This document shows, piece after piece, positions 1-64,000 of a DNA stretch of 64,000 nucleotides. The translations under genes and the position numbers were made by a program. Under the pieces are notes generated by a model, which had not been told where the DNA came from, searched no databases, and saw nothing but the letters and a program-made list of their open reading frames with translations. The first letter of the stretch is position 1. Every line of letters begins with the position of its first letter. Origin of the DNA: Planctomycetota bacterium (GTDB taxonomy: Bacteria; Planctomycetota; Planctomycetia; Pirellulales; UBA1268); NCBI GenBank assembly GCA_018970785.1, contig JAGWVR010000006.1, forward strand, positions 1,022 to 65,021, read 5' to 3'.

Positions 1-380
1 GAGCCGTCGGCACCGACGGGAAACCACTGCGCGGTGACCACGTAGTGGCCGGCCGGGGCACCGTCGCCGTCGCGGTAGGTGCTCACCGTGAACGTGCCGT
101 CGGCCTTGACGACCGCGCTGGGGAGGCCGTCGCGATCCTCCTGGTCGGGATCGGGATGGAAGATCAAATGGGCGCCGACGGCCGGTTTGCCGCCGAACTC
201 GGCGGAGCCGGTGACGGGATGGGTCTGGCGATGATTGCCGCCCCCCCACCCACAGCCGCCCGACGAGGCCAAAAGGAGAGCGAAGACGACGCCGAGTCGG
301 AGTTTCGGCAGGGCGTGGGGTGGTGGTGCGACCCGGCGGGATCGCGACCGACGGTGGGCGACGGACGGGGCGGGGATCAT
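1..380 (-). CDS. Planctomycete lipoprotein (carboxypeptidase-regulatory-like/transthyretin-fold type that often accompanies DUF1559 genes); runs off the window start
   Basis: Not in the ORF track; translated by hand. ATG at 380 follows AGGAG. It reads ...RLGVVFALLLASSGGC GWGGGNHRQTHPVTGSAEFGGKPAVGAHLIFHP...SAVVKADGTFTVSTYRDGDGAPAGHYVVTAQW: a lipobox-like Cys plus the PVTG..GKP / DG.F / DGAPAG.Y.V pattern. Confidence 0.75.
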   Translation of the reverse strand, partial: MIPAPSVAHRRSRSRRVAPPPHALPKLRLGVVFALLLASSGGCGWGGGNHRQTHPVTGSAEFGGKPAVGAHLIFHPDPDQEDRDGLPSAVVKADGTFTVSTYRDGDGAPAGHYVVTAQWFPVGADG

Positions 381-476
381 CGGCGGACTCCTGGGAGCCG
401 TCGCGGTCCTCCGGTTCTTCCGGTCAGTGCGGGGCGGGGCGATCAGTTCAGGGACGATGCCTAGGAACGGGGACGG

Positions 477-674
477 TCAACGCGAAAAACGGATCTTCTC
501 GGTCCGCTCGACCTGGACGACGACTCCGTCCTGGACGATCGCCAGCACGGAGCCGAAGCGGATGCCACGCAGCGCGTCGGCGATCCTCCGCAGAGCGGCG
601 TCGGTGGCGGGGGGAACGCCGCCGGTCTCTCCGTCGGGGCGGGAGGCTTCGGGGTGGTCGGACGGGACGGTCAT
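477..674 (-). CDS. YezD/DUF2292 (OscA-like) small sulfur-starvation-associated protein
   Basis: LRGIRFGSVLAIVQDGVVVQVERTEKIRF is the family signature; lies directly after cysA. Confidence 0.85.
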   Translation of the reverse strand: MTVPSDHPEASRPDGETGGVPPATDAALRRIADALRGIRFGSVLAIVQDGVVVQVERTEKIRFSR

Positions 675-692
675 GGCCGCGGTTCCTCGGGG

Positions 693-1766
693 TCAGATCA
701 CGTAGTCGTGGTCGACGGGAAATACCCGCGCGGTCCGCGGCGTGATCCGCACGGTTTCCCCCGGCCGCAGGCCGAGATCGCGCGCCCGATCCGACGGCAG
801 GTCGACCTGCACCGGTTCATCGGCCCCGGCGGGGCGGCAGGCCACGCGGGTGACGGCTCCGCCGGGGGCGATCCGCAGCACTTCGGCGCTCAGGCTGGCG
901 CCGTCGGTGGCGGAACCGGAGCGGTGGATGTCGAGCTCGTGGGGGCGGAGGTAGACGCGCGCGGCGCGCGGCCCGGCAACGCCGGCGCTCCCCGCGACCG
1001 GGATCGGGATCCCGTGCCAGAACGCGCGCCCGTTCTCGATCCGGCCGTGGAACAGGTTGACCGTCCCGAGGAAGTCCATCACGAACGGTGTCGCGGGCCG
1101 GTCGAAGACCTCGTCCGGAGCCCCCCGTTGCTCGATCCGGCCCTGATTCATCACCACCACCTCGTCGGCCAGCTCGAACGCCTCCTCCTGGTCGTGTGTC
1201 ACGAATACGCTGGTCATCCCGATCTCGTCGTGGAGTCGCCGCAGCCATTGGCGCAGTTCGACCCGCACCTTGGCGTCGAGGGCCCCGAACGGCTCGTCGA
1301 GGAGGAGGATCCGCGGGCGGATCGCCAGCGCCCGCGCCAGCGCCACCCGCTGCCGCTGCCCGCCGGAGAGCTGGGCGGGGCGCCGGCCACCGAGCCCTTC
1401 GAGCCGCACGAGGCGGAGGAGCTCGTCGACGCGCCGCGTCACTTCGGCGCGGGCGACGCGGCGGATCCGCAGCCCGAAGGCCACGTTCTCGAACACACTC
1501 ATGTGGCGGAACAGCGCGTAGTGCTGGAACACGAAGCCCACGCCGCGAGCCCGGGCGTGCCGGTCGGTGACGTCGGTGCCGTCCTCGGTGATCGTGCCGC
1601 TGTCGGGCTGCTCGAGACCGGCGATCACACGCAGCAGCGTCGTCTTGCCCGATCCCGATGGCCCGAGCAGGGCGACGAGCGCCCCGTCGGCGATCTCGAG
1701 GGACACGCGGTCGAGGGCCCGGAAGGAGCCGAAGGCCTTGGACACGTCACGGACATGGATGCTCAT
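693..1766 (-). CDS. cysA: Sulfate ABC transporter ATP-binding protein
   Basis: [13 protein letters not shown] start; Walker [25 protein letters not shown]-terminal TOBE-like region; ATGA overlap with cysW. Confidence 0.95.
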
Positions 1767-2659
1767 CGTTGCCCGGCCCCCTCCGCTGCAGTGCCGTCGG
1801 CCGCGCGGGCAGCCTGGCGCTCGCGTGCCTCGGCCTCGACGCGGCGTTCGATCACGTATTTCGCCACCAGCGTCACCAGCGCCAGCCCGGCGAGGACGCT
1901 TGCCACCGCCATCGAGGCCGGCTGGCGGTATTCCTGGAAGAGCTTCTCCACCCGCAGCGGCATCGTGTCGGTGACCCCGGCGATGTGGCCACTGACCACC
2001 GAGACGGCGCCGAATTCCCCCAGTGCCCGGGCGTTGGCCAGGACGACGCCGTGGAGCAACGCCCAGCGGATGTTGGGGAGCGTGACCCGGGTGAAGACCT
2101 GCCAGCCGTTGGCCCCGAGGCTGACGGCGGCCATCTCTTCCTCGGGGCCGATCGACTCCATCACCGGAAGCACCTCGCGCACCACCAGCGGCAGGGTGAC
2201 GAACGTCGTCGCCAGCACGAGACCCGGCCAGGAGAAGATCACCTTCCACCCGAGGGCCGCCAGTGTCGGCCCGAGCAGCCCCTGGCGACCGAAGATCAAC
2301 ACCAGTGCCAGGCCCGCGACCACCGGCGACACGGAGAACGGGAGGTCGAACAGCGCCACCAGCAGCGATCGGCCGGGGAAGCGGAACCGGGCCACGAGCC
2401 ACGCCGCGGCGATGCCGAACACCGTGTTGAAGGCCACTGCCACCGGCGCCACCGTCAACGACAGCCAGATCGCGTGGCGGGTGTCGGCGTCGTGGGCGAG
2501 CGTCGCCCACCAGGCGCCGAAGCCGCCAGAAAAAGCCTCGAGGAACACGCTCGCCAGCGGCACGACCACCAACACGCCGACGATCCCCCAGGCTGCCGCC
2601 ACCAACGCCACGTTGCCGGAGCGCGTCGTCGCGGTGATCGGGGAAGCGGGCCTGGACAT
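1763..2659 (-). CDS. cysW: Sulfate ABC transporter permease CysW
   Basis: [23 protein letters not shown] (EAA loop), [18 protein letters not shown]. Confidence 0.93.
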
Positions 2660-2686
2660 GGCGACGACCTGGTCGGAGAACGGGGG

Positions 2687-3595
2687 TCAATGACCGCTGG
2701 CGGCGAGGCGCTGCTGGAGGACGTTGATGACCACCAGCAGCGTCACCGACAGGGCGAGCAGGACGACGGCGATCGCAGTCGCCTCGGCGTAGGCGAACTC
2801 CTCGAGCCGGGCCACGATCAGCACCGGAGCGATCTCGGTTCGGAACGGCATGTTGCCGGAGATGAAGACCACTGAGCCGTACTCCCCTAGAGCCCGCGCC
2901 AGCGACAGGGCGAAGCCGGTGACGACCGCCGGCGCCAGCGCTGGGAGCACGACGCGGAAGAAGGTTTGCCAGCGCGTCGCGCCGAGGATCCGGGCGGCCT
3001 CCTCGGTGTCGCGGTCGAGGCTCTCGATCACCGGCTGCACGACGCGCACCGCGAACGGCAGGCTGACGAACACCAGGACCAGCACGATGCCGAGAAACGA
3101 ATACGCGCCGTGGATGCCGACCGGCACCAGCCACTGGCCGAGCCACCCGTTCTTGACGTACAGCGCCGAGTAGACGAGCCCTGCCACCGCGGTGGGCAGT
3201 GCCAGGGGCACGTCGACCAGCGCGTCGAGGAGCCGCCGGCCCGGGAATTCGATCCGTGCCAGCACCCACGCGACCACCAAGCCGAGGAACGAGCTGGCGA
3301 CCGCGGCGATCACGGCGGCGGACAGGGACACCCCGTAGGCGGCGCGGGCCCGCGCGGTCCACGCGGCGGCGACGAATCCCGCCGGGCCGAGCGCCGCCGC
3401 CCGGAAGACGAGCACCGTCAGCGGCAGGATCACCATGGTCGTCACGACCAGCGACGTGACCGCTGCGCTCGGCCAGAAGCCGGGCAGAACGGCGCTGCGC
3501 CGGCGGCGCAGCACTGGGGCCAGAGCAACGGCGTCGGACGGCGGCGCGTGTGGCGGTGGGGCAAGCGCGATCATCGGACGGTCTGGGGTGGTCAT
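2687..3595 (-). CDS. cysT: Sulfate ABC transporter permease CysT
   Basis: [44 protein letters not shown]; start estimated at MTTPDRP. Confidence 0.92.
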
Positions 3596-3614
3596 GCCGA
3601 TGGCTGGCAATCGA

Positions 3615-4655
3615 TCAGTTGGCGGCGGTGGGTTGGTACATGGCGTCGAACTCGCCCCCTTCGGCGAAGAACGCCGTGGTGGCGTGCTGCCAGCCCCCCA
3701 CGAACTCGACGTCGAACGTGTCGATCGCCGGGAGCGCCTCTGCCGTGCCGGACGACGGGGAATCACCCCACGGGCGGAAGTGGTGCCGGGTGATGATCGC
3801 GCGGGCCTCGGGCGTGTACAGGAAGCCGAGATACGCCTCGGCCGCGTGCCGCGTGCCACGCTGGTCGACGGTGCGATCGACGACCGCGACGGGCGGATCG
3901 ACCCTGATCGAACAGCTCGGGTAGACGATCTCGAGATTCCCACGGGCCTCCGCGACCTCGAGGTGGGCCTCGCTCTCGAACGTCAGGTGGACGTCCCCGA
4001 TGCCCTTCTGCGAGAAGGTCGCGGTCGCCCCGCGGGCACCGGTGTCGAGAACCGGCGTCCGCCGGTAGAGCTCGGCGACGAATCGCCGGGCGTCATCCGC
4101 GCTGCCTCCCGCTTTGAGGACGCTGCCCCAGGCGGCGAGGAAGCTGTATTTGCCGTTGCCCGACGTCTTCGGGCTCGGGGTGACGATCGAGACGTCCCCG
4201 CGGAGCAGATCGGGCCAGTCGCGGACATTTTTCGGGTTGTCCTTGCGGACGACGAACACCACCACCGAGTGATAGGGCACTGACCGGTTGTCGTAGCGTC
4301 GTTCCCAGTCGGGGTGCACGAGGCCCGCCCGGGCCACCGCGTCGACGTCGGGCCAGACGGCGAGCGTGACGACGTCGGCCTCCAGGCCGTCGATCACCGC
4401 GCGGGCCTGGCTTCCCGACGCGGCGTGCGATTGGCGGATCGTGATCGGGCGCCCATGTTCTGCCGCATAGCGCTCCGCGAACGCGGCGTTGATATCGCGG
4501 TACAGTTCGCGCGTCGGGTCGTAGGAGACGTTGAGCAGTTGCAGCGGAGCGTCGCCGGTGGATGACCCCGCGCCGCAGCCGGCCAACGCCACCAGGAACG
4601 GGCCGACCGCGGCCAGCACCAGGTCCTTCCAGCCCCCACGACGCCGCTTTGTCAC
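3615..4655 (-). CDS. sbp: Sulfate-binding periplasmic protein (lipoprotein signal)
   Basis: LLNVSYDPTRELY, QSHAASGSQARAVIDGL, PKTSG, DTGARGAT; lipobox LAGC. Confidence 0.95.
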   Translation of the reverse strand: MTKRRRGGWKDLVLAAVGPFLVALAGCGAGSSTGDAPLQLLNVSYDPTRELYRDINAAFAERYAAEHGRPITIRQSHAASGSQARAVIDGLEADVVTLAVWPDVDAVARAGLVHPDWERRYDNRSVPYHSVVVFVVRKDNPKNVRDWPDLLRGDVSIVTPSPKTSGNGKYSFLAAWGSVLKAGGSADDARRFVAELYRRTPVLDTGARGATATFSQKGIGDVHLTFESEAHLEVAEARGNLEIVYPSCSIRVDPPVAVVDRTVDQRGTRHAAEAYLGFLYTPEARAIITRHHFRPWGDSPSSGTAEALPAIDTFDVEFVGGWQHATTAFFAEGGEFDAMYQPTAAN

Positions 4656-4696
4656 GCGTTTCTCTCCGCGGGCAAGAAACTCTCCTTGTGTTGAAG

Positions 4697-4713
4697 AGCA
4701 ATCAGCATGCCAA
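4697..4713 (-). promoter_or_regulatory. sigma54 (-24/-12) promoter for the sulfate uptake operon
   Basis: Minus strand reads TTGGCATGCTGATTGCT, a near-perfect match to TGGCACG-N4-TTGC with GG-N10-GC spacing. It lies ~40 bp before the sbp start and next to a divergent sigma54 activator. Confidence 0.85.
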
Positions 4714-4888
4714 CGGCCGATGGGATCCCGGCTAGCGGGTGGTTCGGGAATAGATCTTGCGTCCCCTGCCCAAAACCCCGAGAAAGCGATGTTTCTTCAC
4801 GTATTTCTGGTTTCTATGAACATGTCACGGGTTTTCATCGATCAAATATCACGGCTGTCTGTGCAATGTGATGGATAATGAAGATTCC

Positions 4889-6496
4889 ATGATCCAACCA
4901 ACCCCCGGCTCCATCGAGTCCGATCCGCTCGCTGCGGTGTGGCGCGAAACCGGCCGGCACCTCGAGATCGCCACCGCGGTCGCCGCCATCGCCGACGTGC
5001 TCGTCGGCAGGTTTCCGCTGACCGGCATCCATCTGGTGCGGCTGGTCGCTGAATCGCACGGCTGCGAAGTCGTCGCCAGTGCCGGATCGGTGGGTGCCAA
5101 CCCGCCGGGTGCCCCGGCCGTCGCCCTGGCTCCAGCGCCCTGGCGGCGGCTCGTGGCCTGGGTGCGGAGCGGCGCGGTGTCCGGCACCGACGAGGAAGCG
5201 GTCGCTCCACTCGTCGCGGCCACCCGGCCGGAACGCGGCGGCGTGGCCGGCGGGCTGTGCGGCGTCGATGGCCCGATCGGTGCGGTCGTATTCGTGCCGG
5301 CGCCGGGCGCGGCGTTCTCCGCGGCCGATCGGGCGCTGGTCGCCCGGCTCCTCGAGCCGTTCGCGGTGGCGCTGGAGAACGACGCCCGCCTCCACGAGCT
5401 GCGCTCGCTGCGCCAGGCGGCCGAGGCCGATCGGCGCTCGCTGCTGTCGCGGCTCGGCCGCCAGGAGATCGCCGAGGATGTCGTCGGCGCCCGCACCGGG
5501 CTGCGGCACGTGATGGAGCGGGTCGAGCTGGTCGCCCGCTCCGACGTCCCGGTGCTGATCCTCGGCGAGACCGGGACCGGCAAGGAGGTGGTCGCCCGGG
5601 CGATCCACACCCGCTCGAAGCGCGCCGACGGGCCGTTCATCCGCGTCAATTGCGGGGCGATCCCGCCGGAACTGGTCGACTCGCAGCTCTTCGGCCACGA
5701 GAAGGGGAGCTTCACCGGGGCCGCCGACCAGCACCAGGGATGGTTCGAGCGCGCCGACCGTGGCACGCTGTTCCTCGACGAGATCGGCGAACTACCCCTG
5801 CCCGCGCAGGTCCGCCTGCTCCGCGTGCTCCAGGACCATCAGATCGAGCGCGTCGGCGGCAAGGCACCGGTGCGGGTCGACGTGCGGATCGTCGCCGCCA
5901 CCCACCGCGATCTCGCCGCGATGGTCACCGAGCGCTCGTTCCGCGAGGATCTCTGGTACCGGATCAACGTTTTCCCGATCCTCCTTCCCACCCTCCGCGA
6001 ACGCCGCGAGGACATCCCGGCACTCGTCCGTCACTTCGCCCACCGGGCGGCGGTGCGGTTCGGCCTTCCCGAGGTCGACCCGACCAGCGCCGACCTCCTG
6101 CTGCTCGGCGAATATGACTGGCCAGGCAACATCCGTGAGTTGGGCGCGGTGATCGACCGGGCGGCGATCCTCGGGGGAGGACGGCGGCTCGACGTGGCGG
6201 CGGCGCTGGGGCTGGGAAGGCGTCCGCCGCCGCCGGCACCGGCCACCGATCCGACGCTGTTCGAGGTCGTCCCCGAGGGGGTGCCACCTGCGTCCGCCGC
6301 CGAGCCGGCTCCGTCCGCGGCCGACATCGTCCCCTTGGCCGTGGCGATGCGCCGCCACGTCGAGCGGGCTTTGGCAGCGACGCGCGGGCGGATCGAGGGC
6401 CCGCGCGGCGCCGCGGCGCTGCTCCAGATCAATCCCCACACGCTCCGCGCCCGGATGCGGAAGCTGGGGATCGACCCGGGCCGGTTTCGGGAGTGA
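4889..6496 (+). CDS. sigma54-dependent enhancer-binding protein (GAF-like N-terminus, AAA+, Fis HTH; FhlA/HyfR-like)
   Basis: GETGTGKE, HEKGSFTGA (GAFTGA variant), LFLDEIG, FREDLWYRIN, WPGNIREL, GAAALLQINPHTLRARMRKLGI; start may be 4868-4889. Confidence 0.93.
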   Translation: MIQPTPGSIESDPLAAVWRETGRHLEIATAVAAIADVLVGRFPLTGIHLVRLVAESHGCEVVASAGSVGANPPGAPAVALAPAPWRRLVAWVRSGAVSGTDEEAVAPLVAATRPERGGVAGGLCGVDGPIGAVVFVPAPGAAFSAADRALVARLLEPFAVALENDARLHELRSLRQAAEADRRSLLSRLGRQEIAEDVVGARTGLRHVMERVELVARSDVPVLILGETGTGKEVVARAIHTRSKRADGPFIRVNCGAIPPELVDSQLFGHEKGSFTGAADQHQGWFERADRGTLFLDEIGELPLPAQVRLLRVLQDHQIERVGGKAPVRVDVRIVAATHRDLAAMVTERSFREDLWYRINVFPILLPTLRERREDIPALVRHFAHRAAVRFGLPEVDPTSADLLLLGEYDWPGNIRELGAVIDRAAILGGGRRLDVAAALGLGRRPPPPAPATDPTLFEVVPEGVPPASAAEPAPSAADIVPLAVAMRRHVERALAATRGRIEGPRGAAALLQINPHTLRARMRKLGIDPGRFRE

Positions 6497-6514
6497 CGCA
6501 CCCCGCCACCGCGC

Positions 6515-7858
6515 TCACGCGGCCGGTGCGGCGGCCGGCTGCTTCTTTTTCTGGTTGGCCGGCTTGTCGCGCGCCGACGGCGGCGCCTGCTCGGCGTTCC
6601 AGGCGTCGTAGAGCTTCTGGAGCTCGGCAACCTTCGCCGGCTCGGCGGCTGCACGGTCGCGCTGCTCGCCGACGTCGCTCGACAGGTCGTAGAGCTCGGG
6701 CTTGCCGCTGCCCCCCTTGGAGACCACGAGCTTCCAGTCCCCCTTCCGAACCGCCCACTGCTCGCCGCAGCGCCAGTAGAGGGTCTCGTGGGGGCGTCCG
6801 GGCGCGCGGCCGGTCAGGTGGGGGAGGATGTCGACGCCGTCGAGACGCGCTGCCGCGTCGACGGGCTTCCCGGCGGCGGCGAGCACGGTGGGGACGACGT
6901 CGAGGTTCATCACCGGCAGGTCGTAGACCTTGCCCGCCGGCAGCGTCCCCTTCCACTTCACGAGGAACGGCACGCGCGGGCCCCCTTCGAACGTCGTCAT
7001 CTTGAAGCCGCGGAGCGGGCCGTTGCCCGACGTCGTCCCGGCGGTCGGGCCGCCGTTGTCGGCGATGAACCAGACCAGCGTGTTCTCCTCCTGGCCGAGG
7101 GCCCGGACCGTCTCCAGGACGCGGCCGATCGCGTCGTCCATCGCCGACATCATCGCCGCGAACGTGCGCCGCTTCCCCTCGGGGATCGCGGCGAACCGGT
7201 CGAGATACTTCTGCGGGGCCTCGAGCGGCGCGTGCTGGGCGTTGAACGGGAGGTAGAGGAACCACGGCTCCCCCTTGCGGTCCTTCAGCCATTCGACGGC
7301 GCGCTGGGCGTAGGCCTCGGTCGTGTAGAAGGCGGGATCGTCGACCGGCACGACCTCCGTCGAGCGGCGCGAGTCGATGAACTGCTTGGGATGGAAGAAC
7401 GGCGTGTTCCCCAGCGTGCCGTAGAACTGGTCGAAACCCCGCGCGGTCGGCAGGTAGGGAGGCTTGCCGCCGAGGTGCCACTTGCCGATGCACACCGTGG
7501 CGTAGCCGAGCGCCTTGAGGCGCGTGGCGAGCGTCGTCTCGTCGAGGTGCAGGCCGGTCTGCTGGGCGACGGCGTTGAACTCGTGGCCGAAGCGCGTCGG
7601 GTAGCGGCCGGTGAGGAGGCCGGCGCGCGACGGGCTGCAGTAGGTGGCGGCGACGTAGCCCTGCGTGCAGCGCACGCCGTCGCGGGCCAGCGAGTCGATG
7701 TGCGGCGTGGGGATCTCGCGGTTCCCCTGGCAGCCGAGCTCGCCCCAGCCGAGGTCGTCGGCGTAGATCACCAGCACGTTGGGCGGGGCGGCCGTGGCCG
7801 TTCGGGCCGCGACCAGATACGCCGACAGCGACAGCAGGATCCACGGCACGGCGCGCAT
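6515..7858 (-). CDS. Secreted type I (formylglycine-dependent) sulfatase
   Basis: Signal peptide, PNVLVIYADDLG, CSPSRAGLLTGR, GKWHLG, DNGG; GGAGG RBS before the ATG at 7858. Confidence 0.93.
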   Translation of the reverse strand: MRAVPWILLSLSAYLVAARTATAAPPNVLVIYADDLGWGELGCQGNREIPTPHIDSLARDGVRCTQGYVAATYCSPSRAGLLTGRYPTRFGHEFNAVAQQTGLHLDETTLATRLKALGYATVCIGKWHLGGKPPYLPTARGFDQFYGTLGNTPFFHPKQFIDSRRSTEVVPVDDPAFYTTEAYAQRAVEWLKDRKGEPWFLYLPFNAQHAPLEAPQKYLDRFAAIPEGKRRTFAAMMSAMDDAIGRVLETVRALGQEENTLVWFIADNGGPTAGTTSGNGPLRGFKMTTFEGGPRVPFLVKWKGTLPAGKVYDLPVMNLDVVPTVLAAAGKPVDAAARLDGVDILPHLTGRAPGRPHETLYWRCGEQWAVRKGDWKLVVSKGGSGKPELYDLSSDVGEQRDRAAAEPAKVAELQKLYDAWNAEQAPPSARDKPANQKKKQPAAAPAA

Positions 7859-8048
7859 GATCGACCTCCGGCGGAGACTTCTCAATTTCTGGCAGCCCCG
7901 CTAAGGTACGCAAACCTTGCGGGGTTCCGTCAACCGAAACCCTGAACCGGGCGACACCAGCGCCCGTCGACAATCCGTTTTTCCGCGTCGCTGACCGGTC
8001 GACTTGGAGGCACGCCCGCGCCGCTCCCCTGGGGAGCGGGAGGTGCCC

Positions 8049-8972
<924 letters not shown>

Positions 8973-9013
8973 CCCCGCCACCCGCACACGATTCCCTCCG
9001 GAGCCCGCCCGCC

Positions 9014-10474
9014 ATGTCCGACAGCCTCCTCCAGCGCAGCGTGACCACCGCCGTCGCCCGCAACTTGGCCACCACGACCAAGACGCGGCCGATGATGATG
9101 TCGATCACCCCGCGGCACCTGCTCCACCTCCTCCCCTGGGTTCAGGTGGAAGGGGGCGTGTACCGCGTCAACCGCACCAAGGTCGAGCTCTCCAAGGCGG
9201 AGCGGATCGAGATCGTGCCCGCGGCGGCGGGGGGGCTGTCGTTCGCCCACGGCGAGCTGCGCAACGTCCCGCTGTTCTCCCGGTTTCCCGAGACGCTGCT
9301 CGAGCGGATGCAGCAGCGCTTCCGCACCGAGGAGGTGCCGCTGGGCAGCGACCTGCTCATCGAGGGGCAGGACCGGAGCACGTTTTTCCTCATCGCCCAG
9401 GGGCAGGTGGAGATCCTCTCCAAGGGGGTCCATGGCCGTGACCTCCGCGCCGCCCTGCTCACCGAGGGGGAGTTCTTCGGCGAAGTCGATCTGGTCAGCG
9501 ACAAGCCGTCGGGGATCACCGTCCGCACCATCACCCCCTGCGTGCTGCTCACGCTCTCCCGCCAGGACCTCGAAGGGGTGCTCGACGAGCTCCCCGCGCA
9601 GCGCGACTCCTTCCGCCAGGCGGTCGACGAGCACCTCGCCCTGCGCTCGAGCGTCAACCGCTACGGCGAGCGCAACATCGACCTCGTCTCCGGCTTCGCC
9701 GAAAACGTCGAGATCCCCGAGACGTTCGTCGACTACGCCGCCAACCCGCGCGAATACGCCCTGGCCGCGATCCAGACCGTCGTCCGCGTCCACACCCGCG
9801 TCTCCGACCTCTACAACGGGCCCTACGACCAGCTCGAGGAGCAGATCCGCCTCACCATCGAGGGGATCAAGGAGCGTCAGGAATGGGATCTGGTCAACAA
9901 CCAGAAGTTCGGGCTGCTCCACTCGGTCGATCCGGCGATGCGCGTCAGCACCCGCTACGGCGCCCCGACCCCCGACGACCTCGACGAGCTGCTGTCGCTG
10001 GTCTGGAAGAAGCCCGCCTTCTTCCTTGCCCACCCCAAGGCGATCGCCGCCTTCGAGCGCGAGTGCACCCGCCGCGGCGTGCCGCCGGTGACGACGACGG
10101 TCCACGGCTCGCCGGTGATCATGTGGCGCGGCGTGCCGCTGGTCCCGTGCGACAAGCTCGAGGTGAAGAGCCGCAACGGCTACAGCCAGTCGTCCGGCAC
10201 GACGAGCATCCTCCTGCTCCGCGTCGGCGAGGACGACCAGGGGGTCGTCGGGCTCCACCAGACGGGGATCCCCGGTGAGATCATGCCGAGCCTGTCGGCA
10301 CGGTTGATGGGGCTCGACAGCCTCGGCGTCGCCTCCTACCTGCTGACCAACTATTTCTCGCTGGCAGTCCTCACCGACGACGCCCTCGGCGTGCTCGAGA
10401 ACGTCGAGGTGGGTTATTACCACGACGACCGGGCGATCGCCCGGGGTGCGCAGGCCGAGGGATCGGGGATCTGA
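9014..10474 (+). CDS. Family 2 encapsulin shell protein with inserted cyclic-nucleotide-binding-fold domain (family 2B architecture)
   Basis: SrpI-type N-terminus ARNLATTTKT..MMSITPR.LL.LLPWVQVEGGVYRVNR. CBD insert LRNVPLF...GEFFGE..L...TVRT. Shell motifs PETFVDY..NPREY, HTRVSDLY, PTPDDLDELL, WRGVPLVPCDK, GVVGLHQ, AVLTDDAL.VLENV. Confidence 0.9.
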   Translation: MSDSLLQRSVTTAVARNLATTTKTRPMMMSITPRHLLHLLPWVQVEGGVYRVNRTKVELSKAERIEIVPAAAGGLSFAHGELRNVPLFSRFPETLLERMQQRFRTEEVPLGSDLLIEGQDRSTFFLIAQGQVEILSKGVHGRDLRAALLTEGEFFGEVDLVSDKPSGITVRTITPCVLLTLSRQDLEGVLDELPAQRDSFRQAVDEHLALRSSVNRYGERNIDLVSGFAENVEIPETFVDYAANPREYALAAIQTVVRVHTRVSDLYNGPYDQLEEQIRLTIEGIKERQEWDLVNNQKFGLLHSVDPAMRVSTRYGAPTPDDLDELLSLVWKKPAFFLAHPKAIAAFERECTRRGVPPVTTTVHGSPVIMWRGVPLVPCDKLEVKSRNGYSQSSGTTSILLLRVGEDDQGVVGLHQTGIPGEIMPSLSARLMGLDSLGVASYLLTNYFSLAVLTDDALGVLENVEVGYYHDDRAIARGAQAEGSGI

Positions 10475-10510
10475 CGGCCGACCGGCACACGCAGTCGGGA
10501 AGGAACGAGC

Positions 10511-12097
10511 ATGAGCATGTCCGACGCCACCGGCCCGACCGGGTTCGGGGCCACGCCCACCGACGAGATCGGCACGGCTGCCGCGCGGCTGGCACGCGAG
10601 GCCCTCGCGACGGCCGTGGCCGGTGCCGCGCCGCCGGTTCACGGAGCGGCCACGCCGCCGGCGCCGACCATTCCCACCCCGATCGCAGGCCAGCCGGTCG
10701 CCCCCGTGCTGCGGCCCGGGCCCGTGACCCCCCGGCCTCCAGGGCACGGCGGCACGACCGACTGGACGGGGCTCCGGCGCTTCGTCGGCGAGGTCCGCGG
10801 CCTCGACCACCGGCGCGCCGCCGAGCTCCCCGTGTGGCGCGGCGCCGGGCCGATCGGCCGTTCGCCGGTGGAGGCGGGGTTCGGCGCGGCGTTCGACGTC
10901 GAACGCGTGCGGCACGATTTCCCGATCCTCGGTGCGCGGATCCACGGTCATCCGCTGGTCTGGCTCGACAACGCCGCCACCACCCACAAGCCGCAGGCGG
11001 TGATCGACGCCCTCGCGCGGTTCTATGCCACCGACTATTCCAACATCCACCGGGGAGCCCACACGCTCGCCGCCCGGGCCACCGAGGCCTACGAATCGGC
11101 CCGTGCGACCGTGGCGACGTTCCTCGGTGCGGCAACGCCGGACGAGATCCTCTTCGTCCGCGGCTGCACCGAGGGGATCAATCTCGTCGCCAACGTCCTC
11201 GCCCCCCGGCTGCACCCCGGCGACGAGATCGTGGTGATGGAGCTCGAGCACCACGCCAACATCGTCCCCTGGCAGATGGTCGCCGAGCGCACCGGTGCCG
11301 TCCTCCGTGTCGCCCCGATCGACGACCGCGGCGAGGTGATCGTCGAGGCCTACGCGCGGCTCCTCGGCCCGCGGACGCGGCTGGTGGCGATGTCGCACGC
11401 CTCCAACAGCCTTGGCACGATCCTCCCGGTGGAGGTGCTGACGGGGCTGGCGCGGGCCCACGGGGCGCTGGTGCTGGTCGACGGTGCCCAGAGCGTGTCG
11501 CATTTCCCCGTCGACGTCCGCCGGATCGGCTGCGACTTCTACGTCTTCTCAGGCCACAAGATCTTCGGGCCCACCGGCATCGGCGCCGTCTACGCCCGCG
11601 GCGACCTGCTCGCCACGCTGCCCCCCTGGCAGGGCGGCGGCAACATGATCCGCGACGTCTCCTTCGCGCGGACGACGTATGCCGATCCGCCGGCCCGGTT
11701 CGAGGCGGGCACGCCGAGCATCGCCGACGCAGTCGGCCTGGCCGCGGCGCTCGACTACGTCACGGGACTGGGGCGCGAGCGGATCGCCGCCTACGAGCAC
11801 GGCCTCCTCCACCACGCCACGCGCCGCCTCGAGGCGATCGACAAAGTGCGCCTGGTGGGGACCGCGCGGGACAAGGTCGGCGTGCTGTCGTTCGTGCTCG
11901 ACGGCCACGATCCGGTCGCGATCGGGAGGCGGCTCGACCGCGCCGGCATCGCCGTCCGGGCCGGCCACCACTGCGCCCAGCCTTCGCTGCGTCACTTCGG
12001 GCTCGAGGCCACCGTGCGGCCGTCGCTGGCCTTCTACAACACCCCTGCCGAGATCGACCGGCTCGCCGACGTCGTCGCCGGGATCGCCGCCGGCTGA
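10511..12097 (+). CDS. SufS-type (class II) cysteine desulfurase with ~125-aa Pro/Ala-rich N-terminal extension (encapsulin cargo)
   Basis: WLDNAATTHKP, SNIHRGAH, EHHANIVPWQ, DGAQ, FSGHKIFGPTG (PLP Lys), RAGHHCAQP (catalytic Cys); immediately downstream of the encapsulin gene. Confidence 0.92.
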   Translation: MSMSDATGPTGFGATPTDEIGTAAARLAREALATAVAGAAPPVHGAATPPAPTIPTPIAGQPVAPVLRPGPVTPRPPGHGGTTDWTGLRRFVGEVRGLDHRRAAELPVWRGAGPIGRSPVEAGFGAAFDVERVRHDFPILGARIHGHPLVWLDNAATTHKPQAVIDALARFYATDYSNIHRGAHTLAARATEAYESARATVATFLGAATPDEILFVRGCTEGINLVANVLAPRLHPGDEIVVMELEHHANIVPWQMVAERTGAVLRVAPIDDRGEVIVEAYARLLGPRTRLVAMSHASNSLGTILPVEVLTGLARAHGALVLVDGAQSVSHFPVDVRRIGCDFYVFSGHKIFGPTGIGAVYARGDLLATLPPWQGGGNMIRDVSFARTTYADPPARFEAGTPSIADAVGLAAALDYVTGLGRERIAAYEHGLLHHATRRLEAIDKVRLVGTARDKVGVLSFVLDGHDPVAIGRRLDRAGIAVRAGHHCAQPSLRHFGLEATVRPSLAFYNTPAEIDRLADVVAGIAAG

Positions 12098-13947
12098 GCG
12101 CCCGGCCCGCCGAGGGGCGGAGCGGGAGCGAGCGCGGCCGCCGGCCGGGGCACGGTGGCCGTGGGTGCGGTCGCCCGGGCACCGTACGGCCAGATCAACG
12201 GCGCCAGAGCCACCGTGACCGCCATCACGAGGAGGTTGAGCGGTCCGCCGAAGCGCAGGTAGTCGGAAAACCGGTAGCCGCCCGGGCCATAGATCATGAG
12301 GTTGGTCTGGTAGCCCATCGGCGTCGCGAAGCCGCAGCTGGCGGCGACCGTGATCGCCATCACGAACGGCAGCGGATTGACGCCGAGGTCCGCCGCCGCC
12401 TGCCAGGCGATCGGGAACACGAGCACCGCCGCGGCGTTGTTGCTCATCAGCTCGGTGAACAGCATCGCCACGAGGTAGACGGCCGCCAGCACGGCGGTCG
12501 GATTCGATCCGGCGGCCGCGATCGTTCCCTGCGCCAGTGCCGCGGCCACGCCGGTCTTCTCCAGCGCCCGGGCGAGACCGAAGCTGGCGGCGATCAGCAG
12601 CAGCGATTCCCACTCGATCGCCCGCCGCGCCTCGCCGGCGGAGATGCAGCGCGTGGCGATCACGACGCCGGCGGCGACCAGCGCGGCGGCGACCATCGGC
12701 ACCAGATCGGTGGCGGCGGCGAGGACCATCGCCACCAGCACGCCCCCGGCGATCCAGGCGCGGTCGTGCCGCGGGGGCTGGGCGCCGGCGATCTCGCTGA
12801 CGAGGTAGAAATGACGCCGCGAGCGTTGGCGCTCGAGGAATCCGGGGCTCGCCTCGAGGAGGAGCGTGTCGCCCGGCTCGAGGACGATGTCGCCGAGCTT
12901 CCCCTGGAGCCGCTCGCCGTTGCGGGCCACGGCGATCACCACCGCGTCGTAGGCGGTGCGGAAACGGCCGTCGCGGATCGACAGACCGACGACCGGGCAG
13001 GCCGGCGAGACGACCGCCTCCACAAGCACGCGCTCGCTGCGCGGCCCGTCGAGCTGGAACACCTGGTCGGTGGCGGGGCGCAGGCCGCGGATCTTCTGCA
13101 GCTCGACGACGCTGTCGATCACGCCGACGAACACCAACCGGTCGCCGGCCTCGAGGCGTTCGCTGGGGGCGACCGCGGCGAGCACGTGGCCGGCCCGGTC
13201 GATCTCCATGAGGAACAGGCCGTCGAGGCCGCGGAGCCCCGCCTCCTCGATCGTCCGCCCCACCAGCGCGCTGGCGGGATCGACCTCCATCTCGACCGAA
13301 TACTGGCGCGGGTCGTCGGCCTCGCTGATCGCCGGGCGCCGGTCGACGAGGAGGTGCCGGCTGGCGACGAGCAGGTAGACGAATCCCGCCGCCAGCAGCG
13401 GCACGCCGAGCCAGGAGATGTCGAACATCCCCATCGGCTCCCCGGTCTTGGCCTTGAGCAGGCCGCTGACGACGACGTTGGTGCTCGTGCCGATCAGCGT
13501 GCACAGACCGCCGAGGACGACCGCGGCGTTCATCGGCATCAGCAGCTTCGACACACTGAGCCGGTGCTTGGCGGCCCAGGTGCGGATCGCCGGCACCATC
13601 AGGGCGACGACGGGGGTGTTGTTCATGAACGCCGACACCAGCGCCGGCCCGGCCATCGTGCGGAACTGCGCCGCTTCGAGCGACTTCGGCCTGCCGAGCA
13701 CCCGGTCGACGACCAGCGCCAGGGCGCCGGTGCGCTCGACCGCCGCGGCCACCACGAACAGCGCCGCGACGGTGATCATCCCCTCGTTGGCCATGCCCTT
13801 GAGGGCCTCGTCGGGGGTGAGGACCCCGGCGGCGAGGAGCACCACCACGCCGCCGATCATCGCCATGTCGGGGGCGCGCTGTGCCGACGAGAGCAGCACC
13901 AGCGTGACGATGACGACCGCCGCGGTGAGGAGGCTCTGCCAATCCAC
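12034..13947 (-). CDS. SLC13/DASS family anion permease with TrkA-C domains (possible sulfate permease)
   Basis: SAFMNNTPVV, LGGLCTLIGTSTNVVV, two TrkA-C-like repeats, TELMSNNAAA, FATPMGYQTNLMIYGPGGY; GTG start estimated. Confidence 0.88.
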   Translation of the reverse strand: MDWQSLLTAAVVIVTLVLLSSAQRAPDMAMIGGVVVLLAAGVLTPDEALKGMANEGMITVAALFVVAAAVERTGALALVVDRVLGRPKSLEAAQFRTMAGPALVSAFMNNTPVVALMVPAIRTWAAKHRLSVSKLLMPMNAAVVLGGLCTLIGTSTNVVVSGLLKAKTGEPMGMFDISWLGVPLLAAGFVYLLVASRHLLVDRRPAISEADDPRQYSVEMEVDPASALVGRTIEEAGLRGLDGLFLMEIDRAGHVLAAVAPSERLEAGDRLVFVGVIDSVVELQKIRGLRPATDQVFQLDGPRSERVLVEAVVSPACPVVGLSIRDGRFRTAYDAVVIAVARNGERLQGKLGDIVLEPGDTLLLEASPGFLERQRSRRHFYLVSEIAGAQPPRHDRAWIAGGVLVAMVLAAATDLVPMVAAALVAAGVVIATRCISAGEARRAIEWESLLLIAASFGLARALEKTGVAAALAQGTIAAAGSNPTAVLAAVYLVAMLFTELMSNNAAAVLVFPIAWQAAADLGVNPLPFVMAITVAASCGFATPMGYQTNLMIYGPGGYRFSDYLRFGGPLNLLVMAVTVALAPLIWPYGARATAPTATVPRPAAALAPAPPLGGPGAQPAAIPATTSASRSISAGVL

Positions 13948-14158
13948 GATCGTGAGTCCGCCCGTCGATGAAAGCGTGCCGCTCGGGGCCGGGGGTCGGC
14001 GACGTGTGCCGATTCCGCCACGGGGGCGATGCGGAGGTTTTCCCGTCCCGGGCGGCCCCGGTGCAAGGGCAACCATCACCCCGGTCGGCGATTGGCGGAG
14101 CCGACGCGGGCCATGGTACCCTGCCGCTCCGATTCACCATTCCCGGGGGGAGGCACCG

Positions 14159-14803
14159 ATGGCCCGCTCGACGATCGATCAGCTGCTCGACGGCAACGCC
14201 GGCTTCGTCACGGAGGAGTGGGCCCCCAACGCCGAGTACTACAAGTCGATCGCCGCCCGGCAGACGCCGAAAGTCCTGTGGATCGGCTGCTCCGACTCGC
14301 GCGTCAGCGAGCATCAGATGACCGGCTCGAAGCCGGGCACGATGTTCGTCCACCGCAACGTCGCCAACATCGTCGCCTTCAACGACGTCAACATCTCGGC
14401 GATCCTCGAATACGGCGTCGTCCACCTCAAGATCGAGGACATCATCGTCTGCGGCCACACCCGCTGCGGCGGCATCGCCGCGATCGAGGACGGGGTCCAC
14501 GAGAATTACATCGCCGACTGGCTGTGCATCGCGACCGGCGCCAAGGAGGCCGCCGACCGGATCGCCAAAGAGCGGAAGCTGTCGCGCGAGGAGAAGTTGG
14601 CGGTACTCACGGAGGAGAACGTCAAGCTCCAGATCAAGCACCTGCGGAACCTCGCCCTGATCAAGAACATGCACGCCAAGGGGAGCCTGCCGCGGATCCA
14701 CGGCTGGCTGTACCGGGTGGAGAGCGGCACGATCGACGTCCTCGTCGACGGCCAGGGTGCCGTGAAGCCGGCCGCGAAGAAGCCGGCGAAGGGGCGGCGG
14801 TAG
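14159..14803 (+). CDS. can: Beta-class carbonic anhydrase
   Basis: WIGCSDSRV, FVHRNVAN, CGHTRCGG zinc ligands. Confidence 0.9.
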   Translation: MARSTIDQLLDGNAGFVTEEWAPNAEYYKSIAARQTPKVLWIGCSDSRVSEHQMTGSKPGTMFVHRNVANIVAFNDVNISAILEYGVVHLKIEDIIVCGHTRCGGIAAIEDGVHENYIADWLCIATGAKEAADRIAKERKLSREEKLAVLTEENVKLQIKHLRNLALIKNMHAKGSLPRIHGWLYRVESGTIDVLVDGQGAVKPAAKKPAKGRR

Positions 14804-14812
14804 CAGGCGACC

Positions 14813-15433
14813 ATGACCAGCCGCAGCGACACGGCGCGCGAGCGCTTCAGCGACTATTACGCCCTCCCCACCGCACCGTGGGACATCGGCCGGCCGCAAC
14901 ACGCCTTCGTCGCCGCCGGCGACCGGATCGGCGGCCGGATCCTCGACTGCGGCTGCGGGAGCGGCGACCTGGCGATCTGGCTCGCGGCGCGCGGCCACGC
15001 CGTGACCGGCGTCGATTTCCTCGCGGCGCCGCTCGCGGCTGCGCGCGACAAGGCGCGCCGCGCGGGTGTCGAGGTGACCTTCCTGGAGATGGATGCCCTG
15101 GCCGTCGGCGAGATCCCCGCGCGGTTCGATGCCGTCACCGACTCGGGGTTGTTCCATTCGTTCGACGACGCGGCCCGCGCCCGCTACGTCGCGGCGTTGC
15201 GCCGGCTGCTCGAGCCGGGGGCGCGGGTCTTCATCCTCTCGATGTCACCGGCCGAGCCGGGCGAGCAGGGACCGCGGCGCGTGTCGGAGGAGGAGATCCG
15301 CGCGGCGTTCGCCGACGGGTTCACCGTCGAGTCGATCGAGCCGGCCCGGTTCGAAGTCGTGCCGGGGATCGCCGGCGCCGAGTTCTCCCCCGGCGGTGCC
15401 CACGCCCTGTTCACCACGCTGCGGCGGGCCTGA
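14813..15433 (+). CDS. Class I SAM-dependent methyltransferase
   Basis: PWDIGRPQ, ILDCGCGSG, GVDF, DSGLFH. Confidence 0.85.
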   Translation: MTSRSDTARERFSDYYALPTAPWDIGRPQHAFVAAGDRIGGRILDCGCGSGDLAIWLAARGHAVTGVDFLAAPLAAARDKARRAGVEVTFLEMDALAVGEIPARFDAVTDSGLFHSFDDAARARYVAALRRLLEPGARVFILSMSPAEPGEQGPRRVSEEEIRAAFADGFTVESIEPARFEVVPGIAGAEFSPGGAHALFTTLRRA

Positions 15434-15515
15434 GCCGGACGGCGCCTGGTCCGGCGGCGCCGCGCGGAGTAGAAATCGGTGCGGGCCGGGAGGGCGCGGC
15501 CGCGGAGGGTGGCTG

Positions 15516-16457
15516 ATGGCACGCGTTCGCAACGGCGGCCCGGGGGCGTCGGGCTTCCTGTGGCTCGTGGTCGTGGGACTGGCGCTGGTCGCCCCGACCG
15601 CCCCCGCGGTGGTCATCCAGACGACCACCGGCACCGGCAACACCACCGCCCCGGCCGACGACCCGGGCTGGTCGGCCGTCGGCGCCCGGGGGATCGGCAC
15701 CGGCGTCTACGTCGGCGGTGGCTGGGTCCTCACCGCGGCCCACGTCTGGTCGGGGCCGATCACCCTCTCGGGCAGCACCTACTTCGCCGTCCCCGGCTCC
15801 GAGGTCCGCCTCACCAACGCCGGCCTGCCGGGGATGTCGGCGGACACCGATCTGATGATGTACCGGCTCACGGTCGTTCCCTCCGGCATCGCCGCCCCGC
15901 GGATCGCCGCGGCGACGCCGGCGGTGGGGGCGGCGGTGACGATGATCGGCGCGGGGCGCGACCGGCAACCGGGGCTCACGGAGTGGAGCGTGAACACGGC
16001 GGCATCGCCGTGGACATGGACCGAGGTCGCCTCGGGGGGCGACGCCGCCGGCTACAAGGCGAACATGGCCGCCCGCTCGATGCGCTGGGGCACCAACACG
16101 CTCTCCGGGACCGGGGCGTGGATCTCCTACGGCTACGGTGACGTGAAGACGGTGGTGACGACGTTCGACCTCCTGCCGGGCAGCTCCGAGGCTCAGGCGA
16201 GCTACGGCGATTCCGGTGGCGGCGTATTCACGAAGAACGGTGCCGATTGGGAACTGGCGGGGCTGATGCTCACCGTCGACGGCTACTCCGGCCAGCCCGA
16301 CGCCGGGGCCAATGCCGTGTTCGGCAACGTGACCTTCTCCGCCGATCTCGCGCTCTACCGCCCGCAGATCATGGCGATCGTCCCCGAGCCGTCGGCGCTC
16401 CTGCTGGCCGGGATCGGCGCGGGCTGGCTGCTCCTGCGCAGCCGCCGCCGGCGCTGA
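15516..16457 (+). CDS. Secreted trypsin-like serine protease with PEP-CTERM sorting signal
   Basis: Signal peptide; WVLTAAHV (His), DTDL (Asp), GDSGGG (Ser); C-terminus VPEPSALLLAGIGAGWLLLRSRRRR. Confidence 0.85.
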   Translation: MARVRNGGPGASGFLWLVVVGLALVAPTAPAVVIQTTTGTGNTTAPADDPGWSAVGARGIGTGVYVGGGWVLTAAHVWSGPITLSGSTYFAVPGSEVRLTNAGLPGMSADTDLMMYRLTVVPSGIAAPRIAAATPAVGAAVTMIGAGRDRQPGLTEWSVNTAASPWTWTEVASGGDAAGYKANMAARSMRWGTNTLSGTGAWISYGYGDVKTVVTTFDLLPGSSEAQASYGDSGGGVFTKNGADWELAGLMLTVDGYSGQPDAGANAVFGNVTFSADLALYRPQIMAIVPEPSALLLAGIGAGWLLLRSRRRR

Positions 16458-16532
16458 GAACGGGGGGTGGGGCGGCGACGGTCCATGGCCGGGTGGGACC
16501 GACGGAATGGTCAGCGTGGAGCGGGGCGCCCG

Positions 16533-17432
16533 ATGCGGCTCTATCCCTGTGATCGCTATCCGCTGCCGTTGCCCGAAGGGCACCGCTTCCCGCTGGTGAA
16601 ATACCGGCGGCTGCGCGAGCGGCTCGAGGCCCACGCGGTTGCGGGCGCGGCTCTGGAGTTCATCGAGCCCCATGCGGCGACCGCCGACGAGCTGCTCCGC
16701 GTCCACGACCGCGGCTACGTCGGGCGCGTGCTGTCGGGCGGCCTGTCGGCGGCGGAGGTGCGCCGGATCGGGTTCCCCTGGAGCCCGGAACTGGTCGAGC
16801 GCTCGCTGCGCAGCACCGGCGCCGCCGTCGACGCCGCCGCGGCCGCGCTCGAGGACGGCGCGGCGGCGAGCCTCGCCGGTGGCACCCACCATGCCGGCAG
16901 CGACTTCGGCGAGGGGTATTGCGTGTTCAACGACACCGCCGTCGCCGCCCGCGAACTGCAGGCCCGCAACGCCGTCCGGCGCGTGCTGATCCTCGACTGC
17001 GACGTCCACCAGGGGAACGGCACGGCGCAGATCTTCGCCGCCGACCCGACGGTGTTCACGATGTCGATCCACGGCGCCCGCAACTTCCCGCTCCGCAAGC
17101 ACCCCGGGTCGCTCGACGTGCCGCTCGACGACGGCTGCGACGACGCCGGTTACCTGGCGGCGCTGGTGCCGGCGCTGGCGGAGTCGATCGACCGGGCGCG
17201 TGCCGACCTGGTGCTCTACATCGCCGGTGCCGATCCCTACGCCGGCGACCGGCTGGGGCGGCTGGCGCTGTCCAAGGAAGGCCTCCTCGCCCGCGACCGG
17301 GCGGTCCTGGCGGCCACGCGCGGCGCCGGCCTGCCGGTGGCGATCGTCTGCGGCGGCGGCTACTGCGCCGACGTCGACGAGATCGTCGACATCCACGCCG
17401 CGACGATGCTCCTCGCCGCCGGCTGGGGCTGA
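16533..17432 (+). CDS. Histone deacetylase family protein
   Basis: HRFPLVKY, GGTHHA, GYCVFND, LDCDVHQGNGT, GADPYAGDRLG, GGGY. Confidence 0.92.
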   Translation: MRLYPCDRYPLPLPEGHRFPLVKYRRLRERLEAHAVAGAALEFIEPHAATADELLRVHDRGYVGRVLSGGLSAAEVRRIGFPWSPELVERSLRSTGAAVDAAAAALEDGAAASLAGGTHHAGSDFGEGYCVFNDTAVAARELQARNAVRRVLILDCDVHQGNGTAQIFAADPTVFTMSIHGARNFPLRKHPGSLDVPLDDGCDDAGYLAALVPALAESIDRARADLVLYIAGADPYAGDRLGRLALSKEGLLARDRAVLAATRGAGLPVAIVCGGGYCADVDEIVDIHAATMLLAAGWG

Positions 17433-17462
17433 CGGGTGTCGCGGCGGCACGGGAGCCGGCGC

Positions 17463-20126
17463 TCAGCCGCCGTCGCGCTCCCCGGCTTCCTCCGCGTCGT
17501 CGTCCTCCTCGAGGCCCGTGAACACGAACGCCGCGCGGCGCGGCGGCGGCATCGGCGAATCGGCGCCGCGGACGCTCTTCCACACGATCTCGTTGAGGAG
17601 CAGGTCGTCGGCGGCGTCCTCCCGCGAAAAATCCATCGCCAGCGAGGCCTCGGCGCCCCACGCGGAGGCGACGTTGCGCTCGTCGAGGGGCACGCCCGCC
17701 GGCCGGCAGGCGTAGGGGGCGGGGTCAGCCGTCTTCGCGAACGACCGGACCATCGGCAGCGCCGCGGCGTCGAACTGCGACATCGGCTCGAGGCCGAGGA
17801 TCAGCCCGATCGAGCGGAGCATCGAGCTGGTCGAGTAGAGCGTCGAATCGACCGCCCCGCGCCGCGCCCACGGGCTGATCATGAAGGCGATCGTGCGGTG
17901 GGCGTCGACGTGGTCGGAGCCGTTCTGGGCGTCGTCCTCGACGACGAAGATCGCCGTCGTCGGCCAATAGCGCGACCGGCTCACCGCCTCGACGATCCGC
18001 CCGAAGGCGAGGTCGTTCTCCGCCATGAACGCCGTCGGCGTGAGCTTGCCGGGGCTCGCCCCGCTCGTGTGGTCGTTGGGGAGGCGGACGATCTGCAGCC
18101 GCGGCATCTCCCCGTCGCGCTCGAAGCGCGCCAGTTCGGCGATGAACCGGTCGGCACGCTTGAGATCGGAGTAGTCCTGGTCGAAGCTGCGGTAGCCCGG
18201 GTCGAAGCGCCCCTCGAGCGCCGGCACCTTGGCGGTGCAGGGGGCGTCGGGTGTCGGGCCGTTGGCGACCCATTCACCGTAGCTGCGGAACGAGACCCCG
18301 GCGGCGATCGCCCGGTCCCAGATGTAGCCCCCCGCCGGCCGCGCGGCGGCGAAGTTCCCCTCGCTGGGATAGGGGAACTTCTTGGCGCGGTTGTGGCCGT
18401 AGGAGAGCGGCCAGTTGCGCTCGACGAAATCGGTGGCGTAGGCCCCCATGCTCCATTCGTGGCCGTCGGCGCTGACCTCGCTCTCGACGTAGAAGTTGTC
18501 GAGGAGGACGAACTCCCGGGCCAGGGCGTGGTGGTTTGGGGTGACACGCTCGGGAAACAGGCACAGCGTCGGGTCGCCGTGCCCCTCGGGCATGTCGCCG
18601 AGGACCTGGTCGTAGGTCCGGTTCTCCTTCACCACGTAGATCACGTGGGTGATCGGGCTCTTCCGTCCGGGGGTGAGCGGGATCGGGTGGCCGTCGAGCT
18701 CATCGGCGGTGAACACGTCGTCGGCCGCCGGCGGCCGGCAGGCGAAGGCGCGCTGCGTCCACTCCGCGAGCCGGGCCCGGCCCGCCTCGTCGTCGGCGGG
18801 CAGGTCGATGAACGACACCGTCCCCTCGAACAGCCCGCCGATGTAGTCGGGGGTCGGCGCGTCGCGGTCGTAGCCGGGGCGCGGGCCGTTGCGGTTGGAG
18901 TCGGAGATCACCCCCTTGCCGTTGGCGACCAGCAGCGTGCGGCCGTCGGCGGTGACGCGGACGCAGGTCGGATACCAGCCGACGGGGATGAACCCCAGGC
19001 TCCGCGAGCGCCCCGGTTCGGCGACGTCCCACACCGAGAGGGCGTTGATCGTGGCGTTGGAGACGTAGAGCCGCGCGCCGTCGGGGGAGAGGGCGAGGGA
19101 GTTGGGGGTGTTGCCCGGCGGCGCGTCGGGCGACAGCGTGGCGACGAGCGTCTCGGTGACCGCGAGCGTGTCGGGGTCGATCACCGACACGCTGTTGCGG
19201 TTGGCGTTGGCGACGAACAGGCGCTCGCCGTCGGGGGTGAGGAGCATCTCGTTGGGGTGCTCCTCGACCTCGACCCGGCCGACGACGCGCGGCGCGTCGG
19301 GTGTGGAGATGTCGAGAACCGCGACGGCGGCCTGGGCCCACAGCGAGACGTAGAGCCGCCGCCGCGCGTTGTCGACGACGCAGGTCCAGGGATGGGGGGC
19401 GTCGGCGATCACGCGCTCGAGCAGCGCGTCGGCGCGCTTGGTGATCGACGGGTCGTCGGTCGTCGGCCGTGGCACCGGCGCCGGCGCCGGCGCCACGGCG
19501 CCGAGGAGCAGCTCGGGATGGACGACGGCGGCATGGTCGGCCGTGGCCGGCGAGACGACCGAGACGGTGTGGCCCCAGACGTTGGCGGCGTAGAGGTGGC
19601 CGCCGGGGCCGAGGGCGATCCCGCAGGGGATGCCGCGGACCGTCGGCTCGCGCAGCGCCACCGCTCCGGCCGGCACGAGCACGCCGGCCTCGAAGCGGAA
19701 GGCGAGGATCGTCTCCGCCGACCCTCCCGAGACGTACAGCCGCGCCCCGCCGTCGGTGAACGCCAGCCCCTGGAACGCGTCGTCGAGCCGCGTCCGTGAC
19801 AGGATCCGCCGCGTACCGATGTCGAGGACCGCCAGCTCGTGGGGCCCGTAGCCGCAGTGGAGGACGACGGCGTGGCGGCCGTCGGGGTGGAGGGCGATGT
19901 TGACCGGGAAGTCGCCGACCACGGTCTGCCGGCCGACCGGCCGCAGCGACCACTGGTTGGGGAGGACGACCGAGCCGTCGGGCTGCGGGCCGGGCGTGCG
20001 CCGGCCCGGATGGGGGGCGGTTTCGGGAGCGGTGGTGCCGCTGGGCTGCCAGGCGTTGGCCGGGTGCATTGCGGCCAAGCCGCTGCCGATGATCGCCGCC
20101 GCCAGGATCGTGCGCGCGTGGTGCAT
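17463..20126 (-). CDS. Secreted YncE-type beta-propeller / phosphoesterase (alkaline-phosphatase-like) fusion
   Basis: Signal peptide, YVTN-like propeller repeats, IPVGWYP, HVIYVVKENRTYDQVLGD, SADGH, LPNDHT, EDDAQNGSDHVDAHRT. Confidence 0.85.
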   Translation of the reverse strand: MHHARTILAAAIIGSGLAAMHPANAWQPSGTTAPETAPHPGRRTPGPQPDGSVVLPNQWSLRPVGRQTVVGDFPVNIALHPDGRHAVVLHCGYGPHELAVLDIGTRRILSRTRLDDAFQGLAFTDGGARLYVSGGSAETILAFRFEAGVLVPAGAVALREPTVRGIPCGIALGPGGHLYAANVWGHTVSVVSPATADHAAVVHPELLLGAVAPAPAPVPRPTTDDPSITKRADALLERVIADAPHPWTCVVDNARRRLYVSLWAQAAVAVLDISTPDAPRVVGRVEVEEHPNEMLLTPDGERLFVANANRNSVSVIDPDTLAVTETLVATLSPDAPPGNTPNSLALSPDGARLYVSNATINALSVWDVAEPGRSRSLGFIPVGWYPTCVRVTADGRTLLVANGKGVISDSNRNGPRPGYDRDAPTPDYIGGLFEGTVSFIDLPADDEAGRARLAEWTQRAFACRPPAADDVFTADELDGHPIPLTPGRKSPITHVIYVVKENRTYDQVLGDMPEGHGDPTLCLFPERVTPNHHALAREFVLLDNFYVESEVSADGHEWSMGAYATDFVERNWPLSYGHNRAKKFPYPSEGNFAAARPAGGYIWDRAIAAGVSFRSYGEWVANGPTPDAPCTAKVPALEGRFDPGYRSFDQDYSDLKRADRFIAELARFERDGEMPRLQIVRLPNDHTSGASPGKLTPTAFMAENDLAFGRIVEAVSRSRYWPTTAIFVVEDDAQNGSDHVDAHRTIAFMISPWARRGAVDSTLYSTSSMLRSIGLILGLEPMSQFDAAALPMVRSFAKTADPAPYACRPAGVPLDERNVASAWGAEASLAMDFSREDAADDLLLNEIVWKSVRGADSPMPPPRRAAFVFTGLEEDDDAEEAGERDGG

Positions 20127-20218
20127 GCCGGGAACCTCCTCGGGGAGCACCGTTGTACTGCGGAGCCGGCGCCCGATCAGCCCGGCAGCGAAAAACTCGC
20201 TGCGGCCTCATCGGCCCT

Positions 20219-21742
20219 TCAGCGGCCCGCCGTGCGGAGTCCGGCCGGCACCAGCCAGCGCTCGAGCCGGTCGAAGCCGCGCTCGAGGCCGATTGCCAGC
20301 AGCGCCGCCGGGATCGCCCCCTCCATCAGCCGGGCGGCGTCGGCGAGCCGGATCCCCGAGAGGATCGCCTCGCCGTAGCCGCCGGCGCCGATCAGGCCGC
20401 CGATCGTGGCGGTGCCGACGTTGATCACCGCGGCGGTCTTGATGCCGGCGAGGATCGAGCGCGACGCCATCGGCAATTCCACCAAGCGGAGCCGCTCCCA
20501 CGGCGTCAGCCCCAGCGCCAGCGCCGCCTCGCGGAGATGGCCGGGGATCGACGCCAGGCCGGTCGCCGTCCCGCGGACGATCGGCAGGAGGCTGTAGAGG
20601 AACAGCGCCAGCGCCGCCGGCCGCCAGCCGAGGCCGAGCAACGGCACCATGAACACCAGCACCGCCATCGAGGGGATCGTCTGGATGATCCCCGCCGCGC
20701 CGAGGATCCAGCGCCCCGCGGCAGGATGCCGCTCGGCGAGGATTCCCGCCGGCACGCCGACGACGACCGCCGCCGCCAGCGACACGAGGACCAGGAGGAG
20801 GTGCTGGCCGGTGGCGCGGAGGATGTCGTGGACGAGCCGGCGGAAGCCGTCGGCGGCGACCGGCGCGACGTCCCAGCCGACGCGCTCGCGGAGGAACGCC
20901 GTCGCCACCTCCGCCTCCCCCTGCTTGTCGACGCGCACGGCGGCGTTCATCCCCGCCATCGTCGGACCGTCGATCGTCCCGGCCAGCTCGGCCAGCGCCG
21001 CGGCCACGGCCGGCGCCCGCTCGTGCAGGTCGGCCCGGGTGAGGATCAGCGCCCGGTACTCACGGAAGGCGCGGCGGTCGTCCTCGAGCAGCACCAGGTC
21101 GTGGAGGCGCGGTTCGGGATCGGTGGCGTAGAGGTCGGTGACCTGGATCGATCCGGCGTCGATGCCTTTGTAGGCCAGGGCATGGTCGACGACGCGCGGC
21201 GTCTGCCGCAGGCCGTAGGCGGCGCGGACGGCGGGCCAGCCGTCGGCGCGGCGGACGAACTCGTCGCTGAAGGCGAACTCGAGCGCCGCGATCGCCGGCT
21301 CGTCGGCGCGGGCGACGAGGTCGCCGATCGTGCGGATCCCGAGCCGCTCCGCCAGCGCGCGCTTCATCGCCAGGCCGTAGGTGTTGTCGAAGCCCAGCTC
21401 CGCACCGGCGGCGATCCCGCGCGCCGCCAGCGCCGCGCCGAGCTGCTCGGGCGCGGCGGCCGCGTCGTCGCGGAGGATCTCGGCGGCCAGCGTCCCGGTG
21501 TATTCGACGTAGCAGTCGATCTCGCCGCGTTCGAGCGCCTGGAAGACGATCTGCGTTCCCCCCAGCGCCTTGCGGTGAACCGGCTCGCCGCCGGCGTGGC
21601 GCACGGTGGCAGCGAGGATCTCCCCGAGGATGATCCCCTCGGTGAACCCCTTCGAGCCGATCACGACGCGCTCCGCCGCGCCCGCCGGACCGGCCAGGCA
21701 GGCCGCGGCCACCAGCCCCCAGATCGTCGCCCGGCGCGTCAT
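20219..21742 (-). CDS. Osmoprotectant (glycine betaine/choline-type) ABC transporter, fused substrate-binding + permease
   Basis: IGSKGFTEG, YVEYTGT, GFDNTY, DLYATD; permease QTIPS, EAALALGL, GTATIGGLIGAGGYG. Confidence 0.88.
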   Translation of the reverse strand: MTRRATIWGLVAAACLAGPAGAAERVVIGSKGFTEGIILGEILAATVRHAGGEPVHRKALGGTQIVFQALERGEIDCYVEYTGTLAAEILRDDAAAAPEQLGAALAARGIAAGAELGFDNTYGLAMKRALAERLGIRTIGDLVARADEPAIAALEFAFSDEFVRRADGWPAVRAAYGLRQTPRVVDHALAYKGIDAGSIQVTDLYATDPEPRLHDLVLLEDDRRAFREYRALILTRADLHERAPAVAAALAELAGTIDGPTMAGMNAAVRVDKQGEAEVATAFLRERVGWDVAPVAADGFRRLVHDILRATGQHLLLVLVSLAAAVVVGVPAGILAERHPAAGRWILGAAGIIQTIPSMAVLVFMVPLLGLGWRPAALALFLYSLLPIVRGTATGLASIPGHLREAALALGLTPWERLRLVELPMASRSILAGIKTAAVINVGTATIGGLIGAGGYGEAILSGIRLADAARLMEGAIPAALLAIGLERGFDRLERWLVPAGLRTAGR

Positions 21743-22488
21743 CGGTGATCTCCTGCGGTCATGCCCGGGAGCCGGTGGGCGAGGATGAAGCGGCGCACCG
21801 AATCGTCGGCGGGGGAGTGGATCAGGGCGTCGAGCGTGCCGCGCTGGACGATCGTGCCGCCGCCGAGGAGGACGATCTCGTCGCCGAAGAAGCCGGCCTC
21901 GCCCATGTCGTGGGTGACGAGGACGACCGTCTTGGCGAGCTCGCGGAAGATCCGCCGGAGGTCCTCCTGGAGGTCGTAACGGACCAGCGGGTCGAGGGCC
22001 CCGAGTGGCTCGTCGAGGAGCACCACCGGCGGGTCGAGCGCCAAGGCGCGCATGATGCCGAGGCGCTGCCGCTGGCCTCCCGAGAGGGCGGCGGGGGGGC
22101 GGTCGAGGGCCGCCTGGGGGAGCCGGACGAGATCGGCCAGCTCCTCGACGCGGCGCCGGATCCAGTCGGGGTCGCGCCCCAGGCGCCGCGCCAGCAGCGT
22201 GACGTTGTCACGGCCGCTGAGGTGGGGAAACAGGCCGCCGTCCTGGATCACGTAGCCGATCCGGCGCCGCAGCTCGAGGGCGGTGGCCGCGGTCATCGGC
22301 GCGCCGTCGATCGTGACGCCGCCGCTGTCGGGGGTGATCAGGCCGACGATGATCCGCAGCAGGGTGCTCTTGCCGCAGCCGCTCGGGCCGATCAGCACGG
22401 TCGTCCGCCCGCGCGGCACCTCCAGATTCGTCGGCGCGAGGACGCGCTGCCCGGCGAAGCTCTTCGAAACGTCGCTGACGACGATCAT
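21739..22488 (-). CDS. Osmoprotectant ABC transporter ATP-binding protein
   Basis: [40 protein letters not shown]. Confidence 0.9.
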   Translation of the reverse strand: MIVVSDVSKSFAGQRVLAPTNLEVPRGRTTVLIGPSGCGKSTLLRIIVGLITPDSGGVTIDGAPMTAATALELRRRIGYVIQDGGLFPHLSGRDNVTLLARRLGRDPDWIRRRVEELADLVRLPQAALDRPPAALSGGQRQRLGIMRALALDPPVVLLDEPLGALDPLVRYDLQEDLRRIFRELAKTVVLVTHDMGEAGFFGDEIVLLGGGTIVQRGTLDALIHSPADDSVRRFILAHRLPGMTAGDHR

Positions 22489-22565
22489 CCGGCGCTCTCC
22501 GATGGCGGGGGAACTGCCTTCCCGGGGACAGGGCGGTGCGGCCGCGACAATGTCACGCTGCGGGG

Positions 22566-24347
22566 TTACCGTGCCGGCAGGCCCGCCGGGAGCGGCTCGA
22601 GCGACACCCGGTGGAACCGCCAGCGGCAGTCGTAGGCGCCGAGAAACAGCCGGTCGGCGTGCGGCGTCGACCAGTACTCCGACAGCGACAGGCTGCCGGG
22701 GTCGCCGTGCCAGTCGATCCTCGTCCGGCCGTCGACGTCGACCCGCACCCCGCCGGCGGTGACGCTCACCACCACCGTCGCCGGCCGGCCGCGGGCGAAG
22801 AGCTCGGCGGCGAAGCGCGTCGGGTTGTCGGGCGCGGCGACATTGCCGCCGGCGACGTTCTCCAGCGCCCCCAGCTGCGCCCCATCCGGCGTGAACCCGA
22901 GCAGGACGACGAACCGGGCGTCGCCGGCCCGCTGCCCGAGGATCAGGCCGTCGGGGTCGTCGAGCGGTTCGGCGATCACCGTCAGCCGATAGGCGGCCGG
23001 CGGCACGGTCGGCAACTCGACCCGGGCGCCGAACTGCCGCGGCGCGGTGAGCCGCGCGCCCCCGTCGTCGCCGGCGGGCTCGAGCGACCAGGTGCCACTG
23101 ACGGCGTCGCGGGGGGGATCGACCGCGGCGAGGAGGTCGACCGGAGGGGTGTCGGCGGCGCCGGCCGGCACGGCGTGCTCGAGCGGATCGACGCCGGTCG
23201 GGAGGGGAGGGGTGCCCGGTTCGCTCCGGACCTGGAAATACCCCCACAGTTCGGCGGCGTCGTCTGCCGTGCCTTGCGGCTGCGCCCGGCGCACGCGCGC
23301 CCGCCAGGCGACGGGGCAGGGGCGGTCGAAGCGCCCCAGGGGCACCACGCCGTCGGCGAGCGCCGTGGCCGGAACCGCGACGGTCGTCCACGGGCCGCGG
23401 AGCGCCGTCTGGATCTCGACCACCGGCGCGGTGACCGCGAGGCCCTCGGGGAGTCCGAGGCGCAGCGTGACCGGCTGGCCCGGCCGGGGCACCGCCGGCT
23501 CGGGAGCCGCCGTGAACGAGGAGAACAGCGCGTGGGCGGCGGCGTCGAATCGCGCGACCGGCTGCCAGCCGAGCCGGCGTTTCTGGGCAGCGTCGACCCA
23601 TGACTGGCCGAGCGTGACGCGGTACTGCCCCAGGCTCATCACGTCGGCGGCGGCGCCGTCGGGATGGGGCAGGCCGATCGCGTGGCCCACCCCCTCGTGG
23701 TAGACGACGCAGTCACTCCCGCGGTAGGGCACGCGCCAGCCGTCGGCACTCACCAGCCCCCAGCCCTTGCCGGCCTCGGCGAGGTAGGTGGCTCGGGCTC
23801 CCCCCGACGCCGCACCGGGAACGTGGATCCCCTCGGGGGACAGGGCCCCCTCGAACTCCCACCCCGCGCCGCGCGGGGCGAGGCGGTGGAAATCGTCGAG
23901 CGGCCGCCAGTTGATGTCGCTGAGGACGACGAGGACGGGAAACGCCGCCCCCGTCTCGCGCGCGAACGAAAGCCGCTCGTCGGCCTCGCGGAGGGTCCGG
24001 AAGAAGATCGCGTCGGCATCCCCTTCCCGCAGGGCCGCCGTCGGGAGCCGCGACACCAGCGCCGCCTCCTCGACACGGGCCACCAGTTCCGAGCGCCCCT
24101 GGAACTCGCGCGCGTGGAACGCCTCGATCCGCCGCGCGAACCACTCGGCGCGCTCCCGCCAGTCGGGGAGCACCTCTCGGTCGGCGGGCACGAAATGGAC
24201 GACCGTCGCCTCGATCCGCGCGATCGGGTGGCGGCCGTCCCACGTCGTCAGCGACGGCGCGGGTTCGGCGGCGACCAGCGCCAGGCTGCACAGCACGGCG
24301 CCGGCGAACGCCGCGCCCCGAAGCGATCGTGCGGCCGGTCGGTTCAT
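22566..24347 (-). CDS. Secreted hypothetical protein with metzincin-like zinc site and C-terminal beta domain
   Basis: Signal peptide; HEGVGHAIGLPH followed by DVMS (Met-turn-like); translationally coupled to the upstream sulfatase. Confidence 0.6.
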   Translation of the reverse strand: MNRPAARSLRGAAFAGAVLCSLALVAAEPAPSLTTWDGRHPIARIEATVVHFVPADREVLPDWRERAEWFARRIEAFHAREFQGRSELVARVEEAALVSRLPTAALREGDADAIFFRTLREADERLSFARETGAAFPVLVVLSDINWRPLDDFHRLAPRGAGWEFEGALSPEGIHVPGAASGGARATYLAEAGKGWGLVSADGWRVPYRGSDCVVYHEGVGHAIGLPHPDGAAADVMSLGQYRVTLGQSWVDAAQKRRLGWQPVARFDAAAHALFSSFTAAPEPAVPRPGQPVTLRLGLPEGLAVTAPVVEIQTALRGPWTTVAVPATALADGVVPLGRFDRPCPVAWRARVRRAQPQGTADDAAELWGYFQVRSEPGTPPLPTGVDPLEHAVPAGAADTPPVDLLAAVDPPRDAVSGTWSLEPAGDDGGARLTAPRQFGARVELPTVPPAAYRLTVIAEPLDDPDGLILGQRAGDARFVVLLGFTPDGAQLGALENVAGGNVAAPDNPTRFAAELFARGRPATVVVSVTAGGVRVDVDGRTRIDWHGDPGSLSLSEYWSTPHADRLFLGAYDCRWRFHRVSLEPLPAGLPAR

Positions 24348-25738
24348 CACTCGTCGGCCGCTGCGGGGGGCACCGGCTGACGGCGTCGTGGCTGCTGCCG
24401 CTGCCGGGCGGGATTGCCGCGGCCCCAGCGCGGCTCTTCGAGGGTGGCATTCCATGCCTTCCACGCCTCCTCGAGGCGCTGCCGCGTCTGCGGTTCGGCG
24501 GTGCTTCTGTCGATCTGTTCGGCGCGGTCGGCGGCGAGGTCGACGAGCAGCGGCGCCGGAGCTCCGGTCGCCTCGACCAGCTTCCAATTCCCCATCCGGA
24601 TCGCGCGCTGCTGGCCGAAGCGCCAGTACAGCGCCTCGTGCGGCGCGCCGGTTCGGTCGCCGGTGAGGAACGGGCGGAGGTCAACGCCGTCGAGCCCGTC
24701 GGGGATCGCGACACCGGCGGCGGCCAGCGCCGTCGGGGTGACGTCGAGCTGGATCACCGGTTGGTCATACGCCTTCCCGGCCGGGAGCGTGCCGGGCCAA
24801 GAGACGACAAACGGCACGCGCACGCCCCCTTCCCAGGTCGTCGCCTTGTGGCCGCGCAAGGTCCCGTTGCTCGAGGCGTTGACCGGCGGGCCGCCGTTGT
24901 CGCTGATGAAGAACACGATCGTGTCGTCGGTCAGCTTCCGCTCGGCCAGAGCCGTGGTCACCTTCCCGACGGCGTCGTCCATCGCCGCGAGCATCGCCGC
25001 GTAGGTCCGCCGGCGCGGCGGCGTGATGCCGGCGAAGCGTTCCTCGGCGCCGGCGCGGCCTTCCATCGGCGTGTGGACGGCGTTGAACGTGAGCAGCAGC
25101 AAGAACGGCGCGGCGGCGTGGCGGTCGATGAACGCCACCGCCTCGCGTGCGAAGGCGTCGGTGAGGTACTCCTTCTCCGCCACCGGCTCACGGCCGCGGC
25201 GGATCGCGTTGGGGCCCGTGTCGCCGTCGGGAAACGGCCCGTAGCCGTGGGCGCCGCCGAGGAATCCGAAAAATTCGGCGAACCCCCGCGACTGCGGGTG
25301 GAATTCCGGCCCGTTGCCAAGGTGCCACTTGCCGACCAGGCCGGTCGCGTAGCCCGCCTTGGCGAGCCGGTCGGCGAGCGTGGTCTCGGTGAGCGGCAGG
25401 CCGATGGCGGTGGTCTCGGGGCCGGGGGGGCCGGGGTTGAACTCGTGGCCGAAGCGCTGCTGGTAGCGGCCGGTGAGCAGCCCGGCGCGCGTCGGGCTGC
25501 AGTAGGGGCCCGAGACGTAGCCCGACGTGCAGCGCACGCCCGAGGCGGCCAGCGCGTCGAGATGCGGCGTGGGGACGTCCCGCCCCCCCTGGAAACCGAG
25601 GTCGGCGTAGCCGAGGTCGTCGGCGACGATGACGACGATGTTGGGGCGGCGCGGCGCGTCGGCGGCCCGCGCGGGGCCGGGGACCCCGGCGAGACCGAGG
25701 CACAGGCCGCCGAACAAGACCTGGAGCGAGCGGTGCAT
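24347..25738 (-). CDS. Secreted type I sulfatase
   Basis: PNIVVIVADDLG, CSPTRAGLLTGR, GKWHLG, SDNGG. Confidence 0.93.
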   Translation of the reverse strand: MHRSLQVLFGGLCLGLAGVPGPARAADAPRRPNIVVIVADDLGYADLGFQGGRDVPTPHLDALAASGVRCTSGYVSGPYCSPTRAGLLTGRYQQRFGHEFNPGPPGPETTAIGLPLTETTLADRLAKAGYATGLVGKWHLGNGPEFHPQSRGFAEFFGFLGGAHGYGPFPDGDTGPNAIRRGREPVAEKEYLTDAFAREAVAFIDRHAAAPFLLLLTFNAVHTPMEGRAGAEERFAGITPPRRRTYAAMLAAMDDAVGKVTTALAERKLTDDTIVFFISDNGGPPVNASSNGTLRGHKATTWEGGVRVPFVVSWPGTLPAGKAYDQPVIQLDVTPTALAAAGVAIPDGLDGVDLRPFLTGDRTGAPHEALYWRFGQQRAIRMGNWKLVEATGAPAPLLVDLAADRAEQIDRSTAEPQTRQRLEEAWKAWNATLEEPRWGRGNPARQRQQPRRRQPVPPAAADE

Positions 25739-26001
25739 CGAATTCCCCCGTGAGTGGACAGCGCCGCCAGAACCCCCGGGCGCACGGACAGGGATTGTCG
25801 GCGGCACCGCGAAGGCCGGTCAATCGGGGCTGGCCCGGTCGGGTGGTTCGCCGGCGCCGCGCCCACCCGGGCCCCTTCTCTCCCCGTCACGGGACCCGCG
25901 AAGCCCCTCCGCCGTCGCCCTTGCATCGGCCCGTCGCAACTTCGTGCGGGTCGATGCGAGGGCAAAGGCGCGGGGGGCGTCCCCTCTGCAGAGCCCGAGC
26001 A

Positions 26002-26029
26002 GAGGCTGGGGCGCGCTCGCCCCAGCCTC
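26002..26029. other. Perfect 12-bp inverted repeat in a divergent intergenic region
   Basis: GAGGCTGGGGCG-cgct-CGCCCCAGCCTC. Confidence 0.5.
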
Positions 26030-26144
26030 ATTCCCGCAATCCCTTCCTCCGTTCGGCCCGGAATCCCGAGCCGATCAATCGGCGCGATCGAGCCGTATAC
26101 TCGTCCACAGCAAGGTCTATTTGCTTCGCACGGAGACGGCATCG

Positions 26145-28196
26145 ATGAGTCGCCCCGCCCGCCGCAGCCGGCGCCGCCCCAGCCCCCTTGGTCCGGGAGA
26201 ATCGCTCGAGCCGCGGCTCGCCCTGGCCGTCTCGGTCGTGACTCCCCTTCCCGACCTCACCGTTCCCGCGACGGCGACTTCGCAGACGATCCCGCTCGCC
26301 GGCCGCTACGACGACACGGCCGTGACCGGCACCGTGGTGCGGTTCACGACCAATTCCGCAGCCCCCAACGACCGGATCTTCGTCGAACTGTTCGACCAGC
26401 CGGGCCCGGGGCGCACCCGGACCACGCCGCAGACGGTCGCCAACTTCCTCGCCTACACCGACGAGGGACGCTACGCCAACACGATCATCCACCGCCGCGT
26501 CACCGGCTTCGTCGTCCAGGGGGGCGGCTTCACGGCGCCGACCGCCCCCTACGGTGGACCGGGGGGAGCGCCGACGGTGATCGCCTCCAAGCCGCCGGTC
26601 GTCAACGAGCCGGGCAACACCAACGTCCGCGGCACGGTCGCGATGGCCAAACTCGGCGGGAACCCCGACAGCGCCACCAACCAGTGGTTCTTCAACCTCG
26701 CCGACAACTCTTCGAATCTCGACAACCAGAACGGCGGGTTCACCGCCTTCGGCCGGGTCCTCGGCAACGGCATGGCGGCCGTCGACTCGCTCGCGGCCGT
26801 CCCCACGTACAACGCCTCCGGCTATTACGGCTCGTATGGCGCCGCGGTCTACCCCAACGGTGAGAACGGCGCGTTCACCGACCTGCCGCTCCGCGACGTC
26901 CCCAATCCGATTCCCAATCCGCTGGTCATCCAACCCGCGCAATTCGTCGCGTTCCCCTCGGTGAGCCGGGTCGGTGAGTTGGTCTACACGGTAACCAGCA
27001 GCAATCCGACGCTCGTGTCGGCGAGCATCGCCGACGGCGCCCTGCAGTTGACCCATGGGGCGTGGCAGTCAGGCACGGCGGTGGTCACCGTCCGGGCCAC
27101 GTCGGTGCTCGACCCGACCGACTTCAAGGAGGATGAGTTCACGGTCGTCCGCCAGGCGCCGATGGCCGGCGGCCTGATCGGCCGGGCGGGGAACGAGATG
27201 TGGATCAGCCGCCGCACGGCCGCCGGAGCGACATCGACGCTCTTGGCGACGCTCGCCAGTGCCACCGTGACCGCCACGCTGACCGGCGACTTCAACGCCG
27301 ACGGCCGTGAAGACACGGCGCTGCGCAACGGCAGCGGCCAGTGGCAGGTCGTCCTCACCCCGGCCAGCGGCACCGCCAACCCGCAGACCTGGTCGACCTG
27401 GCCGACGAGCGTCAACTGGACCGACTACGTCTCCGGCGACTTCAACGGCGACGGCCGCACCGACATCGCCGCCCGCAATCCCACCAATGGCAACTGGCGG
27501 ATCGGCGTCAGCACCGGCGCCGCCTTCACCGACGGCGCCTACTGGAACTGGCCGGCAAACGTCGCCTGGACCAACGTCATGACCGGCGACTTCACCGGCG
27601 ACGGGCGAACCGACCTCCTCGGCCGCGATCCGGCCACCGGGCAGTGGCGGCTGTCGCGGTTCAACGGCTCGAGCTACGTCAGCAGCACGGTCACCACCTG
27701 GACCAACGCCGTCAGCTGGACGAACTTCGTCACCGGCGACTTCAACGGCGACAAGCGCCTCGACTTCGCGGGGCGCAACCCCATCACCGGCAACTGGCGT
27801 CTGGCGCTGTCCACGGGCGCCGGCTTCAGCGACCTCTACCAGTGGAATTGGTCGCCGGCCGTGACCTGGATCAACGTCATGACCGGTGATTTCGACGGCG
27901 ACGGCCGGACCGACATCACCGGCCGCGACGCGCTGACCGGCACGTGGCGGGTGTCGCGGATCAGCAACGCCGTCGCCGTGAGCAGCGCCTTCGGCACCTG
28001 GGGGGCGGCCATCCCCTACGACTTTTTCGTCGTCGGCGACTTCAACGGCGACGGCCGGGCCGACATCAGCGCCCGTAACCGCACCACCGGCACGTGGCGG
28101 GTCGGTCTCGGTGGCCCGAGCGGCTTCACCGACACCGCCTACTGGAACTGGTCGACGAACAAGAGCTGGTCGTGGGGAGCGGCGGCGCGGACCTGA
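26145..28196 (+). CDS. Extracellular cyclophilin-type PPIase with planctomycete LEPRxLL N-terminus and C-terminal FG-GAP/VCBS repeats
   Basis: ESLEPRLALA; TVANFLAY, IHRRVTGFVVQGGG, GTVAMAK, SATNQWFFN, FTAFGRV; six GDF(N/T/D).DG..D repeats. Confidence 0.85.
   Translation: MSRPARRSRRRPSPLGPGESLEPRLALAVSVVTPLPDLTVPATATSQTIPLAGRYDDTAVTGTVVRFTTNSAAPNDRIFVELFDQPGPGRTRTTPQTVANFLAYTDEGRYANTIIHRRVTGFVVQGGGFTAPTAPYGGPGGAPTVIASKPPVVNEPGNTNVRGTVAMAKLGGNPDSATNQWFFNLADNSSNLDNQNGGFTAFGRVLGNGMAAVDSLAAVPTYNASGYYGSYGAAVYPNGENGAFTDLPLRDVPNPIPNPLVIQPAQFVAFPSVSRVGELVYTVTSSNPTLVSASIADGALQLTHGAWQSGTAVVTVRATSVLDPTDFKEDEFTVVRQAPMAGGLIGRAGNEMWISRRTAAGATSTLLATLASATVTATLTGDFNADGREDTALRNGSGQWQVVLTPASGTANPQTWSTWPTSVNWTDYVSGDFNGDGRTDIAARNPTNGNWRIGVSTGAAFTDGAYWNWPANVAWTNVMTGDFTGDGRTDLLGRDPATGQWRLSRFNGSSYVSSTVTTWTNAVSWTNFVTGDFNGDKRLDFAGRNPITGNWRLALSTGAGFSDLYQWNWSPAVTWINVMTGDFDGDGRTDITGRDALTGTWRVSRISNAVAVSSAFGTWGAAIPYDFFVVGDFNGDGRADISARNRTTGTWRVGLGGPSGFTDTAYWNWSTNKSWSWGAAART
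27285..28190 (+). repeat. Six ~150-nt (50-aa) FG-GAP-like coding repeats
   Basis: GGCGACTTC-type starts near 27285, 27434, 27584, 27734, 27884, 28034. Confidence 0.8.
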
Positions 28197-28220
28197 GCGA
28201 GCGGGGTGCCCGCGACGCCG

Positions 28221-29117
28221 TCACTCGGCCATCAGCTTCCGTCGTGCCTCCTCGATCGCCTGCTTCTTGTCGGCCGTGACCTCGGGCCAGGCGAGGCCGA
28301 GCTGGCCGATCGTGCCGGCGAGCACCGCAGCCACGACCGCGCGGCTGACCCACTTGCGATCGGCGGGCACGACGTACCACGGCGCGTGCTCGGTACTCGT
28401 CGCGGCGAGCATCGCCTCGTAGGCGGCCATGTATTCGTCCCAGTGGCCGCGCTCGGCGACGTCGGACGCCGAGAATTTCCAGTGCTTGGCCGGCTCGTCG
28501 ATCCGTGCCAGGAAGCGCTTCCGCTGCTCCTCCCGCGAGACGTTGAGGAAGAACTTCAGGACCACCGTGCCGTTGCGGGTGAGATGGCGCTCGAAGGCGT
28601 TGATGTCGTCGAACCGCCCCTCCCAGGTCTTCTTCTTCGCCTCGACGCCGGGGATCCGCTGGGCGGCGAGCAACTCGGGGTGGACGCGGACGATCAGGAC
28701 CTCCTCGTAGTAGGAACGGTTGAAGATCCCGATCCGGCCCCGTTCCGGCAGCCGCTTCATGCAGCGCCACAGGAAGGTGTGGTCGAGCTCCTCGGCCGAC
28801 GGGTGCTTGAAGCTCGTCACCTCGACCCCCTGCGGGTTGATCCCCGACATGACGTGCTTGATGACGCCGTCCTTCCCGGCGGCGTCCATCGCCTGGAAGA
28901 TCGCCAGCACGCTCCAGGTGTCGGCCGCCCAGAGGAGCTCCTGCATCCGCGCCAGTTCCTCGACGTCGGCGGCGAGGAACTGCTCGGCCTTCTCACGCCG
29001 CTTCTTCTCCGGCTCCTTCGGGTCGCCGGCCCAGGCGGGATCGTGGTCGGCGAGGCCGAACTTCCTCCCGGGGCGGACGCGGAACAGGTCGTCGATGCGT
29101 TCGAGGTCGACGGGCAT
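28221..29117 (-). CDS. ppk2: Polyphosphate kinase 2 (class III-like)
   Basis: FQAMDAAGKDG, SFKHPS, FNRSYYEEVL, KFFLNVS, WKFSASD, APWYVVPADRK. Confidence 0.92.
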   Translation of the reverse strand: MPVDLERIDDLFRVRPGRKFGLADHDPAWAGDPKEPEKKRREKAEQFLAADVEELARMQELLWAADTWSVLAIFQAMDAAGKDGVIKHVMSGINPQGVEVTSFKHPSAEELDHTFLWRCMKRLPERGRIGIFNRSYYEEVLIVRVHPELLAAQRIPGVEAKKKTWEGRFDDINAFERHLTRNGTVVLKFFLNVSREEQRKRFLARIDEPAKHWKFSASDVAERGHWDEYMAAYEAMLAATSTEHAPWYVVPADRKWVSRAVVAAVLAGTIGQLGLAWPEVTADKKQAIEEARRKLMAE

Positions 29118-29132
29118 GGGAGCCTCCTGGGG

Positions 29133-30317
29133 TCAGTCGCGGGCGGCAGGGGCCCGGCGGTCGAGGTCAGCGGCGGTGAACCGGACCGACACGATCCACG
29201 GCGGGGCATCCCTCGTCCAGTGGCCGTAGGTCGTGGCGACGACCGTGCCGTCGGGAAGCAGTTCGAGCGCCGGGTAAGCGCAGTCGGCCCCCTTGGTGTT
29301 GTCCATCAGCCGCACGCGGTACTGCCCCTCGCGGCCGGAGGCGATGTCGTCGTAGCGACCGACCCAGGCGACCCAGTCGCCGCGGGTCGGGCTGTCGAGC
29401 GTCGTGTCGCGGAAGCTGACGAGCAAGCGCCCGTCGGGCAGGTACTTCCCGACGTGCCGGTCGCCGGTGAGGGCCCCGGGCAGCTCGCGCGGGACGGTCC
29501 AGGTGCGCCCCTCGTCGCGCGAGAACATGACGTGCGAATTGGCCCGGCGGGCGTTTTCGCGGAGGAGCATCGCCAGCTCGGTGCCGTCGGGGGAGCGCAC
29601 GATCCCCGGCTCGCAGAGGTGGACGTCCTGCGCGGCGTGGAGCACCTCCGGCCGCGACCAGGTCAGGCCGCCGTCGGTCGAGCGCGTGGCGAAGAGCGTG
29701 AACGTGACCGGTTTGGTGACCTGGGGCGTCGCCACGAAGAACCGGCCGTCGTCGTGGAACACCGCGAGATAGTGCCCCGGCGCGCCGCGCAGTTTTTCGA
29801 CCGATGCCATCACGACGATCCCCCCCCAGTCGCCGGCCGGGGCGAGGTCCGACCAGGTCAGTCCGTCGTCGTCGCTCGTCGCCAGCCGCGCCGGGTGGAG
29901 CCCCGACCAGACGATCAGCCGGCGCTTCCCGGCGGCGTCCTCGACGCGGTGGATCGTCGGCACCTCGCGGCTGGTGGCCCACGACGCCGGCACGCGCAGC
30001 CGCTCACTCCAGGTACGGCCGCCGTCGACGGAGCGCTTGAGGACGATCGCCCCCTGACCGTGGCCTTTGGGATAGACGCAGAGGATCGTCTTGCCGTCCT
30101 CGAGGAGGACGGTCGTCGGGTGGCCGAGATACTGGCCCTCCTCACGGTCGACGACGACCTGCCGGTCGGTCTCCCCGGCGAGGTCCACAAGCGGGATCGA
30201 GTAGCCGCGCGGCGGTCGGGCGAGCTCCTGACCGACCATGGTCGCGGTGGGGAGCCCGACGACGAGCAGCAGCGCGGCCGGCACTGCACGGAACGGACGA
30301 GTGCGGAGTACAGGCAT
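29133..30317 (-). CDS. Sialidase-like BNR/Asp-box glycoside hydrolase
   Basis: Asp-boxes SVDGGRTW, SDDDGLTW, STDGGLTW, SRDEGRTW; CEP and DCAYP motifs; signal peptide. Confidence 0.8.
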   Translation of the reverse strand: MPVLRTRPFRAVPAALLLVVGLPTATMVGQELARPPRGYSIPLVDLAGETDRQVVVDREEGQYLGHPTTVLLEDGKTILCVYPKGHGQGAIVLKRSVDGGRTWSERLRVPASWATSREVPTIHRVEDAAGKRRLIVWSGLHPARLATSDDDGLTWSDLAPAGDWGGIVVMASVEKLRGAPGHYLAVFHDDGRFFVATPQVTKPVTFTLFATRSTDGGLTWSRPEVLHAAQDVHLCEPGIVRSPDGTELAMLLRENARRANSHVMFSRDEGRTWTVPRELPGALTGDRHVGKYLPDGRLLVSFRDTTLDSPTRGDWVAWVGRYDDIASGREGQYRVRLMDNTKGADCAYPALELLPDGTVVATTYGHWTRDAPPWIVSVRFTAADLDRRAPAARD

Positions 30318-30359
30318 CGAGGCTCTCTGGAATCCGGGTGACACCGCCTGTCACTCTAC

Positions 30360-30495
30360 CGGTGTGATCGGTCTGGTATCGCTGCGGGAATTCGTCACCG
30401 AGCGGCGCTGTCGGTACCGACTGGTGATCACCAACGACAGCGAACCGCGGCGGCTCGACGAAGCCATCGTCGCCGTGCCGTTCTCACACCTCTGA
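30360..30495 (+). pseudogene. Possible 3' fragment of an AAA_14/DUF4143-type ATPase gene
   Basis: Orphan frame ...LVSLREFVTERRCRYRLVITNDSEPRRLDEAIVAVPFSHL* resembles the C-terminal tail of such proteins; no plausible start. Confidence 0.3.
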
Positions 30496-30577
30496 CCGGC
30501 AGCCGAGCCGGCACACTACCCGGCACAGTCAGCGTCCGCCGGAGGCCTTCTGGAGCCTTCACGGCGGGAGACGGAGA

Positions 30578-30600
30578 CGCGTTTTCCTCGGGAAAACGCG
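30578..30600 (-). terminator. Hairpin downstream of tRNA-Arg
   Basis: CGCGTTTTCC-tcg-GGAAAACGCG, perfect 10-bp stem ~20 bp past the tRNA 3' end; no clear U-tract. Confidence 0.45.
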
Positions 30601-30618
30601 AAAAACGCGGGAACCGAG

Positions 30619-30692
<74 letters not shown>

Positions 30693-30765
30693 GTGGACCA
30701 AAAGTCTACCAGCCTGCAAAACGGCTCACCACCTCCCCGCGACACCCGCCCACCACTGGCGACCG

Positions 30766-31752
30766 TCAGGCCGAGCGGCGAAGCGGCTGCGCCGTCACAG
30801 GCGCTCCATCGGCCCGGCCCCCGATCGGGATCGTCGCCGGGGCGGTCGCCTGGGCTTCGGCGACAAGGGACTCCAGGTGCCTGTGGCGCGCCCTGTAGCC
30901 CCACGGCGTGCCCGCCGCGACCAGCCGGCCGAGGAGCATCGGCACCGTTCCCAGAGGGGCCGTCGCCACCGTGTGCCGGAGGACCTCCCAGGCATGGGCG
31001 GCGTGGGCGGTGATGCCCCCGCCCCCGACCCGCGAGCGCCAGAAAAGCCGCTCGGCGTGGAGGCCTTGGACGAACGCCGGAACGCGCGCCGCCGGCAGGA
31101 CGGGCGCGAGAACTTGGCTGGCAGGTTCGATGGCCGTCGTCGCACCGGCGCGCGACAAGGCCACCGCGAGATCGGCGTCGGCCACGGTGGCACATGCCGC
31201 GGCGAAGCCCGGGCCGCCGCGCGACAGCACGTCCCGCGACCAGAACCCTGCTTCGAGGACCGGACCGACCGGCGACCGGACCGGCACCGCCGGCGCCTCG
31301 ACGGCCCCGCGCCGCGGCACGATCGCCACGCGCCGGCCGCCCGCCGTGACACGCAGGCCGGCACCGACGATCCGGGTGCGGTCCTGCTCCGCCACCGTCA
31401 CCGGGATCACCGCGTCGGCCTCGCCGGCGACGATCCGCTCCACCGCGGCGTCGGTCCATCCCGGGGTGGCGCGCCACCCGGCGGCGAGGACGTGGATCAC
31501 CGTCCCGGTCGCCGCGCCGAGGGCGCCGTTCACGCAGCCGACGAGCCCGCCGCGCCGCGGTGTGGCGACGAACGTCACCTCCTCCGCGATCTGCCAGGGA
31601 TCGGCGTAGTCGCAGCCCAGGCCGACGATCACCTCGGTGTCGGCAGGACGGTTTTCCAGCACGCTGACGAGCGTCTCCTCCAGTGCGGCGGTGTCGCCGG
31701 TCACAGGTATGACGATCGACAGCCTGCGCCCCGTGCAGGCGCGCGGCATCAT
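30766..31752 (-). CDS. Glycosyltransferase family 2-like protein (DxD motif apparently absent)
   Basis: LSIVIPV..., LEETLVSVLENRP, EVIV; GT-A N-terminal pattern. Confidence 0.65.
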   Translation of the reverse strand: MMPRACTGRRLSIVIPVTGDTAALEETLVSVLENRPADTEVIVGLGCDYADPWQIAEEVTFVATPRRGGLVGCVNGALGAATGTVIHVLAAGWRATPGWTDAAVERIVAGEADAVIPVTVAEQDRTRIVGAGLRVTAGGRRVAIVPRRGAVEAPAVPVRSPVGPVLEAGFWSRDVLSRGGPGFAAACATVADADLAVALSRAGATTAIEPASQVLAPVLPAARVPAFVQGLHAERLFWRSRVGGGGITAHAAHAWEVLRHTVATAPLGTVPMLLGRLVAAGTPWGYRARHRHLESLVAEAQATAPATIPIGGRADGAPVTAQPLRRSA

Positions 31753-31819
31753 CCAGGCCCCCCGATCCCGGAACCCCCCCGAGCCCCTCCGCCGGGCCAG
31801 ACGCCCGGCCCACGCCGCG

Positions 31820-32089
31820 TCAGGCGGCGACGCGCTGCGGCTGCAATTCGGTGAACAGGTTCACCGTCTGCAGCATCTCTCCTCCCGCGTCGTAGAACTG
31901 CAGGACGCCGACGTCGATCAGCCACATCGCGAACATTTCCGAAGCCCGGTAGCAGCGGGCCACGCAGCGGCCGCGGTCGATGCGGATGTTTTCCTCGACC
32001 TCGGCGGCTTCGACGGCGTCGATGCCCATGTCGAGGAAGTACCTGACGACGAGCTGACGCACGTCGGCGGCATGCATGTGCAGACGCAT
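31820..32089 (-). CDS. Small hypothetical protein (89 aa)
   Basis: AGGAGG RBS before the ATG; coding-like composition (AMWLIDVGVLQFYDAGGEMLQTVNL). Confidence 0.7.
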   Translation of the reverse strand: MRLHMHAADVRQLVVRYFLDMGIDAVEAAEVEENIRIDRGRCVARCYRASEMFAMWLIDVGVLQFYDAGGEMLQTVNLFTELQPQRVAA

Positions 32090-32325
32090 GGACGCAACCT
32101 CCTGTCGCGGTCTCTCGAACGACGTCCTGTCGATCGGGGGCGGGGACCCTACCGGGAATCGGCCCTCGGCAGAAGGTGGATTTCCGGTGCCCGTTCCGCC
32201 CGCCCTCCGGCCATGGAGAGAATCGTCATCGCGACCCCGAGCGGATGATGTTGTCTTTTCGGAGACTGGGCAGGCGGCGCCAGACGCCAGGTCTGCCCCA
32301 TTTGCCCACCCGCCCCGACCGGCAC

Positions 32326-33093
32326 TCACTGCCGCTCCGTCCAGGCGACCGTCGCGTACCGCTCGGTGACGAGTCGGTCGACGGCAGCCACCGGCCAGTC
32401 CGTCCGGTGCGACCGGGCGTGGAACGCGGCGCGGACGGCGTCCTCGAGGGCCTCGCGCGGCTGGGGCAGGGAGGCGACGAATTCGCCATGCGGTCGCCCG
32501 GCACGGTAGCCCGGCTCACGAGGCGGGTGGCGGAGGAGGCGGGCGAGGAGATCGAGGTCGAGCCCGTGGAGCAGCGTGCCGTGGTAGAGCACCGCCTGGC
32601 GGCGGATCCGCAGGGCGTTGCCGCCGACCTTGCGGCGCCCGACGGGCCCGGCGATCGACAGATCACAGCTGCCGGACACCTCGACCGACCGGCGATCGGG
32701 TCCGAGCGCCGACAGCATCGCCGCCAGCGGGGTGAGGATGCCGCGGTGCAGCGCTTCGACCGGCGGCACACCGGCCGGGCAGGGCATCACCACGCTCCAG
32801 GCCAAACAACCCGGGCCGAGGAGGACGGTGAGCCCGCCGCTGGGGCGGCGGAGGATGGCGACACCTGCCGTGGCGCAGGCCTGGCGATCGACCTCATCGT
32901 CGATCCGGCTCGACGATCCGACCACCACCGTCGGCCGGTCGGCCGCCCAGCAGCGCACGACCGGCCGCGGCAGGAGCCCGTCGTTGGCTGCTGCCAGCAG
33001 TGCGTCGTCAAGGGCCAGCTGGCCGGAGACCTCCGCCGGGCCTCCGGAGAGCCAGTCGGCGACGTGCTCGGCGGAGGGAAAGGGCGCGGCCAT
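32326..33093 (-). CDS. Lipoate-protein ligase A family protein
   Basis: LALDDALL, ILRRPSGGLTV, RKVGGNA, YHGTLL. Confidence 0.85.
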   Translation of the reverse strand: MAAPFPSAEHVADWLSGGPAEVSGQLALDDALLAAANDGLLPRPVVRCWAADRPTVVVGSSSRIDDEVDRQACATAGVAILRRPSGGLTVLLGPGCLAWSVVMPCPAGVPPVEALHRGILTPLAAMLSALGPDRRSVEVSGSCDLSIAGPVGRRKVGGNALRIRRQAVLYHGTLLHGLDLDLLARLLRHPPREPGYRAGRPHGEFVASLPQPREALEDAVRAAFHARSHRTDWPVAAVDRLVTERYATVAWTERQ

Positions 33094-33170
33094 GGTGGCT
33101 TGCCGGTGGGGCGCGGGGGAAAAACCGGTCTGGGGCGGACTTTTGCGCCGCGCCGCCTACACTGCCGGGT

Positions 33171-34175
33171 ATGAGCGACAAACCCTCCCGACCGCTGGCC
33201 GCCGACGACCTGCTTCCGCCCGTCGAGCCTCCCAGCGCCGCGTTCCTCGTGCAGCTGTTCCTCGTGCCGGGGGTGATCGTCGCCATCATCGTCTGCGTCT
33301 GGCTCGCGTTCCACTGGCTGGCACATCTCGGCAACGATCCCCAGGCGTACGTCCGCACGCTCCGCCGGCCCAACGAGGGGCGTTGGCAGGCGGCGCTGAA
33401 CCTCGCCAACGACATCCGCGGGCCGCGCGGCGACGTCCTCAAGCGCGATGCGGCGCTGGCGACCGAACTGGGGCGGATCCTCGAAGACGAGGTCGCCAGC
33501 GGGCGGACCGGCGAGCAGACCGAGATGCTCGAGCTGTACCTCTGCCGGGCACTCGGCGAGTTCGCGATTCCCGAGGCCGTCGATCCCCTCGTCGCGCAGG
33601 CCCGTGACGTCGCCGCGCCGAAGCGGGCCCGCGCCGCCGTCGAGGCGCTGTCGGTGCTCACCGCCAACCTCGCTGCCGCCGGCACCCGGTGGGACGAGGG
33701 GCGCGTGGCCGAGGCGGTGATCGCCGCGTCGCGATCCTCCGACCGCGCCCTGACGTCTGCGGCCGCGTTCACGCTCGGCGTCGTCGGCGGCCCCGGGGCC
33801 ACCGAGCGGCTCCTCGAACTGGTCACCGATGCCGACGACGACGTCCGCGCCAACGCGGCCGTCGGGCTCGCCCGTCTGGGGCGCAGCGAAGCCTACCCGA
33901 CGCTCGCCGAATTCCTCGCCCTCCCCGACGTCGCCGCTGCCGCGGGCGACACCGAGGCGCTGTCGGCCCGCTACAAGCGGGCGCTGGTGGTGGTCAACGC
34001 GCTGCGGGCCACAGCCCTGCTCGTCGATGCCGGGGCCGAAGAACCGCCGGCCGAGGTGATCCGGCTCGTCGACGCCCTGGTGTCGGATCCGATCGCCGAC
34101 GTCCGCACGGCCGCGGCGGCCGTCGTGCAAAAACTACGACGCGTCGGGACGGCGCCCTCCGCCGGACGCGGCTGA
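33171..34175 (+). CDS. Membrane-anchored HEAT-repeat protein
   Basis: TM segment LFLVPGVIVAIIVCVWLAF; YLCRALG, AAAFTLG, DVRANAAVGLARLG. Confidence 0.75.
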   Translation: MSDKPSRPLAADDLLPPVEPPSAAFLVQLFLVPGVIVAIIVCVWLAFHWLAHLGNDPQAYVRTLRRPNEGRWQAALNLANDIRGPRGDVLKRDAALATELGRILEDEVASGRTGEQTEMLELYLCRALGEFAIPEAVDPLVAQARDVAAPKRARAAVEALSVLTANLAAAGTRWDEGRVAEAVIAASRSSDRALTSAAAFTLGVVGGPGATERLLELVTDADDDVRANAAVGLARLGRSEAYPTLAEFLALPDVAAAAGDTEALSARYKRALVVVNALRATALLVDAGAEEPPAEVIRLVDALVSDPIADVRTAAAAVVQKLRRVGTAPSAGRG

Positions 34176-34184
34176 CCGGCCGGC

Positions 34185-35033
34185 TCAGGCGTCGAGGAAT
34201 TCGTCGAGGGCCTCGCGGAGCAGGTCGGTGTCGGTTGCCCGGCCGGTCCAGGCCTGGAAGTCGATCGCCGTCCGATGGCAGTGGACCTCGAGGCCGTCGA
34301 TCAGGCACGCTCCGGCACGGGCGGCACCCTGGGCGAACGCCGACGGCGTCGCACCGAGCGCCGTGTCGACGACCACCAGATCGCCACGCAGCGCCCGCAG
34401 GTCGAGTCCCTTGCGCACGCCGCTCTCGGGCAGCGCCGCGACCACGATCCTCGTGCGGTCCGGGATCTCGAGGACCTGCCCCCACGGCACGACGTCGGCC
34501 GCGGCCCGGCCGAGCCCGGCGACGTCGCCGACGAGCGCCTCGGCCCGCGCGGCCGTGCGGTTGGTGACGAGGATCTCGCGGGCTCCGGCGAGCGCCAATT
34601 CCAATGCCGTGGCCCGGGCGACCGCCCCGGCGCCGACCACGAGCACGTGCGCGTCACCGACGTCGGCGTGCATTCGCAGCGCCGACAGGATGGCGCGGCC
34701 GTCGGTCATGTGGCCGACGAGGGCGCCGGCCGGTTCGGCAGCGACGAGGCTGACCGCGCCGGCGAACGTCGCCGCCGGCGACAGGTGCCCGACCAGCGGC
34801 ACCGCGGCGTGGCGGAGCGGGCCGTCGAGGATGCAGCCCCGGAAGCCGAGTGCGGAGACGCCGGCCAGGGCCTCGGCGAGGCGCTCGGGGGCGACGTCGA
34901 GCGACAGGAAGCGCCAATCGAGACCGGCCGCGGCGAACGCGCGTTCGAACAGGTACTGCGCGGGGTTGCCGGCGGCCGGGCAGCCGAGCAGCGAGACGAC
35001 ATCCTGCAGGGCTGTGCTGGCGGCGGTGGTCAT
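34185..35033 (-). CDS. Shikimate dehydrogenase-like protein (divergent substrate site)
   Basis: AroE layout with HMTDG, VVGAGAVARA, VTNRT, IDGL. Confidence 0.75.
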   Translation of the reverse strand: MTTAASTALQDVVSLLGCPAAGNPAQYLFERAFAAAGLDWRFLSLDVAPERLAEALAGVSALGFRGCILDGPLRHAAVPLVGHLSPAATFAGAVSLVAAEPAGALVGHMTDGRAILSALRMHADVGDAHVLVVGAGAVARATALELALAGAREILVTNRTAARAEALVGDVAGLGRAAADVVPWGQVLEIPDRTRIVVAALPESGVRKGLDLRALRGDLVVVDTALGATPSAFAQGAARAGACLIDGLEVHCHRTAIDFQAWTGRATDTDLLREALDEFLDA

Positions 35034-35128
35034 GGCGAGGATTCCGTATCCCGCCATGAAAGCATGCCGTCGCAGCGACGGAAAGGGGACCGCCACGGGC
35101 ACCGCCGCCGGCCGGGCCGGAAGATGCC

Positions 35129-35692
35129 TCAGACGACCTGTTTGGTCGCCTCGAGAAACAGCGGATCGGCGCGGATCGGGTCGAAATCACGCTCCCGGGC
35201 GGTGAGCGTGCGGTAATGGCTCTCGCGGGAGATCGCGCTTGCAAGGTGCTCGACCGCCCCCTTCGCATCCCCCGACAGCGACAGGTAGCAGGCAAGATTG
35301 TAGTGGAGGAGGGGCTCGTCGGGTGATGCCTCGAGCGCCTGGCGGAGGGCCCCGATCGCCGTGTCGAGCCGCCCGAGCCGCTTGTGGCACCAGCCGAGAC
35401 CGACCCAGGCGGCGACCGCGTCGCGATCGCGGTGGACGACCGTGTCAAACGCCACGATCGCCTCCTCCAGCCTCCCCAGGGCGCGGAGCGCCTCGCCGCG
35501 CAGCAGGGCGGCGAACACCGAGTCGCGGGTGTCGCTGCCGAGCCGATCGAGGCGGTCGAGCACCGAGGCGAGGAGCCGGCGGACCGCCGGCGCGGGGGGC
35601 GTGTCACCCTGGAGAAGGCCCTCGGCCAGTTCGATCGCCCCGGCTGCCTCCTTGAGCGAGAAGGCGTCGCGGAGGGTGTGCAGGTCTTCCAT
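35129..35692 (-). CDS. TPR-repeat protein
   Basis: LRGEALRALGRLEEA, WVGLGWCHKRLGRLD, LHYNLACYLSL, ERDFDPIR. Confidence 0.85.
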   Translation of the reverse strand: MEDLHTLRDAFSLKEAAGAIELAEGLLQGDTPPAPAVRRLLASVLDRLDRLGSDTRDSVFAALLRGEALRALGRLEEAIVAFDTVVHRDRDAVAAWVGLGWCHKRLGRLDTAIGALRQALEASPDEPLLHYNLACYLSLSGDAKGAVEHLASAISRESHYRTLTARERDFDPIRADPLFLEATKQVV

Positions 35693-35897
35693 GGCGGCAC
35701 CTTGGACGCGGGGCGCGGCGGGCCTGGGGGCCACGAAAAAGTTATACGCAGCCCGCCGGCACGGGGATCGAGGGTCGAGCCGCAGCCTGTTTTTTCCGCC
35801 GCCGTCACGAAAACACGCCGTCGACGCCACTCCTTTCCAGACGGCGGCGTCGTGCGGGCCCGCCACCGTGGCGAATGCGAACGACAGGGGGGGGGCG

Positions 35898-37910
35898 ATG
35901 CGCTTGACGCTGCGAACGCTGCTGGCCTGGAAGGACGGCGTCTTGCCGGAGGCAGAACTGCGTGCGCTGGGCGAAAAAGTCACCGCCAGTCCGGTGGCCG
36001 GTCCGCTCCTCGAACGCATCGACGAGGTCGTCGCCCGCCCGCAGGTGGGCGCGGCGCGGACCGATGCCCGCGGACTGGGGGGCGATCCCGTGTCGGTCGC
36101 GCGGTACCTCGACAACACGCTGCCGGACGAACAGCTCGAGCCGTTCGAACGGATCTGCCTCGAGTCCGACATCCACCTCGCCGAAGTCGCTTCGTGCCAT
36201 CGGATCCTCGCCGGCCTCGGGCAAGAGCCGACCGGCCTTCCCCCGCTCGATGCCACCACCCGTGCCCGCCTCCTGGCGGCCCTGGCGCAGGCGTCGGCGG
36301 CACGGCCCGTCGACGGGGGCACGGTGGTCGTGGAGAGCGCGGAACGCGGCGCCACGGCGACGACACGCACGCCGTCGAGGCGTGGCCGTGTGCCCTGGTT
36401 GGCGTGGGGGACCGCGGCGCTCGCACTTGCGACCGTGGCGGCGCTGGTCGGCGTCTTGGTGACCGCGCTCAGCGCTCGCCCGGGCGCCGGGGCCGGGCGC
36501 CGCCCCGGGCAGCCCGACGCCCTGGCTGCCGCCGGCGGTCGGGCCGTCGCCGAACCGGCCGCACCGGTCGCGGCGGCGCCGCCCCTGGGCACGGCCGTGC
36601 CGACCGCCTCCGAGCCTTCGCCACCCGCGGTCCCTGAAACCGCCCCCGTTCCTGCGGAGGGTGCCGCGCCGGCCGTCACGGTGAGCGTGCCGGTGGCCCC
36701 GGCCGCCGGCGCGGCGGCCGGGGGCGAACGGCCGCCAGGGAGCGATCAGCCTGACGCCGCAGCGGCGAGGGCCAGCGTGACCGGCACGGGGGCCCTGGTG
36801 TGGCGACCGGCAGGGCGAGGGGGCGAGTGGACTGCGGTACTGCCGGGTGCCGAGATCGGTGCCGCCGCGGACCTGGTCGTGCCACCCGGTGCGGAACCGG
36901 CCGTGACGGCCCTGGGGATCACCGTGCGGCCGCGGCCGGGGAGCCGCTGCGTGATCACCGTCGACGCCGCGGCCAGTCCGCGACTGGAGGTCCTGTTCGG
37001 CGGATGCGTCGTCACCGCGGATCGGCCCGATGCCACGCTCCGCATCGCGGTGGCCGGTCTGGAAGCCATGGTCGGCGGTTCTCTCGCCGCCGGTGTCGAG
37101 GTGGAAGCGTCACGGCTCCTCCCGGACGGTGCCGATCCGGCGACCACCGTGGCGACGGTCAGCGGTCGAATCACCGCGCTGGGCGACGGCATCCGGCTGT
37201 CGGTTGCGGCTTCCGGCGAGGGGATCCAGCTCGAGGCGGGCCGCACGCTCGCCTGGGACGGGGCTGATCCCGGGGCCGCCACCGTGGTCGCCGTCGCGCG
37301 GCCGATCGTCCGGGAGGATGCGGCCCGCGAGCGCCTCGAGCGCTCCGCCGCGGCGGCGTTGGCGGCGCGGCTGGCGGCCGGAGCCGATCTCGACGCGGCG
37401 CTGACGGCGTTGGCCGGGTCACGGCGCGTCGAGCAGCGCGCGCTCGCCGCCCACACCGGCGCGCTGCTCGGACGGTACGACGATCTGGTCGACCTGTTGG
37501 TCGCCGACGGGCCTCCCCGTGGGCTCCGCGACGGGCAATGGGAGGAGGTGTTCGCCGCCGCCGTGCCGTTGGCGCTGGCCCGGGGTGCCAACGCGGCGGC
37601 GGCGTTGCGCCAGGCCGTGGGGTCACGCGCTCCCCCGGGCCGCGGCGACCTGCTCTGGGGGCTGGTCACAGGGCCCGACCCGGGGGCCGACCGCGCGACC
37701 GCGCTGGCGGCGCTCGTCGATCTCCTCGACGACGAGACGCTGGTGGTCCGTCGCGCGGCGTACGTTCAGCTGTGCCGTCTGTCGGTTCCGACGGCCGCGG
37801 ACCGCGCCCGGTACCAGCCCGATTCACCCCCCGAGCGGCGGCGTGACGGCGTCGCATGGTGGCGCCGCCAGGTCGATCGTCGGCCTGCCGGTGCGGCACC
37901 GCGCGAGTGA
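35898..37910 (+). CDS. Planctomycete membrane protein with anti-sigma-like N-terminus
   Basis: MRLTLRTLLAW.DG.L; second motif VARYLDNTL...FERICLESDIHLAEVASCHRIL; one TM; Pro/Ala linker; helical C-terminus. Confidence 0.65.
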   Translation: MRLTLRTLLAWKDGVLPEAELRALGEKVTASPVAGPLLERIDEVVARPQVGAARTDARGLGGDPVSVARYLDNTLPDEQLEPFERICLESDIHLAEVASCHRILAGLGQEPTGLPPLDATTRARLLAALAQASAARPVDGGTVVVESAERGATATTRTPSRRGRVPWLAWGTAALALATVAALVGVLVTALSARPGAGAGRRPGQPDALAAAGGRAVAEPAAPVAAAPPLGTAVPTASEPSPPAVPETAPVPAEGAAPAVTVSVPVAPAAGAAAGGERPPGSDQPDAAAARASVTGTGALVWRPAGRGGEWTAVLPGAEIGAAADLVVPPGAEPAVTALGITVRPRPGSRCVITVDAAASPRLEVLFGGCVVTADRPDATLRIAVAGLEAMVGGSLAAGVEVEASRLLPDGADPATTVATVSGRITALGDGIRLSVAASGEGIQLEAGRTLAWDGADPGAATVVAVARPIVREDAARERLERSAAAALAARLAAGADLDAALTALAGSRRVEQRALAAHTGALLGRYDDLVDLLVADGPPRGLRDGQWEEVFAAAVPLALARGANAAAALRQAVGSRAPPGRGDLLWGLVTGPDPGADRATALAALVDLLDDETLVVRRAAYVQLCRLSVPTAADRARYQPDSPPERRRDGVAWWRRQVDRRPAGAAPRE

Positions 37911-38039
37911 CGGCGGCAGCCTTTCGGCAGCGATTCCCGCCGTCGTTTGCCAAGTCGCGGCCGGTCGATGGGGACGGTTTGTCGTCGCCGCGCGGGGGGT
38001 GATATGCTCTTGGTCACCGCCGTCGACAGGAAGGGACTC

Positions 38040-38360
38040 ATGCAGATCAACGTGTCGGCCCGTCATGGACACCTGAGCCCGGCCACGCAGTCGAAAATCG
38101 AGGCCAAGGTCTCGCGATTGAAGCGGTATTTCGACCGCCTCACCGCCCTCAACGTCACCGTCGACCTCGAGCACTCGGCCCAACCCGCGGTGGAGATCGT
38201 GGCTTCGGCCGAGCATTTCCACGATCTGGTGAGCCACGAGGTCTCGGGCCAGTTGTGGCGCAGCATCGACGCCGCGACGCAGAAAATGGAGCAGCAGCTC
38301 CGCAAGCACAAGGAAAAGGTTCGCGATCACAAGCACGTGCAGTCCTCGCGGCACCCCTGA
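38040..38360 (+). CDS. hpf: Ribosome hibernation promoting factor
   Basis: MQINVSARH, KVSRLKRYFD, IDAATQKMEQQLRKHKEK. Confidence 0.9.
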   Translation: MQINVSARHGHLSPATQSKIEAKVSRLKRYFDRLTALNVTVDLEHSAQPAVEIVASAEHFHDLVSHEVSGQLWRSIDAATQKMEQQLRKHKEKVRDHKHVQSSRHP

Positions 38361-38464
38361 GCCGTGGGACGCCCCAGGGAGGCGGGCCCGCGGCGCCGGC
38401 CCGGTCGCCGGCGGTTCGCCACCGGAGACGAGCGACGGCAGCCACAAGACCGGAAGCGTTTCGC

Positions 38465-38941
38465 ATGAAGTTCTCCGATTTCGTCGTCGTCGACGCCATC
38501 CGTTCCGACGTCGAGGCGACCACGAAGGAAGCCGTGATCCGGGAGATGGCATCGGCGCTGGTCGACGCCGGACGGATCAAGGCGGCCGACCTCGACGGGA
38601 TCGTCCGCGCGATCATGAAGCGCGAGGATCTGGGGAGCACCGGGATCGGTCGGGGCGTCGCCGTGCCCCACACCAAGCACCCCGGGGTCGGCAAGCTGGT
38701 GGGCACCGTCGCCGTCAGCCACGAAGGGATCGACTTCGACAGCCTCGACGGCGATCCCGTGCAACTGATCTTCCTCCTCGTTTCGCCTCCCGACCGGCCC
38801 GGGGATCACCTCCGGGCACTCGAGAACATCTCCCGTCAACTGCGCGACGACGCGTTCTGTCGGGAGTTGAAGGCGGCCCGGGCCCCTGGCGAGATCCAGC
38901 AGTTGCTCGAGGCCGCCGACAGCCATGGCCTCGTGCCATGA
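38465..38941 (+). CDS. ptsN: PTS IIA component (Ntr/Fru type)
   Basis: REDLGSTGIGRGVAVPH, FDSLDGDPV, HLRALENISR. Confidence 0.9.
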   Translation: MKFSDFVVVDAIRSDVEATTKEAVIREMASALVDAGRIKAADLDGIVRAIMKREDLGSTGIGRGVAVPHTKHPGVGKLVGTVAVSHEGIDFDSLDGDPVQLIFLLVSPPDRPGDHLRALENISRQLRDDAFCRELKAARAPGEIQQLLEAADSHGLVP

Positions 38942-39246
38942 GCGAACGCGGGTTGCGGGAGAACGGCACGGGGCGACACCGGGCCACCGGCGGCGGCGAA
39001 TCGCCCGGCCGCCGACGGAGCCGGGCGGTGCGTGGTTCGCCAATCCACCGCGCCGCTCGGGGTGGGGGCTTCGGGGGCGCGGCCCCGCCGCCGTGGCTTG
39101 CCGGGGCACGACAATGGGGGCTCCCGGGGGCGGAACCGCGCGGCGGAGCAGGGGCACGGGACGAAGCAGCGCTTCGGTGTGGGACGGCGGGAGCAGCGGA
39201 CCAACGGTGGACGATGGCTGACGGCAGGGGCGACGGAAAGGGAGCG

Positions 39247-39573
39247 ATGGTCGAGCAGACGGTGACCCGGGAATTCGTCGTCGGTTTGGCGAAGGGACTG
39301 CACCTTCGCCCGGCCGACATGCTCGCCCGCGAGGCGCGGCGCTGGCGATCCCGCGTCGAGGTGATCGCCAACCGCCAGCGCGTGGACGGCAAGAGCATCC
39401 TCGACGTGATGACCCTCGCGGTCGAGTCGGGCAGTCGGGTGGCGATCGAGGTCACCGGCCCCGACGCCAGCGAGGCGCTCGACGCGATCGGGGGGTTGTT
39501 CGCGAGAAACTTCGACGAGACGGGGGGCGGCGACGAGGCCGACGGTGAACCGTCGGCTCCCGACGCCCCATAG
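39247..39573 (+). CDS. ptsH: Phosphocarrier protein HPr
   Basis: GLHLRPA (His15 equivalent), DGKSILDVMTL (Ser46 equivalent). Confidence 0.9.
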   Translation: MVEQTVTREFVVGLAKGLHLRPADMLAREARRWRSRVEVIANRQRVDGKSILDVMTLAVESGSRVAIEVTGPDASEALDAIGGLFARNFDETGGGDEADGEPSAPDAP

Positions 39574-39738
39574 CGATTCGATCGGCACGATACACACACG
39601 ACCAAGACGAGGAGCCGCAACGAACGCCTGGCGCGAGTCGCCCGGAGCCGAACCGCGCGAGCCGGCGGGAGCCTTGGTCTCCCCCGATCCGCTCCCGGTG
39701 GCCCGGCCGATGACGCAGCCGGCGGACGCGATGCGCCC

Positions 39739-41481
39739 ATGCTGAAACTCCAGGGTATCGCCGTATCCCCCGGCGTCACGATCGGTGAAGCGCTGGTCCT
39801 CGATACCGAGGGCTTCCGGATCCCGCGCCGCTTCGTGGCGCGGAGCGCCGTCGACACCGAGCTCGAACGGCTCTCGCGGGCCGTCGCCGAGACGTCGGCC
39901 GAGATCGAGCGCAACCGCGACGCGATCCGCAGCGAGTTGGGGGATCAGTACGCCGCGATCTTCTCCGCCCACCAGGCGATGCTCCACGACCCGCGGCTGC
40001 AGGAGGAGCTCGTCAGCGCCGTCCGCGACCGCAACTTCTGGCCGGAATACGCGGTCAGCCGGACCCTGCGCCGCTACGCCAAGGTTTTCCAGAGCCTCGA
40101 CGACCACGTCGCCCAGCGCGCCCACGACATCTACGACATCGAGAAGAGCCTCCTCCGTCACCTTCTCGGGCAGGAACGCGAGACGCTCGCGGCGATCTCC
40201 CAGCCGGTGATCATCCTCGCCCACAACCTCACCCCGAGCGAGACCGCCAACCTCGACCGCCGTTTCGTCCAGGGGTTCGCCACCGAGCTCGGTGGCCCCG
40301 GCAGCCACACCGCGATCGTCGCCGAAGGGCTGGAGATCCCCGCGGTCGTCGGGCTCGGACCGTTCCTCGCCGACGTCTCCGGAGGCGAGCCGGTGATCCT
40401 CGACGGCCACCAGGGCGTGGTGATCCTCCAGCCCGACGAGGAGACGATCGCCCGCTACCGTCTCGAAGTCGAGGCGGCGCGGACGGTGGCGGCGCGGCTC
40501 CACGGTCTCCGCGACCTGCCCGCCGAGACCCTCGACGGCGTGCGCGTGCAGATCACGGGCAACATCGAGTTTCCCAACGAGGCCGAGCACTGCCTGGCAC
40601 GCGGGTGCGACGGGATCGGGCTGTACCGCACCGAGTTCCTCTACCTCACTGCCCGCCGCGAGCCGACCGAGGAGGACCACTACGCGGCCTATGCCGAGGT
40701 CGCCCGGGTGATGGCCGGACGGCCGGTGGTGATCCGCACGCTCGATCTCGGCGCCGACAAGATGCTCACCGAGTCGACGCCGGAGGAGGAGCGCAATCCC
40801 TGCCTCGGCCTGCGGAGCATCCGCCTCTCGCTGCGGCAGCTGCCGATGTTCCGCACGCAGCTTCGCGCCATCCTCCGCGCCAGTGCCCTCGGTGACGTGC
40901 GCGTCCTGTTCCCGCTGGTCTCGACGATCGTCGAGCTGCGCCAGGCGCGGATGGTGCTCGCCGACGTGATGGAGGATCTCGCCGAGCACGGCATCCCCTT
41001 CAACCGCGACCTGCCGGTCGGGATCATGGTCGAGACGCCGGCGGCGGTGATGATGCTCGACGTGTTCATCAAGGAGGTGGATTTCGTCTCGCTCGGGACC
41101 AACGACCTGATCCAGTACACGCTGGCGGTCGACCGGAGCAACAAGGAGGTTGCGGAACTGTACAACGCGTGCGACCCGGCCGTGCTGCGCCTCCTGCAGC
41201 GGTCGTTCGACATCGCCCGCGAGGCCGGCGTGCCGGCCAATGTCTGTGGACAGATGAGCGGCAGCGTGATGTACACGCAGCTTCTGCTGGGATTGGGTCT
41301 GCGGCAGCTCAGCGTGCCGGCCAGCGCCATCCCCGAGGTGAAGCAGGCGTGCCGAAGTGTTTCGGTCGCCGAATGCCGCGGGATCGCCGAACGGGCCCTG
41401 CAGATGGAGGGGGCACGCGAGGTGAAGGCCTACTTGACCGACCAGATGCGTCGTCGGGGGGCGGCCGCGGGCGCACGCTGA
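39739..41481 (+). CDS. ptsI: PEP-protein phosphotransferase (PTS enzyme I)
   Basis: GIAVSPG, GSHTAI (phospho-His), GIGLYRTEFLY, RTLDLGADK, GIMVETP, SLGTNDLIQY, VCG. Confidence 0.95.
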   Translation: MLKLQGIAVSPGVTIGEALVLDTEGFRIPRRFVARSAVDTELERLSRAVAETSAEIERNRDAIRSELGDQYAAIFSAHQAMLHDPRLQEELVSAVRDRNFWPEYAVSRTLRRYAKVFQSLDDHVAQRAHDIYDIEKSLLRHLLGQERETLAAISQPVIILAHNLTPSETANLDRRFVQGFATELGGPGSHTAIVAEGLEIPAVVGLGPFLADVSGGEPVILDGHQGVVILQPDEETIARYRLEVEAARTVAARLHGLRDLPAETLDGVRVQITGNIEFPNEAEHCLARGCDGIGLYRTEFLYLTARREPTEEDHYAAYAEVARVMAGRPVVIRTLDLGADKMLTESTPEEERNPCLGLRSIRLSLRQLPMFRTQLRAILRASALGDVRVLFPLVSTIVELRQARMVLADVMEDLAEHGIPFNRDLPVGIMVETPAAVMMLDVFIKEVDFVSLGTNDLIQYTLAVDRSNKEVAELYNACDPAVLRLLQRSFDIAREAGVPANVCGQMSGSVMYTQLLLGLGLRQLSVPASAIPEVKQACRSVSVAECRGIAERALQMEGAREVKAYLTDQMRRRGAAAGAR

Positions 41482-41544
41482 CGTGCGCCCGCCCCCGGGC
41501 GGTCCGCCGCCCGGCAACCGAGGAAGGAAAGAATCGGAAACGTC

Positions 41545-43179
41545 ATGAAACAGGAAATGCTGATCAACGTCTCGCAGCCGGAGGAGTGCCGGATCGCGAT
41601 CCTCGAGGACGGTGTCCTCGAGGAGCTGTACGTCGAGCGCACCAGCCAGGACAACCACGTCGGCAACATCTACAAGGGGCGGATCGTCAACATCGAGCCC
41701 TCGATCCAGGCGGCGTTCGTCGACTTCGGCGTGGGCCGCAACGGCTTCCTCCACATCTCCGACGTCGAACCGCAGTACTACCGCCAGGGAGGGCTCGACC
41801 CTGACAAGGCGTTCGACCTCGGTGACGCGGCACGGGCGGGGAGCGAAGCACCGCGCCCCGCCGAGGGGGGCGCCGAGGAGGGAGATGGCCGATCCCGGAC
41901 GGCCGTGCGGCGGCGCCCGCGGCTCGGCGACCGTCCGCGGGTCAAGCCGCCGATCCAGGACATCCTCCGGCGTGGCGACGAAGTCCTCGTCCAGGTCATC
42001 AAGGAGGGGTTCGGCACCAAGGGGCCGACGCTCTCGACCTACATTTCGATCCCCGGCCGGTACCTCGTGCTCATGCCGCCGCTGGGGCGCGTCGGGATCT
42101 CGAAGAAGATCGACGACGAACGTGACCGGCGCGAGCTGCGCGACATCATGCTCGACCTCAAGCCGCCGAAGGGGGTCGGGTTCGTGGTCCGCACGGCGGG
42201 GACGGAACGGACCAAGTCGGAGATGGCCCGCGACATGGCCTACCTCCTCCGCCTCTGGAAGAGCATCGTGCGGCGGATGCGCAAGTATTCCGCGCCGATC
42301 GACATCTACCAGGAAAGCGACATGATCATCCGCACGATCCGTGACATGTTCACGGAGGATGTCGGGCGGATCCTGATCGACGAGCCGGCCGCCTACGAGC
42401 GGGCCCGCGAGTTCCTCGAACTGGTGATGCCGAAATACGCCCCACGGCTGCAGTTCTACGACGGCAAGGAACCGCTGTTCCACCGCTACGGCCTCGAGGA
42501 CGAGATCGCCCGGATCCACCAGCGCAAGGTGCCGCTCAAGGGAGGCGGGTCGATCGTCATCGACCAGACCGAGGCGCTGGTGGCGATCGACGTCAACTCC
42601 GGCTCGTTCCGCACCGAGAAGAGTGCCGAGGAGAACGCCTACCAGATGAACCTGATCGCCGCGAAGGAGATCGCCAGGCAGCTCCGCCTCCGCGACCTCG
42701 GCGGCGTGATCGTCAACGACTTCATCGACATGCGCAAGGAGAAGTACCGGCGTGGCGTCGAGAAGGCGCTCCACGACGCCATGAAGCGCGACCGGGCGCG
42801 GACCAAGATCCTCCGCACCAGCCCGTTCGGCCTGGTGGAGATGACGCGGCAGCGGATCCGGCCGTCGCTGCGGAAGAGCATCTTCCGCGACTGCCCGACC
42901 TGCACCGGCACCGGAATGGTGAAGACGGCCGAGAGCATGGCGATCGAGGTGATGCGGACGCTGCAGCTGGCGGCCACGCGGACCGACATCGCCCGCCTCA
43001 ACGTCACGGTGCACGAGGAGGTGGCGACCTGGATCAACAACCGGAAGCGGCGCGAGGTGGCGCAGTTCGAGGACTCGGTCCACGTCCAGCTCCACGTCGT
43101 CGGCAAGGAGAGCGTGTCGCCGGAGCATCTGGTGTTCGAGGCCTGGGACTCGTCGGGCCGCACGCTGCGGTTTCCCTGA
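41545..43179 (+). CDS. rne: Ribonuclease E/G
   Basis: GNIYKG, QAAFVDFG, NGFLH, AIDVNSG, LRLRDLGG, DFIDM, CPTC zinc link. Confidence 0.93.
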   Translation: MKQEMLINVSQPEECRIAILEDGVLEELYVERTSQDNHVGNIYKGRIVNIEPSIQAAFVDFGVGRNGFLHISDVEPQYYRQGGLDPDKAFDLGDAARAGSEAPRPAEGGAEEGDGRSRTAVRRRPRLGDRPRVKPPIQDILRRGDEVLVQVIKEGFGTKGPTLSTYISIPGRYLVLMPPLGRVGISKKIDDERDRRELRDIMLDLKPPKGVGFVVRTAGTERTKSEMARDMAYLLRLWKSIVRRMRKYSAPIDIYQESDMIIRTIRDMFTEDVGRILIDEPAAYERAREFLELVMPKYAPRLQFYDGKEPLFHRYGLEDEIARIHQRKVPLKGGGSIVIDQTEALVAIDVNSGSFRTEKSAEENAYQMNLIAAKEIARQLRLRDLGGVIVNDFIDMRKEKYRRGVEKALHDAMKRDRARTKILRTSPFGLVEMTRQRIRPSLRKSIFRDCPTCTGTGMVKTAESMAIEVMRTLQLAATRTDIARLNVTVHEEVATWINNRKRREVAQFEDSVHVQLHVVGKESVSPEHLVFEAWDSSGRTLRFP

Positions 43180-43225
43180 CCGGAGGCATGGTCGGGGCGA
43201 CGGTGGCTCCCCGGGAGGACGACCG

Positions 43226-45910
43226 ATGCGGCAGCGGCTCGGCGGCTTGGCGGCGGTGACGGTCCTGGCGGCGCTGGCGGCCCAGCCGGCACGCGCGCAG
43301 CCCCCCGAACCGGCCGAAGCGGCCGTCGGCCGGCAGGCCGACGATTCCGTGGTCACGCCGGTCGATCAGGTGCTCACGCCGCTGGGCACGCTCGTGTCGC
43401 TCCCCGGCCTGCGCCCGCAGGCCGTCGCCCTGTCGCCCGACGGCCGGTTGCTCGTCACGGCGGGGAAGACACCGGACGTGGTCGTCGTCGATCCCGACGG
43501 CGGTGCGGTGCGGCAACGAGTCGCGCCGGTCGCGGCGCCGGCCGCCGGCACCGCCAACCGGACGGCCGAGCGGAACCTCGCCCCCGACACGAAGGCGCTG
43601 GCGAGCCTGACAGGCCTGGTGTTCTCGCCGGACGGCACGCGGCTGTTCATGAGCGACGTGCAGGGAGCGGTGCAGGTGTTCGCGGTCTCCGATGGGCGCT
43701 TGACCGCCCTCGGGCCCCTGCCGCTGCCCCCCGCCCGCGCTCCCGAGCGCGCCGCGGAGGTGCCTTGCGGTCTCGCCCTGTCGGCCGACGGCGCGCGGCT
43801 GTACGTCTGCGGCAACCTCTCCAACAAGCTCCTCGAGCTCGAGGCCGCCACCGGCACCGTGCTCCGCACGTTCGACGTCGGCGTGGCCCCGTTCGACGTC
43901 GTCCTCGTTGGCGGCCGGGTGCTGGTCACGAACCTCGGCGGGCGCCGCCCCCGCCCCGGCGACCTCACCGGTCCGGCGGGGAAGGGGACGCGCGTCCGCG
44001 TCGACCCGGTCCGGCACGTTGCCACGGAGGGCACGGTCAGCCGGATCGACCTCGAAACCGGCACGGTCGACGAGATCGCGGTCGGGCTCCATCCCTCGGG
44101 GCTGGCCGTCGCCCCTGGCGGAGCGATTGTCGTCTGCGCCAACGCCGGATCGGACACGCTGTCGCTGATCGACGTCGCCGCCGGGCGGGTGATCGAGACG
44201 GTGTGGACGAAGCGGACGCCGGCCGAACTGTACGGGGCGATGCCGGCCGCACTGGCGTTCGCCCCCGACGGCGAGCGGCTGTACTGCGCCAACGCCGCCC
44301 AGAATGCGATCGCGGTCTTCGACTGGGAGCCCGCCGAACGGGGCGCCACCCGGCTCCTCGGCCTGATCCCGGTCGGCTGGCATCCGTCGGGGGTCGTGGT
44401 CGACGCCGCCCGCGGGCAGTTGCTCGTCTCCAACATGAAGGGGCTGCCGACCGAGCGGCGCGGTCAGAAGGGGGGCGGGGAGGGATTCAATTCGCACCAG
44501 CACGCCGGGAGCGTCGGGCTGGTGCCGCTTCCCGACGACGACCTGCTCGCGGCCTGTTCGGAGCGCGTCGCCCGAAACCTCCGCGCCGGGCGGATCGCCG
44601 CCTCGCGGCTGCCGCCGCGCCAGGGCGTCGCCCCGCGTGCCATCCCCGAGCGGATCGGCGAGCCGAGCCTGATCGAGCACGTCGTCTACGTCATCAAGGA
44701 GAACCGGACGTTCGACCAGGTGCTCGGCGACCTGCCCCAGGGCAACGGCGATCCGGAGCTGTGCATCTTTCCCGAGCGGATCACCCCCAACCAGCACGCC
44801 ATCGCCAGGCGATTCGTGCTCCTCGACAACACCTACTGCTGCGGGATCCTCTCCGCCGACGGCCACAACTGGAGCACCTCGGCGCTGGCCAACGACTACC
44901 TCGAGCGGAGCTTCGCCGGTTTCCCACGCAGCTACCCCGACGGCATGGAGGATGCCGACGCCGACGCGCTGGCCTGGTCGTCGGCGGGATTCATCTGGGA
45001 CGCCTGCCTGCGGCACGGCCGGTCGGTGCGCAACTTCGGCGAGTTCATGATGCCGCGCGTGGCGTGGAAGGATCCGGGGCGCAAGGGGCAGCCCGATTTC
45101 CGCGCCTGCTACGCCGCCTGGAAGGCCGGCGGCGGCGACGTCACGTTTGCCAGCGAGCCGGCGGTTGAGTCGCTCCGCGCCGTGTCGGCGACTGACACCG
45201 TGGGGTGGAACATGAGCGTCCCCGACCAGTTCCGTGCCGACCGCGTGCTCGCCCACCTCGCCGCCTGCGAGGCCGCTGGCCGCTACCCCAACCTCGTGAT
45301 CATCTGCCTGCCGCAGGACCACACCAGCGGCACGACGAAGGACTGCCCGACTCCCGAGGCCTGCGTGGCCGACAACGACCTCGCCCTCGGGCGGATTCTC
45401 GAAGGGCTGTCACGGAGCCGGTTCTGGCCGCGGATGGCGCTGTTCGCGATCGAGGACGATCCCCAGGCCGGTTGGGACCACGTCAGCGGCTTCCGCACGA
45501 CCGCCTACGTCGCCAGCCCGTTTGCGCGCCGCGGCGTCACGGTCAGCACCCACTACAACACCACCAGCGTCCTCCGCACGATCGGCCAGATTCTCGGGCT
45601 CCAGCCGCTCAACCAGTTCGACGCGGCGGCGACGCCGATGTTCGACTGCTTCACCGACCAGCCCGACCTGACGCCGTTCGCCGCCCTGCCGGCCGCCGTT
45701 CCCCTCGACCTGATGAACGGGGCCCCGCAGTCGCTCGGCGATCCGCTCCTCGAGGCGCACGCGATCGCCAGCGCCGCGATCGATTTCTCGGGGGTCGACC
45801 GGGCCCCCGAGGACCTGCTCAACCGGATCCTCTGGCATGCCGTGAAGGGGAGCGCCGCCCCCTACCCTGAATGGGCCACGGCGGCGACCGTCGACGATGA
45901 CGACGACTGA
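43226..45910 (+). CDS. Second secreted YncE beta-propeller / phosphoesterase fusion
   Basis: Signal peptide, propeller repeats, IPVGWHP, HVVYVIKENRTFDQVLGD, SADGH, LPQDHT, EDDPQAGWDHV. Confidence 0.85.
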   Translation: MRQRLGGLAAVTVLAALAAQPARAQPPEPAEAAVGRQADDSVVTPVDQVLTPLGTLVSLPGLRPQAVALSPDGRLLVTAGKTPDVVVVDPDGGAVRQRVAPVAAPAAGTANRTAERNLAPDTKALASLTGLVFSPDGTRLFMSDVQGAVQVFAVSDGRLTALGPLPLPPARAPERAAEVPCGLALSADGARLYVCGNLSNKLLELEAATGTVLRTFDVGVAPFDVVLVGGRVLVTNLGGRRPRPGDLTGPAGKGTRVRVDPVRHVATEGTVSRIDLETGTVDEIAVGLHPSGLAVAPGGAIVVCANAGSDTLSLIDVAAGRVIETVWTKRTPAELYGAMPAALAFAPDGERLYCANAAQNAIAVFDWEPAERGATRLLGLIPVGWHPSGVVVDAARGQLLVSNMKGLPTERRGQKGGGEGFNSHQHAGSVGLVPLPDDDLLAACSERVARNLRAGRIAASRLPPRQGVAPRAIPERIGEPSLIEHVVYVIKENRTFDQVLGDLPQGNGDPELCIFPERITPNQHAIARRFVLLDNTYCCGILSADGHNWSTSALANDYLERSFAGFPRSYPDGMEDADADALAWSSAGFIWDACLRHGRSVRNFGEFMMPRVAWKDPGRKGQPDFRACYAAWKAGGGDVTFASEPAVESLRAVSATDTVGWNMSVPDQFRADRVLAHLAACEAAGRYPNLVIICLPQDHTSGTTKDCPTPEACVADNDLALGRILEGLSRSRFWPRMALFAIEDDPQAGWDHVSGFRTTAYVASPFARRGVTVSTHYNTTSVLRTIGQILGLQPLNQFDAAATPMFDCFTDQPDLTPFAALPAAVPLDLMNGAPQSLGDPLLEAHAIASAAIDFSGVDRAPEDLLNRILWHAVKGSAAPYPEWATAATVDDDDD

Positions 45911-46075
45911 CGCGGCCGCCGCACCGCCTTCCTGAACCTGGTCGCGGGGGAGGTGAGAGCGGGTTTTTCCGGAGTCTTCCACCCGGACTCGACCCGCCGG
46001 CGGCGGTGCGATACTCTCTGGGATTCCTCCCGGCGGCAGTATGCCCCGCCGGTTCCTCCGACCCTCCGACCCGCC

Positions 46076-46444
46076 ATGGCCAAGCAGAACCCCACCGACT
46101 CCTCCGCCGCCGGCATGGCCGGCACCGGCCATCATTACGCGATCGTCGTCGACGGCGGGCGCCAATACCGCGTCATGGAGGGGCAGGAGGTGGCGATCGA
46201 CTTCCGTCACCTTCCGGCGGGCAGCGAACTGGTGTTCGACGAAGTCCTGGCGGTGAGCCACGCCGGGAAGCTCACGATCGGTGCGCCGCTGGTGAAGGGG
46301 GCGACCGTCAAGGCCGAGGTGCTCGGCTCCGAACAGGGCAAGAAGCTGTTCGTGCAGAAGTTCGCTCGCCGGAAGAACTACCGCCGGCGCACCGGACACC
46401 GCGCCCTGGTCACGCGGGTGAAGATCGCGTCGATCTCGGCCTGA
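46076..46444 (+). CDS. rplU: 50S ribosomal protein L21
   Basis: YAIVVDGGRQYRV, IGAPLVKGATV, KFARRKNYRRRTGHR; start either 46076 or 46115. Confidence 0.93.
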   Translation: MAKQNPTDSSAAGMAGTGHHYAIVVDGGRQYRVMEGQEVAIDFRHLPAGSELVFDEVLAVSHAGKLTIGAPLVKGATVKAEVLGSEQGKKLFVQKFARRKNYRRRTGHRALVTRVKIASISA

Positions 46445-46500
46445 TCGTGGCGGCGTGATCCCCCGGCCGCGAAAGGCCGCTGCCGAGCCACGCCCCCTGC

Positions 46501-48390
46501 TCACTCGACGATGCCGTGCAGCGGTCCGCCGCGCGCGCAGAGGGCGTCGACCCGCGCCGAGACCTGCGGATCCTCTTCGACCGGCGGGGCGTGGTGTGGC
46601 TTGAGCCGGGCGTCGATCACCAGCGGACCGCGGCAGCCCCAGTGCTTGTGGCGGATGCCGGCGCCGACGCCGTGGACGTCGGTGGCGGGATTGGAGCGGG
46701 TGAAGGTCAGCCAGAGGAAGTTCTCGAGACGGGCCGCGGCGAAGCCGGGATCGTCGACCACCACCACCAGCGGCCAGGCGCCGAGCGCGTGATCGGGCCC
46801 GATGGCGGCGGTGAGCCGGTCGATGTCGGCGGTCCAGTCGGCGGTGGCGCAGCGGCTCCAGATCGCCCGCTCGTCGGGGGCCGCCAGCGCCGGCTGCGGC
46901 GCGATCGCCGGCCCGCCGACCGCGACGATCCCCGGCAGGCAGACGCGCGGGGAATGAAAACCCGACGGGAGCGGCACGTCCGCGGGCATGTCGGTGCCCA
47001 GCGTGCGCCGGGCCGGGCCGCGCGCCGCCACGACCAGCTTGCTCCCGGCGTTGAAACCGCTGCCGGAGTAGTCGAGGGTGTCGATCGTCGTCTCGGTGTG
47101 GAAGTGGCAGTCACGCTGCCAGTCGACGCGCTGGAGGAGATGCGCGAGGAACGCCGGCACGTCGTGGGCGTCGAGGCCGGGCGCACCCAGGCCGTCGACG
47201 ATCAGCAGGTACTTCGCCAGCGACAGCTGCCCCTGGCCGAGGATCGCGGAGGCCTGGGTGAGCAGCTCGGCGGGGCGGTCGCTGCGCCGCCACGGGAGGT
47301 AGCGCTCGCTCCCCACCGCCAGGAGCAGCGGATGGACACCGGCGGCATCGACGGCGTGGACGCTCGACACCCCGGGCAGGACGGTCGGGATCACCGGCCC
47401 GGTGAGCTCGTGGACGAGCCAGCCGAACAGCGTGTCCTCCTGCGGCGGCCGACCGACGACCGTCGCCGGCCAGATCGCCCCGGGACGGTGGCGGACCTGG
47501 TCGACGCGGAGGACCGGGAACTCGTGCTGCCGGGCGTAGTAGCCGAGGTGGTCGCCGAACGGCCCCTCCGGCTTCGTGCCGGGGAGGATCGTCCCTTCGA
47601 TGGCGAAGTCGGCGTCGGCGTAGACGGCCGGCCCGCCGGGGCGGCGCACCATCGGGATCCGATGACCGGCCAGCGCCCCGGCGAACGTCAGCTCCGACAG
47701 CCCCTCGGGGAGCGGCATCATCGCCGCCACGGTCATCGCCGGGGCGCCGCCGACGGTGATCACGACACGCAGCGGCACGCCGCGCTCCAGCGCCCGCGCG
47801 TGATGGACACCGATGCCGCGGTGGATCTGGTAGTGGAGGCCGACCTCGTGGAGCGGGTCGTAGTCGTTGCCCGCCAACTGGACCCGGTACATGCCCAGGT
47901 TCGAGGCACGCGTGCCCGGTGCGGCGGGATCCTCGGAGTAGACGCACGGGAGGGTCACGAACGGCCCGCCGTCGCCCGGCCACGAGACCAGGTGCGGCAG
48001 CCGGTCGAGCGCGATCGCGTGGGCCATGATCGGGCCGGAGCGGACCCGGCGCGGGAGCATCGTGAGGGCGTCGAGCGGCGCCCGCCAGTAGCGCCACGGC
48101 CGCTCGAGGGCCCGCTGGGGCTCGATCTTCAGTTCGACGAGCCGGCGCACGCGTTCGAGGGTATCGGCGAAGATCCGCTCCACGCGCCGCCGCGTGCCGA
48201 ACAGATTGACGAGGATCGGAAACGACGAGCCGCGCGGGTTGGAAAACAGCAGCGCCGGGCCCCCGTCCCGGAACAGCCGCCGCTGGATCTCCGCGATCTC
48301 GAGCCGGGGATCGACCGGATGGTCGATCCGCACCACTTCTCCCGCCGCCGCCAGCGACCGGACGCAATCCTGGAGCGAGCGGAATCCCAT
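46501..48390 (-). CDS. UbiD family (prFMN-dependent) decarboxylase
   Basis: NLFGT, DGGPFVTLP, NLGMYRVQ, EGPFGDHLGYY, TVVGRPPQED. Confidence 0.9.
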   Translation of the reverse strand: MGFRSLQDCVRSLAAAGEVVRIDHPVDPRLEIAEIQRRLFRDGGPALLFSNPRGSSFPILVNLFGTRRRVERIFADTLERVRRLVELKIEPQRALERPWRYWRAPLDALTMLPRRVRSGPIMAHAIALDRLPHLVSWPGDGGPFVTLPCVYSEDPAAPGTRASNLGMYRVQLAGNDYDPLHEVGLHYQIHRGIGVHHARALERGVPLRVVITVGGAPAMTVAAMMPLPEGLSELTFAGALAGHRIPMVRRPGGPAVYADADFAIEGTILPGTKPEGPFGDHLGYYARQHEFPVLRVDQVRHRPGAIWPATVVGRPPQEDTLFGWLVHELTGPVIPTVLPGVSSVHAVDAAGVHPLLLAVGSERYLPWRRSDRPAELLTQASAILGQGQLSLAKYLLIVDGLGAPGLDAHDVPAFLAHLLQRVDWQRDCHFHTETTIDTLDYSGSGFNAGSKLVVAARGPARRTLGTDMPADVPLPSGFHSPRVCLPGIVAVGGPAIAPQPALAAPDERAIWSRCATADWTADIDRLTAAIGPDHALGAWPLVVVVDDPGFAAARLENFLWLTFTRSNPATDVHGVGAGIRHKHWGCRGPLVIDARLKPHHAPPVEEDPQVSARVDALCARGGPLHGIVE

Positions 48391-48505
48391 CGGTGCGGTC
48401 CGTGACGTGGTCGCGCCGACCGCCACGGGCCGGTACACTCCGGTGAGGATTTATAGTCGTGCCGCCGCTCCGGGCCGCCGGAGTGGTGCGGCTCCGGGGA
48501 GATTC

Positions 48506-48922
48506 ATGGCGATGGTCACGATCACCAGCACGTACCAGGGGGGGCTTCGCTGCCGGGCCGTCCACGGACCGTCGGGGGCGACCCTGCTGACCGATGCCCC
48601 CGTCGACAACCACGGTCGCGGCGAGAGCTTCTCGCCGACCGACCTGGTGGCGACGGCGCTGGGGACGTGCATGATGACGATCATGGGGATCGTGGCGGAC
48701 CGTCATGGGATCGATCTGGCCGGGACGACGGCCGAAACGACCAAGGAAATGTCGACCAGCCCGCCACGGCGGATCGCCACGCTGCGGACGCGGATCACCG
48801 TCCCGCTGCCGGCCGACCATCCGCAGCGCGAGTTGCTCGAGCGCGCGGCGCTCACCTGCCCGGTCCACGAGAGCCTCGGCGGCGGCATCGAGTCGCCGGT
48901 GGAGTTCGTGTGGCGCGGCTGA
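48506..48922 (+). CDS. OsmC family protein
   Basis: TDAPVDNHGRGESFSPTDLVATALGTC...CPVHESL. Confidence 0.9.
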   Translation: MAMVTITSTYQGGLRCRAVHGPSGATLLTDAPVDNHGRGESFSPTDLVATALGTCMMTIMGIVADRHGIDLAGTTAETTKEMSTSPPRRIATLRTRITVPLPADHPQRELLERAALTCPVHESLGGGIESPVEFVWRG

Positions 48923-48947
48923 TGCCGCCGGTGCGGGAGCGACCGCC

Positions 48948-49568
48948 ATGGCAGATGGGGAATCGTCGGATGGGCGGCGGATCGCCGACTGGCTCGCCCG
49001 GGCCCGGCGCGGTGATGCCGCGGCCCGCGAGGAGTTGTTCGCCGCCTGCCGCAGCTACGTCGCCACGGTCGCCCGCTGCCACCTGCAGCGCGGTCTCGCG
49101 GCCCGCGTCGATCCTTCGGACGTCGTCCAGCAGTCGTTGCTCGAGGCCCACCGCGGTTTCGACCGATTTGCCGGCGAGTCGCCGGGGCAGTGGCTGGCGT
49201 GGCTGCGCGGGATCGCCACCCACAACGCGCTCGATGCCGCCCGCGGGCACCGCGTCGCCGCGCGCCGTGACGCCGGCCGCGAGCGCTCCCTCGAGGGCGC
49301 GGTGGGCGATGGCGACCCCGCCGCCGACCCGGGGTCGTCACCGAGCCAGCGCGTGCTGCGGTGGGAGCGCGAGTGGCACCTCGCTGCCGCCGTCGACCGG
49401 CTCGCCGACGACCACCGCCGGGTGATCGAACTACGGCACATCGAGCGGCTGCCGTTCGACGAGGTGGCGCGGCGCATGGACCGCTCCGCCGGGGCCTGCC
49501 GGATGCTGTGGATGCGGGCCCTCGAGCAGCTCCGCGCCCAGCTGGCCGACGCGGGGGTGGGGCCGTGA
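48948..49568 (+). CDS. ECF RNA polymerase sigma-70 factor (planctomycete subfamily)
   Basis: ARRGDAAAREEL, RVDPSDVVQQSLLEAHR, WLRGI, SPSQ, region 4 HTH. Confidence 0.9.
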   Translation: MADGESSDGRRIADWLARARRGDAAAREELFAACRSYVATVARCHLQRGLAARVDPSDVVQQSLLEAHRGFDRFAGESPGQWLAWLRGIATHNALDAARGHRVAARRDAGRERSLEGAVGDGDPAADPGSSPSQRVLRWEREWHLAAAVDRLADDHRRVIELRHIERLPFDEVARRMDRSAGACRMLWMRALEQLRAQLADAGVGP

Positions 49569-51151
49569 GCGGGGCCCCCGGCGCGGGTGGCGGCGCTTCG
49601 GTCTCCGCCGACCTCCTCGACCGCTACCTGGCCGCGCTCCAGGCCGGCGACGACGAGGCGCGGCGGGCCCTCCTCCGCGACGAACCGCGCCTCGCCGAGT
49701 GGGACGAGTGCCTCGAGGAACTCGATCTCCTCGCCTCCGGCCTCGAGCCTGGTGCCGATCCGGTCGCGGTGCCCGCCGGCACCCGGTACGGCGCCTACCG
49801 GATCGTCGCCGAGATCGGGCGCGGTGGGATGGGGGTCGTGTACCGGGCGCGGCAGGCGGGGCTCGACCGCGACGTGGCCCTCAAGGTGCTCGCCGCCGGG
49901 ATGCAGGCCTCCGACGAGCAGCGCCGCCGGTTCCTCGCCGAGGCCCGGCTCGCCGCCCGGATCCGTCATCCGGGGATCGTCGTGATCCATGACGCCGGCG
50001 AGGACCATGGCCAGTTGTACTACGCGATGGACCTCATCGACGGCGAGGATCTGGCGGCCCGGCTCGCCCGCGGTCCGCTGCCGTTGGCCGACGCGGTCCG
50101 GCTCGTGGCCGACGTCGCCCGGTCGGTCGCCCACCTCCACGCTGCGGGCGTGCTCCACCGCGATCTCAAACCGCGCAACATCCTCCTCGACGGCGACGGG
50201 GCGCCGATCGTCACCGACTTCGGCCTCGCCCGCGACGAGGCCGGCGACGGCGATCCCACCGCCACCGGCACGATCCTCGGCACCCCGGCCTACATGCCTC
50301 CGGAACAGGTCACCGGGAGCCGCGCTGCCGACGCGCGCGGCGACGTCTATTCGCTCGGCGCGATCCTCTACGAGATCCTCGCCGGCCGCCCCGCCTTCTC
50401 GGCGCCGACGCGCCTGGCGACGCTGCTTCAGGTCCTCGAGCGCGAGCCGGTGTCGCCGCGGCGCTGGAATCGGGGCGTACCGCGGGCGCTGGCCGCGATC
50501 TGCCTGCGGGCGCTGGAGAAGGCCCCCGACCGCCGGCCGGCGTCCGCCGCGGCATTGGCCGACGAGCTCGAGGCCTTCCTCCGCGGCGAGCGCGGGCCGG
50601 CCGTGGGCGGGAACCTGGGCCACCGGATCGTCCGCGCCGTGCGCCGTCATCCGGCGGCGGGGTTCCGCCTCGTCGGGATCGTCGGCACCGCGGCGGTGGT
50701 GGTGGTCCGCTGCCTGCTCGCGCCCGACACGATCGGCTTCTACGCGCCGGTGCTCGTCGGCCTGGGCGCCTGGGGAACGCTGGCCGCGGCCTGGGAGTGG
50801 GCCGGAGTACGCGCGCTGCCGGTGGGCACCGTGGCGCGGTTGTTCACGCTCACCGACGGTGTCTTCGTCAGCTTCCTGCTGTGGCTGGTGGACGGCGCCA
50901 ACGGCCCGCTCGTCGCGGTCTATCCGGTGCTCGTCGCCGCGGCGGGGGTCTGGCTCGAGGGGGGGCTGGTCCGCCTCGCCGCCGTGGTGTCGCTCGTCGG
51001 CTACGTCGCCGTGCTCCTCGCCCGCCCGGCCGCCGTGGAATGGCACCTCGTGGCGATCGTCTCGCTCCTGATATCCGTGGCCGCGGCGATCACCGACCTG
51101 CAGCTCGGCCGGCTGTCGCTCCGTGAGCGGGGGGGACGGCCGCCGGGCTGA
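49565..51151 (+). CDS. Hanks-type Ser/Thr kinase with C-terminal multi-pass membrane domain
   Basis: IGRGGMGVVY, VALK, HRDLKPRN, TDFGLAR, GTPAYMPPEQ, DVYSLG; GTG start overlaps the sigma gene stop (GTGA). Confidence 0.92.
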   Translation: MSGAPGAGGGASVSADLLDRYLAALQAGDDEARRALLRDEPRLAEWDECLEELDLLASGLEPGADPVAVPAGTRYGAYRIVAEIGRGGMGVVYRARQAGLDRDVALKVLAAGMQASDEQRRRFLAEARLAARIRHPGIVVIHDAGEDHGQLYYAMDLIDGEDLAARLARGPLPLADAVRLVADVARSVAHLHAAGVLHRDLKPRNILLDGDGAPIVTDFGLARDEAGDGDPTATGTILGTPAYMPPEQVTGSRAADARGDVYSLGAILYEILAGRPAFSAPTRLATLLQVLEREPVSPRRWNRGVPRALAAICLRALEKAPDRRPASAAALADELEAFLRGERGPAVGGNLGHRIVRAVRRHPAAGFRLVGIVGTAAVVVVRCLLAPDTIGFYAPVLVGLGAWGTLAAAWEWAGVRALPVGTVARLFTLTDGVFVSFLLWLVDGANGPLVAVYPVLVAAAGVWLEGGLVRLAAVVSLVGYVAVLLARPAAVEWHLVAIVSLLISVAAAITDLQLGRLSLRERGGRPPG

Positions 51152-51161
51152 GGGTCGGGCT

Positions 51162-52793
51162 TCAGGGGAGGATCCGCAGGCCGACGGCGGTGTTGAGGTC
51201 GAGCATCGCGCGGCGGTGACGGACCGCGGCGTCGCGCAGCGCCTCGACCGTCTCGCCGGCCTCGTCGAGGGCCGCCGCATGGTCGGCGGCGGAGCGCCGG
51301 CCTGCGGCACGCTCGGCCTCGGCGCGGGTGACCTGGTCCTTGACCCGGGGAAGGAGGACCTCCTCGACATGGGTCAGCGCCGCCCGGGAGCGCTCGTACT
51401 CGCGGCGGGCCAGACGGACCTCGGCGACGACGCGGCGCTCCAGGGCCGACAGTTCGAGCTTCGTCTGCGTCACGTTGCTCTCCGCCTTCGCGATGTTGCC
51501 CTGGTTGCGGTTGTAGATCGGCAGGGCGAAGGTGAGTCCCACCGCCCAGCTCTGCGAGTTGGGCAAGCCGACCGGGCGGTTGTCCTGGATCGTGATCGGG
51601 TCGTAGAAGAGGTAGATGTCGTCGAACCGGTTGGCGCGCTGGAGATTCACCTCGGCCCCGGCCCGCGCGATGCCATGGCGCGCCGCGGCGAGGTCGGGGC
51701 GGCAGCGGAGGGCGAGAGCGGCGAGCTCGTCGGTTCCCGGCGGCGGGGGCACGCCATCGCGCAGCGTGCCCTGCGGCTCCAGGCTGGCGACGTCGTCGGC
51801 GGGGATCGCGAGGAGGACGGCGAGGCCGTCCTGGGCGTCGCCGTACGCTCCCCGGGCGTCGTCGGCCGCATCCCGCGCGCGGGCGACGGCAAGCCCGAGC
51901 GCCTCCGCGGCGTCGGCATCGGCCGCGGACCCACCGCGCCGCGCCTCGCGGAGCAGCTCCTCGCGCCGGCGGAGCCGGGCCTCGGCCAACGAGAGGTCGA
52001 TCCGGGCCGACTGCAGGTTCACGAATCCCCGGCCGACGGCGTCGAGCTGACGGCGGACCACGTCCTGGAACTGGGCTTCGATCGTCGACCGTGCCATCCG
52101 GGCGACGACCGTGCGCGCCTGCCGCTTCCGCGAGACGTCGAGGGGATAGGTGATGTTGAGGTCGTACTGCGTCGGGCCGCCAGGTGTCTGAGGCGTGTAG
52201 CTGCCGTAGGGGATGAACTGCGAGTCCATGTACAGCAGCGGATTGGTGCGGAGGCCCGCGGTGAGGACGTCGGCGTCGGCCTGCGCGAGCTCCTCGCGCA
52301 GGGCGCGGATGTCGAGGTTGGACGTCATCATCCGCTCGATGGCGGCGTCGAGGGAGAGACCGTCGGCGGGCCCGGGCCCGAACACCAGCCCGGCGTCGGC
52401 CGGGTCGGCGCCGGCAGACGCCGATGGAGTGGCCTCCGGCGTGGGCAGCGCTTCGGGAAGATCGATCTCGCGCCGCAGGCCGGCCGCCACGGTTCCCGGC
52501 CGTGTCTTGCCGCGTGGGATCCGCCCAGTGCGCTGCCGCCCGCCGAGCACGCCCGACCCAGCGGTCGATGCGTTGCCGTCGAATGACGTCGACAGCGCGC
52601 CGGGGGCCGGTCCGAGGGCCGATTCGATCGCGCCAGGCGTGGGACCGAGGACGGGGAGTTCGAGGATCGCCGTCCGCTGCGGGGACTGGACCGCGCCGGA
52701 GTCCTGCTGGGCGGTCGCCGATCGCGGGGCGAGCAGCAGGATCAGGGCGACCGCCACCTGCAATCGGCTCGGGATCGGGAGCGGTCGGGGCAT
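51162..52793 (-). CDS. TolC family outer membrane efflux protein
   Basis: LSLDAAIERMM..N.D, ADVLTAGLRTNP, ALRCRPDLAAAR, LPIYNRNQGNI. Confidence 0.85.
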   Translation of the reverse strand: MPRPLPIPSRLQVAVALILLLAPRSATAQQDSGAVQSPQRTAILELPVLGPTPGAIESALGPAPGALSTSFDGNASTAGSGVLGGRQRTGRIPRGKTRPGTVAAGLRREIDLPEALPTPEATPSASAGADPADAGLVFGPGPADGLSLDAAIERMMTSNLDIRALREELAQADADVLTAGLRTNPLLYMDSQFIPYGSYTPQTPGGPTQYDLNITYPLDVSRKRQARTVVARMARSTIEAQFQDVVRRQLDAVGRGFVNLQSARIDLSLAEARLRRREELLREARRGGSAADADAAEALGLAVARARDAADDARGAYGDAQDGLAVLLAIPADDVASLEPQGTLRDGVPPPPGTDELAALALRCRPDLAAARHGIARAGAEVNLQRANRFDDIYLFYDPITIQDNRPVGLPNSQSWAVGLTFALPIYNRNQGNIAKAESNVTQTKLELSALERRVVAEVRLARREYERSRAALTHVEEVLLPRVKDQVTRAEAERAAGRRSAADHAAALDEAGETVEALRDAAVRHRRAMLDLNTAVGLRILP

Positions 52794-53029
52794 CGGCGCG
52801 TCCTTTCGGACACAGGGCAGCCCGGCACTGGACCAGGACCAGACCCTTTCTCATCGGGAAAGCCGGCTGGAGTTCTCCAAACCTCCCGATCGGCACGGCC
52901 CGTCGAGCGGCTGCGGTCGCCCGCCGGAGGGGGCCGGCACGGCGGCGGGGGCAAGCGGGGGTGGCCGTGGGCTCCGGGCAAGGGACAATCACCGATGCCG
53001 CCGATCCCCCGAGGCTCCGGAATCCCGTG

Positions 53030-54388
53030 ATGGCCGATCTGTTCGCCGCCGCGCGGGCCGCCCACGTCGCCCGTGCCGCGCCCCTGGCGGCGCGGATGCG
53101 GCCGCGCCGGCTCGCCGACTACGTCGGGCAGGACCACGTCGTCGGTCCCGGGCGGCTGCTCCGTCGGCTGATCGAGTCGGACCGGCTGGGGTCGGTGATC
53201 CTCCACGGTCCACCGGGCGTGGGGAAGACGACGCTCGCCGAGATCATCGCGCGCGAGACGAAGCGCCGGTTCGTCGAGCTGTCGGCGACGGCGGCGGGAG
53301 TGAAGGAGGTTCGCGAGGTTCTCGACGCGGCGCGGCGCCGGCTCGAGGACGACGGCGGCCACACCTGCTTGTTCGTCGACGAGATCCACCGCTTCAACAA
53401 GGCGCAGCAGGACGTGCTCCTGCCCGACGTCGAGGCCGGCGTGGTCGCGCTGATCGGCGCGACCACGCAGAATCCCTACTTCTCGCTCACCAGCGCGCTG
53501 GTGAGCCGCAGCCGGCTGTTCGCCCTCGAACCCCTCACCGCCGCCGAGATCGCCACGATCCTCGACCGCGCCCTGGCCGATGCCGAACACGGCCTGGGGC
53601 GCGAGCAGGTCGTGCTCACGGCCGCCGCCCGGGATTTCCTCGCCGCCTCGGCCGACGGCGACGCGCGCCGCGCCCTGGGCGCCCTCGAGGTCGGCGTGTT
53701 GTCGAGCGGCACGCGGCCGCTGGAGTTCACGCTCGAACTGGCGCGTGAGAGCGTGCAGCGCAAGGGGGTCGTGTACGACGACGGCGACACCCATTACGAC
53801 TGTGCCAGCGCCCTGATCAAGAGCATCCGCGGCAGCGACCCCGACGCCGGCCTGTACTGGCTGGCGCGGATGCTCGAGGGGGGGGAGGACGTGCGCTTCC
53901 TGGCCCGGCGGCTGGTGATCCTCGCCAGCGAGGACGTCGGCAACGCCGATCCCCGCGCCCTGGTGATCGCCGTGGCGGCGATGCAGGCCACCGAGTTCGT
54001 CGGTCTGCCGGAGTGCCAGTTGACGCTCGCCCAGGCGGTCACATACCTGGCCGTCGCCCCCAAGAGCAACGCCTGCACCAGCGCCATCGCCGCCGCGCGG
54101 CGCGACGTCCGTGAGCAGGCGGTGATTCCGGTGCCACGACACCTCCGCGACGGCCACTCCGCATCAACGCGGGCCCTCGGCCGTGGCGCCGGCTACCGCT
54201 ACGCGCACGACGCCCCGGACGCGATCGCCGCCCAGGAGTACCTCGGGGTGCCGCGGCGCTACTACCAGCCGACCGACCGCGGCGAGGAGCAGCGGATCGC
54301 GGTGCGTCTGGCCGAGATCCGCCGGCGGCTCGGCGCGGCGGGCGACGACGGCCCCGGCGAGGATGGCGGGGGCGCGGCGGCACCGTGA
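53030..54388 (+). CDS. rarA: Replication-associated recombination protein A
   Basis: PLAARMRP, GPPGVGKTT, DEIHRFNKAQQD, SALIKSIRGSDPDA, ASEDVGNAD. Confidence 0.95.
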   Translation: MADLFAAARAAHVARAAPLAARMRPRRLADYVGQDHVVGPGRLLRRLIESDRLGSVILHGPPGVGKTTLAEIIARETKRRFVELSATAAGVKEVREVLDAARRRLEDDGGHTCLFVDEIHRFNKAQQDVLLPDVEAGVVALIGATTQNPYFSLTSALVSRSRLFALEPLTAAEIATILDRALADAEHGLGREQVVLTAAARDFLAASADGDARRALGALEVGVLSSGTRPLEFTLELARESVQRKGVVYDDGDTHYDCASALIKSIRGSDPDAGLYWLARMLEGGEDVRFLARRLVILASEDVGNADPRALVIAVAAMQATEFVGLPECQLTLAQAVTYLAVAPKSNACTSAIAAARRDVREQAVIPVPRHLRDGHSASTRALGRGAGYRYAHDAPDAIAAQEYLGVPRRYYQPTDRGEEQRIAVRLAEIRRRLGAAGDDGPGEDGGGAAAP

Positions 54389-54418
54389 GGAGCCCGGCGG
54401 CGACGTCGGGAAAAAGGG

Positions 54419-54871
54419 ATGCGTGCGGTGGTCCAGCGGGTGAGCGAGGCGGAGGTCACGATCGACGGGGCCGCCGTGGGCACGATCGGTCTCGGGCTGA
54501 TGGTGCTGGTCGGGGTCGAGGTCGGCGACACCGGCGCGGACGTCGGCTGGCTGGCGGGCAAAATCGTCCGGTTGCGTATCTTCCCGGACACGGCGGGGCT
54601 GTTCGACCGGAGCGTCATCGACGTCGGGGGGGAGGTGCTGGTGGTCAGCCAGTTCACCCTCCACGCCAGCACCGCCCGCGGGAACCGTCCGAGTTTCCTC
54701 GCCGCGGCCCGCCCCGAGGAGGCGATCCCGCTCTACGCGTCGTTCCTCGACACGCTCGCCGCGCAGCTCGGTCGCCCGGTGCAGTGCGGCCGGTTCGGGG
54801 CGGCGATGGCGGTCCGTCTGGTCAACGACGGGCCGGTCACGATCCCGCTCGACTCCCGGCGGCGTGACTGA
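54419..54871 (+). CDS. dtd: D-aminoacyl-tRNA deacylase
   Basis: MRAVVQRV, VSQFTL, GNRPSF, NDGPVT. Confidence 0.95.
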   Translation: MRAVVQRVSEAEVTIDGAAVGTIGLGLMVLVGVEVGDTGADVGWLAGKIVRLRIFPDTAGLFDRSVIDVGGEVLVVSQFTLHASTARGNRPSFLAAARPEEAIPLYASFLDTLAAQLGRPVQCGRFGAAMAVRLVNDGPVTIPLDSRRRD

Positions 54872-54957
54872 CGGTCCCGGCACCGCCGGCCAGGGGTGGC
54901 GGGCGGAGGCTCGCGGACGTGATACACTCTCCCGGCGATCGGCAAGCGAACGTCGAT

Positions 54958-55032
54958 GGTGGCTGTAGCTCAGTTGGTTAGAGCACCAGATTGTGGTTCT
55001 GGGGGTCGCGGGTTCGAATCCCGTCAGCCACC
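54958..55032 (+). tRNA. tRNA-His(GUG)
   Basis: G(-1)GTGGCTG...CAGCCAC-C, anticodon arm CCAGA-TTGTGGT-TCTGG, GGTTCGAATCC. Confidence 0.95.
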
Positions 55033-55356
55033 CTTCCTGCCGCGACCGGCGCGGTGCCTCGGGGCGGCGGCGCCCCGCTGGGCGTGCTTTGCCCTGCCGC
55101 GGCGTGGTGTCTCGTGTCGTCGTCCGTTCCGCAGGGCCGGCGGCCGTTGCGACGGCGCTTTCGCGGAGGCTATCCTCTTGCCCGAGGCGACGCGTCGGCC
55201 CGGTGGGCGGGCCATCACCTCCGGACGCCATGCGTGCCGGCTTCGGTGTCACGCCGATCGGTCTTCGCGGCTCCACGGTTCGATCAGCCATTCACGGTGT
55301 TGAATCAGATCCCGATCCCGGCGGGGCCTGCGGTCCCGTTCACAGGAGATGTTCCG

Positions 55357-56772
55357 ATGGCCACGCGTCGTTCCCGTTCCAGCGCCTCCCGTCGTGACTT
55401 CATCGCCACCGGTGCCACCGGTGCCGGAGCGCTGGCCGGCATCGCCGGTGGCGTGTGGATCGCTCCCGAGGTCCGCGCCGACGACAAGCCGGCGACGAGC
55501 GCCAACTCCGAGATCCGCTTCGCCTGCATCGGCATCGGTGGCAAGGGGCAGAGCGATTCGGCCGACGCAGCCCGCAACGGCAAGGTGGTCGCGGTCGCCG
55601 ACGTCGACAGCAACCAGTTGAAGCGCGGCGAGAAGGCCTTCGAGGGGGCGAAGACGTTCCAGGACTACCGGAAGATGCTCGCCGAGGTCGGCAAGGAGAT
55701 CGATGCCGTCACCGTCAGCACGCCCGACCACACCCACTTCGCCGCGGCGATGATGGCGATGGGGATGGGGAAGCACTGCTTCTGCCAGAAGCCGCTGACC
55801 CGGGCGATCTCCGAGGCGCGGCTGATGGGTGAATTGGCCCGCGCCAAGAAGCTCGCCACGCAGATGGGCAACCAGGGCACCGCCGAGAGCTCGCTGCGGA
55901 AGGCGGCCGCGTTCATCAAGTCGGGAGGGTTGGGCACGGTCAAGGAACTGCACGTTTGGACCAACCGGCCGGTCTGGCCGCAGGGCGGGGGGCGCCCGGC
56001 GGAGGCTCCGGTTCCCGCCAACCTCGACTGGAATCTCTGGCTCGGCCCGGCGCCGGTCCGGCCCTACGGCACCGGCTACCACCCCTTCAGCTGGCGTGGC
56101 TTCTGGGATTTCGGCACCGGTGCGCTCGGCGACATGGCCTGCCACACCTTCAACATGCCGTTCATGGCGCTCAACCTCCGCGACCCGTCGAGCGTCCAGG
56201 CGCTGACCAGCGGCCACAACAAGGAGACCTATCCGAAGTGGTCGATCATCGACTTCGATTTCCCGACGATCGGAGCCCGACCGGGGTTGAAGGTGGTGTG
56301 GTACGACGGCGGCAAGCTCCCCGAGGAGGGTTTGTTCGCCGGCTTCCCCGGTGAGACCAAGAAGGACGCCGACGGAAAGGAGGAGACACTGCCGTTCAAG
56401 ACCGCCTCGAGTGGCATCCTCTGCATCGGCGACAAGGACACGCTCTACGCTCCCGGCGACTACTGTGAGAAGGGCTTCAAGCTCAAGAGCGGCAAGGCAC
56501 CCGCCGACGCCGAGTTCACGCCGTCGCCGGGCCATTTCATCGAATGGGTCAACGCCATCAAGGGTGGCCCGCAGCCGATGTCGAACTTCCCCGACTACGC
56601 CGGGCCGCTCACCGAGACGATCCTGCTGGGGAACCTCGCGGTCTGGGCCGCCGACGTGGCGGAAACCAAGGGGAAGAAGATCGAGTGGGATCCGGTGAAG
56701 TTGGTCGCCAAGAACGCCCCCGAGGTGGAGGCGATCATCCGGCCGACCGCACGCGATGGCTGGTCGGCCTGA
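55357..56772 (+). CDS. Tat-exported Gfo/Idh/MocA family oxidoreductase
   Basis: SRRDFI Tat motif, IGIGGKG, STPDHTH, CQKPL, GALGDMACH. Confidence 0.92.
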   Translation: MATRRSRSSASRRDFIATGATGAGALAGIAGGVWIAPEVRADDKPATSANSEIRFACIGIGGKGQSDSADAARNGKVVAVADVDSNQLKRGEKAFEGAKTFQDYRKMLAEVGKEIDAVTVSTPDHTHFAAAMMAMGMGKHCFCQKPLTRAISEARLMGELARAKKLATQMGNQGTAESSLRKAAAFIKSGGLGTVKELHVWTNRPVWPQGGGRPAEAPVPANLDWNLWLGPAPVRPYGTGYHPFSWRGFWDFGTGALGDMACHTFNMPFMALNLRDPSSVQALTSGHNKETYPKWSIIDFDFPTIGARPGLKVVWYDGGKLPEEGLFAGFPGETKKDADGKEETLPFKTASSGILCIGDKDTLYAPGDYCEKGFKLKSGKAPADAEFTPSPGHFIEWVNAIKGGPQPMSNFPDYAGPLTETILLGNLAVWAADVAETKGKKIEWDPVKLVAKNAPEVEAIIRPTARDGWSA

Positions 56773-56818
56773 GCCGACCGGCCGGCGGACGCAGGGATCG
56801 AGGAGTGAAGGAGGGGCT

Positions 56819-58117
56819 GTGACACGCGACGGTGGAACTGGCTCGCGGTCTGCGCTCGTGACGCGGCGTGGAGCAACGCTGATCGTGGCGCTGGCCCTCG
56901 CGGCCGGCGGCGCCCCGGCCCGGGCCCTGGAGCCCCTCCCTGCGGAGGCCGCCGCCGTCGCGCTGGTCAAGTCGCGCGGCGGGAGCGTCGAGTACGGGAC
57001 CGACGGCCGGGTGACGAAGGTGAACCTCGCCAACCGGCCCGCCACCGATGCCGACCTCCGTGTCCTCGGCACGCTCCCGGGTCTGCAAGCGCTCGAGGTC
57101 TGGGGCGCCGAGATCGGCGATGCCGGCATGCCCGCGCTGGCGGCGATCGGATCGCTGCAGCAGTTGGTCCTCGAGAACACCGACGTCACCGACACCGGCA
57201 TCGGGGAACTGGCGAAGCTGCGGAACCTCAAGATCCTCAACCTCCGCCGCAGCTCGAACCTGTCCGATGCGGCGCTCGAGACCGTGGCGAAGCTCACCGG
57301 CCTCGAGCAACTCGTCCTGCTCTACAACAATTTCACCGATGCCGGGCTGGCCCATCTCCTGCCTCTGACAAAGCTCCGCGTGCTCGATCTGCGCGGTTGC
57401 TCGCTGATCGGCGACGCGGGGCTGGAGCACGTCGCCGGGATGACGAGTCTGGAGCGGGTCAAGCTCCGCTGCCCCGGGGTCACCGACCGCGGTCTGGCGG
57501 CGATCGCCCGGCTGCCGAAGCTCCGCGGGTTCGCCGCCGAGGACGGCCAGATCACCGACGCCGGACTGGCGCCGTTCGCCACCAAGGGGGACATCGACGA
57601 GATCAACGTGATGCGGACGTTCATCGGCGGCGACGGGCTCGCCCATCTCAAGGGGCTCGGCAAGCTCAAGCGCCTCGAGCTGCGCGGCACGCTGATCGAC
57701 GACGCAGCGCTCGTCCACGTCGCCGGCCTCACCAATCTCGTCCTCCTCGACCTGGCGGAGACGGGGATCGGCGACGCCGGTGTCGCCCACCTCGGCCGAC
57801 TCGAAAAGCTCGCCGACCTCGACCTGTGGGACACGAAGGTCGGCGACGAGGGGCTGACCACGATCGGTCGGCTGCCGGCCCTCACCAAGCTGGTGCTGCG
57901 GAACACCCGCATCACCGACGCGGGGCTCGGGCGACTGACCGGTTCGACGAAGCTGGCCACGCTCGACCTGGCCGGCACCAAGGTCGCCGGACCGGGCCTG
58001 GCGGCGGTGGGACGGCTGCCGGCGCTGCGGGCCCTCGACCTCAGCTTTGCACCGGTCAGCGACGATGCCCTGGCGGCTCTCCGCGCGGCCCGTCCTGAGA
58101 TCGTCGTCACGAAGTGA
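56819..58117 (+). CDS. Secreted leucine-rich repeat protein
   Basis: Signal peptide, then about 14 repeats of ~24 aa (L..L.L..T.(I/V)TDAGL..L). Confidence 0.88.
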   Translation: MTRDGGTGSRSALVTRRGATLIVALALAAGGAPARALEPLPAEAAAVALVKSRGGSVEYGTDGRVTKVNLANRPATDADLRVLGTLPGLQALEVWGAEIGDAGMPALAAIGSLQQLVLENTDVTDTGIGELAKLRNLKILNLRRSSNLSDAALETVAKLTGLEQLVLLYNNFTDAGLAHLLPLTKLRVLDLRGCSLIGDAGLEHVAGMTSLERVKLRCPGVTDRGLAAIARLPKLRGFAAEDGQITDAGLAPFATKGDIDEINVMRTFIGGDGLAHLKGLGKLKRLELRGTLIDDAALVHVAGLTNLVLLDLAETGIGDAGVAHLGRLEKLADLDLWDTKVGDEGLTTIGRLPALTKLVLRNTRITDAGLGRLTGSTKLATLDLAGTKVAGPGLAAVGRLPALRALDLSFAPVSDDALAALRAARPEIVVTK

Positions 58118-58164
58118 ATTGTTCCGCCCGTCCACGCCGGTGCTGGGCCTGCCGACCCTGCCGA

Positions 58165-58215
58165 AGGCAGCGGTGTTGCAGGACGTTTGACGGTCGTGGC
58201 GCGGGGGGGTAAGAC
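58165..58215 (+). promoter_or_regulatory. Candidate promoters for the pspA operon: sigma54-like (58165-58180) and sigma70-like (58187-58215)
   Basis: AGGCAGCGGTGTTGCA has GG-N10-GC spacing; TTGACG-N17-TAAGAC follows. Confidence 0.4.
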
Positions 58216-58382
58216 GATGATCCCTGGGGAATCTCGCTGAAATGGCGGACGGAGGGTCCTGTCCGCCCGTTCCAGCGGGCCCGGCCCCGGCACCGCCCGC
58301 GGAGGCCGCTGGCTCTCGGGCGATTCGCCGACGGCTCCGGGGAAACGCTCCCGCTCCCGACCCGCACACTGGAGATGATCCG

Positions 58383-59132
58383 ATGATCCTCGGCAAGCTG
58401 TGGAAGGCGATGGCCGCCCAGGTCAACAAGATCGCCAATTTTTTCTGGACGGCCGATCCGATCGCGCAACTGCAGTACGAATACGACAAAGCGGTCGATC
58501 AGATGAAGGAGGGGCGCGAGGGGCTGGAGCAGTACCGGGCCCTCGTCGAGCGGGTCGCTCGGCAGGTCGAGGGTGACCGCCAGCATGTCGCCAAGCTCGA
58601 GGCGCAGGTCAAGGCCTACCTCCAAGCCGGCGAGCGCGAGACGGCGGCGAAGTTCGCGCTCGAATTGCAGCGCGTCCGCAAGGACCTCGAGGAGAACGAG
58701 GCCCAGCTCAAGCTCCACGAGACCGCCTATGGCAACAACGTCACCAAGGTCAAGCACGCCTCGAAAAAGCTCGCCGACCTCAAGCACAAGATCCAGAAGT
58801 ACGACGCCGACCTGAAAATGTCGCGGGCCGAGGCGGAGCTGGCGAAGCTCGCCACGACCTTCAAATTCGACGTCACCACCGACTTCGGCCAGATCGAGGA
58901 CGTGATCCAGGACAAGATCGGGCTCAACCGCGCGAAGGTCCGCGTCGCCGCCGACCTGTCCGGCGAGGGGCTCGACAAGATCAAGGACGAGCAGCGTGTC
59001 GAGGCGCAGATGGCCGACGCGGCCCTCCGTGAGTTCGAGCGCGAGTTGGGGATGGTGACTCCCGAGACGTCGAAGGTCACGGACGACGAGAAGCTGCTCG
59101 GGTCCGAACGGCTCCGACAGATCTCAGGCTGA
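58383..59132 (+). CDS. PspA/IM30 (ESCRT-III superfamily) protein
   Basis: Amphipathic N-terminal helix ILGKLWKAMAAQVNKIANFF ending in DP, long coiled coil, AGERETAAKFAL, C-terminal DAALREFERELG; GGAG RBS. Confidence 0.8.
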   Translation: MILGKLWKAMAAQVNKIANFFWTADPIAQLQYEYDKAVDQMKEGREGLEQYRALVERVARQVEGDRQHVAKLEAQVKAYLQAGERETAAKFALELQRVRKDLEENEAQLKLHETAYGNNVTKVKHASKKLADLKHKIQKYDADLKMSRAEAELAKLATTFKFDVTTDFGQIEDVIQDKIGLNRAKVRVAADLSGEGLDKIKDEQRVEAQMADAALREFERELGMVTPETSKVTDDEKLLGSERLRQISG

Positions 59133-59328
59133 GGCGCCCCGTTCGCCACGGCGACGCCCCCGGCTTTTCCGTGGAGACCGTGGCGGCCAGCCTGGCGACG
59201 GATCGTGCAGCCCATCGGTGGCCGTGCCCCGTCCGGTCGGCGTGGCCCGTACCCCATGCGACCGACGGTCCGGCGTCAGTGGGACCCATGGCCAGACGAG
59301 GCGTGCGCCCGGGCGCACGGAAAGTGCC

Positions 59329-61266
59329 GTGAACGACGATTCATCGAGGGCGTCGGCGATCGGAGGCTCTCCGGCCCACCGGGACCGCCTCCCCGCCGAT
59401 ACCGGCGCCGCGCCGGCCGCCAATGGCCAGCGGACCGGGCTGGGCACCGGGACCCGTCCCGGCGGTGCCCTGCCTGATTGGTGTCCGTCGTGGGCGGAGC
59501 GGCTCGGCGACGCCTACCTGTCGGGCACGAGTTGCGTCTTCCTGGTGCATGGCAACGTCCGCGATCTGGTGCCGCTCGGCCCCGAGTCGGCGGCGACGAC
59601 GACACCTGCGGCCGATCCGGCGGCGGCTTTCGGAACCGTCGGTGACTTCCTCGCCCGCGAGGTCTTCGGCAGCTGGGACGTGGTCCTGGCCTACGACGTC
59701 GGCAAGGGGCTGCGGCCGTTGGCCGGATCCGATCCGTCGCGGTTGCGCACGATGGTGCAATGGCTTTCCGAGCGGCTCGGCAACGCCTCGGCCTGGCCGC
59801 GCGAGCCCGATGCCGCCCTGGCCGCGATCGACGCGATCCTCGACCGGAATCTCACGGATCCTCCCGAGCAGCGCAAGAAGATCGCCGTCTTCCTCGACCA
59901 TGCCCAGTACCTCGTGCCCGACGGCGATACCGCGAGCGCCTCGCGCGGTACCGCCGGCAGGCTCGTCCGGGTCGTCGGCTGGGCGACCAATCCACTGCTC
60001 CGTCGTGTCAACGTCGCGATCGTGCTGCTCGCCGAGACGATGGCCGAGGTCCACCCGCGTCTCGTCACCAATCCGGCGGTGACTGCGATCGAGGTGCCGC
60101 TCCCAGACGCCGACGAACGGCGCCGCTTCGCCCTGGCCACCGCGAGTGCCGTGGGCGTGCCGGCCGGACAGATGGACGCCGTCGAGCGCATGGCGAAGCT
60201 CTCCGCCGGCCTCTCGCTCGAGAGCATCAGGGCGATCGTCACGCTGTCGGCGCGGGAGGGCACGGCGCCCGACGGAGCCGAATTCGGCGCCAAGAAAAAG
60301 GATCTCATCGAGCGGTCGTGCCGGGGGCTGATCGAGTTCATCCAGCCACGCCTGACGCTCGACAACGTCGCCGGTCACGAGGCCGCGAAGGCACGCCTCG
60401 AGGCCGATGCCAAGGCGATCCGTCGTGGCCAGCTCGATGCCGCACCGATGGGCTACCTGATCTGCGGGCCGGTGGGTACCGGCAAGAGCTTCATCGCCGA
60501 GTGCTACGCCGGCAGCGTCGGGATCCCGTGCGTGGAGTTGAAGAACTTCCGCAGCAAGTACGTCGGCGAGACCGAGGGCAATCTCGAGCACGCCCTCGGC
60601 GTGCTCCGCAGCCTCGGCCCGGTGGTGGTGATCATCGACGAGGCCGATGCGGCCCTCGGCAACCGTGAGTCCGGTGGTGACTCAGGAACCAGCGCCCGGG
60701 TGTTCTCGATGATCGCCCGGCAGATGGGAGACACCCGCTACCGCGGCAAGATCGTCTGGATGCTCCTCACCAGCCGCCCTGATCGCCTCCCCATCGACCT
60801 CAAGCGACAGGGGCGGGCGGAGGTCCACATTCCCCTCTTCTATCCACACGATCAGGCTGAGATGGAGGCGATGTTCCAGGCGATGGCGCGGAAATGCCGC
60901 GTGAAGCTGGCGCCGGGCCTGCCGGGGCCGGTGGATCTCGAACTCGGCCTGTCCGGGGCCGACATCGAGAGCATCGTCCTGGCGGCGCGCCGCAAGGGGC
61001 TCGAGCGCGCCGCCGCCGCTGCCGAGGAAGGGCGACCGGCTCCCGGCGGCGACGAGATCGGCGTTGCCGATTTCCAGGAGGCACTCACCGACTTCCTTCC
61101 CTCGGCGCAGGGCTTGGAGAAGGAAGCCCAGGAGATCGCCGCCGTCCTCGAATGCACCGAAAAGCGCTTCCTGCCCGAGCGCTGGCGCGAAGCCGTCAGC
61201 CGCCCCGGCGGGCGCGCCGACCTGCAGGAGCGGATGGCTGAGCTGCGCGACATGGCGGGCACCTGA
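59329..61266 (+). CDS. Classical-clade AAA+ ATPase with degenerate N-terminal AAA-like domain
   Basis: GPVGTGKS, pore loop SKYVGETE, IIDEAD, TSRPDRLPIDLKRQGR (SRH), LSGADIE; N-terminal half FLVHGNVRD lacks a Walker A; start uncertain. Confidence 0.88.
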   Translation: MNDDSSRASAIGGSPAHRDRLPADTGAAPAANGQRTGLGTGTRPGGALPDWCPSWAERLGDAYLSGTSCVFLVHGNVRDLVPLGPESAATTTPAADPAAAFGTVGDFLAREVFGSWDVVLAYDVGKGLRPLAGSDPSRLRTMVQWLSERLGNASAWPREPDAALAAIDAILDRNLTDPPEQRKKIAVFLDHAQYLVPDGDTASASRGTAGRLVRVVGWATNPLLRRVNVAIVLLAETMAEVHPRLVTNPAVTAIEVPLPDADERRRFALATASAVGVPAGQMDAVERMAKLSAGLSLESIRAIVTLSAREGTAPDGAEFGAKKKDLIERSCRGLIEFIQPRLTLDNVAGHEAAKARLEADAKAIRRGQLDAAPMGYLICGPVGTGKSFIAECYAGSVGIPCVELKNFRSKYVGETEGNLEHALGVLRSLGPVVVIIDEADAALGNRESGGDSGTSARVFSMIARQMGDTRYRGKIVWMLLTSRPDRLPIDLKRQGRAEVHIPLFYPHDQAEMEAMFQAMARKCRVKLAPGLPGPVDLELGLSGADIESIVLAARRKGLERAAAAAEEGRPAPGGDEIGVADFQEALTDFLPSAQGLEKEAQEIAAVLECTEKRFLPERWREAVSRPGGRADLQERMAELRDMAGT

Positions 61267-61350
61267 GCCACGCCCGCGAAGCACCGACGCCGTTCCGCCC
61301 GTCGAGACCGTTTTCCCGTTGGCCGATCCGAAACCCCCGAGGAGTTCACC

Positions 61351-61656
61351 ATGGCCCGTGGTTCCAGCCCCAGCACCCCCTGGTTCGACGCCACCACCGA
61401 GGCGCCGCTGCTGCAGGAGTACGCGCGGAAGCTCGACTCGTTCGTCGACGCGGTCGCCGACGGGCGTGTCGATTCGAAGGAAGTCGAGGACCAGGAGAAG
61501 CGGCTCGTGGCCCTGATGAAGGAGGTCGAGCCACTCCTCTCCCCCGAGGCCCACGAGAAGGTGACCAAGCTGCTGTGCGAGGTCACGGCCTACGACCTGA
61601 TGAACATGCTTCACATGGCGGGCCGGGCGCGGCCGCGGACCCGGTTTCAGGGTTGA
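61351..61656 (+). CDS. Small alpha-helical hypothetical protein
   Basis: GAGGAG RBS; 101 aa; in operon between the AAA ATPase and the SBP-OmpA fusion. Confidence 0.8.
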   Translation: MARGSSPSTPWFDATTEAPLLQEYARKLDSFVDAVADGRVDSKEVEDQEKRLVALMKEVEPLLSPEAHEKVTKLLCEVTAYDLMNMLHMAGRARPRTRFQG

Positions 61657-61700
61657 TCTGACGGCGGTCACGATCCGGTCGGTTTTTCACGAGGGACACG

Positions 61701-63470
61701 ATGGCGAACGAACCCAAGGCTCCGTTCTGGCTGGCGGTGTGGGCGGTGATCCTCGGACTGGTCGCCCTGGCCGCGTGGCGGGCCGGGATGTTCGGCGACC
61801 GCCCCGTGCCGGCGCCGCGTGCCGCCCCGATGGCCGGGGGGCCCGGCCCGGGCGGTGGTGGACCGGCGCCGGGGGGGGACGGTGGGAGCGGCACCGAGGG
61901 GCCCATGTCCGAGGCCCCCGACGTCGCCGTGCCCACAACCGTGAAGGAATACACCTTCAAGCCCGCCGAGCGCCTGCCGCCGGTGAAGGGGGTCAGCGCC
62001 TACAAGCCGCTGGAAAACGACACCGTCCGCTTCGCCCTCAACGTCTGGGCCGGTTGGAGCCCGATCATCCTCGCCAACGACGGCTTCAAGCCGGGCAAGG
62101 TCTGGCAGGCGCCGGGGGGGCGTCCGTTCAAGGTCGAGCTGGTGCTGATCGACGACCCTGTCCAGATGCGGGATGCCTACGCGGCCGGTGAGGTCCACGT
62201 CGGCTGGGCGACGCTCGACATGCTGCCGTTGTTCGTCGACAGCTTCGCCAAGGATTCGCGGATCATGCCGCGCGTCTACCAGCAGGTCGACTTCTCCAAC
62301 GGTGGCGACGGGATCGTCGTCCGCGACACGATCAAGACGGTCAAGGATCTCGCCGGCAAGAAGCTCGTGATGGCGCAGAACTCGCCGAGCCAGTTCTTCG
62401 CCCTCAACATGCTCGTTGCCGGCGGGCTGCAGCCGGCGGACGTGGAGATGATCTACGTCACGACGGCGTTCGAGGCCGCCGCCGCCTTCAACCGCGACAA
62501 GAGCATCGCCGGTTGTGTGTCGTGGGCCCCGGACATCTACAACCTCGCCGAAGCCAAGGGCAACCGGATGCTGGTCACGACCAAGACCGCCAACCGGCTG
62601 ATCGCCGACGTCTGGTTCGCCCGGGCGGACTTCGCCAAGGATCACCCCGACAAGGTCGAGGCCCTCGTGCGCGGCATCTTCGACGCGATGAGCGAGCTGA
62701 ATCGCGAAGATGTCCGGGCCCGCGTCGCCCAGCTGATGGCCGACGGGTACACGATCCCGGCCGCCGACGCGCTGTCGATGCTCGGCGATGCCCACTCGAC
62801 CAACTGGGCCGAGAACTACCAGTTTTTCCTCAACCGCAACAATCCCGCCAATTTCGAGCGGATCTGGAAGCAGGCTTACTACCTGTACCGGAAGGTCGGG
62901 GCGATCTCCAACAATCCCGTGCCGTTCGATCAGGTGATGGATTTCTCGGTCCTGCAGAAACTCGGTACCGAGCCGAAATACGCCGAGACCAAGGACGAGT
63001 ACACCGCCGTGGTGCAGCCGCGGTCGGTCGGCCAGATCCGTGCCGAGAACGACGAGATCCTCACCAACACGATCGTCATCAAGTTCTTCCCGAACAGCTC
63101 CGAACTGCGGAAGACGGTGATCAAGAAGATCGACGGGAAGGACGTCGAACAGCCCTACGATCCGCGCGTCGACCTCGTACTCGACGAGGTGGCAGCCCTG
63201 GCGAAGCAGTTCGGCAACGCCCGGATCGTGATCGAGGGGCACACCGACAGTTCGATGAAGGGGGCCGTGCCGGCGGCGATGGTCAAGGAATTGTCGTTGC
63301 AGCGCGCCCGGGCGGTGAAGGAGGCGATCGTCGAGAAGTTCGACCTCGACGATAACCGCTTCGCCGTCGATGGCCTCGGCTGGGATCGGCCGGCCGACGA
63401 CGACCATCCCGACGACCATGCCCTCAACCGTCGCGTGGAGATCAAGGTGTACTCCGCGGAGAAGGAATGA
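61701..63470 (+). CDS. Membrane-anchored NMT1/TauA-like solute-binding protein fused to an OmpA-like peptidoglycan-binding domain
   Basis: N-terminal TM, Gly/Pro linker, WAGWSPIILAN, DFSNGGDGIVV; C-terminal F.PNSSEL, IEGHTDS, LSLQRARAV, NRRVEIKV. Confidence 0.88.
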   Translation: MANEPKAPFWLAVWAVILGLVALAAWRAGMFGDRPVPAPRAAPMAGGPGPGGGGPAPGGDGGSGTEGPMSEAPDVAVPTTVKEYTFKPAERLPPVKGVSAYKPLENDTVRFALNVWAGWSPIILANDGFKPGKVWQAPGGRPFKVELVLIDDPVQMRDAYAAGEVHVGWATLDMLPLFVDSFAKDSRIMPRVYQQVDFSNGGDGIVVRDTIKTVKDLAGKKLVMAQNSPSQFFALNMLVAGGLQPADVEMIYVTTAFEAAAAFNRDKSIAGCVSWAPDIYNLAEAKGNRMLVTTKTANRLIADVWFARADFAKDHPDKVEALVRGIFDAMSELNREDVRARVAQLMADGYTIPAADALSMLGDAHSTNWAENYQFFLNRNNPANFERIWKQAYYLYRKVGAISNNPVPFDQVMDFSVLQKLGTEPKYAETKDEYTAVVQPRSVGQIRAENDEILTNTIVIKFFPNSSELRKTVIKKIDGKDVEQPYDPRVDLVLDEVAALAKQFGNARIVIEGHTDSSMKGAVPAAMVKELSLQRARAVKEAIVEKFDLDDNRFAVDGLGWDRPADDDHPDDHALNRRVEIKVYSAEKE

Positions 63471-64000
63471 GCGACACCGTCGTCCGTGACGCCATGCCCC
63501 GGCCCCCCGCGGCGCCGCTGCGCGGCGAGACGACGGTGGCGATGGCGGCGTTGTGGGGGGTGACCAGCCTCGCGCTGGTCGCCGCGCTGTGGTTCCTCGC
63601 CACCGCCGGCGAGGCGGAGAGCCGGTTCATCGGGCCGGCCACGCTCCCCAGCCCGACCGAGACGGTCAGCGCCGCGCCGCGCGTGTTCGGCGAGGGGCGG
63701 CTCCCCACCAACACCGCCGTGACGCTCAAGCGCGTTGTGCTCGGCTTCGGACTGGCGGCCGCCGTCGGCGTGCCGCTCGGGGTGTTGGCGGCCTGCTTCG
63801 CGGAGCTGCGGGCGTTCCTCGCGCCGCTGACGATCTTCGGCCGCAACATCCCGGTCGCGGCCCTGATCCCGCTGACGTTCTTCTTCTTCGGCATCGGCGA
63901 GCTGCAGAAGGTGATGTTCCTGTTCATCGCCTGCGTCGCGTTCGTCGTCAGCGACACGACCGCCGCGGTCCGCGAGGTCCCGCAGCGCTACGTCGACACC
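63467..64000 (+). CDS. NitT/TauT family ABC transporter permease (truncated at window end)
   Basis: Hand translation from the ATGA overlap: LPSPTET, TLKRVVLGFGLAAAVGVPLG, RNIPVAALIPLTFFFFGIGELQKVMFLF. Confidence 0.88.
   Translation, partial: MSDTVVRDAMPRPPAAPLRGETTVAMAALWGVTSLALVAALWFLATAGEAESRFIGPATLPSPTETVSAAPRVFGEGRLPTNTAVTLKRVVLGFGLAAAVGVPLGVLAACFAELRAFLAPLTIFGRNIPVAALIPLTFFFFGIGELQKVMFLFIACVAFVVSDTTAAVREVPQRYVDT

Follow-up and report, generated by a model that had tools for sequence, protein, structure and literature searches.

A conserved gene cluster around PspA and a tandem AAA ATPase in Planctomycetota

Relation to described systems

PspA and Vipp1 now count as the relatives of ESCRT-III in bacteria. 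Vps4 recycles ESCRT-III polymers, and MIT domains recognise the MIM motifs of ESCRT-III. According to a 2025 review, a Vps4-like ATPase appears to be absent in bacteria, and the polymerisation of PspA must be regulated otherwise (PMC7619361). Section 18 of Ravi et al. (mSystems 2024, PMC11237479) describes, in silico, an operon type that consists of PspA, an ATPase with two AAA domains of which the N-terminal copy is inactive, an ABC ATPase, a permease and a PBPB-OmpA protein, and independently proposes, from comparative genomics, ATP-dependent membrane remodelling comparable to that by Snf7/Vps4. The idea of a PspA motor, already put forward in that section, is thus not new, and an earlier note on the DNA analysed here was right to suspect that surveys had recorded a PspA-AAA-ABC neighbourhood. 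A literature search found no experimental test of the PspA-tandem AAA operon.

Here we analyse such a locus in a window of 64,000 nucleotides (the whole stretch of DNA under study) from a Planctomycetota bacterium. All the components listed in section 18 of Ravi et al. are present, including PspA beside an AAA protein whose N-terminal module is inactive and whose C-terminal module is active. Our analysis adds a conserved motif in the C-terminal tail of PspA and, from gene neighbourhoods, a conserved core triad of PspA, the ATPase and a 101-aa protein (p101); the latter is as constant here as PspA but goes unmentioned in the main-text passages of Ravi et al. on this operon type (PMC11237479). 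The passage on this operon type also refers to 'Snf7 homologs with a TM segment', whereas the TM coiled-coil protein encoded here (p276) showed no Snf7/PspA similarity in our tests.

The locus resembles the ESCRT-III/Vps4 systems of archaea (CdvB/CdvC) and eukaryotes (Snf7/Vps4) in that a gene for a polymer-type protein from the ESCRT-III superfamily adjoins one for an AAA unfoldase of the classical clade whose pore loop reads K-aromatic-hydrophobic-G. The motor, however, has two AAA modules and neither MIT nor any other known ESCRT-III-binding domain (Pfam; fold search), and scores 49.8 bits against NF041006 (CdvC; cut-off 650), so that, by these features, it is not a member of the Vps4 family and is Vps4-like by analogy at most. 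In its stacked D1-D2 modules and in its best profile and fold matches, it resembles Cdc48/p97/VAT and Rix7/NVL/Drg1, but it lacks the N-terminal double-psi-barrel substrate/adaptor domain of Cdc48/p97/VAT, its D1 has no P-loop, and its score against TIGR01243 is 59.1 bits (cut-off 802.65), all points that set it apart from full members of the Cdc48 subfamily. The pairing of PspA as effector with a small membrane protein recalls the classical Psp and Lia systems (E. coli PspFABC, B. subtilis LiaIH, M. tuberculosis PspA-PspM), but the AAA protein is an unfoldase by type and not a transcription activator of the NtrC kind, and the PspB and PspC families have no match anywhere in the 69%-complete source genome. 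The absence of pspB and pspC claimed in the earlier note accordingly extends from the window to that genome, and the two genes upstream of PspA, encoding an LRR protein and a GFO/IDH/MocA oxidoreductase, belong to neither psp nor lia. The transporter components are similar to OmpA/Pal/MotB-type proteins, with an OmpA_C match above the Pfam cut-off, and to NitT/TauT-type importers, the binding protein, permease and ATPase resembling SsuA/TauA, TauC/SaoP and ABC_tran, respectively; in contrast to the NitT/TauT-type importers, the binding domain shares its chain with OmpA_C and follows an N-terminal hydrophobic segment.

Gene content and protein domains

The window holds five co-oriented genes of the cluster, all on the + strand, for PspA, the AAA protein, p101, a 589-aa envelope protein and an ABC permease (Table 1); the open reading frames and the Pfam and NCBIfam matches agree with the domains initially assigned from the sequence. 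The ABC ATPase predicted to follow past the end of the window was found on the contig, and so was a seventh gene, which encodes p276, a membrane coiled-coil protein.

Table 1. Coordinates of the genes, domains and motifs of the cluster (window numbering; positions beyond 64,000 are window-equivalent)
Feature	Position	Strand	Remarks
PspA/IM30 family protein, 249 aa	58383..59132	+	PF04012; ESCRT-III superfamily by family membership
C-terminal tail motif conserved in ATPase-linked PspAs	59019..59102	+	aa 213-240, AL.EF....G[ML]....K.LG
Tandem (type II, Cdc48-like) AAA ATPase, ~645 aa	59329..61266	+	longest ORF from 59218
D1, degenerate AAA module without P-loop	59479..60321	+	FL[LV]HGN.xD replaces Walker A
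D2, classical AAA module, active by conserved residues	60334..61263	+	PF00004 E=6.9e-23
D2 Walker A	60466-60489	+	GP.GTGK[ST]; G379/G382/K385 invariant in 46 diverse sequences
D2 pore loop KYVG	60556-60567	+	K[WY]VG in family; G412 invariant in 46 sequences
D2 Walker B DE	60637-60642	+	DEAD; D436/E437 invariant in 46 sequences
D2 SRH arginines (arginine fingers)	60805-60816	+	R492/R495 invariant in 46 sequences
p101, 101-aa helical protein, no known family	61351..61656	+	constant downstream neighbour of ATPase gene
Weak terminator-like hairpin and T-run	61665..61691	+	between triad and transporter genes; L003 3687-3703 plus tail
589-aa envelope protein	61701..63470	+	SBP-like domain fused to OmpA_C, N-terminal hydrophobic segment
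Hydrophobic segment of 589-aa protein	61713-61796	+	aa 5-32, sole such segment; anchor or cleaved signal peptide
NMT1/SsuA-like solute-binding domain	about 62028-62774	+	PF09084 E=2.6e-9, PF13379 E=4.2e-8
Predicted OmpA_C peptidoglycan-binding domain	about 63177-63458	+	PF00691 E=5.9e-12, 46.2 bits (cut-off 27.2)
ABC permease	63467..64000 in window, whole gene 63467-64396	+	PF00528 E=2e-19 (whole); 4-nt overlap with 589-aa gene
ABC ATPase, beyond window	64393-65289	+	PF00005 E=7.5e-27
p276, 276-aa 2TM coiled-coil protein, no family, beyond window	65320-66150	+	

The first gene, with a GGAG located 8 nt 5' of its ATG, encodes a member of the PspA/Vipp1 family, as proposed in the earlier note: the protein matches PF04012 with 51.3 bits (E=1.6e-13; curated cut-off 33.9), and the profile of the ATPase-linked PspA clade matched eight PDB chains, all eight of which are Vipp1 or PspA, with colinear alignments (residues 1-213 against 1-211). 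In the C-terminal tail, L215, F218, G223, K237 and G240 are invariant in nine sequences down to 22% identity. The tail pattern is found in 78 of the 79 ATPase-linked PspAs and is missing from the second, unlinked PspA of the same genome, a count that is descriptive because the pattern was built post hoc from these same sequences. The motif is a candidate docking site.

The full-length AAA open reading frame (59218-61266) encodes 682 aa, but the GTG at 59329 is the likely start given that the closest homologues are ~644 aa long. The ATPase has 5266 homologues. In its AlphaFold2 model (pLDDT 89.6, pTM 0.86), residues 1-43 are disordered and D1 begins at about residue 50; the best Foldseek matches of the whole model are p97, Cdc48, Rix7, NVL and Drg1, over 563-633 columns that span both stacked modules (E about 1e-19 to 1e-17), and VAT, Cdc48 and p97 were likewise matched in the profile search. 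The Pfam AAA family covers the C-terminal half only, with no match on the D1 half, but hhalign aligns the two halves with a probability of 92.3% (E=5.5e-7). D1 has no GK[ST] at its Walker A position, and D78 is invariant in 46 sequences. In D2, the Walker A and B motifs, pore loop 1 and the arginine fingers of the SRH are all present and invariant or nearly so. The picture of a tandem AAA protein with an intact C-terminal and a degenerate N-terminal module thus holds by Pfam, hhalign, the 46-sequence alignment and the AlphaFold model, and protein unfolding or extraction is the chemistry to be expected from a classical-clade AAA protein with an intact substrate-threading pore loop.

Relatives of ~820-856 aa bear an N-terminal extension of 250-280 aa, in which no Pfam family was found (4 of 4 tested) and which is not p276 (2 of 4 tested). 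A search for Rosetta-stone fusions with HMMs of p101, p276 and PspA against 270 ATPase-family proteins yielded a single match, P0290, the sequence of which proved to be a frame-shifted, low-quality ORF, so that this candidate was rejected.

With 452 homologues, p101 is a real conserved gene, and its product carries the conserved elements W[FL]D, ADG.h...E, LLCE.TAY and a C-terminal RPKT.F[RQ]G. No Pfam or NCBIfam family corresponds to p101, and the Atlas search with this protein returned unnamed planctomycete clusters only. The ADG.h...E element suggested a TerB-like or EF-hand-like protein, which was rejected as 34 members yielded no consistent Pfam family at E<=5. Complex prediction for ATPase residues 44-644 with p101 gave a score of 0.00, which counts neither for nor against contact.

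The earlier note described the 589-aa protein as a solute-binding domain fused to OmpA_C and anchored in the inner membrane. The fusion and the single N-terminal hydrophobic segment stand, whereas the anchor is one of two readings, the other being a cleaved signal peptide. Every NCBIfam match of this protein lies below its cut-off, and since the equivalog scores of the importer components all lie far below theirs, no substrate is assignable to the importer.

For p276, a confident all-helical model was obtained (pLDDT 87.7). A similarity to Snf7 has no support: hhalign against the PspA clade gave a probability of 3%, no Snf7 or PspA Pfam match was obtained for any of 11 members or in the search of the protein's own genome, and Foldseek found generic helical bundles (best E=0.14) and no ESCRT-III protein among the 46 PDB matches listed. 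On long helical proteins, however, both Foldseek and the Pfam Snf7 model are weak, and no control genome reached the Snf7 cut-off. An Atlas feature score of 0.89, which placed p276 nearest to the Rv2743c/PspM clusters, was the one result pointing to PspM (Rv2743c, PF25587); this candidate was rejected, with no match at E<=1 among 11 members or at E<=10 in the own genome.

Conservation of the cluster

Related loci were retrieved with a 12-sequence alignment of the ATPase; greedy ORF calls produced spurious antisense ORFs in high-GC loci, and these were left out of the counts. Of the 74 close-relative loci with enough flank, 69 have PspA on the upstream side of the ATPase gene; of the 74 with at least 500 nt of right flank, 68 have the p101 gene on its downstream side. 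The complete set of seven is found in 20 of the 37 well-flanked loci. The order is sometimes permuted while the gene set is kept, as in L035, L036 and L133, which read PspA-SBP/OmpA-permease-ABC-p276-ATPase-p101. The neighbourhoods support the view that these genes make up a conserved and functionally linked module.

In 9 of the 37 well-flanked loci, the PspA-ATPase-p101 triad occurs with neither p276 nor transporter genes nearby, so the SBP-OmpA/ABC unit is dispensable. The suggestion that this unit senses or fixes the membrane-to-wall distance finds no support. The ATPase is encoded in 49 of the 301 sampled genomes of the phylum, but its family is also found in 44/151 and 7/151 sampled genomes of two other phyla, which weakens the rationale built on the invaginated membranes of planctomycetes.

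Among more distant relatives within the phylum, tblastn detected PspA at just 8 of 20 loci and a fragment at one more. A search with PF04012 in 10 of the 11 tblastn-negative genomes located a PspA adjoining the ATPase in one, a weak match within the cluster in another and matches on other contigs only in six, with none in the remaining two. Distant relatives of the ATPase are often found without a nearby PspA gene, an observation that counts against PspA as the client.

Proposed mechanism and alternatives

The products of this locus, with PspA and its linked neighbours, represent a conserved envelope module for which we propose a mechanism with about an even chance of being right. PspA, a polymer former of the Vipp1/ESCRT-III type, would assemble on the cytoplasmic face of the inner membrane, and the tandem AAA protein would form a Cdc48-like hexamer in which the ATP-dead D1 ring may be a docking platform and the active D2 ring would thread polypeptide via its K[YW]VG pore loops. 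The likeliest client would be PspA, gripped by its conserved C-terminal tail, such that the ATPase would pull subunits from PspA polymers for recycling or remodelling, the job of Vps4 in ESCRT-III, here done by a differently built motor. As the constant companion of the ATPase gene, p101 is most likely to encode a cofactor or adaptor of the ATPase; p276 could be a membrane anchor or a second client; and the ABC importer with its putative peptidoglycan-binding SBP would be an optional add-on that ties the module to small-solute uptake rather than to distance measurement.

That the ATPase acts on PspA is plausible, the scales being evenly poised. With respect to the original proposal that it recycles PspA polymers, the genomic linkage, the PspA family assignment and the unfoldase chemistry all argue in favour, whereas the Vps4-like architecture does not stand (no MIT domain, a Cdc48-like tandem); whether PspA is the client could go either way. 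PspA rods have been reported to bind ATP and to hydrolyse it on their own (PMC11746142), so a motor is not strictly required for PspA. As a candidate for a bacterial motor dedicated to PspA, the PspA-tandem AAA operon is nevertheless the best at hand, and if it encodes such a motor, ATP-driven recycling of ESCRT-III would exist outside archaea and eukaryotes. A more specific and rather doubtful extension is that p101 or the dead D1 reads the PspA tail (AL.EF....G[ML]...K.LGP) as MIT reads MIM, which would make the triad a three-part machine and an independently evolved bacterial equivalent of Vps4, with a Cdc48-derived motor from a different AAA lineage and a new adaptor family.

The ATPase might instead extract or remodel p276 or other membrane proteins in the manner of Cdc48 or Msp1, with PspA merely sealing or stabilising the membrane at that site. 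We consider this unlikely, but the Cdc48-like architecture of the motor favours it, the model of p276 is that of a confident all-helical 2TM protein, and the gene immediately before that of the ATPase, on its upstream side, is p276 in the permuted loci L035-L037, L041, L042, L044, L045, L048 and L049. At three of these (L037, L048 and L049), p276 adjoins the ATPase and no PspA was found by tblastn; L048 and L049 keep the order SBP/OmpA-p276-ATPase, on account of which p276 could be the client, although in the L048 genome the PF04012 search later placed a weak in-cluster match just upstream. Against p276 as the principal client stand the nine loci where the triad occurs alone and the fact that the neighbour found steadily upstream in the clade of the window is PspA, not p276.

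We regard it as quite improbable that the genes form a co-regulated regulon for envelope or osmotic stress whose products are not physically coupled: the importer would take up a protective solute, PspA would guard the membrane and the AAA protein would serve as a general chaperone. In its favour, overlaps of 4 nt couple the transporter genes translationally to one another, and gaps of 44-196 nt and the weak hairpin set them off from the triad, the hairpin itself being a positional hint only because hairpins in the region occur at chance level (3 found, 3.1 expected); the binding protein, moreover, is similar to the SsuA/TauA/urea families of the NitT/TauT type. However, the triad also occurs where the transporter is missing, the tail motif of PspA is confined to the linked clade, and the ATPase, unlike a general chaperone, is context-specific and strongly conserved, with 69-79% identity across the 30 nearest loci listed (L054-L082 and L120). 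Very improbable is a role of the ATPase as a negative regulator or holdase that binds PspA via D1 without threading it, comparable to the inactive, PspF-bound PspA of E. coli. The dead D1 ring could provide such a binding platform, and PspA binds the AAA+ protein PspF in Proteobacteria, as stated in two reviews (PMC7619361, PMC11237479), but Pfam detects no DNA-binding domain in the ATPase, and in D2 all the catalytic and pore-loop residues are retained and strongly conserved, a sign of active translocation. Cultured carriers of the triad, in which PspA, the ATPase and p101 occur together, are Singulisphaera sp. PoT (L124) and Aquisphaera insulae JC669 (L118).

The PspA-ATPase gene cluster

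From position 58383 to the end of the window, five co-oriented genes lie on the forward strand, as the earlier note on this DNA had observed, and the contig continues for another 2.3 kb, which holds two further cluster genes: the ABC ATPase that the note had expected to follow the permease and a membrane coiled-coil protein of 276 aa (p276). The window corresponds to bases 1022-65021 of contig C111 and has a G+C content of 63-75%; the source genome (3.38 Mb) is 69% complete, and the most closely related proteins and loci are labelled Planctomycetota, Pirellulales or Planctomycetaceae.

Genes of the cluster; coordinates past 64000 are window-equivalent.
Feature	Position	Strand	Remarks
PspA	58383-59132	+	PF04012 match above cut-off
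Tandem AAA ATPase	59329 (or 59218) to 61266	+	
p101 (101-aa protein)	61351-61656	+	no family
589-aa binding protein fused to OmpA_C (SBP/OmpA)	61701-63470	+	
ABC permease	63467-64396	+	crosses window end
ABC ATPase	64393-65289		outside window
p276, membrane coiled-coil protein	65320-66150		outside window

Adjacent genes of the three-gene transporter share 4 nt at each junction, and the remaining intergenic gaps in the cluster are 30-196 nt. Between p101 and the transporter genes, a weak hairpin and a T-run resemble a terminator (61665-61691); this fits a modular split between the triad of PspA, ATPase and p101 and the transporter, but the total count in the scan is at chance level. The two genes 5' of PspA encode a GFO/IDH/MocA oxidoreductase and an LRR-repeat protein that is hydrophobic near its N terminus; the LRR gene (56756-58117) is directly upstream of PspA in the same orientation and is placed outside the cluster because it has no match in any of 20 related loci sampled across the phylum.

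The p101 protein has 452 homologues and belongs to no known family, and its alignment is strongly conserved, including a C-terminal RPKT.F[RQ]G. SBP/OmpA contains an NMT1/SsuA-like binding domain, OmpA_C, a linker rich in Pro and Gly and, at aa 5-32, its single hydrophobic segment. Most simply, the transporter module would import a small solute, with OmpA_C holding its binding protein at the wall; the suggestion in the note that this unit senses or fixes the membrane-to-wall distance gains no support. The p276 protein has a hydrophobic hairpin region (aa 25-55) and long helices (model pLDDT 87.7). Comparisons of profiles, HMMs and folds lend no support to a Snf7 or a PspM label for it, but such tests are weak on long helical proteins.

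The tandem ATPase

Among 8000 scored candidates, 5266 are homologous to the ATPase at E ≤ 0.001, and 787 cluster representatives match at E ≤ 1e-30. Across 46 diverse full-length members, the C-terminal AAA module (D2) retains an invariant Walker A motif, pore-loop glycine, Walker B DE pair and both SRH arginines, whereas the N-terminal module (D1) has FL[LV]HGN.xD at the expected P-loop position; in a profile-profile comparison, the N half matches the C half with 92.3% probability (E=5.5e-7). The AlphaFold2 model (pLDDT 89.6, pTM 0.86; residues 1-43 disordered) finds its best PDB fold matches in p97, Cdc48, Rix7, NVL and Drg1, over 563-633 columns that span both rings, and VAT, Cdc48 and p97 rank first among the matches of the sequence profile. 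Thus, the description of a tandem AAA+ protein with a degenerate N-terminal module was right, and the motif, profile and fold data identify a Cdc48-like type II AAA ATPase without an N-domain, in which the first ring is dead and the second is an intact threading motor. The protein is not a Vps4. In NCBIfam, CdvC reaches 50 bits, next to 59 for CDC48, 47 for PAN and 40 for FtsH, all far under the cut-offs.

Four homologues of 818-856 aa (P0255, P0261, P0263 and P0273) are lengthened at the N terminus by 250-280 aa. This extension matches no Pfam family and, in the two of the four that were compared, is unrelated to p276; in P0255, it begins with residues similar to those at the start of D1 and may be a third degenerate module. 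An apparent ATPase-p101 fusion (P0290, 420 aa) was rejected as a frame-shifted, low-quality ORF.

At E ≤ 1e-50, 49 of 301 genomes sampled from the phylum of the window have the ATPase, as do 44 of 151 from the phylum of a Myxococcales-labelled MAG and 7 of 151 from that of a Gemmatimonadales-labelled MAG. The module is no planctomycete speciality, and because it extends past this phylum, the proposed tie to the membrane invaginations of planctomycetes is weakened.

Gene linkage and the PspA tail

We analyzed 80 loci around the nearest ATPase relatives in the genome collection (47-79% identity). Of the loci that extend 1 kb or more to the left, 69 of 74 contain PspA, and of those that extend 500 nt or more to the right, 68 of 74 contain p101; where the flanks reach at least 1 kb to the left and 7 kb to the right (37 loci), 20 loci contain all seven genes, 9 the triad only, and 8 are intermediate. 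The triad is the constant core, found also in Singulisphaera sp. PoT and Aquisphaera insulae JC669, and the transporter and p276 form an optional block. Among the 20 phylum-wide loci, L034 repeats the gene order of the window, L035 and L036 have the order PspA-SBP/OmpA-permease-ABC-p276-ATPase-p101, and L043 and L045 yet other orders; a locus from a Myxococcales-labelled record (L133) shares the permuted order of L035 and L036. The gene set is kept through rearrangement, which is strong evidence of functional linkage, and this linkage exceeds chance.

Distant relatives of the ATPase do not always adjoin PspA. By tblastn with the proteins of the window, the 20 phylum-wide loci yielded PspA in 8 (plus one fragment), SBP/OmpA in 10, p276 in 10, the ABC pair in 8 and p101 in 4. 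Of the 11 genomes that gave no tblastn match to PspA, all but G049 were searched with PF04012: PspA lies immediately upstream of the ATPase gene in one of these ten (G144), another (G034) has a weak sub-threshold match within the cluster, six gave PspA on other contigs only, and two gave none. In a divergent operon subfamily (L041, L043 and L045), p101 was undetected, and mutually similar proteins of about 200-220 aa, encoded immediately 3' of the ATPase gene in L041 (8662-9273) and L043 (10667-11320) and nearby in L045 (5353-6015), may replace it. At another locus (L051, G064:C3:25000-44000), what looks like a composite-transposon arrangement encloses an ATPase homologue and a PspA remnant truncated to 153 aa: on either side stands a 475-aa ORF (6463-7890, - strand; 12108-13535, + strand), the two being inverted relative to each other and identical over the N-terminal 70 residues compared.

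The PspA/Vipp1 membership of the first gene holds at the profile level: nine operon-linked PspAs, used as a profile, have eight matches in the PDB, all of them to Vipp1/PspA chains and colinear over residues 1-213. Beyond this region, L215, F218, G223, K237 and G240 are invariant in sequences down to 22% identity. As judged by sequence, the ATPase-linked PspAs form a clade with a conserved C-terminal tail; a pattern built from these residues and sequences occurs in 78 of 79 linked PspAs, a count that is descriptive only, the pattern being post hoc.

Proposed action on PspA and earlier descriptions

We infer, with about even confidence, that a hexameric motor pulls PspA subunits from polymers, as a functional analogue of Vps4 acting on ESCRT-III. 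The hexamer would engage PspA, probably via the conserved tail, with p101 or D1 as the putative docking element, and would extract subunits out of the polymer. Alternatively, p276 or other membrane proteins could be the client, which we consider unlikely; p276 belongs to the optional block and PspA to the core. Somewhat less probable still is a stress regulon united by co-regulation alone. Least credible is a PspF-like holdase, the second ring being an intact motor. Extraction of PspA subunits remains our preferred reading, and the interpretation of the cluster in the earlier note, an ESCRT-III/AAA membrane-remodelling operon tethered to peptidoglycan, is partly supported.

The note had also guessed that surveys might have recorded such neighbourhoods, correctly so. 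The available portion of Ravi et al. 2024 (PMC11237479) reports that bacterial PspA at times occurs together with a protein that has a pair of AAA+ domains, of which the N-terminal one is inactive, and that longer operons combine PspA, TM-bearing Snf7 homologues, the ATPase, an ABC ATPase, a permease and PBPB-OmpA; these are read there as ATP-dependent membrane remodelling comparable to Snf7/Vps4. The operon type and the reading given to it in the note are therefore already described in silico, and the present cluster is a further example, to which we add the PspA-ATPase-p101 core, the conserved PspA tail motif and a p276 without a supported Snf7 or PspM label. The accessible text of a 2025 review states that a Vps4-like ATPase is apparently absent in bacteria (PMC7619361), and that of Junglas et al. 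2024 considers no candidates for PspA remodelling other than PspF and chaperones (PMC11746142); full-text search found no experimental study of this ATPase among the texts searched.

The genome of the window encodes a second PspA-family protein (PF04012, 49.1 bits), with an N-terminal hydrophobic segment and without the tail motif. Its gene (L134, G000 contig C34:117353-120967, ORF 1468-2364, - strand) is directly upstream of one for a large SPFH/band-7-like membrane protein (ORF 1-1428, - strand; SPFH assigned by eye), which resembles another PspA context given in the consulted part of Ravi et al.
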